NCBI GenBank assembly: GCA_043228905.1
Contig: JBHGNT010000004.1
Location: 23,064,001 to 23,128,000 of the forward strand
From: Azolla caroliniana
Taxonomy: Eukaryota; Plantae; Polypodiophyta
Length of the DNA: 64,000 nucleotides
Reading direction: 5' to 3'
The translations under genes were made by a program, and so were the position numbers. Shown here piece after piece: positions 1 through 64,000 of the stretch. The notes under the pieces were generated by a model. The model saw only the letters and a program-made list of their open reading frames with translations, had not been told where the DNA came from and did not search any database. The number at the start of each line of letters is the position of its first letter. Position 1 is the first letter of the stretch.

Positions 1-1400
1 TCAATGGGTACAGATTGTTGTACTTGTACACACTCCCGATTTTTAGGTTTCCTCGGCTGATCACCCATGTCAACTCGTGTAGAGTCGTTCGATACCCGTC
101 TTCGGCTAACATGTCAATGGAGACTAGACTCCTCTTTAGATCAAGTATGTGCCAAACTCGGTGCAGGGTTATTGTGTTGCCATTTGGCAATCTGATGGGA
201 ACCTCCCCAGTTCCGGCTATCTTGCACTCCTTCCCGTTTCCCAGTCGGACTGTGCCGCTGGCGTCGGCTGAATAGTTCGAGAATCATTCAACGTTGGGGG
301 TCACGTGAAATGTGGCACCAAAGTCTAGTAGCCACGTGTGTGCAACTTGTGCACTGTAGAGGACTTCTCCTATCATCGAATCTTCAAGGGAGAGGACTAC
401 TCTGATCATCGAATCCTCTAGGGAGAGGATTTCTCCGGATCGGGTGTCGGCAACATTGATCTGGTTGCCGATTGGAGAGTGGTCCGAGTCGGAACGTCCC
501 CAATTCCGCTCAGATCGCCGACCACTCTCTTTTCTTTTTATTTACCAACAGTCGGAAACATTATGGCTAGCTTTCTTGCAGTGTGTGCAATACTCGCTTG
601 TTTGGCCCGTTTTCGACTTCAACCGCTGTCAGTCTCCCCTCGTTCTCGATCGACTATATCGTCGACTGGTTCTATCAGCTTGTTCTTTCGGTCAAACAAC
701 TCGGTTGAGTGGTGGGCTTCTTCCAACTCATCGATGGTTAGTCCCATCAATTTTTGCCTAATGTCCTCTGTCAGGACTTGGTTGGTTGTTTCGTCCAAAT
801 TCAGGATTGGTCGGCTATTGGTGTATGCCGTACATAATACCTCCCAACTCGACGGCAAGCTCGATAGGAGGGCAAGGGCTTTCACTTCTTCTTCAAAGTT
901 GATCCCTTGATATGAGAGCTCTGACAACACCCTGTTGAAGGTGTTGATGTGGGAGGTTGCCGAATCGGTCTCTTTCATCTTCATGTTGAACAATTGTTTG
1001 ATCAATATCAGTTTTGAAGATGAGGACTTCTTCTCATATACGGCCGGTAATTTCTCCCACAATGAGAACGTTCTCATCTCTCTCGCCATGCTGAAATAGA
1101 CATTCAGCCAAATGCATTCAGATGGTGGAGCGTGTTATTTCTTCCATTGATCTCCACCCTTCTGTTGTCATCGAAGCAGGCTTTTCGTTATGCCGAATGG
1201 CTTCGACCTGTCTTCGGATAACCAGCACATCCTGCATCATCTCTTTCCACAGGGAAAAGTTTTTGTCGTCGAACTTTCTGATTTCAACTCCTATTCCGGA
1301 TGTTGAAGCCATATTCTTTCTGTGGATTTGATGTTTCTGACCTAGTCTTTTCTTTTAGTTTCTTCTTCTGCTATCCGTTGCCGCCGCACAGTAGAACACA

Positions 1401-1412
1401 GCTCTGATACCA
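1401..1412 (-). promoter_or_regulatory. Primer-binding site (tRNA-iMet) of Copia A
   Basis: gctctgatacca on + is TGGTATCAGAGC on -, the canonical plant iMet PBS. Confidence 0.9.
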
Positions 1413-1414
1413 CT

Positions 1415-1725
1415 TGTTGGTTAATGTCGACTGTTATGCGAAAGTGTGTGTTCGGATTTTATGGCTATGAATAGCAAACAACATACACACACAGAAGATA
1501 GAGAAGGCAGATATAGACTTACACAGATACGATCTTTAATGGAAAGCTTCTTATTTTTGCACAACGCGTTTTTCTCTCTCAGAGATTACAATCGTCTGCT
1601 CGTCGTCTTCTTCCTCGTCTCTCATTACAATGTTAGGTATTCGCTTATATACTAAACCCTAACTTATTAACGAGTTCACACTCGAACGGATACAACTTGG
1701 AAGCAGTCGGCCTTTTATGCCAACA
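1415..1725 (-). repeat. 5' LTR of Copia A (311 bp)
   Basis: Perfect TGTTGG...CCAACA termini; minus-strand TATATAA at ~1644-1651; PBS 2 nt downstream. Sequence right of 1725 resumes the gag of element B. Confidence 0.8.
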
Positions 1726-4170
1726 GAGGGCACAGTCGAGCAAGAGGCCAATTCGGCCAAGGACGAGGCGGACGGGGTCCGACTTACGAAAACAACTCCC
1801 AATTTTGGCAAGAACATGGCAACAATTGAGGAACGTTCGGAAGAAGGGGGAGTTTCCATGCTCGTCGAAACCGACAAAGCAGTCCAATCGAATGCGGATA
1901 TTGTGGTATACTCGGCCACCACGAAGAAGAGTTCCAAAAGAAGAAGCATGAGTCGGCTTCCACAAGCTGACAACTCACAAATTACACCACTAACTCCGAT
2001 TATGAAGACCATGGCGGAATATTCGTGATGAGACATAGAGCAAATTCTATGTTGGCCTCTACTTCGACTAATGTCTCCAATCCGGAAGATGTATGATTCG
2101 TCGACTCTGGTGCCTCAAACCCCCATCAAACCATATGACATCCCATCAAGAATGGTTTCGAGACTTACGAGAGCCGGATTGTCTCGGCTATGTCGAAACC
2201 GGAGATGACACCACTCATCCGATTTGGCATGTCAGCAATGTCCCATTTGGAAAAGAAGGTGAACAAACTTGTATCAAAAATGTCTCACATGTACCCACCA
2301 TAACGAAGAATTTGGTCTCGGTCGGCCAAATTGTGGAGCAAGGGATGAAAGTTCAATTCAACCAAGGAGGTTGCTTCATCGAGAAGGAAGGTCAACTCAT
2401 CGCTCGGGGTCGAAGGGAAGGTCGAATGTTTATCCTCGAGTCGAACGAGGTGAAATCGGCCATGTTTGCAAAGGGCCTCAAAGTCGACACAGACATAGAG
2501 CTATGGCATAAAAGGATTGGCCATATCAATCTCAACAAACTTGACAAGGCGATGCAATCGAAAGGAGTCGTCATTGAACTTCCGACGTTCAAAGAGAAAG
2601 AGATTGAAGGAGTATGTGGAGCATGCCAATTCGGCAAGCAACATCGACACTCGTTCCCGAAGGAGAGGAACGTGAGCAAAGGCCTATTGGACATAGTCTG
2701 CTCAGATGTGTGGTGACCGACACAGACGGCCACATTCGGAGGATGTTGGTACTATGTTACCTTCATTGACAACTTCTCAAGATACACATGGATCTTTCCC
2801 ACAAGGATGAAGAGTGAAGTGTTTTCACACTTCCAAAACTTCAAAAGCGAAGTCGAAAAGACAACCGGCCACCATGTACGATGCCTTCAGTCGGACGAAG
2901 GAAAGGAATACTTCTCCAATGTGTTCATGGCATATCTTTGACAAGAAGGAATTCAGCGAGAATTCATTTGTCAACACACACCACAACAATACAGTGTAGC
3001 CGAACGCAAGAATCGGCATATCCTCGAAGTAGCAAGGGCCATGCTAAATGAGAAGCATATGCCCAAGTCATATTGGGTAGAAGCTGCAAATACTGTCGTC
3101 TATTTCATGAATCGGTGCACAACATCCGGAGTGCATTAACCCAAAATCAGAGAAGTGCATCCTTGTGGGATACAAACTAGAGCAAAAAGGGTACATGTGC
3201 TTCAACCCATCTACTCGGAAAGTTTGTGTCAGTCGAGATGTCTTCTTTGATGAATCGGCATCATGGTACGAGCCGACTCCTCCCGAACCATCTACGAACG
3301 ACCTTGGCAACACAAAAGACAATTATCAACTAAGTTCAATACCTGAGGAGAGTACGATCTCAACTAGATTGAGCAGACCACAAGAGCCTCCAAGCAACCA
3401 GAGCACATCTCGGCCGAGTCCAAAGATGGACAAAGGGAAAGCCAAAATGCCAGAATATGAAGACAATCAATGTGACTCTTATGAGATCGCCCGTAGTTAA
3501 GAAAGAACTCACATCGGCAAACCAAAAACTCTGTCGCTCCACCCATGAGAAGAATCTTGTTAGTTGATTCGGCTACAACGACTATATGGCATACCACTAG
3601 GCCTTTATGATGAAGGTGGCGATAGTTTCGGAACCGAAAAAATTTCCCGAGGTAGCCAAGGATCCACGATGGGTTGAAGCAATGAACGAGGAGAGGCAAG
3701 CTCTCTCTAAGAATGAGACATGGGATCTCATCCCCCACTCGCCTCACGAGAAGGCAATCGGTTGCAAATGGATTTACAAGGTGAAGTATAATGTTGACAG
3801 CTCTATCAATCGCTACAAAGCCCGACTTGTAGCAAAAGGCTACGCACAAACACATGGAGTTGACTATGAAGAGACCTTTGCCCCAGTGCCAAAGATGACG
3901 ACTATGCGGACCGTGATTGCACTTACAACGGCGAAAGGGTGGCACCTCCACCAAATGGACGTCAAGAACGTCTTTCTTCAAGGCGAACTAGAAGAGGAGG
4001 TATACATGGTACAACCACCCGGCTTCGAATCCAACATCCATCCGAAAGCAGTCTACTGATTAAAGAAGCCACTCTACGGCCGTAAGCAAGCGCCACGTGC
4101 TTGGCACTCGAAGATAACATCACATCGAATCGAATTGGCTTCAGAATGTTGAAATCTGACAACTCCCCGT

Positions 4171-4865
4171 TGTTGTGAAGAAAACCGTCCCTAGGCGGAA
4201 ACCGAATTTAGCGTGTGTAAACCGGCCCTTACACGTGAGCACACTTTCGTTGTATAGTAAGTAGGTAGGTACAAGTCGGCTGAGATGAAATCCTAGGAAG
4301 CACGCATTCAATAGGGAGAGAATCGAGGTGTATCTCTGTCTGAAAGGACAGAGAATTAATATGATGTAACGAATGATAACGGCCTCCCTCCTTGGGCTAT
4401 AAAAGAGAGGGAGAGGAATAAAAAGGGATCGGTTTTTTTTTGTGGAGGACGAAGTGCTGTCGGATTGGGACCAAGCTCTTCTCCTCCTTCTTTCTCTATA
4501 TTCGCTGGGCGCAGGTTTTTGGGGAGGCGAACTCTGCTTTGTGGAACGCCCGTGTGCTTCCGGCAGAGTCTCCATCTCGCTCTTCTACGTGTGAGTAAAC
4601 AAGCGTCGGCGTTCGCCTTGCCAGCCTGTTAGTTGTAACCGTCTTGATATACACATGCAAATTAATATACATACGTGTTCATATACTCAGACTTCTAGTC
4701 GTCTCGTTTTGTTGTGTTGATGCATTGTGATTCCTGTGTGCCCCGCGTCCGTGTGCGTACAAGTGCGTCTGTTGCCTTCCCATTCCCCTCCTTCTCAGCT
4801 ATTTCTCGATCCAAGACCCCGGTGGTCCCGCCTCGTTTTACACGCACGCGCGTGACAACGCGACA
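4171..4865 (+). repeat. 5' LTR of Gypsy C
   Basis: Direct repeat of 14879-15573 with ~27 substitutions counted by eye (~96% identity), almost all transitions; TATAAAA at ~4398. Confidence 0.95.
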
Positions 4866-4869
4866 TATT

Positions 4870-4887
4870 TGGTGAACCCGACGTGAA
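4870..4887 (+). promoter_or_regulatory. Primer-binding site complementary to tRNA-Trp
   Basis: TGGTGAACCCGACGTGAA is the reverse complement of the 3' 18 nt of plant cytosolic tRNA-Trp (...TTCACGTCGGGTTCACCA, from recall), 4 nt after the LTR end. Confidence 0.8.
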
Positions 4888-6789
4888 CAGGCGGCAGAGG
4901 AATAGAAAGATGAAGGGGTCGGATCTCGCGGAAACCATGGCTTCATCTGTGGATCGGATAGTGAGTGCGCACGAAGGCACAGGCGCCCTCGATAGGGCCA
5001 TTGAAGCGGTCGTCGGCACGATAGGCCGGTTCGGTGGGAAGGACGCCACGAGCTATTTGGAGGCCTACCGGGCCAAGATGGTAATGAGAGACATTCCGGA
5101 AAAGAGGCGACTGACCGGTTTCCCTCGAGTGGCAATGCCGAGCATCCATGCGGAGGTGCTCGAGGTACAGGCTGAGAGCCGGACCTGGGAAGAATTTGAA
5201 GGTCGGCTCCTCGAAAAATACGGTCTTGATGACGCGCTTTGGCTCTCGAAATGGGATTTCATGGAATGGGTAGAGACCCCCGAAAAGGGGAGAAACGCGT
5301 CAGTGCTCCTCCGGGAGTTTGAAGAACGCTTCGCGCGTCTTTCGGCGCTCAACCGGACTGTACTAGACACGAACCGCGTCCTGCTGTTCATTAAGTCAGT
5401 GGATGCGAGGGACCAGGAGCAGGTGGGTCTCCTGCTGGAGACTAATGACGAGCTGACGGCCAACTGGGCCGTGGTGAAGAGAGTTTGTGGCCGTTTTGAC
5501 AAACGATGAGAGTGGGTCGATAAAGGATCAACAAGGGAGGGCTCTGTAGTAGCAAGGAGTCTTGAGCCAACCCCACCAGCGCGAAGGGAAGAGACCCGAG
5601 ACTGGCTCAAGACCAGATCGACTTCGACCGGCATGGTTAGAGGCTCGAGCAGAGGATCAGCTCTAGAGGAGTTGACTAGGATGGTAAAGGACCTCCAAAT
5701 TGCACAGGCACGGAGGGACGGCGGCGTACAGGCCCGTGACCGAAGGCCTCTGGCTGGAAACCGGTGTTTGTGGTGCGACATGGTCGGCCATGTCCGGAGG
5801 GACTGCGGGGACTTCATCGAGGCAATGAGAGCCAACGTGGTGTACCTATGGAACGGTCGGGTGCACGCTAGCGAGACCCGAAGGACCCTGGACATGAATG
5901 TCGAACGAGGGGGTATGAAACGGTTGATGGAAGAAGCGGCGGCTGGCCACGCGGAGACCGTCCACTACTCGGCGTCAGCAGGGATCCGGGTCGGAGGTGG
6001 TGAGGCCCGGAAGACGGACGAAGCCGGATTCTGGCCGTTGATGTAGGAAGGCCTTGCCGGCGCACGGTTAAGGAAAGAAGAAGCGGACCGCGCGGAAAAA
6101 CGGGTTTGGGAGGTAACCGGGTGGAGTGACCCGGTCGAAGAGAAGACGGGCTTCGTTGAAGCCGCATGCCAGAACTACGAGGCTCTGGTGGAAGACAAGC
6201 GAGTAGGTAAAACCGGAGGGGCCGGGCCCTCGCAACGATACGAAACCCGATTCGGTCAACGGCAGAATGAGGCCGGCACGACCGGATAAAGCCAAGAAGG
6301 CCAGGTGCCGGTTGAGCACGGAAATCGAAAGGACCACGGACCTGCGAAAGGTCCTGGAGGAACGTATCCTCGACAACAAAGTGGAGTTATCGCTGAGGGA
6401 GGTGCTCAGGATCGCCAATAAGGAGTTCCATGACTCCATCGTAGACTTGGTGAAGAGAAAGAGACTGTCGATAGAGCCAGAGCCGGAGAAGCCGGTGGAA
6501 GTGCGAACGACGCACATAGAGGACATGGCGCTAGAAGATGAGTTGGCGGAGAGCCACTATTCGAGGCCGCACTGGGCCAGAGCGACCACGGAGACCCCTG
6601 TTAAGATTGGGGATGTCCAGGAGTCAGTGGTGGCGTTGGTGGACCACGGTTCAGAAATCAACTTGATGTCCATGGACTTCTAAAAAAGGGGAAAATGGCC
6701 GATCAACACCAAACACGGCTGGAAAATACGGGCAGCGACGCGCGCCACGGAAGAACTACATGGAACCTGCCCGAACGTACGGGTGAAAA

Positions 6790-7452
6790 TGTTGGGATTT
6801 CGGTCCCTCCGGATGGGATGTCCGGAGATGAATGACGGCAAGCCCGGTTGCGGTTACGGAACCGGATGATGAAGAGTACCCGGCATGAAGCCGGATGAAG
6901 AGACCCCGACTACGGAGCCGGATGCTGAAGACCCCGGTTACGGAGCCGGATGACGAGTGTACCCGGAGAGAGATCCGGATGCGGGGACATATTTGTGAAT
7001 ATGTTTTGCCAAGAGCCCTTGAGGCTATATTTGTAAATAGCCCGAAAGTCATATGTGTATAAATATGACTTAGGGCAAATAGTTTAAATGTTGTTGCTCA
7101 TTTTTCTGTGTAAGGTCACCCCTATGTGTGCAAGAGAGTGAAGAGAGCAGCCGAGAGAAAGAGAGAGAGAGAGAAAGAGACGAGGAGGTCGTTGCCTCTG
7201 TGTATCACCGCCGCCTGTGGCGAAGACAGTGAACTCAAGGTTGTTGCCTTGTAGCTTCACCATTGTACATCTCTGTTCATAGTGATAGTTGGAGTCTGAG
7301 GACTCCCGTGGTTTTTCCCATTTAGGGTTTTCCACGTAAACATCCTGTGTACTCTCCTCTCTATTGTCTTCGTGCATTTTGTATTTCCTCATTTTTCTGT
7401 GAGTTAATCCTATTCCTCGGTTGTGGCCGAGAGCACTGTTTTTTTTTCAACA
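6790..7452 (+). repeat. 5' LTR of Copia D
   Basis: TGTTGG...TCAACA termini; U3 with CCGGATG-containing direct repeats; TATAAATA at ~7058; GA-rich R region. Confidence 0.97.
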
Positions 7453-7455
7453 AAC

Positions 7456-7467
7456 TGGTATCAGAGC
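7456..7467 (+). promoter_or_regulatory. Primer-binding site (tRNA-iMet) of Copia D
   Basis: TGGTATCAGAGC 3 nt after the LTR end. Confidence 0.95.
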
Positions 7468-7483
7468 GACGGTAACACAGAAA

Positions 7484-10400
7484 ATGGAAGGCGGCGGTAG
7501 TGGGCCTCCGGGCATGATGGTGTTGAACTCACAGAACTACGCCGACTGGAAGATAAAGATGGAAGACCTTCTCATCGTCCAAGACCTGTACGAACCGATC
7601 GACAATGCCGAGATACCCAAGGGAGTAATAGAGTCGGAGTGGAAGCTCCTGAACCGGAAAGCCGTAGCGACAATCCGGCAATATGTCGATGTAAGTGTCC
7701 TGCAACATGTGGCGAACGATACGAACGCCTATGAGATGTGGAAAAAGCTGTCGGGCCTCTACGAGAGGAAGAATGCGTTGAACCGGACCTCCCTGATGAG
7801 GAAGATAGTGAACCTCAAGTACCGGGACGGCGAGAATATGGTGGAACACGTGAGCACGTTCATGGGATTCGTGAACCAGCTTGCGGCGATCAAGTTCCCG
7901 TTGGAGGATGCAATGCAAGCCATCATTCTGATGTGTACATTGCCGGAAAGCTGGGAGAACTTGGTGGTGACTCTCAGCACCTCCTGCACCGAAGATAACT
8001 TGTCTCTACAAACGGTAAAGACAAGCATTCTAAATGAAGAAGCGCGTCGGAGAGATAAAGAACCGGTCTCCGACTCGAAGGCGCTGCTTACCGAATCGGA
8101 ACGGGGAAGACAATGGAACCGGAGTCCGCAAAGACGGGAGAAGTCGGGGACCCGGTCGCAGTCAAGAGGAAGGCCCACATGCTTCCACTGTGGGAAGCCG
8201 GGGCACTTCCGGAAGAATTGTCGGCATTACCGAAAGGACAACGGAGCCGACGACACCGATTCGAAGAAGTCACCGGAGAGAAACGGGGCATACCGGGGAG
8301 CCACTGACCGGAGAGGTCCGGATCGGCGAGGGCAGGACCGGAAAGGAACGACGGCACTCGCGGCAAGTGAAGAAGAGATAATGCTCATTACCGAAGAGAG
8401 GGAGCTGAACCTTGCCGGTGTAGAGATGACCTGGGTGGTCGATTCCGGAGCGTCGTTCCACCTGACCCCGGAAAGAAGATACTTCTCATCCTACACAGCC
8501 GGTGAGCATGGTTGTGTTCGGATGGGAAATGAAGGTACGTGCCGGATTGCCGGCATAGGAGACGTGTGGTTGACAACCTCGACCAGATGCAAAATGTTGC
8601 TGAAGGATGTCCGACACGTTCCGGAAGTTCGATTGAACCTGATCTCGGCCGGGAGGCTAGATGATGAAGGCTACACGGGTAGCATCCGGAACGGTGTCAT
8701 GAAGTTCAGCAAAGGGAGCCTGATAGTGGCTCGGGCCCGGAAGGTCAATACACTGTACCTGATGAATTCCCGGCTATGTCCGGAGGAGCTGAACGTGGCA
8801 GCCGACACTGCCGGTGAGCTGTGGCACAAGAGACTGTGCCACATGAGTGAGAAGGGGATGAAGAGGCTTGCCGATGACAACCTGATTCCAGTGAAGCATG
8901 TGCACCTGGAGAAGTGCACCGACTGTCTGGCCGGTAAGCAAAATCGGACCTCCTTCCACTCAAGGCCACCAACGAGACGTAGCGCACCATTGGAGTTGGT
9001 GCACACTGACGTGTGTCAAGTAGAAACGAAGTCACATGGCGGAGCCCAGTACTTCGTGACATTCATTGATGACCACAGCCGGAAGCTGTGGACGGCACCG
9101 TTGAAGACAAAGGACCAAGTGTTGTGCGTCTTCAAAGAACTCCACGCGAGAGTGGAAAGGGAATCCGGCAAGAAGCTGAAAGCGATACGAGCGGATAACG
9201 GAGGGGAATACCGGGGGCAGTTCCAGGAGTACTGTCGCTCGAAGGGAATCCGGCTCGAGTTTACTGTGCCGAAGACGCCGGAACTGAACGGGCTGGCCGA
9301 GAGGATGAACCGGACCATAATGGAGAGGGTCCGGAGTATGCTGGTGCATGCGAAATTACCCAAGGGGTTTTGGGCTGAGGCAATGTCGACGGCGACATAC
9401 GTGATAAACAGATCACCCTCAGTACCTTTGGACGGAGACACGCCGCAGAGAGTGTGGGCCGGTAAGGAAGTGTCCTACCGGCATCTGAAGGTGTTCGGGT
9501 GTCTCGCATACGTGCATGTGGCAAAGGACCGGAGAGGAAAGTTAGATCCAAAGACCCGGCCATGCATATTCCTCGGTTACGGCGACGACGAGTTCGGCTA
9601 CCGAGTATGGGACCCGGTCGACAAGAAGATATTCAGGAGTCGAGATATCATCTTCATGGAGGACAAGACACTCGCCGACTGGGAGTCGGAGAAGAAGATG
9701 AAGAGCTCCAAGTCGACCGGTGAAGATCAACTCTACGAAGAGCAGTCCCGACCGGCAAGGGACCGGTTAGCACTCGAGGATCCGGCCGAAGACGGTGAAG
9801 AAACAGAACCGGCCGAGGAAGATGAAACTGATACCGGAACCGGCCCCGATCCCGAAATGGATTCGGATGAAGAGGAAACGGAGGAGCCGGTTACCGAAGC
9901 TCCGGAACGGAGATATCCTCTAAGAGAGAGAAGGCCCCCCCAGAGATTTCCGGAACCAGAGCACGTGCTGCTAACCGACGAGGGGGAGCCGGAGAGCTTT
10001 GAAGAAGCAAAACTTGACACCCATAGCCGCAGGTGGTTAAGTGCCATGCAGGAGGAGATGGATTCCCTGCATGAGAACCACACATATGAACTTGTGGAGT
10101 TGCCGAAAGGAAAGCGGGCACTTCGAAACAAGTGGGTGTTCAAGCTGAAACCGGGAGATGCCGGAAACCCCCCGAGATATAAAGCCAGGATCGTGGTGAA
10201 GGGGTTCCAGCAGAAGAAGGGCGTCGACTTCGACGAGATATTTGCCCCGGTAGTGAAGATGACCTCCATCCGGACGGTGCTGAGCATAGCGGCAAGCATG
10301 GACCTCGAGGTAGAACAGATGGACGTGAAGACGGCATTCCTTCACGGTGACCTCGAAGAAGAGATCTACATGCAGCAACCGGAAGGATTCGAGAAGGGAA

Positions 10401-11553
10401 GGAGCACCTGGTATGCCGGTTGAAGAAGAGCCTTTACGGACTGAAGCAGGCTCCCCGGCAATGGTACCGGAAGTTTGACTCTTTCATGACCGACGAAGGG
10501 TACCACAAAACGCAGTCCGATCACTGCGTGTTTGTGAAGAAATTCGAAGGAGGAGACTTTCTAATACTCCTCCTGTACGTGGACGACATGTTGATCGTCG
10601 GACGGGACCAGGTCAAGATACGGATGCTGAAGAAAGCACTCCACCGAACCTTCTCAATGAAGGACCTGGGTCCGGCGAGGCAAATACTAGGGATGCACAT
10701 CATCCGGAACCGGAAGAAGAAGCAGTTGTGGCTGTCACAGGAGAAGTACGTGACAAAGGTGCTTCACCGGTTCAACATGTCGGAAGCAAGACCGGTCGGG
10801 TCAACCCTCCCGGCAAACTGCAAGTTGTCCAGCGAGCAAAGCCCCAAGACAAAGGCTGAGAAGGAGGACATGATGAAAATACCATATGCCCCTGCCGTCG
10901 GAAGCTTGATGTACGCAATGGTGTGTACAAGACCGGACATAGGATACGCAGTCGGAGTGGTGAGCCGGTACATGAGCAATCCCGGCAAAGAGCACTGGAA
11001 CGCGGTCAAGTGGATACTCCGATACCTGAAGGGCACGGCAAACGTGTGCCTCCGATTCGGCTCCGGTAAGCCCGAACTCGACGGCTTTACCGATTCGGAT
11101 ATGTCGGCTGATGCAGATACCAGCCGGTCCACATCAGGGTATGTGATGACGTATGCAGGGGGAGCTGTTTCGTGGCAGTCGAGGCTGCAGAAGACGGTTG
11201 CGTTGTCAACCACGGAGGCGGAGTACATGGCGGCTGTTGAAGCCGGCAAGGAAATAATATGGATGAAGGACTTCATTAGAGAGCTCGGTATCCGGCAGGA
11301 GGAGTACCGACTCTACAGCGACAGTCAGAGTGCCATCCACCTTGCGAAGAATGCGGCCTATCACTCCCGGACGAAGCACATCCAGCGTAGATACCACTGG
11401 ATCCGGGAAAGGATAGAAGACAAGGAGTTCGTGCTGACGAAGATCCACACGGACGAGAACGGGTCGGATATGCTGACCAAGGTGCTCACACCCGACAAGC
11501 TGGAAGCATGCCGGAAGAGGATCGGATTGGAGAGACATCCCATGCCGAAGTGA
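7484..11553 (+). CDS. Copia D gag-pol polyprotein (gag, CCHC knuckle, PR, INT, RT, RH) split by one frameshift at ~10395
   Basis: ATG at 7484; CFHCGKPGHFRKNC, WVVDSGAS, LVHTDV..ADNGGEY..AER, RT to EGFEKG. Continues in another frame as KEHLVCRLKKSLYGLKQ, LLYVDD, GFTDSD to the stop at 11553. Confidence 0.92.
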
Positions 11554-11563
11554 AGGGGGAGTT

Positions 11564-12226
11564 TGTTGGGATTTCGGTCCCTCCGGATGGGATGTCCGGA
11601 GATGAATGACGGCAAGCCCGGTTGCGGTTACGGAACCGGATGATGAAGAGTACCCGGCATGAAGCCGGATGAAGAGACCCCGACTACGGAGCCGGATGCT
11701 GAAGACCCCGGTTACGGAGCCGGATGACGAGTGTACCCGGAGAGAGATCCGGATGCGGGGACATATTTGTGAATATGTTTTGCCAAGAGCCCTTGAGGCT
11801 ATATTTGTAAATAGCCCGAAAGTCATATGTGTATAAATATGACTTAGGGCAAACAGTTTAAATGTTGTTGCTCATTTTTCTGTGTAAGGTCACCCCTATG
11901 TGTGCAAGAGAGTGAAGAGAGCAGCCGAGAGAAAGAGAGAGAGAGAGAAAGAGACGAGGAGGTCGTTGCCTCTGTGTATCACCGCCGCCTGTGGCGAAGA
12001 CAGTGAACTCAAGGTTGTTGCCTTGTAGCTTCACCATTGTACATCTCTGTTCATAGTGATAGTTGGAGTCTGAGGACTCCCGTGGTTTTTCCCATTTAGG
12101 GTTTTCCACGTAAACATCCTGTGTACTCTCCTCTCTATTGTCTTCGTGCATTTTGTATTTCCTCATTTTTCTGTGAGTTAATCCTATTCCTCGGTTGTGG
12201 CCGAGAGCACTGTTTTTTTTTCAACA
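11564..12226 (+). repeat. 3' LTR of Copia D
   Basis: Near-identical copy of 6790-7452, followed by TSD gaaaa. Confidence 0.97.
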
Positions 12227-12460
12227 GAAAATTGGTGATGTCGAAATCGACCGGCACTTCTTCGTGCCGAAGACGTCCTCACATCCGGTTATACTAGGAG
12301 AACCATACATCACAGCGGCACGGATGGAGACCAAGGTGTTGGACAACGGTTCGGCCTATGCAAGAGTCAAGAGCCAGGACGGGCGTCACTCGGTCCAGTT
12401 CCTGACGGTACGACCGAACCATGAGCGTAACCGTGAGACCCTCGGAGGCGAAACCCGAGG

Positions 12461-12526
12461 GGATTTTTAGAGAGGGCTATCAAGGCGTGGGGCTGTGATA
12501 GTCCGGACACCCCGGAAAAACCCCAC
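12461..12526 (+). promoter_or_regulatory. Putative -1 programmed ribosomal frameshift signal (slippery heptamer plus H-type pseudoknot)
   Basis: G GAT TTT (12461-12467) immediately before the gag-pro TAG; 6-nt spacer. Stem 1 GGGCTATCA (12474-12482) / TGATAGTCC (12496-12504). Loop GTGGGG (12487-12492) pairs with CCCCAC (12521-12526). The -1 frame is open downstream. Confidence 0.75.
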
Positions 12527-14803
12527 AAGTGTACAGTAGGGAAGAAGACCTATACCATAGGTAGGAAATTTTGGTTCTTCGACAGTGGGGGTGCTGCAGA
12601 GACTAGAAGGCGTGAGGCTCACCTTCTCCGGGGAAAAATCGGCCTTCGGGAAATCAGAGATCATGGTCGTCGGACACCTATGCGGGTCGGGCCGTATGGT
12701 AGGAAACCATCTCTGGCCAAGGTGGAAGCCATCTCCGCGATGAAGCATGACTGCAATTCGGTTACGGAGGTTCAGAGATTCTTGGGAGCATGCACGTTCT
12801 ACCATATCTGGATCCCGCATTACGCCCACGTCGCGGAGCCGCTGTATGGGTTGCTGAAGAAAGGGCGTAAATTTGAATGGGGAGACGAGCATACGGAGTC
12901 AATCCGAAAGATGAAGGAAGCACTTGCCACAGCACCGGCGCTCCGAAAGGCTGTCTACGGCAGAGACACTCCGATTTACGTAACCGTAGACACGAGCCCG
13001 ACCGGGATCGGATGGGTGATCAACCAAGAGGATGACGTTGGCACGAGGTTCCCCATCCAGTTCGGTGCGAAGGTCCTCAGTGAGCGACAGCGAGGATACG
13101 CCCAGGTTAAACGCGAACTCTGGGGTATCGTTTCGGCGGTGAAGGCCAATAAAGACTACCTGATCGGGACAGAGGTAATAATCAAGACAAACTGCCTGCC
13201 GATTCTTGGCATGGTTTCCGGATGCGCGACGTCGGACCTGGCGATGCTCAGGTGGATAGCGTACATCAAGTCCCTGAATTCGGAGATATGACACATTTCC
13301 GGAAAAGTCAATGCCATGGCCGACATGCTCTCAAGAGCAAGGTTCGAAAACGAGGACGGCATGGTTTCGGAGGACGAGGAAGTCGGCGTAGACTTCTTGA
13401 GGCGGCTTATGTAACAACCAGAAAGGGAAGCACTCCGGCGCTTAACGACTTCGACGAGAGCAAGTATGACGGGGAGTGGCTCCAAATCGGCGAGTTCCTA
13501 AGAACAATGACACCAGACGTGGTGTGGACGAAGGAAGAGACCAACAGGATCCGAAAGAAAGCGTACCGATTCTTCCTACGAGACGGGTACATATGGAAGC
13601 ACCCGAAGAAAAGGGACGGCATCCCGCTTCGAGTGGTGGCAAAGAAAGAGCAGCAGGAAGAGTTGTTGTCAGCATACCACGAGAGTTCCTGGGCCAGACA
13701 CCGCGGGACATGGGCCACGTTTGAGAAGCTAAAGGGAAAGTACTGGTGGTCGGGACGTGCATCCGTTCGTGACAACTTGCGAAAGCTGTCAGATGCACTC
13801 CATAGTCCGACACCGGGACGAGCTCCACCCAACTTACCCGCCGATCGTCCACTTCAAATGGATGGTGGATTTGGTGACAATGCCGATGGGGGTAGGACAG
13901 ATGCGGTATCTGGTGCTGGCTCGGGAGGATCTAACGAACCAGGTTGAAGGCTGAGCACTGCAGAACAAAACGACCGTGGCTGTGTGCCGGTTCCTAATCG
14001 AGGATGTGATATGTCGGTACGGGAGCGTAGGGAAGATCGTGGCTGACCGCGGAGAGTTGGATGCGCAAGAGGTTGAAGAGTTGTTTGACCGGCTAGGGGT
14101 CAAACTCTTGCTCACCACAGCGTACAATCCGGAGGCTAACAGGAAGGTGGAGCGCAGACACGGGCCGGTAGTCAAAGCGCTAGTACGGGCGTGCGGGGGC
14201 CAAGTTGGGAACTGACCACGACTGCTACCTTATGCCTTATGGGCGGACCGAACTACGCACAATTCAGTAACCGGGTTCATGCCAGCAAAGCTTATGTACG
14301 GACAGAAGCCGATCATGTCGACGGAACGGACGATCTCCTCATGGGCCACGGTGGACTGAAGAGATGAGATGAGCCGAGAGGAGCTGCTGGCGGCATGGAT
14401 TCGACAGCTCAAGCGGAGGCCGGAAGACGTGGAAAGAGCCACGGAGAAGCTTCGGTTGGCAAGGTTGAAGAACAAAGGGCGATTTGACCGGACTCACCGA
14501 TTGCGACCGAAGAAAATCGAGGAAGGTGACTGGGTCCTAGTGTATGACAACAACCTCGACAACCAGCACAGGGCGACGTGAAAGTTTGCAAGGAGGTGGT
14601 TCGGGCCTTACGCGGTGACAAGCGCCAACGACAACGGGACCTACCATCTTGCGGAGCTCGACGGTACGAGGATGGCAATACCGGTAGCAGGGAAGAGGGT
14701 CAAAGCATTTAAGAAACGACACAAGTGCAAGCCGGATCTGGAAAGCGTGGACAGCGACGACGGACAGTCCGAGGTGAATGACGACCCGAAAGGCGAGGAG
14801 TAA
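12467..14803 (+). pseudogene. Gypsy C pol remnant: RT C-terminus only, RNase H, integrase
   Basis: The -1 frame is open 12467-13291 (includes ORF 12680-13291, RNase H). RT tail VLQRLEGVRLTFSGEKSAFGKSEIMVVGHL at ~12590-12680, no YxDD. Integrase fragments 13400-14800 with CGA>TGA stops. Confidence 0.85.
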
Positions 14804-14878
14804 AGCATGGACCGGTTTTCTCCGGCAAGAGCCCAATTTTGGCGCATACCGGTGGATGCGCGGTTAGGTGGGGGCGGA

Positions 14879-15573
14879 TGTCGTGAAGAAAACCGTCCCT
14901 AGGCGGAAACCGAATTTAGCGTGTGTAAACCGGCCCTTACACGTGAGCACACTTTCGTTGTATAGTAAGTAGGTAGGTACAAGTCGGTTGAGATGAAATC
15001 CTAGGTAGCACGCATTCAATAGGGAGAGAATCGAGGTGTATCTCTGTCCGAAAGGACAGAGAATTAATATGATGTAACGAATGATAACGGCCTCCCTCCT
15101 TGGGCTATAAAAGAGAGGGAGAGGAATAAAAAGGGATCGGTTTTTTTTTGTGGAGGACGAAGAGCTGTCGGACTGGGACCGAGCTCTTCTCCTCCTTCTT
15201 TCTCTATATTCGCTGGGCGCAGGTTTTCGGGGAGGCGAACTCTGCTTCGTGGAACGCCCGTGTGCTTCCAGCAGAGTCTCCATCTCGCTCTTCTACATGT
15301 GAGTAAACAGGCGTCGGCGTTCGCTTTGTCGGCCTGTTAGTTGTAACCGTCTTGATATACACATACAAATTAATATACATACGTGTTCATATACTCAAAC
15401 TTCTAGTCGTCTCGTTTTGTTGTGTTGATGCATTGTGATTCCTGTGTGCCCTGCGTCTGTGTGCGTGCAAGTGTGTCTGTTGCCTTCCCGTTCCCCTCCT
15501 TCCCAGCTATTTCTCGGTCCAAGACCCCGGTGGTCCCGCCTCATTCTACACGCACGCGCGTGACAACGCAACA
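14879..15573 (+). repeat. 3' LTR of Gypsy C
   Basis: Preceded by PPT AGGTGGGGGCGGA; ends GCAACA followed by TSD tccgt. Confidence 0.95.
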
Positions 15574-16034
15574 TCCGTACGTACGAAACGGCTCTAGAAG
15601 TCTGATTGTCATCATCCTATACGTGGATAATCTGGTCATTGGAGGAGAAAGTCTAGTCGACATCGACAATGTCAAGTCCCTCCTCTCCGACAAATTCGAG
15701 ATGATGGACATGAAGGAGCTCCATTACTTCCTTGGCATCGAGGTAATACGAACTCCTACCGGCATTATGATCTCTTAACGGCACTACATCCTCAACTTGT
15801 TATACAAGTTCAGGATGAGTGAGTGCAAATCTGTGGCAACCCCTCTTGATCAAAACCTCAAACTGGATGCCGACTCCGGCACCACAGAGAGTGAGCCGAC
15901 TCAGTATTGACAAATGATCGGGAGTCTCATCTACCTCACGATCACTCGACCCGACCTGAGCTATCTGGTCGACCTCCTTAGCCAATTCATGCAAACTCCA
16001 TGAGATATCCATTTGGATTGTGCTAAGCGAGTGC

Positions 16035-16929
16035 TAGCGATGGGCCCGGTTCAATTTTGGTTCGATTCGGTTTCTTGGCCTTAAAACCAAACCAAACCAT
16101 TTATTAATAATAAAAATCAAACCAAATTGTTTTAAATTTTATGAAACCATTTAAACCAAACTGTTTACGAAAAATTTAAAACCAAAACAAACCGGTTTGT
16201 CATAAATCAAAACCAGACCATTTTTTATTGATATTGATCATCATACTTATTATAAATTTATGTGAGAAAATCATCATAAATTTTGTCATCATACTCATCA
16301 TAAATTTTGTCATCATACTTATCATAAATTTTGTCATCATACTTATTATAAATTTGGTCATCATACTTATCATAAATTTGATCATTATACTTATCATAAA
16401 TTTGGTCATCATACTTATCATAAATTTGGTCATCATACTTATCATAAATTTGATCATTATACTTATTATAAATTTGATCATTATACTTATCATAAATTTG
16501 ATCATTATACTTATCATAAATTTGATCATCATAAATGAAAAGGACACTCTACATATAATACATATAATCATAAATTTGATCATCATACTTATCATAATTG
16601 ATCATCATAAATGAAAAGGAGACTCTACATATAATACATATAAATTTTAATAAGTTAAAACAAGAGTTTAAAATTAAAAATTGAAAAGTTAGAGCCTATA
16701 GAGAATATTTTTGAGTATTTTTTAACCTATAAGCCTTTAAACCGAACCACATAAACAGAAACCGATAAGCCCCAATAAACCAATAAACCGGTAAATTCAA
16801 AACCCAACCGAAACCGATTAGTAACATTTGAAACCAAACCAAACTGTTTATTTATCTTTGAACCTATAAATCATTAAGCCACGGTTTTTTGGTTCGGTTC
16901 GGTTTGAACCGAAACCAGGCCCATTGCTA
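16035..16929. mobile_element. Non-autonomous hAT-type DNA transposon (copy 1) inserted in Copia B RT/RH
   Basis: TIRs TAGCGATGGGCCCGGTT / AACCAGGCCCATTGCTA; 8-bp TSD gcgagtgc (16027-16034) / gcaagtgc (16930-16937); many subterminal AAACC/GGTTT motifs. Confidence 0.9.
16235..16640. repeat. 24-bp minisatellite (ATCATYATACTTATCATAAATTTG) inside hAT copy 1
   Basis: About a dozen head-to-tail units plus a duplicated AAATGAAAAGGA-ACTCTACATATAATACATA block; explains the Ile-rich spurious ORFs. Confidence 0.9.
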
Positions 16930-17532
16930 GCAAGTGCTACGATACGTGAGTGGAATGATGGAATATGGTATTCTCTATAAGTCGACCATGCCAATTCAAC
17001 TCGAAGGGTACATAGATGCTGACTGGGCTGGCTATAGAGCTAACCGCCAATTGACCTCCGGATTTTTTTTCTCCTTCGGCAGCAAAGCAATCTCCTGGAG
17101 TAGCAAGAAACAACCAATTGTCGCTCTTTCGAGCATAGAGGCTGAATACAGGGGCTCGGCAGTGGTTGCATATGAAGTCGTATGGCTCAAAAGGATATTG
17201 AAGGATCTAGGCGTTCTCATCAAAGATCTGATTCTCCTTTACCACGACAACATGAGTAGTATTCATCTAGCTCGGAACCTGGTGTTCCACACACACACGA
17301 AGCATATCCAAGTGCACTATCACTTCATTCGAGAGCGCGTTCAAGCTGGAGATGTCGACCTTCAATACATTAACACACGAATCTTCAGCCAATCGACGTC
17401 TTCACCAAAGCACTAGGAGCCGACAAGCTTCGGTAATTCATGTCAGACCTTAGATTGATTATCCCTGACTTGTCAAGCTTGAGGGGGAGTACGTCCGAAC
17501 CAGGTTCCAACCGAAGCAGACATGGACGTTGT

Positions 17533-18225
17533 CGTAGTGTATTTCGTACACTACATGAAAAACTTATAAAGTAACGTTTTAGTAAATATGAAGAAATAGA
17601 AGAAAATGTCAAAATAAATAATACATGCATAGGGCAAGATTCAAACCTTGCACCTCCATGTTAATAATGTGAAACCTTACCATTACACTAGCATTTCATT
17701 AGTGTTAAAAAAAGTAGATGTCCTACATAGAAAGGTAAGTTCACCTAGGATAAACTTTAGTTAAAAGAAAAACGCATGCTAAAAGAAAAAGCTACGCATG
17801 CACATCTAGCGTGCATGAACGTTATAGTCAATAAAGAACGCGCAAGTTAGAAAAAAAGCATGATCACTTTAGATAAAGCATATAGTCTATCTATAGTTAG
17901 AGGAAAAGCATGGATTACTAAGACTCCCTCATCACTTCATAAGGATGGGGAGCACAATGTAAGGGGGTGTGTGAAATACTTGGAAATTGGATATATTTCC
18001 TAAAACACCAATTAATAAAATATTATCGTGGGATTCACGAAGTTTTATATAATCCATCTCTTTCAATCTATGCTAAATTGTTATTAAGATTCTAAATATT
18101 AATAAATCTAATAATCTATACTTGTGGGATTCACAAGTTTTTAATTGATGAATAAAATTCATTATACTTGTGGGATTCACAAGTTTTCTATATCTTTTTC
18201 TTATAATCTATTTATATTGATAACT
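17533..18225. mobile_element. AT-rich insertion of unclear class in the 3' UTR of Copia B
   Basis: Abrupt GC drop between two GC-rich stretches. Terminal hairpin GTAGTGTA-TTTCG-TACACTAC; three CTTGTG-GGATT-CACAAG-like palindromes near the right end. Boundaries approximate. Confidence 0.45.
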
Positions 18226-18374
18226 AAACTCGTCTCAAATTCTTCCTCCTCCTAGTCCAAAACCCCGGCAGTTCCCACCCGACTCACGCAAGCGATCCGG
18301 AGCCGAAAGGCACGACCACATACCGGGTACCATCCAAAGCGGACAAGCTGACCAAAGTTGAGCTTGAGGGGGCA

Positions 18375-18697
18375 TGTTGAGAATCAAGCTCAAACTAACC
18401 TAGTGTGTGAACACGCCCTTGAGAGTGTATGAACACTCAAAGGTCAAAAGTCACACCACTACTCTTTACACATTAATTATGTGTCATAGAATCATATTCT
18501 ATGGCACATAACTAATGAGTTTCCACATTCCCCATGACCCATAAGCTTCGGTAGTTAATGAAGAGAGAGAGTGACTATATAAAGCACTCTCCTCCTACCT
18601 TGTAATATGTCGGTTAATCTCCTTTGTAATATACAATCTTCTTGAGTATTTCTATTTTTCTATCTATCTTGTGTTTCTCTCCTCTCCTCTCCTCTCC

Positions 18698-18733
<36 letters not shown>

Positions 18734-18760
18734 AACACACATCTTTAACCTATTCCGCTG
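18375..18760 (+). repeat. 3' LTR of Copia B
   Basis: CTTGAGGGGGCA PPT followed by TGTTGAG; TATATAAA at ~18576; CT/CA microsatellite; probable end TCTTTAAC at ~18760. Confidence 0.65.
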
Positions 18761-21700
18761 CACAAGAATCACCATCGATTCTTCATAGTATGTGATGCAA
18801 CTTAGATGCAAGTCCTTCAAACAAAAAAGCTCAAAGATCCCAAGTGTGAAAAAGCAAACTTTTTTGAATCCCAACTCGAAGAAACCCGAACATAGTAGGG
18901 GGTGTCACGAGGAGAATGACACTAGTGTTGCCATGTGAACTTGAATTAATTAAAATAAGACATGTGCTACCAACCACATGTGTAACTAAAGAGGAGTTTG
19001 AACAATGAAAGTTGAAACCACCGAAAGAAGAAAGAAGAGCTTTGATTTCAGAGCTTGATAAACACATAAATATATGAGGGATAAAGCCAAGTAAATGGTT
19101 TGATAGTTTTATTTGGAGTGATAAACCACGCCAAGATGTTTCAAGGTGCATGAATAGACTCTTACCAAACTGAACATTAAAATTTAAATGTATTTGGTCA
19201 AGGGATTTGAAGAGAAGAACTATGTAAGGTTCAAGAGCCTTGAAGAATTCTGGGCATAGTGGCCAAAGTATGGTGTAGAATCTAGATACACCATATTTTT
19301 GGCAAGACCTAAATATTCACAATTGTTGTATTATTGTGCAAGAAAACCTGCCAAACAACTACCTAGTGGAAAACCCTTTGCAACCAAGTTCACCGACTTG
19401 AGTATGCAAACAACATATGTATGGAGGTTCCACTCAATTCAAAGAGATTGGCCATTTATCATAATTTTTTACAAGAATATACACCTTTAATATATTCAAA
19501 CTGATGTAATTGAGGAATATTCCAATATGAAAGATTTATTGCTTTTCTATTGGTAGATTATCAGAGCTCTATTGATTAAATATTTTCATGATTATGGTAA
19601 TAGGGTTAATATTTGTATCTTACCAAGTAATTGATTACATGGAAAATATTAGAATACAAAATCCTATGGTAATTTATCAGTACAATGATTGATTTTGTGC
19701 AAAATACCAAAGTGTCTTTGGCATGTGCAAAATACCAAACAAGATGGTTCTCTGCAAATAACCATAGTAATTAAACTTTTACAAAAAGCTAGTGTAATTA
19801 AACATGTGCAAACCCTCTAAATGATTGGCCTTATGCAAGAGATTAGATTGATTAAATCTGTGCAAAACACTAGATAATATGATTTTGAGCAAAAAACTAT
19901 AGTGATTGAACTTGGAAAAAAGTCAAAGCAATTGATCTTGTGCAAAATAACAGAATATTTGACTCTATGCAAAACACAAGAGTGATTAATTCCATGCAAA
20001 ATACCAAACAGGATAATTTTGTGCAAATAAGTTAATAACCATAGTAATTAAACTTGTACAAAAAGACAAAGTAATTGAACCTCACCAAAATAACAAAATA
20101 ATTGACTCATAATTGGAGGAAGTTTGTCCCAACAACAATTGGAACAAGTTTATTGAATATCTATATTATAAAAGAATTGTGTTCAAAATACAATTGATGT
20201 CTTTATTAAATAAAACAAAAAATACCTTGTAGAAGCTACAATAGGTCTCAAAATACGATAATTGTTGGTCTCTAGTGATGATGATAGTTTTGAGCAAAAC
20301 AAACCATTGTTATTAACCATGGAGACATTAATAGATTTTATTTTATTTTCCAAAAAAACACTACTTCCCATTAGTTAGCAAACAAAGTACATCAAAGACC
20401 AACAAATTTCAACAAAACTCACTCTGGCCTTCTCACCAAAGTGATCATAGTCCCCACCTCCTCTTTTACAACAAAAGTATCCCATCAACTCTTTTAATTA
20501 CCATGTTAAAAGAGTTGATGGGATACTTTAGGGTTTGGTGTTGTAAATGGTAGAGTTTTTAACACCATTAATTAGGTACCAACAAAAAAGGCCTAAGAAT
20601 TTCAAAATTGGAAAGTTGGTTTATCACGGAGACTTTCACAAAGATGTTGCAAGTCTTTGTGTTCCCCTCAATAGGGTAATGGCATGGGTCAATGGTACAA
20701 AAACATTGCTATAAAGTTAATGTGAATATAGAATATTACAAGCCCTCCAAAAGGGTAAATCCATAGCTTAGTGGTACAAATGTTTGTTTTAGATGGTTTC
20801 TAATTGCTCCCTCAAATATGTTTAACAAATATTTACATAATCATAGGATGAACTAGTTGATACTACCTTGAGAATTACTTCATTTGATTTATTTATTGTC
20901 AAAAGAAATTGTATGTCTAAAACACAAGCTTTTTGGACCATTTATAATAATCTTCTTTTCATGCCTAGAAATGTGAATACCTCCTTCTCTCTAACGTACT
21001 TAATGAAACATATTCCGAGTGTATTAGTCCTTTGCTATTATATTATTATCAATATTTCAACCTTTTGTAACTAAAATAATCTTAGGATCATGAAATTTTC
21101 AACATGTATGTTTATCCCTTTTTCAAATACATAAATACAAGGTTTAATGATCTACTTAGAAAATGTGACGTAAGGTGAATCAGGTGAGATTTCTCCGTTA
21201 TGACCCATTGATGGAATCTTTAAATGCTATCTAGATGACAATATTTTTTTAAATAAAATTAGTTAGGATTTTGTTGCTACTACATGTGATAAAAAAAAAA
21301 TTGTTTGTCGCAAATATATTTTTCTTTTAAAGACTTTTGCGGATAACCTCAAAGAAAGGAAATACACACTACCCCATAATACCATTCAAGGCAAGCAAAA
21401 GTTAATTATTTTACGTTATTCATGTTTTTTCCATGTGAGTTGAACATTCTTAAACACACTTTGTAGCTTTGGGTTGTTTTCACATTGTATGAGAAAAAAA
21501 CTATCACTTTCTATCATTTTCTAGGCAAAATGTCGGCGTTTAACGTCATATGTTACGCAATAACATTAAATGGTGGTGTCTCTACAATAGGATAAACAAT
21601 CCAAAGGTAAATGTCACCCTCACCTATAATATTTTTTCTATTGAGAATGCCAAGACATACAAAATTGTGGTGTAAGCGGTATGAAATAACTTATGTATAG

Positions 21701-24700
21701 AGCTTGAAATAGAGATTTGTATATAGACTTTCAACAAAGTTGGAATCTATGGTTTAATAAAGACCAAAGATGTACTTTCTCACCAACTTGCATAAATCAA
21801 CCCTTAAGATGTTTGTTTTGGAATTTCCCTAAACCTAGGAAGGTATCTCAAATCTCAGAGAGACATACTATTCTCGAATGGTTCTATTGGCATAGCTTCA
21901 ATGGAGTACCTCGACCAATAGAAATGGACTCATCTTCACAGCAAACAACAATAGACTTACTAATTGTTGGTTATGCCACTAGGCAACTTCTCATATAAGG
22001 ATTGCGTAACTTATGAGGCATCATAACCAAGTCTCATGGAGGATGGTTAGCTAATTTTTAATTGTAATTTGTAGCTAACCAAATTTGACAAGAGGGCTAA
22101 ATCATAGCATTATAAAGCGTGTTGCCAAGGAGCTACATTGATTGACGTAGTGTCTAGTGAGGAAGTTGATGTGAACCATGATTGAACAACAAGGAAATGA
22201 ATGTGATCAATTTTTGAAGATTATGTTGACTCTCTCTAGACAACCAACAACAAAAAGAATGTTACAATAAATGTTTGATACATGCAAAATTTGCACAGCA
22301 CAAAGTGACAAGATAGATTATCCTGCATCTATAAAGAAAGAAATTTGTTGTTAAAATTTATGCTACATTGAGTGAATTGAATCAACATGTCTAGTTAATA
22401 GTATCTTGATATTGAGATAAGGGTTCCATAACCTAAACTTCGGCGAGTTCTTTGTGCTTGAATATGATTTCTTGTCAAATAAAGTACACATTCTTAAATA
22501 GGGAAATGGAAGGGCAGTGTTTTCTTTGATTGTGTAACATGAACGAATCTTTTGATGCAACATTGCTTCTATTATAGTGACACTATTTATATCTTCACAT
22601 CAAATAAATCTTGGCCCAATGTTTAATTTTGATTCAAGAGCTCTATTTTATTCTCAAAACCCTTAAAAACATGCTTTAAGTGTGTCTTTCATGTTAATAG
22701 AGTTAAGTATGACCATAGTTGATGCACTCAACTTCATTCAATTTCAACCAATACTAACCTTGGCTACCTTTACTTGCCCATTTTGTGTATCATGAAAATA
22801 CATGGACAATACCATAGAACCACCGGAGATACATTTTCAACTTATTCATATCGTAATAAAAATTGATTTATGTATCATTATGTGACCATTAGACAAAGGA
22901 AAAGCTGATAAAAAAGCATTTTCACATCTTGACTAAGTGTGTATTGACACCTTGTCACTAAATTAAGATCCAACACATTGTTTATCTTTTTAAAATATCA
23001 ATGCCTTTAATACGAAACATTTCCGTTTGATTTTTGACTTTATCACAATCTATGAAATCTCGAATGGTAGTTTGTAATGTTTCATCAATACACTTTGTCG
23101 AACACATTATCTTTGTCATGTATGAAGCATGCACATGTGTAAACAAACTACAAACAAATAAATAACACCCATTTGACACGAAAGACAATTGTGTGCAAGG
23201 CATTTACAAGTGTGTTGTGGGTTTCAACACGAATGGACAACACCTTTAATAAGATGCATGCATGAAATGCATGTCCTTTTCTGACTACGTTAGAGTATAG
23301 TCCCTTTTAGACATATTTATTTGTACCATAGATATTAGACCTATACAAAGACCATTCTCAGCTTTTAAAAGATGCTTTATTGCACCCTCAATAATCTAGA
23401 AGTAGTTGTTGAATTGGTAAATGTAGAATTGTAGGTCTTTGTGGTCCCTTCAATAGGATTGTTTGGAAAGATGATATCGCTTTCTATAAAACTGAATTAT
23501 TTGTCCTTCGGTGTTGTTAAGTAGGTATCATGCCCCAATCCAACAAAATATTCTTAGAATCATTAAATACTAGAAATTAGTCATGTTGATTATTACATTA
23601 GACCTATATAAAGGAGCGCAAAAATACTGCCTTGATTCTTATACTTGAAAAATATGACTTATCACACCTTGATTGACTAGTAAATATATGTTGAATGTGT
23701 GAATGTGTGAATGTGTGAATGTGGAATGGCAAAGTGTTTAGGGTATCCTAATAGAATTGTTCAATGTTTGGGAATTTGAATATCGCTTTCTATAAAACCA
23801 ACTTGATAGTCCTTTCATTGGTAAGTTACATGTCCAGATCACAACCTTGCCTTCTACGGTAGCATTTTCATGTTGATCCTATGAAATGATCTTACCATCA
23901 CAAAAGAGACTAGAAATCAGTTATTTTAACAAGTCTTTTCCTATAATGTGCAATAAAGTGAACTAGTATGAAGTTTGGACAATAGCAAATCATTTCATTA
24001 TACTTGCACTTGCTTTCCATTATGTATCCATGACACCCTTTTTTAACAATACTACTCATATTTCGACTTTTATTTACTATATGATATTTTTGTCAAATGT
24101 ATGTAAGGAAATTCATTCTAAAAGTAAGATTATAATAGTTTAATCCCAATGTCTACATTTAGAGCATCTGAGTAAACGTGGTTGGGATGACACTGAAATG
24201 GGTACTTTTGCAATTTACCCAACCTACCTGAGTTGCAAGAAAATGTTTCTCGTAGGCGATGTATCTTACAAACCAGACTAAAATTTGGCTTCCACGTGAG
24301 AGATTCTAAATTGTTAAAGAAATACATGGGTTTTATATACATGTTACTCCAAAATATAGAGCTCATAGCCTTCATTATTTCTCTCTAGGAAGTTGGGATG
24401 TGACAAAGCCCAAGCACACAAGTGTGATAAATCTACACGCTTGAAACAGTGAATGTGAATAACTAACTCACCACTGCAACCTCCTATAGAAGAATGCTTG
24501 GGCCATGGACATTGTTGATTGGAGAGGAATATCATGCAGGGCATTGTAGACGAATAATTATGAAAATATGTGGTAAACCTCCCTCTTTAAGACTAGGGGT
24601 ATTCATGAATGTAATGAAAATTTTAGGGATATTTCAAAGGTCCATGAAAAACAAGGTGCACAACGTAATTTTCCCATAACATTATTGTATATATGAATAT

Positions 24701-27048
24701 GAAAAATTTATGATCTATTTAAGGAAAGGCAATCTAGAAATGTTGTCTTCTCGACACAGAAAGCCCCTTCCTAAAGCAAAAGCAAGTGGTGCAATGCACT
24801 TCCTCCATTGGTATACCTCAATAGCATCTTTTAAATTTGATAGTCACCAAATTTTTTCATCTTAAATGGAATCACGTGCTTACCAAACATGTGACTCAAA
24901 AGATTGATTTGTCATCGACACACACGTATATATTGCTTTTATGGAATCTTGGATATTCTCAAACCAAGAAAATATATAGAGTTTCCCATCATCTCATTTA
25001 TATTATATAGTAAAGAGGACTTGCCTTTATGGCTTTCATGGGTTTCCCATGTGGTTCTCCAAGTCTTACATTGAGGCTTGTCGTCTTATGTTGCTTTCAG
25101 ACTTCATGAGCGAAAAAAAGCGCCTTTTTTTTCCTTTTGTCCAAGTGGAAAGTCATCTTTTGCCACCAAAGTGTTTCGTGCAAATGTAGGAAGTTTGTTT
25201 CCTTCATCTTCCTCTACAATAAACGAAATAAATCAAAACAAAAAACTAAGTGATGCTTGTTCCACCCAGACTTTCTATCTAAAATGCAAATGTGTGGGGC
25301 TAGAAACCACCAAAACCATATGGCTTAATTGGGGCTAAACTGGCATTTGTTGCAAAATACAAAGAAAAACCTCACCCATTTTTAGCTGAAACCATTTCAA
25401 ATGTGCGAGAATTTTTAGCTTTAAATGGGTTTTGATCCATCCTTGAACGGGATCAAGTCATGTGTGTTTAAATAACTCGATGTCAAGAGTCATATAAGGC
25501 CTTCATAACTTGAAGTTATATATTTTTCAGTTAATATTGTACACATACTTTAAGAGGAAAAAAAACAAAGAAGAAGAAACGTGGTTTCTTCTTTTGCGTA
25601 CTATGAATGGCTCGACACTTTCAACAATTGGACAAAGGACATTTTTTATATCCACCGGTCGATACGTCCTCCTTGATGTTTTAAAATCTTTTTTATTTTT
25701 CAAACCTATCCAATTTTTAGAAACCGTGACAATTTGTGTTTAATGGTGGTTTTATTTTGAATGAGTGTGACTAGCCAAATTTACATTTTCTTTGTGCAAT
25801 TAAGCGCAAACACATATTTGTTAAGTAAATTATGTATTACATATTGAAAGTAAATGCAGCAAGTAGGCAAAATGACCTTGGATGGATTAGACTAGTCAGT
25901 CAACATAGACAAACAGTTAACAAAATGTCTCTTCAATGAGTGCGAGTATACATTTGTTGCAAAGCCTCCTTTTTTAGTTTTAGGCCTCAGTCTTCCTTTC
26001 TCCGTGCCTATCAATAAAACGAAAACCAAAGCACGTGTGGGTTCTTTTTGTACAAAGCCCCCATACTTTTTTGAACTATTTGTCTTTTCTCATTTCAATC
26101 AAATCCACACAAAGGACCCATTGCCCTAGAGATCAAGCATAGTATTGTTGTCATAGGGTCGATTACCCTACCCTTCTACTTTATAACAAAAATAACCCAA
26201 ATTTCTTTTATGTCTACACTTAGAGCACAATGAGGGGAAAAAAATGCATCTTCTGATCACGCACATTTGTCGGTAGCTCCACACACTAACCAACAAAAAC
26301 TTCAATACAATAGTGTGACCAGAGTCCTCCAATAATATATTCTATTTGTAAAAGAAAAGAAGAGAAGCAATCATGGAGCTTAACCGACACAATATTTCTG
26401 TCTTTCTTGAATCCAAAATATTAAGCATATCAAGAAATGCATTTATTTCTTCTAAATAGTCACTCTTTTTGAGGTAGATGTTTGTGCGTGTCGCCATGCA
26501 TGCACACAAACCCTCATATTAGCAATGCACAATATTACTACTGTGAAAGCGCGCACACAAAACATATCTCAACAATATCAACTTATTCTCAATGTCCATA
26601 TTCAACATCAAAAAAATCAATCGAGGTTTTTCTTATTGATTTGTACAAATAGAACATGGCATGTACAAAGTATATCTATCGATAAGTCGGTTTTTGAGAC
26701 AAATATGTCCGTCTGTATCAACAAATCCATGTCTAAAAAAGTACTGTCCATTTTCGCATGCAAATTCCCACACCCCCAATCCCATTGGAGGCCCTCAAGG
26801 CACTTCCCTCTTATAGACTCCATTTTCCAATAATGGAGCCAAGGACAGAAAAACAATTCGTATGGGCAAAATCATGCCTCATGTGGATTGACTTTGTTAT
26901 GAATTGTTGAGAAAAGACTTCCAAGCACACAAAGAATATATATGTGTAAATATATGTCTGTATGTATATAAATGAGGACTGGAAATCGGCACCTCATGCT
27001 AATGGGCAAAATGCTAATCAGCAAACCATTTCTGTTAAAACCGGAAAT

Positions 27049-30000
27049 CTACAAGCTGTAGTGCTTCACTGCATGTTCGAGTGTTTGTTCACTTGGACCT
27101 AATATCTCCTTCACTTTTTGCCCATTCTTGTATAGTTTGAATGTTGGAATAAAGGTCACACTTTCGATCCTCGTCAAGTATGGATGCTCTTCCACATCTA
27201 CCTGTTAAATGATTTCAAAATACAGCAAGATGGCACATCATTCACAAGTAATGTACAACACTTGCTAGAATGTGTGTATATGTGTGTGTGTGCGCGCACG
27301 CACGCGCATTGTATCGATGCATGCATGAATGAATATATTCATACATGCATAAATATGTATGTACATGTGTGTGTATGAATGCATGTGTACGTACTACGTA
27401 AATAATATCCTCACCCTCAAGAAATTTGTACAAGGATGACGCTTGCAAAGGTCGTCAATGAATGGTGAGAGCTGCTGGCAACGGTCGCTCCATCGGGTTA
27501 TAAATTGAACCACTGACAAGCCTTCAAAAATTATCGAAACAAGTTAGATTCCATGTTCCAGAATATATTATCATTTCGTTACGTGTTGGATTAAATTAGG
27601 CCAGATATAGGGCCATTAGCCATGGATAGCTATGGTCTGTACATAGACCTATGTACAGCCCATGTTCCAAAATATATTATCATTTCGTTACGTGTTGGAT
27701 TAAATTAGGCCAGATATAAGGCCATTAGCCATGCATAGCTATGGTCTGTGCATAGACCTATCAGTATGGGTAACTGGTGAAATTATTCCAAACTACATTG
27801 AAGTATAATTCCAATGAAACCTTCTTCCATTTACAGAATAAATTTCTTTCACACCTGGAGAGCTAACAGCCTCTCGGAACTGCTCATCACTACAGATCTC
27901 TTCCACATCACCTCCGAATTTCATCTTGTAGATTTCTTCGCCCCGTGATTTTTTAATCGCCACCTGAACCTCAAAGAATCCTCGAGCTACATCAATATCC
28001 CCCGGGATTTCCCTCCGAAGAATTTCATAATCCTGACGAGCATCTTCCCAACGCTCGAGCTAAAGACAAGAAAAAGAAACACAAGAATGTCAAGAATACA
28101 CATATATATTAAGAAAAAACACCAAATATATCCCCAGTATTGTTAATTTCTGAAAACTAAGCAAGTTACTAGGGATAGTTTGGATGCTTTCTCCTATATA
28201 TTAAATACAAAGGCCACCATTAAGGGAACAAATGGTTATTTAAGAAAAAAAATTACCTTTGCCGAACAACTCGCCCTCCGCATTCGAGCCTTCTTGTAAT
28301 TCGGTTGCAATCGTAGGGCAGCATCACAATCTTCAACCGCTTTTTCCCATTGGCCCAGTTTCATTCTACATGCAGCTCGATTGCATAACAAGACTGCATT
28401 ATTGGGGTCACACTCGAGGCCTTCAGCATACAATGCCAGAGCCTCAAAGAACCTCCCAAACTTGAACAATTCGTTTCCATTGATCCTCGCTTGACTCACA
28501 AACCTTGATTTCCTCAATAATGCCCCGGCTTCAGCATGGTTAGGATCGATTTTCACCGCCATTTCAGCTGCATTAACAGCCTCCTCGAACCTACTCCATT
28601 GTAGAACCCTAATTAAACATGGCACACATACAAAAATATATACACACGCATATACATATACACATACACACGTCATAGATGTACATGCATGCAGACATAT
28701 ATACACACATTATATATACATATATAAATGCTAATTCAAAATGTTTCCTACCATACCTTCCCAGGGCCATGTCAATTTGGGCTCGAATTATATGCAGAAA
28801 TGGATCAGCCAATTTGATGCCCGTGTTAACCAATGATGCATCTATCCTCTGGGCTACGGAACACACATTGTCAGCTTCTTCTGGTTTGTGCAACCTCAAC
28901 AAAGCCTCACATTTGTACCCAAAAAACTGCCAACAAAAAACAAGGGGCAATTAATATCATCTGTCCCAAGTGAAAGGACAAATTAGTATGTAGTACCTGT
29001 GAAGCCAAATCAGCACCCGCAACCACAGCTGCATCGCTTTCTCGGATTACATTAACCCACTCCCGTAGCTTCCTAGCATTGATACATCGAGAAAAATGCT
29101 TCTCTATGTTTTGCAAGTGTTGCAGTTCAACTAAGTCCACATTTTGTCCAGCAACATGAAGATGCCTATTTGCACTCTCCAATAGACCCAATCTATGTAC
29201 AAGATCATAATAACCACCATCATAACTTAATTCCATTTCAAAAGACAGCTTAAGTCCATCTCTAGGTGTAACTTCATTCCAATTTTAATCAAGCAAACAA
29301 TAGCAAATTTTGAGTCAAATATATACGCTAACCTTATATAAAGTGATGCAACCCGTTGATGAGCGCGACCATAACACAAAGGATCGAGCCTAATGGATTC
29401 TTCGTATTCACAAATGGCTTCAGCCCATCGTCCGAGGCCACTAAGAGCCGCCCCTCGATTACTCCTATAAGATGCATTGGTCGGACATAGCACAACAGCC
29501 CTCTCATAAAAGACCAAAGCATCCAAAAATAACCCTCTTTTATAATACTCGATGCCCGAATTATTCAAGTCCTCTGGATCTGAGCTTCCTTGAACCCTTC
29601 GCAAAAGAGAGAAATCGGTGGCATGACAGTTATTTGTAGATTCGCCTTGTTTTCCATTACTTGTTTTTGCACCTGACCCGTATGTTAAAACACTACCATT
29701 TGCACTTCCAACTAGCAAGTTCCCGTTGTTCATACCTCCAAAGCCACCACTATTGGACAGGTTTCCCTTGCTCAAATTCACATTTGTTTCCATCCGATGC
29801 GTAGCAGAGCCTCTCAGATGATCATTAAAGAGCATCTCTGCACTGGATTTGTTCATGTTCGTTGTTGTTGTTGTAGAGGGAAGGGAGTTCATCATTACAC
29901 TCTCTGTCCCCATTCGATGTGACGCCGAACCTCTCAAATGGTCATGAAATAGGATCTCGCCCGATTTCCGTCCAGGAACAGTCTCAGCCATAGATTTCGG

Positions 30001-31351
30001 GCCAGGAATGACTTCACCTGATGATTTCCGACCTAACCCACTTCCAGATCGGAATTGGTTTCCAGACCCAAGAATATTGCCCATTGGTCTAGAGCCAGGG
30101 CTACTTTTGGTCACCAAGATGTTGCCAAATGAGGAACCTCGGCCATCTTTAGTGGTGGATTCAGAAGCAGTTGGGCTCCCTCCATTAGAGCTACCTCCAT
30201 GAGATGATGAAGAATCCAGGGAGCCTGACCCAACTCTAATGCTAGTAAGCACAGGGTTTCCTCTATTTGGACTATCTTTCAAAGAAAGCCCATGGAAGGA
30301 ACCTTTGATATCGGTATGATCATGTTCACCTGATTTTTGACGTCTAATCTTCCCATTGCCCATGAGTTCACCAGATGTTTGTGTCGTGTTCACATAAGAA
30401 TTACCATTCACTTCTCCAGACTTATGCCCATTATTACCAAAACCACCATTGGTTTCACCTAATGCTTGAGCTTTTTTCACATTCAATGCCAAAGAATTAC
30501 CATTGATTTCTCCAGATTTATGAGCACTATTACCAAAAGCACCATTGATTTCACTTGAAATGTCACTCTTTCTTACGACGATGGGATCTGATCGGCCACT
30601 TTCATTGAGCTCGATTGTATTATCGCAGAAAGGCTTCGGAATGTCGCCTTTCTCTTTTACTACAGATTCCTCTCTGGAATCTAATGAATGCTCCACAATA
30701 AGATCATGTGTGGTATTTACACTTTGATATCGTGTAGGGTTCTGATTGATTCCAATATAACCTTGTGGTGAGACGTTATTGTAAGCTACAAGATTGCTGA
30801 GAAAGCTATCCTTTTCAGTAACCACATCAGGTTTCTTCACATCAACAGCCATCTCTGACATTAAATCAGATTGTGGGTTATTCTTGTGTTTCGAATGGGA
30901 AGTGGCCTTTCCATCACCAATGTTGTCAAAACTCACATTATTGAGGTGAGAATCCTTCACAGCATTACCATCAAAACCAGAGAGCACACAAGGCGTCACA
31001 TCATCTTCCACGTTGAACCTCCTGTTGTTGTATTAAAGGCAAACAATCTTAATCAGAAATAAGCACCGCATGTTTATCCAATAACAAAATCTCATCTTAT
31101 GCAGAGACTTAACCCATTTTTCAAATGAGGGAAAGTCACATAGCGAGGATTTTTCTTTCAAGAGAAGAAGTTAGCAGGCATACACACGCATACATACATA
31201 ATATATATGTATACCTTGAGCGATTGTGTACATTTTGGTGGCTGTGGCGATGAAGATCTCCTCTGTTTGAACTATACAGTTTGCTGTTAAAAATGCCTGC
31301 ATATAAATCAATGGAAGGATGCTTCCTTTCCTCTGCTTCACACTCCACCAT
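27049..31351 (-). CDS. TTL: TPR-repeat thioredoxin-like (TTL family) protein, 8 coding exons
   Basis: GT-AG exons 31351-31215, 31021-29333, 29192-28997, 28926-28757, 28590-28257, 28059-27855, 27521-27415, 27201-27049 splice in frame. Long Ser/Gly-rich N-terminus, TPRs (YRSNRGAALSGLGR, LLCNRAACRMKLGQWEKAVEDC), MKFGGDVEE linker, and C-terminal TRX-like domain with degenerate WSDRC and PTFKLYKNG. The start codon is the least certain part. Confidence 0.92.
27551..27761. repeat. Tandem duplication (period 109 bp) in TTL intron 6
   Basis: ccatgttcca..tagacctat occurs at 27551 and 27660 with few mismatches. Confidence 0.85.
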
Positions 31352-31379
31352 CGCCACACACACACACAAACACAGAGAA

Positions 31380-32420
31380 AGAAAACCAAACAATGTATGT
31401 GTGTGTATGAGAGAGAGAGAGAGAGAGAATCGATAAGTCGATCGATTTATGAACTCTCTTTTTGTATGTATATATACAACTCAAAAGAAAAACAAAAAAG
31501 AAGAAGAAGAAATGGGTTTGAAGTTAGTTATGAAAATAATGGGAAAAAGGAAAAAAAAAAACTGTTAAAAGAAAAAGGTTTTCTGATTTTTCTTTTTCTT
31601 TTTTGTTTTAAATTTATTTTTTTGTGTGTGTTTTCTTTTACTTTGGACTGTAGATGAAGGAGAAGAACAGAAGGCAGGGAAAATGAAGTGAGAGAGCAAA
31701 ATGTAGAGAGAGTAATGGTTGATATGGCGATGGCAGGATGGAGAAAAAAAAAACAGAAGAAGGAATGGCGGCAATAGAAGGGAAGAAATGAAAATTTTAA
31801 ATAAAATAAAAAAACAGAGAAGAGGGGATTGGTCTATCGTGTGTTCTTCTCTGTGTGTGTCTGTGTGTGTAGAAAGGATTTATGGGTATAGGTTTGTGAA
31901 TCGATGGCGATAGGATGTAGCAGAAGCCAAAAAAAAAAGGGCAAGAGGAACAGAGAGACAGACAAAGACAGAGAGAAAGAGAAAGAGAGTTATGGAGTTC
32001 TTTCTGTCTTTGTCTCTGAATTGTTTAGCTTCCAATTGAAAGAAGCTCCTCCTTCTTTTCTGTGTCTTTTTGGCAGAGAAGGAGGAGATGAAGAAGATGA
32101 TGATGATGAAGAAGAAGAAGAAGAAGAAGCAGAGATTGATCTTATCTATTATTATCCTCTGTTTTTTCCTCTGTTTTTCCTTTTCCCTCCTTCTTCTCCT
32201 TCTTCTTCTTTTGCTTTTGCTTTTGCTTTTGTGTTTATGTTTTTCCTTTGCTTTTTCTTTAGTTTTCCTTTTATTATTGGTGCAGATCTTTTTATATTGA
32301 TTGTTTTGGTGTGTGTTTTTTTTGTTTTTTTTGTCTCTTGCATTTGAAAGCAGGAAAGCAAAAAAAGCAAAAGCAAGAAAAGCAAAAAGCTTCACCACCA
32401 TTATATGTATCAATATGTAT
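31380..32420 (-). promoter_or_regulatory. Probable TTL 5' UTR/promoter with GA, GAA and GT microsatellites
   Basis: Low-complexity CT/GAA tracts typical of plant 5' UTRs directly upstream of the ATG. Confidence 0.5.
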
Positions 32421-33449
32421 GTATGTAAAAGCATCTATCTTATCATTATATGTATTTCATTATTAACTCCTCAACATGCCCACACTCTCTCTTCCCTTTC
32501 ACACCCATACTCTCGAAAGCACCACCAGACGGACGACACGAAACAGAACATTATCCCGCCAATATCCCAACCCCAAGGCTTTTAATCCCCTCTCTTTTTC
32601 CCCTGTCAGCTATTGTTGCCTCTGGTGGAAACTATGCAATCGCGCAGCCTTCTGAGGACTCCAACAAAGTCACAACTAACTTCTTCGATATTGTCTCTCG
32701 GAATCACCAAGTCAACCAATGAATCGGATATTACTTCTCACCGAAACCTGGGAGCATAGGTGGTCAAAAGATTCGAGGCCTAGATAAAGACCACGCACGT
32801 AGTGATGTGGGCGGACAACCCAGGACATTGAGGGCAATGAGGTGGGGTGGTATGTTCGGTTCATAATGGATTTGAACACTACTTACGAGCATGAATGTTA
32901 TATGTGACAGATATGATAGCACTAAATGGCATTCCTACTTTTGTAGTCACGTTCCTCATCGTGATTCTAACTTTTATGCTTGTTCAGATAGAGAGAAAAC
33001 TTTTGTCAATCTGGAACATAGTATTGCTTACTTCAAAGTCAAGGGAGGGGTTATTGCCTTTTGTTATATGAATGCCCTTACATGAACATTATGACATGAC
33101 ACACAACAATCTTCTCTCAAGGATGTGAGAGGATATACATGTATGGTCGCATTTTTATGGATGGAAGAGGTCTAAATTGGTAAAGAAAGTTACATCTAAA
33201 AATGTGCAATAATATATGAACACTTAACGCAAACAATGTAACTTCATGTTATGCAATGGTTTTACCCATAGTGATAGAAACCAGAATATTTGATTATTAT
33301 TTTTAGAAGGTAACTTGGATCACATGCATAATTGTTCGCTTGGCTCATGAACTTTGGAATTAGATCATAGAACTTACACATTGATCTTACACGTGAGGAA
33401 TGACTTAGATTATACAAAGGTCCACCATAGTATACGACAACCATATTTT

Positions 33450-34650
33450 TACATAAAATTTTAAAGAACGCGTATGTATGCTATGATGGTTGAGGATATG
33501 TTAGAAAAGACAAAGCTCTAAAATGATGCAACAATAGACTGCAAAAGACTAAGATTTTAAGCAATTCATTTGTTCATGCGCAAAGAAATGCTTTTCCATT
33601 AAGCACATGCCTCCGAAAGACGCCATTGAATGTAGTTGAAAGAAAAAAAATGATTTGATAAGGAAAAGTACTTTAGAAGTTTGGACATAGTCAAATATAA
33701 AGAAACCCATCAAAAGTATCTACATGAATACCAACAACTTTTATAAGCAATCAAATGGAGGAAAGATGATGGGATATGATCCAGGTTGCTAGTGTAAGTA
33801 GGGATTAGACAACACATTTATTTCTCTTATGGCAATGTTATTTGGATATGTAATGGAAACAACCCTAAGTGCATGGGTATACGATGGGCTTATGGACAAT
33901 AGAGGTTTCTAAAACATTATAGCACCATTGATCACTTTATCATACATTGAGTGCAAATCAAGGAAAGTCCTTTGAGAGGTAAATAATTATAATGTAACTT
34001 CATAGACCCAAGGAATGATTAATATGGTGGCCCATTAGTCTCTTTCAAGAGGTATGGAAGTACTAGAAGTACCAACTAAATGGTGTATGCAATTTCTTGA
34101 ATCTATGAGAAGGTGATATTAAATTGTCTTTATGAAAGGGTACATATCAGTTTCAATTGGCCATATGATCTTACGAACCTCTTTCGTTACCAAGAATAGT
34201 TTATCTATCAAGCTCCATTTGATGCCCTGTCAAGCGACGCTAGTAACAAATGCTAGTTAATGTCGCTTAATGCATATTCAAGAAGAGTCCTATAACCACA
34301 TTCCAATTGATCTGCATTGGGACAATGAACTTAATAATTCATCCAACAAACATGAGCATTATCAATCATCAACAAGATGGACTCAAGGACAAGACTCAAC
34401 ACTTGATGCATTATTTGATTGCTCATTCAAAGGCATGCTAGATAGCACAAACAAGGGCTTACGCAATGACACGCTCAACAACCTACTTGGTTGGTGGAGC
34501 ATGGTCGACAATGAAATTTACTCAACCTTGATCAATTGGACAAAGGAAATATAGAAACCTCGAGCATGATATTGATGGTGATAACTCCAATGAGGGAACC
34601 ATGGAATCTTGAACCAAAACGCATAGTAGAAGTAGCTCATGGCCTTTAAA
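33450..34650 (+). mobile_element. Highly decayed retrotransposon pol-like fragment
   Basis: Scattered RT/RNase H-like traces (e.g. SDAS at ~34233); no intact ORF. Confidence 0.3.
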
Positions 34651-34860
34651 GATCAATAGCTATAAATGACAAGATATGGGATCCCGATTATAATGGAATG
34701 TAGAACTTTGTCTTGATTCTATTATAATCGCACCAATAAACAAGAAATGGATATCATCACAAGACAATAAGATACATAAAGTCATACAAATCTCTAGAAA
34801 ACCTACCTTGTCCACCCCATTTATGACTGGAAAGAGTGGTAGTAGAACCATGAGAATGAT

Positions 34861-34996
34861 ATCCTAGTTTGTCGTATAAATAACTCTAGAACACAATTGA
34901 GCTTAAAAGGTATGTTGTGATAACAAATTATCCTAGTTTGTCATATAAATAACTCTACAACACAATCAAGCTTAAAAGGTATGTTGTGATAACAAG
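34861..34996. repeat. Two-copy ~69-bp tandem repeat
   Basis: atcctagtttgtc..ggtatgttgtgataacaa at 34861 and 34930. Confidence 0.85.
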
Positions 34997-36009
34997 GCCA
35001 ACCATACACCTTGTGTATAAACACATTCCTTAGGGTATGTGTGTGCGTTCACCATTGGCTCAATGAATGAGAAATTCCTTTTGCATCGAATGTGATAGAT
35101 AATTTAGAAATCCACTCACTCTCCCAACATTTGTAAATTGTTCCAAAATTTGATGCATACTCGTGTCTGACCTATACAAATACTGAGTACATAGTTGAGT
35201 TACATGTACTTTATTGTTGATTATCATATATCCATCGATAACAATGAAACTACACACATCGATATATGTTAGAATGTGCACTCTCAATTGCGACATTCAT
35301 CAATAAAGTTCTTGAACATCGAGAGTTGTTACTCACTTTCACATGTATCATGTAAAAATGTTATATTTTTATTTTCACATGTAAAATTTGACCTCCGAAA
35401 ATAACAATACAATCTTTATGTATGTGTGTGTATTCTTTAGTTCTTAATCGAAATATGGTGCTCTATGGAGAACCAAACAATAGAGATATAATATCACTTG
35501 ATAAAATAAATCATTTCAGATGAGAGTTGGAATATTGTATGATAAAGAGAAATGTGCAATTTTCTTCATAAAGGTCATAAGACTAGAACGGATTCAAAAT
35601 GCTACAATAGATCATTCATATAGGAAAATGCCAACTAAACAAAGTGTTAAGAGTCTATTACTAATCAATAAACCAAATTAAAGTAAAAGAAAGATGAATA
35701 GATTGGATAGAAGAACCCGTTCCTCCCGGCCACCCACAAACTATGATTAAGACATAACTGCAGTAACCATTTGGTTAAGTGCATCATTCTATTAAGTGCG
35801 CTTTTTTTTATAGATGTCAAAATCCCGTTCAAAAGATTTACATTGTTTCATGACAAAATACATCGAACCAAATTGAAACTATGTTCCAATAAATAAAAAA
35901 ACAACAAATTGATCAATAAAAATAAGATTTCTAAGTTCTTTTACAATTTCATACCAAAATCATGTAAGGTCATTTGGTTACTTTTAGTTAAATAGGTTGA
36001 GCAAAATAT

Positions 36010-36527
36010 TAGCAATGGGCCCGGTTCGATTTCGGTTCGGTTTGGTTTTAGTGCCTTGAAACCAAACCAAACCAAACCGTTTATGAACATTCAAACATTT
36101 AAGCCAAACCATTTAAAAAAAAGGTAAACTAAGCCATTTAAACCAAAACCGTTTAGGGAAAAGTTAAAACCAAACCGAACCATTTAATAAAAAGTTTAAA
36201 CCTAACCACATTTAAGCCACGCTAATTAAAAAATCAATTAAATAAAAATACACAAAATTAAATAAGCATTTATATTAAAATAAATAAATAAGATTAATTG
36301 AGCCATTAGATTAAATAAACAATTAAGTTAAGTGAATTAAACCAATGAAAAACATTAATTAAACCATTAAATTACATAAACATTTAATAGATAAAAAAAG
36401 GTAGCCCAAAACTGTTTATTATTAATTAAAACCAAACCAAACCATTTAATTATTTTGGAACTTATAAACCTTTAAACCATGGTTTAACGGTTCGGTTTAG
36501 TTTAAGCCAAAACCGAGCCCATTGCTA
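36010..36527. mobile_element. hAT-type MITE (copy 2, same family as 16035-16929), nested in the Tc1/pogo-like element
   Basis: TIRs TAGCAATGGGCCCGGTT / AACCGAGCCCATTGCTA; 8-bp TSD caaaatat / caagatat; AAACC subterminal motifs. Confidence 0.9.
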
Positions 36528-36625
36528 CAAGATATGGTGAATACAATCTTGAACTAACTTCATGGAAACTTTACTTTGGAGCAAGATATATATTCAATAA
36601 AACTAAATAGGTCGAGCACGGATCT

Positions 36626-37015
36626 ATGAAGGGAAAGCTATTAGTCGATTAATAGCTTATTATGTGGACTTACATGAAGGGAAAGTTATTAATTGATTAA
36701 TGGCTTATTATGTGGAGTTACATGAAGGGAAAGCTATTAATTGATTAATAGCTTTTGATTAATGTGGACGAAAGCTATTAATCGATTAACACAAGTATGT
36801 GGATTCAAGTCCCTACTTTTGGGTATTTTTTTACACTATTTTTGTTACAAGTATGTGGATCATTTCTTCTAAACCACATGTCAGGCATAGACATCATGCA
36901 CAATCTCCATAGGCACCAAAAAACAGACATAGACATCACGCACAATCTCCATAGACACCAAAAATCAAACATAGACATCACGTACAATCTCCATAGATAC
37001 CAAAAAACAAACATA
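36626..37015. repeat. Two minisatellite arrays (~48-bp x3-4 and 42-bp x3) inside the Tc1/pogo-like element
   Basis: atgaagggaaagctatta..tgtggacttac units at 36626-36790; catagacatcacgcacaatctccatag..aaa units at 36886-37015. Confidence 0.85.
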
Positions 37016-37899
37016 CAAAAGAAATATATGTATATACCTGAGTGATTACAACATCAAGGAGGGCCTGAGCGATGACTATTTGGGCTATGCTTTCTCAGAC
37101 TTACAACAGAAAAAAATGGGTTTTTTTTTAATACTAAAAAAGCCCTAAGTGCGCACTTTTCCCTTGTGTTCAAAGTACGCACTTAACCGAATGGTTACTG
37201 TACTCAACCACTAATGTCTCATGTCGACGAATATTAGGAAGGGTAGTACCTTAACAATATCATCACGACAAAACCTAGCCCGCCCCACTTGTGTCTCAAT
37301 ACTTCAGCCATCACGTAGTGTGCCTTATGAGGATAGGTTTCCTTCATATTTATACTTCTTCCTAGGCCCCTTGATTATATGTGCTTTTCTAAAAGACTCT
37401 CCATTAATTGGTTGTCAAGATCATGACAATGCATGCACCTATCATTCCTTCTATCCAATCACATTTGTCCCTTTCTAAAATTAGTGAACATAACCGTGAC
37501 TAATGTTTTGTAAATATTCGTGACCTACACTCACGTACGTTATGTGTGCATAACACAAAGAGGAGATCTAGTTGAATTATGTGAGATTTCAAGCAATTCA
37601 ATGTTGTGCAACTCTGAAACTAAATGACATGGTTGGTTTTGTAGCGCTTGAGGGAGAATGTTGGGTATGAACAAGCACCAACAACCCACATTTTGAAACA
37701 TAAGAGCGGTGGTGCATTAAATATAGTACATGGATTAGTCATTAGGACTAACAACCTATTGTATAAATATTTTCGTAACTCACCTTGTACCCAATCTTTA
37801 TTGTAATCATGCTTAGTACCTAATAATGAATATAATGTGCCATTGTTTATAATCTAATTTTCTATGACATCCCCTTATTTTTTGCAAACATTAGCAAAA

Positions 37900-40110
37900 T
37901 CCACAAATCTATGTCCAATTAACCATTTTGAATCATATGGGGAATTGGATGAAATATTGTGATATTTTCTTAGAGTAGATGTGTACCGGAACATTTTATT
38001 GAATAAGTTCATGTGTTAAAATAGTGTACCTTGTACCACAAGTATGAAAGGTCCATATAAGCACGAGAGCATGATCAACGAGTAAAGGAGTCTATTGACA
38101 AAGAGTTTCTCCATTGAAACTCATATGTTCGAACCAATCCAATTCTTGTGGTCAAGGAAAAGGATGGATCCATGTCTATATATGTAGACTATCGTGGGGT
38201 TCATTGTTAACACAATACTATAAAACATAAGTATTTACTACCCTTGGTTGAAGATTTGGTGGATGAAGTATTTTTTGAAGATGGATACATGTTGTGTTAT
38301 AATCAAGTTCATATGTGGACATGATACGTGAACATTGATTTTTGACTTTTTCATTTTGTCATTTGGCTTAACTGCAATAAATTATCTTATAGTTGACATC
38401 CTTGGACCTTATTTGGAGAATTTGTTTTCTTATTTTTAGATGACAAACCCATTTATCGTAAGACCTTGACAAAGTCTTTAGTAAACTTACAACTTGTCTT
38501 TTGAATGCTATAGACAAAACAATTTGTATGTTGAAGAGTGCAAGTGTGAGGTTTTCAAAATCCCCCTACATTACCAATGCACATTTGAAGATGGATCCAT
38601 AAAACACGTGAGATTATTGAATGATCAGATATTATCAACATCCAATGTTCAATTTTTCTTGATCTTATCAACTTTTGTGGTTGCTTTATAAAAAATTATG
38701 CATTCAAGCCAATACCTATCACTAACATGTTAAATAAAGTAAAATATCTCATTTGCCACCATTTATCAAGAAAAGCTTTGAAAATCTCCAATACGCAATT
38801 TACAACTATTGTTTCCCCCCCCCCCCCCCCCCCAAAAAAAAAAACTCCTTCCATTAGTTATAAAATTTTACAAACGAGATCATTATGTACAAATCCCTCT
38901 AGGGACGTGATAGTTTCATCTTATGTGGATGCCCACTGACTCAAGAAAGGTAGAGGACAACCATTGTTGGATGAAGGCTATTCGTTATCTTGCAACTCCA
39001 TTGGAGTTGCCATTGAGACCATCATATTGGCTCTTTCAGGTGACTACAATTTCACTCCATATCTGTTGCAATAACATTGTTGGATGCGCGGTTTGGTTGG
39101 AGAAGACCTGTCTACACCGTTGTTTCCATAGAATCCAGAGAGTTATTGGGTTGACCAATTCCAATACAACTTGAGATTTGTCATTAAGCGGAGTTGAGTG
39201 GACATTGCCGCTGGCGGAGAAAAAAAACCTCTTGTGCTTTTATCACCAAAGTCATCCCCTCCTCCTGATGCATGTATCTACTGATTGGGGTCTGCCATGA
39301 TAGCCAATATATATTACCCCATTGGATTGAGCCTTGCACCTGGCATAATTGCAACAAGCGGTCAACCCCCCGCCATATTTGATGGGATGTTGGGCAGTCC
39401 CACTGAGCGTGTCATATTGATTCTACTGCATTTGGGCACTCTACACAATTCGGAGAGCTAAGGTTCCCACGTTGTCATGCTCCCACCGGTAGTGACTTAT
39501 GTATTAATAGTCATTAGAATGTGGTAATTCGCCTCGCATGTTGTTGTTTCCAGATTTTCTGCCAAAACTTGGTGATAATTGTGTAAGGAACTTGATATGT
39601 GTGTCAAACCTTTGCAGCAACCGGCTCTCGGGCGGTTTGAGCAACTAGAATGTGGCGACCCAAACTACTTGTGAATTGGAAGAAAGGGATGGGTTTACTT
39701 TGATTGGATCAGGGTCTACAATCCATTTATGACCAGTATACGCGAGTAATCGAATTGCGTTATTCTGTGTGGGCTCAGTGTCTAGCAATTCAGAGCCAAT
39801 TTACAACTATTGTTGATAGTAATAAACCTTGTGATGTGAACATAGATGCAAGGGATTTTGCAATTTAGACATTTCTTTCCAAGCAAACAATTGTTTTGAA
39901 TTCAAGAGATCATTCTAAATGCATGTATGCAATTTATGAATGAGAGTCTTTGTGGTCTTTCGTGACACTTTGAGAAAAGGGTGCAAATATATATGTGGAG
40001 CTACGTTCTCAAATAGATTTTGATCAAGATTTTAAATGGTTGAACTCTCAAAAATACTTGAGGCAAAGGAAGGCCTAATGGCTAATTATATTCAAATTAT
40101 ATAGTTAACA
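37900..40110 (+). mobile_element. Decayed Ty3/Gypsy RT-RNase H fragment, interrupted by a LINE
   Basis: PILVVKEKDGSMSIYVDYRG at ~38139-38198, FVFLFLDD at ~38422, RNase H-like VNIDARDFAI at ~39836. Confidence 0.7.
38814..39796 (-). mobile_element. 5'-truncated L1-type LINE with 18-bp TSD
   Basis: TSD caatttacaactattgtt at 38796-38813 and 39797-39814. The minus strand encodes TLWILWKQRCRQVFSNQTAHP..IWSEIV..KSQYD, homologous to the LINE at 61678. Confidence 0.85.
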
Positions 40111-43100
40111 TTGCCATTAAGGAAGATAGATACACATAGTCAATGTGGATGCACAAAACAAAGTCCAACACCTATTAGGTCCGGCAACACCATCTTTAAC
40201 TCTGTGGTTCTAGCAAAAATCATGTGCTCAATACTTTCTCATATGATTTTGCAAAGAGTGCATGATCACCTCATCACACATACATGTTCTCTAGCAATGA
40301 GCATGTATTACCATACAACACACCACATGTTCTAGCAACACCATAAATCAAGGTGACCCCAATAACAACAATCATGAAGATATAAAAAACACATTACCAG
40401 TACCCCAAGCGATTGGTTGTTCACCTTAATGAACCACCACTTCCAAAATAATTTGACGGCAAGCTTGTCTTTGATGTTAAACAACATTTACTTGACACAT
40501 ACATTGAGCCTACAATCAATTTATTAGTTTTAATGGATTTTTATAATAATAAAAAGAACAACCTCGCAAAGGTTGATCTCAAGTAATGACTGGCCCAAAG
40601 GACAACTCAATCCCTTCTTGGATACATAATAATCATAGCTCATGGTGTATAAGAGTCAAAAACACTCATTTGTATGCCTATTAACCTCATACGCATTCCC
40701 TTAGAAGGACTTTTTTAGTTATAGGCAATAATTCATCTTCGTATAATTTATTCATCTTTCTAAAGTGGCCGATATCCTTAGGGATGCAAATCTCAACTCC
40801 AAGCATATTATTAATGATTGCATCCATGGGCATATCAAACATTTTTCCTCTCTAGGATGTTGAAATGTTAGCAAAATTTCACACTAGTAAGCAATTGTAT
40901 TATTTCTTAACTTTCGACTCTTTCTCTTTAATTTGAAAGAAGGAATAAGTTACGTTGTCATTTATGTATTTTTTATCAAATCATGAATGTTTTCCACATA
41001 CAGTTCAAAGTTCACACATTCATTTGGTTTGTTTCCTATTATGTATTCTTTAGCCTCATATGGCCATGGGTGTCATACCAAAATGGTATGTTTCAATTCA
41101 AGTCCAAACAAGAAATTGCCTTATTTTAAGGTCATGTTGTGTGCATCCAGCCTCAATAACTTCACAAAGATTGCTTGTAGTACTACCTAATGTGATAATG
41201 GCCATGTTAAGAAGGATCTTATGGCAAAAGCATTTCAAAATGACACGGGCAATACATTGAGTGTGGTTTAAAAAGAGCATTCTGTTTTATATGTTAATGG
41301 TTGGGATATTACATTATCGTGAAATTTTCAAGATGATTGTTTTTACTTACAAGACTTGTGATAATTGCATGTCAATTTAAAATATATGGAAGATGGTATT
41401 ATTTTTAGATAGTATGGATGAATTTGCAATATTACATTTACTTGATTCATTTTGATGTGAGATTTAATGATAGAATGTTCAACATGATTCTATCAAACAC
41501 TATGTGATACGATGAGGTGACAAGATAAGGTGGCATTTATTGAGCCAATAACATGATTCTATAAAATGTAACATAATTGTGTTACCCTATTATGTTATGG
41601 CATATTCACATCAAACAGAGTGAGTTACTTAAAATGTATGGTTGCAGATTTTGATGAAATTTATGACGGTACATAGTTAAACGCATGAATAAGAGTTGTG
41701 TACATGAAATGATTCGAACATCGTATGAGGAGGTTTTGGTGAAAACAAGAACACATCGGCTTGTGTGCATTATGCATCTCAATGGTAATGATATTATTAG
41801 CATTTGATATTTACACCAAGAAAGCATTTATATTTGCTTGAAGAGAGTAAGATGTCATCCAATCCAAGTAAATGAACCACTTTTTTGAGCAACCATATAA
41901 ATAGTATTGAGAAAGATCAAGCTTACTTTTAAATATCTATGACTAAAACCATAACATTTTAATTCAGCCTATTCGAGCTTATAGATGTATCTTAAATTCT
42001 GTCTTCTTCCTTTTTTGTATCTATCATGTAAAGATGTCCTCACTTCTATCTTTCTAGAGAACACAAGCCCCATAACTTGAACCTGACCATTATATTTTTC
42101 CTTCTTGTATATGATTGGCACAAAAATAGGAATAACCTTTTTGGAAAAAAAGGAATCACCAAACAAGCAATGGTGCCGGAATTGATATTTTTTCTACATT
42201 TATACTTCACAAAAATAGGAATCTCCACCCAAATTTTTTATTGCTTCATAAAAACAAACCATGAATTCTTTAACATATCATAGGCATGATCTTTGAAAGG
42301 TGAATGCTACTGAAGTAGAAACTGTTTGTTTTAAACATAGATCCTCATGACGGCTCAAAGGAGGTTCTCCATCATAACTCCAGTAGTACCATTGCATGGT
42401 TAACATTGGAGGTGTACAAGAATTAATAAGTTTCTTCCTACAAAGTAGGATCATGAATTAATAATAAGGGTGTACACTTGCATGATACATTTCATAGGTC
42501 ATTTGAGCATGGCACACTTGAACAATAAGTTTGTTGCCTATTACCTATATTGAAATGTATCATACCCCAACTTCTCCCTTGGATGCATGTAACCTTCATG
42601 AATGGTAACTTCCATCCTATAATATCATGTTCAATAAGCGGTGGCCACGTATGGAAATTATCACTTTACTTACGTTGGAAGTAAGTCACTTTGCTCCATT
42701 GTGTGAGTGTGTGTAATACACAAAACTCCAACCACAACATATGAGTGACCAAATTCCCACTTGCCTCTATGTATTAACCCACTTATCATTGAAATAATCA
42801 CAAGCCATACTTACCTCGTAAATATTCAACTCACACATCAATCCATCAATGAAAGATAATCAATATAAAGTATCAATTATTGGTCTTAGACTCCTTTCAT
42901 TTATTGACCAAATCCTATGCGAATGATAATGTACTTACTCCTAGGAACACCCATACTCTCTACATTGCAATGCATTGTGTGTTATCTTGATTCCATTTCA
43001 ACTCTTACAAAATATGTTTATTTCCATTTACACACTACACCCATAAGTTCTATGTTATTATGGTGATTTAATCGAGACAATTGTTTAGAAGTTTGTTCGG

Positions 43101-43258
43101 TCACATTTTTTTACATTCTAACCTTCTATAGAGGCTATCGCTTTTAAATTGACAAGCGCTCGATATATTCAATGTTTCAGTACTCAAAATGATATACTAT
43201 TGGCTTGTCATAATCAACCTTATCAGCTTTGGATTTTATAACATTAAGTTTGACCATT

Positions 43259-43770
43259 GTTTTTTTTTTTCCAAATAAGAATATACTCCATTAGTTAAAA
43301 TGATCCACAATACACAACTTTATTTTGAGAGAATAAACTCAAAAAAATGGACCAAAATAATTATCCGACAATGTTATGATATATGTTTTTTGCAATTCTC
43401 TGAAATTTGTTTAATGTTAAAGGACATATGTGAAATAAAATGCATACATGCACAATGGAATTTGCTTGGAGGCACTATTTGTAGTAATATATACCCCATG
43501 TTTTTACTTTGCAATTCACCAACAATGGCTTGTCTCCACCTTCCCTTTTGTGTTTTTTTTACTCCAACAACCCTCACAACTCCAAACTTTATTTTCTTCT
43601 AGACCTTCATGAGCATCAAAACTATTATGACACCCTCATCATAAGCAATGTCTTAAGTGGTATAAATGAGGACCAACCACACACACATATTGCAACAACT
43701 CTAATAGCATTTCATAATGGTAGCTTCAAGATCATTTGTAAGAAATCTGAAAGAGAACTGTATCATATTT
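43259..43770 (-). mobile_element. Probable decayed LINE 3' end
   Basis: Poly(T) followed by ccaaa..ccattagtta, the same 3'-end signature as the other LINEs; imperfect flanking repeat agtttga(a)cca. Confidence 0.4.
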
Positions 43771-44865
43771 GAGTTTGAACCATGAATATTTTATTTCATT
43801 TATTTGGGGGAGCTTTTTGGCTTTCATGCATGAATTTTGGTCTATTAGAGGGTTAATGGGGTATGGCACACATATACAATGGAGTTAGAAAGGGATACAA
43901 TTAGAGTACCATGACCCAAGTCATTAAATAACTTACCATTTCAGGATTCAATGATCATCAGATATCATTATAAGGTGCCACCTTGTCCTAAATATTGAAT
44001 CACAGTAAAGCATCCAAATCACCCATGATGTTGACATAATGTGGCATAAACTCATATTGAGAAGATCTGAATCTGAGTAGACGTCTAACCTCACATCAAT
44101 TCTATGCTACATTTTATTGTAAAATGTCTTTACTTTTGTAGCCTACAGATACAAATTGGGTCAGAATCAATATTCTACTTTGATGGTGAGTTGATGTAGT
44201 TATGACACCATAAGATAGATTCATTAAGTTGCAGATCAATAAACAATTAGGTTCTCCACTAGCTTTATGGAGTTTATTGTTCCATGCTGGTTGCTCTGTA
44301 CATTATTGTGCATCTCTATATTATGAATAAACAGGCAGAGGATGGTTGGAATGAAAGGCAAACATAGCAATGAAAACCCTAGAACCTGAATAGCAACAAT
44401 GCATCGATAGAACCATTTATAATTATACGCGACATAAAATAACAAACTATTTCACATCACAATTTGTCGTAACAGCAGGGAACAGATACTTGTCGGACTG
44501 CTTGAAAAAACTAGCATTCTTTGAATAAAACTCTCCTTTCCGAAAACACATAGACACCATTGTCACGTGCTTTTGTGAAACTGGTGCTAGCATGGAACGA
44601 CTGCTTTTCTTTTATACACATTCATTGATTTTGACAAGCAATAATAAATACCGCTTGTCCATGTAGAAGTTGGTTCTCGCAAACAAAGCTATTGAAACAA
44701 TGGAGACCATATACATAAGAAATTTCTCTCAAACAAGCCCATATGATACAACTTCAAAGTGGATACACCTTGATATCGACGAAACACTACTTCCAGAAGA
44801 GCAAGAACTATCACTCTTCTTTGAGAACCAACTACATCAAATAATTTTGTAAGAAGAGAATCAGA

Positions 44866-59274
<14,409 letters not shown>

Positions 59275-60650
59275 AATCCTTTGGTATACTCACTTCAGGC
59301 AATCTAAGCATAAGGAAATAATCCTTTCACAGAGCTCCAATGAGATTCTCTAATTATGTTTATTCCAAGGCGATAAGGTCCACCGTAATTGTTTGCAAAC
59401 ACTCATATTAGGCACTTGAAGCATACATGAAAAACTTCTCTCACTAAGCATGAATAACATACTGCAATATTGAAGAGATTTGATCATGCTTCTTGGTTCA
59501 CCAGGCGTGCCTAGCAGAACGTAACTCAGAAAAGACATTGAATAGATATCCAATCAATGTGAGAAATTTTCATTATGCTCCTGTGATCCAGGGGGGCTGT
59601 CCATTGGAATTCATCAAAAATTCATCAAAAAACTGCTTGTATTTCCAAAAACAAAAGCTTGCTATTATTCGACCTCTTGTAAATTCAACAATGACCAAAA
59701 GGCTCTTCCTGATCAGCCTCTCTCTTTTACGATGTAAGTCTTCCTATTAGCCCTCTCTTTGAAGTTTTGTCAAATATAACAAAGCTTGCTATACGGCCAA
59801 TTATGAAATCTTGCCGATGCTTGAAAATATGAATCCTTCCATATTGTAGTGCTATTAGAGAATACTTATCTGGGAACAATCCGAGTTGAACTGAGACAGA
59901 GATCTTCACGGAAGGAGCAGAGATTCACACTTTGAGACAAAATGGAACAAAACAAACCAGAAGCCTCTCCTCAACCACGAGAGATTCTGGTTCTAAACAA
60001 CTCCTCAAACAAAAGGATTCTGCTTCCAGAAACCAGAAGATATCTCCAAAACCAATTATGTTGCTTCCGAAATCCAGAAGCAAAAAAATCTGGTTCCGAA
60101 GACCTGAAGAATCTCCTCACAGAAAAAACACTCACTTTTCTCTGCTCCCCTTTGAAAAGCAGTGTTTAATCCAAACCAGTTCCAAAACGAGAGGAGATAG
60201 ATAGATAGGTAGATAGATAGATAGATATGGACAAAGAGGTTGCGCGAGAGAGAAAAAAGGGATGTTCTGCTTACTTGTGGAGCCGAGAATGATTTAGATC
60301 TTCAAGGGGAAGGGATCCAAGAATGGCGGGAAAAAGCAAAAGAAAAAGCACAGTCCAAATCCCTGCTCCTATCCTCGATGGTGATGGCGATGGCGATGGC
60401 GATAGTAAAAAGGGGGGGAGGGAGAGAGAGAGAGAGAGAGGGATTGGAAAATCCTAAAAAGAGAAGGGAGAGAGGGCAGAGTAAGTATGAGGAGGCCCTG
60501 CAGTGGTGGCTATGGCGATCGATCCGCAGGAAAGGAGGAAGAAAAAGGGAAGGGTGGGCGATCGATGGATCGATGGATCGATCGATCGGAGGGAGAAGGA
60601 GAAGGAGAGGTCCCCTTTTTCTGTGTGTCTGCGTCTGTGCCTGGCTCTCT
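59275..60650 (-). promoter_or_regulatory. PI4KB 5' UTR with probable leader intron (~60274-59304) and CT-rich leader exon
   Basis: Minus-strand donor AA|GTAAGC at ~60274, acceptor TTAG| at 59304; GA/CT microsatellites upstream. Confidence 0.55.
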
Positions 60651-60767
60651 CGTGTGACCCACCCCACCCCTGCTCTGTTTCCCCTGTTTCTCTCACTTCT
60701 TCTTTCATTATCTCTGTTTTGTTTTGTTTTGTCTGCTCTTCCATTCTCATCTTCTTTTCAATTTGTA

Positions 60768-61017
60768 CATATACCATACCATACCATACACATACACATA
60801 CATATATGTACCATATACACACATACATACGTGCCATATATACATACATGCATACATACATGCCATATATACATACATACATACACACATGCCATATATG
60901 GCATACATACATACATACATACCTACATACATACATGCCTTATATACATACATACATACCTACACACAACATGCCTTATATACATATCATATGATCGTCG
61001 TATTACACATACATACA
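60768..61017. repeat. (TACA/CATA)n compound microsatellite
   Basis: Degenerate tetranucleotide run. Confidence 0.9.
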
Positions 61018-61677
61018 TCGTTCCGTACCTCCAACCACTTGGATTCGTCATCGTATGTGTTCTCCTCGTATATTGCCGTGGACATCCTGCTTTTTGTTCC
61101 CTTCTTGCATTGCATTACTGAGGTAAGTTTGTCATGCTTCTCCTCGTATGTTTGCGACTCTCGTTCGACTCCATGGGCCCCGAGTCCCTTCGCCTTGTAT
61201 TCGGGTATAGAGAACTAGGTTTCTCTTCACGTGTCTCGGGAATACGATAGATTGGCTCTCGTAAAATGCATGGATTTCAAATCTTGTACCCTGTCCCGTG
61301 TGTTCATGCATGTTAGTGCTTGGATCCATTCCTTGTATACATAGATGTGATGCATGCTTGCTATGATTAGATCTTACTAATGATACTATTGAACATTAAG
61401 AAATAAATGAGGATGGTGTTCCTCCCCAAGCTAAGGATTTGAGCCCAACAAAGTCCCATACCACCATATATGGTCAAGAGATGTACCTCATCTTAGATTA
61501 GAGGAAAGGCTCCTTGAGAAAAGAACTTCACCAAGCCACCCAAAGTCTTAAAGTCTCACCAAGGAGATGATAAAATGCGGTAGCTAGACCCATATGTTTT
61601 TATATCTTAGCCAAAGGCTCCTTGACCACCATATAGGTGCCTATGTGTTGCTAACCATACTAACTTGCCTCAAACCC

Positions 61678-62165
61678 AAATGGAGGCTCCTTACATGTTA
61701 AAGACAATGCAAGAGGTATGGGAGCTACTATGCACCACCACAATGTGGTTTATTTGGACTGCTAGGTGTTCTAAGGTGTTTGGTAATACTATTATTCATC
61801 CAGTGGAAAGTACACGGAATGTCTGGATGGAGATGGTACATACCTTGAAAGGACAGTATGAGGATATTAAAGGTGAGACAGATGTTGCAGTGTTGCAACG
61901 TCTCGAATTTATTGTCTATTGGAAGAAGACCCCTTTTCTCACAATACAAAATTCAAGACCTAAATGGTGTTTAGCACCACCAGTATGGTTGTTCCCACCA
62001 CCAATCACATAACTTGGTTAAGGAGTGGTGGAGTGTTGAGGGATGGGACCTAAGGAAGAATGCACCAGATCAATGGTAGCTTGATGGTAGGTCAATTTTT
62101 TGTAATGTTGTTCATAACTAATAAAAGGATATTTTTTCGGAAAAAAAAAAAAAAAAAAAAAAAAA
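61678..62165 (+). mobile_element. Recent 5'-truncated L1 LINE insertion upstream of PI4KB
   Basis: 16-bp perfect TSD aacttgcctcaaaccc (61662-61677, 62166-62181); ORF2 C-terminus MWFIWTARCSKVF; AATAAA at 62120; uninterrupted poly(A) 62141-62167. Confidence 0.93.
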
Positions 62166-64000
62166 AACTTGCCTCAAACCCGAGGCTAACTATCCTTCTT
62201 CGTTTATTCATTTATTTATCATAAATTAGAATTCCTATTTGGATCTAAAGTTAATGTCCATAACTATTCCTCTCCTAATTGTGTGTTGATATGATGTATG
62301 TGCGCCTCATCTACATTAATATGATGCATGTGCTCATCTTCACATGAATGGAACCACGTTTGTTCACGTACGCATGGATACAAATAAATGTTTTCTCTCT
62401 TCAAATCACAAGTTATACTGAGATAGGACATTTATCTCATACATATGGACATGATGTTAGTTCTTCTTAGGTATCTAAACAACCTAGACGTTTTATTTGT
62501 TGTCATATGCCACCTAATTAGACAATAATAGAGTGTGTGTTCTTCTTTAATACCTTTTCTTCTCATGGATAATGTTTGCTCTCTTGTGACCTTAATAATA
62601 CCCAAATGGAATGGTCGTTCTCTTCATATGCATAATTACATAAGGTTGTCAAGATTATCTCCTCGTATACCCCATGGTACCAATTTTTGTTCTCCTCATT
62701 GGCCTAGTCATACCATATAATGATTGCTCTATTGATATACATATCAAGATACAATGTTCATTCTCTTAATATATTTGGTGATATCACGATACAACGAGGT
62801 ATATCTATTCTCTTTATACACTTGGTGAAATCTTGATACAATGTCAATTCTCCTCACAAGATACAAGGCCCTATAATGCTCATTCTCCTTGGGTAGCTAG
62901 TGACAAAATTATGTCTTTACCATAACACATGAATACAATGTCTAGATACATGAACCTCATTGGAAGATATTATTTGTAACTCAAGTTTCCTTTTCAACTA
63001 GTGTTTTGTGAGCAACGATATATTTTTCGTGGACATTGGTTATAGAAAATGTTGTTACCTTTACAAAAGACACAATACGCTCATGTGCTTCTAGTTAAAG
63101 CCAAGCTTGAAATACCCATACCTATTTTGAGGGTCCATTTGGTTAAATGAAATCAGCCTTATTGTACTTTGCAACTTAGCATAGGCAACTAGTTTGGAAA
63201 ACTTGAACCAACCTCATAACTTGTCACCAATTTACAACATCATTACTTTGTGTAAATGTTATCCTCTTAGTTATGCTTGACTTGAAGGTTGGATCAACAT
63301 CGTGGATCAGAGACACGTGCATTACAAACTTGATTCTCCTACATAAAGGGTTTCTCACAAGCTCACAGATTGAACAACTAAAATATTGAATGGGGTTTAG
63401 AAACCAATAGCATGTATTGTTAGGCAAGGGTGCTCAAATGTAGATATCCTAGTGCCTATATTGAATGAAAAACTCAAGCAATATGTTTTAGTCTTGGACC
63501 CTAAGGTTGTGGGGTATGAATGGCCAAACCAAACTCCATAACATCAATGTTAAGAGGATGACCATAGAGACAATGCTAAGGCGGGTGACTTCTTAGGACG
63601 CTTGTTCCCAAACATACTCTAGCTATCTTGATGCATCCCACTATCAATCACAAATTAAACAATCTCAAAAAGTTCACTACTTATTAGCATTCCCCCTCAT
63701 CTCTTAATAATCTTTCCTTGCCAATCCTAAACTTCATTGAAAGTGAGCTTAGATTATTATCACAATCATCGAGTTAGGAATTGAAACATATTTTGATATC
63801 CATTTTTGAAGGACAAACTTCCATAACAAGTGAACAAATCATATTTACATGCATTACATTAATATGCTCAAGTTTTATTGGCAATAAATTTCCAATAATT
63901 AGAATGCCCTTTTGAGGAACTCCTTATTTAGACAAGAAAAGGTCATTGTGAATGGTTCAATTATAAACCTTATGTCACACTAAATATAGACAAAAGCTAT

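Follow-up and report, generated by a model that had tools for sequence, protein, structure and literature searches.

A predicted frameshift signal between protease and reverse transcriptase in a Phygy-type Gypsy lineage, with a candidate -2 variant

In the window analysed here, a stretch of 64,000 nucleotides from Azolla caroliniana, the gag-protease (gag-PR) frame of a Gypsy element ends in G GAT TTT TAG, followed by bases that could fold into a pseudoknot. This raises the question whether the element makes its pol products by programmed -1 ribosomal frameshifting after the protease, as an earlier note on this DNA proposed. The site is as the note described it: the slippery heptamer GGATTTT occupies positions 12461-12467 of the + strand, to which all element coordinates refer, and the TAG stop positions 12468-12470. 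The predicted stem 1 pairs GGGCTATCA (12474-12482) with TGATAGTCC (12496-12504). Within its loop, GTGGGG (12487-12492) is complementary to CCCCAC (12521-12526), as reported, and these two strands would form stem 2. The distance of 6 nt given for the stem is correct if counted from the heptamer, but not from the stop, since the spacer (12468-12473) includes the TAG.

Self-comparison and Pfam annotation of the window place the outer Gypsy element at 4171-15573, with LTRs that are 96.1% identical. CCGT, an NCGN-type target site, directly precedes the 5' LTR (4171-4865). The primer-binding site (PBS; 4870-4887), a putative match to tRNA-Trp, is the same in the divergent family E described below. 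Gag and the first part of the protease (4856-6789; DUF4100, with the DHGSE catalytic motif at 6641) lie in a frame that is no longer intact, with stop codons and, near 6220-6290, a shift of register. The protease is interrupted by a nested Ty1/copia element (6790-12226), very young by the 99.85% identity of its 663-bp LTRs and flanked by a 5-bp target duplication; the reverse transcriptase (RT) of this nested element is divided over two frames near 10350-10423. The remaining protease and Gag-PR tail (12227-12470) terminate in G-D-F-stop. The rest of pol (RT thumb, RNase H and integrase; 12593-14800) carries more frameshifts and stops, and a purine-rich tract precedes the 3' LTR (14879-15573), which is followed by one extra base and then CCGT. 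The LTR pair, PBS, polypurine tract and domain order GAG-PR-RT-RH-INT are those of a Ty3/gypsy element. Just 3' of it, at 16201-16584, lie about 12 or more 24-nt tandem units, and long exons of host genes are found on the - strand at 29227-31032 (a TPR-repeat protein) and 57787-59289 (a PI4K-beta/PIK-domain protein).

The -1 frame after the site is open in the window copy, from 12437 to 13291, but only 12461-12592 is genuine pol, a stretch of 44 codons that matches residues 3-47 of intact pol. At 12590-12592 a deletion of 1,142 nt, seen as the same gap against the full-length related copies L034, L037 and L041, has taken out the RT core, and from there to about 12689 the register is displaced. 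By comparison with intact pol, the 276-codon open frame is thus genuine for its first 44 codons only, and its length is partly accidental. With its RT deletion, stops, frameshifts and Copia insertion in the protease, the window copy is a dead member of its lineage. In the pol N-terminus, both here (12461-12592) and in relatives, 130-150 residues precede the TKYK motif in all families; this region is conserved in length, divergent in sequence and without a Pfam match. The lack of a Pfam protease in pol homologs was discounted as evidence because Pfam barely detects the protease of this lineage (E = 0.049).

Within 64 kb, the arrangement at the site is not in itself rare. A loose search for heptamer, 8-bp stem and 6-bp second stem picks out just this site among the 419 heptamers on the + strand of the window; the - strand has two such sites, and 20 shuffled + strands have six in total. 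The 63 nt of the window copy fold with a z-score of only -1.24, and its stem 2, taken by itself, falls short of significance (p = 0.18). The weight falls on the location of the pattern at the gag-PR stop and on its conservation.

Conservation was assessed among close copies from a search of the 523-Mb genome with 301 nt, in which 3,543 first-look candidates were found, 40 scored and 30 retrieved, the window included. The heptamer is kept in 28 of the 30 copies and heptamer plus TAG in 25. Both strands of stem 2 are intact in 28. The 9-bp stem of the earlier note holds for eight core pairs, all present in 21 of 30 copies and found family-wide, while the ninth pair is nearly private to the window (2/30). 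Over 28 gap-free copies the variation per column falls from 0.044 upstream to 0.010 within the heptamer, and it is 0 for either strand of stem 2, with CpG content as a partial confounder of this comparison. In other copies, for example L006, L010, L018 and L023, the RT core follows in the -1 frame directly from the heptamer. One further copy of this family, L040 (G000:C10:3365300-3374300), carries in gag an LTR-like insert of ~0.7 kb bounded by TG...CA.

Protein searches of the genome revealed divergent families whose pol homologs are roughly 57-76% identical to that of family A, the family of the window copy; many of their pol ORFs are stop-free over 1,157-1,241 codons. G GAT TTT followed by a stop codon closes gag-PR in families A (with subfamilies A2-A4), B, C, D, F and H, and RT-RH-INT lies in the -1 frame. 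Heptamer and stop are found in 60 of 68 distinct junction contexts outside family E (44 TAG, 9 TAA and 7 TGA), and the remaining eight show point changes or indels; three further contexts could not be anchored. Among 11 junction-spanning metagenome contigs, from 35 retrieved, eight carry heptamer and stop, one has lost the stop, and two were unanchored. The codon ahead of GAT varies (Glu, Gly, Met or Ser), while its final base is always G. The heptamer lies in the 0 frame inside the ORF overlap, as in canonical -1 sites, and the downstream ORF is in -1 in A-D, F and H, and in +1/-2 in E. The pol frame is open for at least 200 codons from the site in all eight family representatives. In A2, B and H a stop closes the -1 frame 10-13 nt before the gag stop, so a shift must fall within the last three to four codons, that is, at the heptamer. 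The stop is family-wide and uses all three stop codons, which rules out its creation by a copy-specific mutation; readthrough is ruled out by pol being out of frame with gag-PR.

The variable stop also bears on splicing. In the Ogre lineage an intron lies at the same junction (PMC6317226), and a short intron could likewise join pol to Gag-PR here, the U-run then serving as a 3' splice-site tract. Acceptor-like sequences are present, TTTTTAG|AG in family A and a U-rich tract with CAG|G in family E, and 26 Riccia gene models span both ORFs, some joining them at recurrent points. However, TGA or TAA replaces TAG in B, C, F and H, leaving no AG at a fixed place and phase, and the ORFs overlap with no stop-rich spacer between them. 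The Riccia joins are highly variable and omit parts of the protease or pol, which resembles the bridging of frames by gene predictors. We consider splicing very unlikely.

Slippage of the polymerase on the five-T run, joining the frames at the RNA level, would account for a run that is invariant in 11 of 11 representatives. Five T are short for polymerase slippage, which would have to add 1 nt in most families, whereas in E it would have to remove 1 nt or add 2. In addition, the structure 5-6 nt downstream fits ribosome geometry (5-9 nt), and no indel over the stretch is listed in contigs of three sequencing runs, which are probably DNA. This explanation appears extremely improbable.

Pol could also be translated on its own from an AUG close to the gag stop, through reinitiation or internal initiation. 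This is most plausible for family E, whose intact copies carry an AUG in the pol frame about 26 nt ahead of the gag stop; in P0015, a database relative of E, the called ORF begins with an AUG two codons ahead of the site. The position of this AUG differs between E and its sister, and it derives from GAT GAT codons. In the -1 families the first Met of the pol frame varies from codon 25 to codon 111 (eight family representatives). Initiation would also leave the invariant heptamer and the fixed spacing unexplained, and we regard it as highly improbable.

The alignment of the families is gap-free from the heptamer to the end of stem 1. Across 11 representatives, 96.6% of the stem-1 cells are paired and four of the eight pairs show two-sided changes. 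The covariation score of 0.436 was reached by none of 500 shuffles, and slid controls gave at most 0.23; the shuffle test ignores relatedness, which inflates such tests, and stem 1 also encodes pol residues. At 6 nt from the heptamer, stem 1 falls within the 5-9 nt range of canonical -1 stimulators. Outer pairs could be added to it in several families, one in C, D and F, which would give an effective spacer of 5 nt, and three in B. As a predicted element, stem 1 is well supported.

Stem 2 occurs in compensatory forms: GTGGGG/CCCCAC in A and C, TGAGGG/CCCTCA in E, and GCAGGG/CCTTGC, with one G-U pair, in H. Taken alone it reaches p = 0.0016 in E and a borderline 0.04 in C. Its 3' strand lies 13, 14 or 16 nt past stem 1, which puts it in two codon phases; the encoded protein therefore does not account for the pairing. 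In B and H it has just three consecutive Watson-Crick pairs, assisted by G-U, and in a second H copy 3 bp. Stem 2 was scored by a script with a hand-set anchor, which biases toward structure, as MAFFT failed on the 3' strands with their differing loop-3 lengths. The two stems of family A are joined by a linker of 3-4 nt, rather long by the standard of H-type knots, and in the minimum free energy fold a competing loop-3 hairpin captures two stem-1 pairs. This hairpin (window 12503-12515, arms CCGGA/CCCGG) overlaps the base of stem 1 and could tune frameshift efficiency. An H-type pseudoknot of stems 1 and 2 is the probable structure.

These comparisons bear on what the earlier note had set out as evidence against its proposal. 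The first such finding, gag-pro and RT sharing one frame with no TAG, does not hold in this genome, whose intact relatives retain the stop and carry pol in another frame, and the suggested survey of genomic copies showed stems that are conserved with covariation. Since neither of the computational findings that would speak against it was made within this genome, the -1 frameshift reading is supported. The conserved stop, the displaced pol frame and the covarying stem thus support, at the sequence level, the note's proposed -1 shift, which would produce Gag-PR-RT-RH-INT. Beyond the note, the analysis revealed that the window copy is dead, that the signal extends across the lineage, and that one branch carries pol in the +1/-2 frame.

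This branch is family E (L086-L097 and L158-L163; for example G000:C8:1480900-1489900). The family is young: in 10 of 12 full-length copies the two LTRs share 99.4-100% identity. Both gag-PR and pol ORFs are stop-free in six copies. Its junction reads CAG GTT TTT GAC TAG, with pol in the +1 (= -2) frame and stems homologous to those of the other families. AGGTTTTT with a 5-nt spacer is found in 17 of 18 copies, the remaining copy carrying a deletion; in the same 17, RG_GUU_UUU is followed by a downstream ORF in -2. This spacer is what separates G_GUU_UUU from stem 1. Two other sequencing runs supplied contigs that cross the junction gap-free at about 4% substitutions; one of them has 17 differences, none in the slip site or core stems and three at loop or stem-edge positions. 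The pN/pS of pol is 0.07 for shared and 0.12 for single changes (nine copies), and that of gag-PR is 0.24 (six copies). The values for pol indicate that it is translated and under purifying selection.

A database pair extends the E arrangement to a second family. P0152, with a protease 86% identical to that of E, and P0015, with 82% identity in pol, fit together only in +1, via CAG GTT TTT, and P0152 is the sole out-of-frame fit to the N-terminus of P0015 among 82 Gag-PR C-termini; the two presumably come from one element. A dead or trans-complemented mutant is ruled out for E by the pN/pS of pol together with this sister in the same frame. Two successive -1 slips are ruled out by stops in the -1 frame three codons before the site and right at it. 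The upstream D-F codons are likewise ruled out as the slip site, as TTT is changed to TTC in a related contig and the codons are missing in the sister.

In the Gag-PR tree (66 rows; 17 truncated, run-on or redundant sequences were left out), E and P0152 lie inside a clade with 100/98 support, in which 30 of 34 rows have DF ends, and adjoin families ending in QDF (94/88). The pol tree gives no resolved position for E. Compared with the QDF-stop type, the E junction has one base fewer, inside the slippery site, and such a single-base loss would therefore alter site, spacer and frame together. The order of events in this change is one that we infer.

How the pol frame of E is reached depends on the direction of the slip, as +1 and -2 lead to the same frame. 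A +1 slip from UUU to UUG would do so, although to our knowledge no known +1 motif is present in family E. At the candidate +1 codons, moreover, the stem would already be inside the ribosome, and the E octamer is identical to a tested -2 site. For other plant two-ORF elements pol has been reported in +1 (PMC5009743), and we consider this route unlikely in E. The -2 reading draws on AG_GUU_UUU being the -2/-1 site of the arterivirus PRRSV (PMC7618472) and on -2 being favoured by spacers 1-2 nt shorter than those of -1 (PMC3458567). It is weakened by C, D, F and B, which can lengthen stem 1 outward and yet use -1, so that the contrast between their 6-nt spacer and the 5 nt of E is not clean. On balance our data moderately favour derived -2 frameshifting in family E.

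The arterivirus nsp2TF signal shares with E the AG_GUU_UUU octamer and an immediate stop in the -1 frame (PMC7618472, PMC4937337). In PRRSV the shift depends on a protein complex that uses a C-rich motif lying 10-11 nt downstream, with no RNA structure, whereas E has a predicted pseudoknot at 5 nt. At the position of the C-rich motif, family E has a stem-1 arm and not CCCANCUCC. Judged by these features, family E resembles the arterivirus -2 system in its site but does not belong to it. Atkins 2016 (PMC5009743) names phage Mu, arteriviruses and Trichomonas virus 1 (TVV1) as natural -2 cases; no retrotransposon is among them, and in arteriviruses it is a protein that drives the shift.

The element has named relatives in Physcomitrium, Riccia and Adiantum. 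A search with the protease region returned 82 proteins, of which 53 ORF-called Gag-PR ends were counted after dropping 23 eukaryote gene models and six proteins lacking the anchor motif. These end in DF (35), PL (10) and, once each, PF, NF, GF, LL, FD, FY, LS and YG. Among gene models, DF ends four of eight from Riccia, and VPL six of 11 from Physcomitrium. Such protein ends would fit slippery heptamers, and from them we infer the heptamer beyond this genome and its close metagenome relatives. Two Gag-PR clades (P0154-P0173 and P0156, with related Physcomitrium models) end in V/M-P-L or P-F and not in D-F, which suggests, as far as protein ends tell, that another slippery heptamer occupies this position.

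Among the 40 matches to a search for longer proteins are the 26 Riccia gene models, which join both ORFs at varying points, probably via predicted introns. In one ORF-called relative, P0253, a single sequence with 50% pol identity, Gag, PR and Pol share one frame, and an A-D-F motif still follows the protease. The matches also include 14 distant fungal-type proteins (35-39%). Fungal-type DUF4100 Gypsy elements, matched at 33-40% pol identity and including Acaulospora and Smittium records, have homologous gag, protease and pol, and in all five that were examined the parts are fused into one protein, which suggests that the split arose in the plant branch. The split layout thus appears general in the plant branch, though it may have exceptions there, and the outgroup proteins that were examined lack it. 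A scan of viral contigs with a distant pol gave no match.

Several features point to a Phygy-type element, a non-chromovirus group of bryophytes. Like Phygy (Neumann et al. 2019, PMC6317226), the families have a 4-bp NCGN target duplication and a compact interior, and one PBS is common to families A and E; together with the Physcomitrium homologs, the duplication and the shared PBS are what point to this assignment. Several full-length copies have matching target sites on both sides (ACGT, GCGC, CCGG, GCGG, CCGC and ACGC), the ORFs fill the interior with no extra Pfam domain in pol homologs, and a Physcomitrium homolog is 52% identical over 264 residues of gag-PR. The listed size of Phygy is 7.7-10.0 kb (PMC6317226); family E, at about 7.9 kb, falls within this range and family A, at about 7.1 kb, below it. 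The Physcomitrium Gag-PR ends in VPL, unlike the DF seen here.

In Additional file 5 of the same survey (PMC6317226), the ORF organisation of Phygy is entered as ND, and the table contains no lineage with GAG-PROT overlapping RT-RH-INT. Ogre and Retand are also split after the protease, with GAG-PROT separated from RT-RH-INT by a spacer or stop, but Ogre has an intron and Retand mostly a single in-frame stop. Tcn1 and Selgy also have overlapping frames, but there GAG overlaps PROT-RT-RH-INT, ahead of the protease. The plant cases in a 2003 survey (Gao et al.), as cited in Atkins 2016 (PMC5009743), are all +1. A 2025 review (PMC12786077) touches in a general way on frameshifting and on short transcripts for Gag, the available portions of PMC3350952 and PMC12885004 contain nothing on the Gag-PR/pol junction, and the words frameshift, ORF and gag are absent from a paper on Physcomitrium transposable elements (PMC7466625). 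The open-access full texts searched hold no description of the junction signal; subscription papers, Repbase or GyDB may note a two-ORF layout.

Comparable arrangements are known from viruses. The slippery sequence of Rous sarcoma virus differs from G_GAU_UUU. Alpharetroviruses, of which Rous sarcoma virus is an example, likewise make the protease at the level of Gag and reach RT and integrase by -1 frameshifting with a downstream structure (PMC8002223); this likeness would be convergent, as the comparison is with a retrovirus and not a plant retrotransposon. Together with the plant Ogre and Retand elements (PMC6317226) they set a precedent for abundant Gag-PR. The earlier note's description of GGAUUUU as a viral slippery site agrees with reports for V-LBC (PMC8780742), dianthovirus (PMC3561658) and pea enation mosaic virus (PMC5009743), in which the identical heptamer lies near a stop. 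The stimulator in red clover necrotic mosaic virus is a stem-loop, whereas a compact pseudoknot is predicted here, with the stop directly after the heptamer.

According to the mechanism that we propose, most ribosomes would terminate at the gag stop and release Gag-PR. A minority would pause at the pseudoknot of stems 1 and 2 while GAU occupies the P site and UUU the A site, move back by one base and go on to make Gag-PR-RT-RH-INT, which would be packaged via its Gag part. In the derived branch formed by E and its database sister, the slip would be of two bases, at AG_GUU_UUU with a 5-nt spacer before the same pseudoknot. On the sequence comparisons made here, we regard lineage-wide -1 frameshifting between protease and RT, at G_GAU_UUU with a stop and a 3' structure, as highly probable. 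The fuller account, in which a whole bryophyte Gypsy lineage uses -1 after the protease and an active branch has switched to -2 driven by an RNA pseudoknot, by a single-base loss that made the spacer shorter and converted G_GAU_UUU to AG_GUU_UUU, is one toward which we lean slightly.

If the fuller account is true, the lineage would provide a natural evolutionary test of the model that links spacer length and mRNA tension to the size of the slip, the sister families forming a natural pair of -1 and -2 sites on one shared pseudoknot. The use of -2 frameshifting by a retrotransposon would be one for which the searched literature held no description. Overlapping frames after the protease are recorded for no plant lineage in the survey tables consulted, where the Phygy layout is ND. 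The proposed signal would account for the fragmentation or false splicing of these elements by gene predictors, and it offers a precise, testable mechanism for the control of Gag:Pol in an abundant lineage of non-seed plants.
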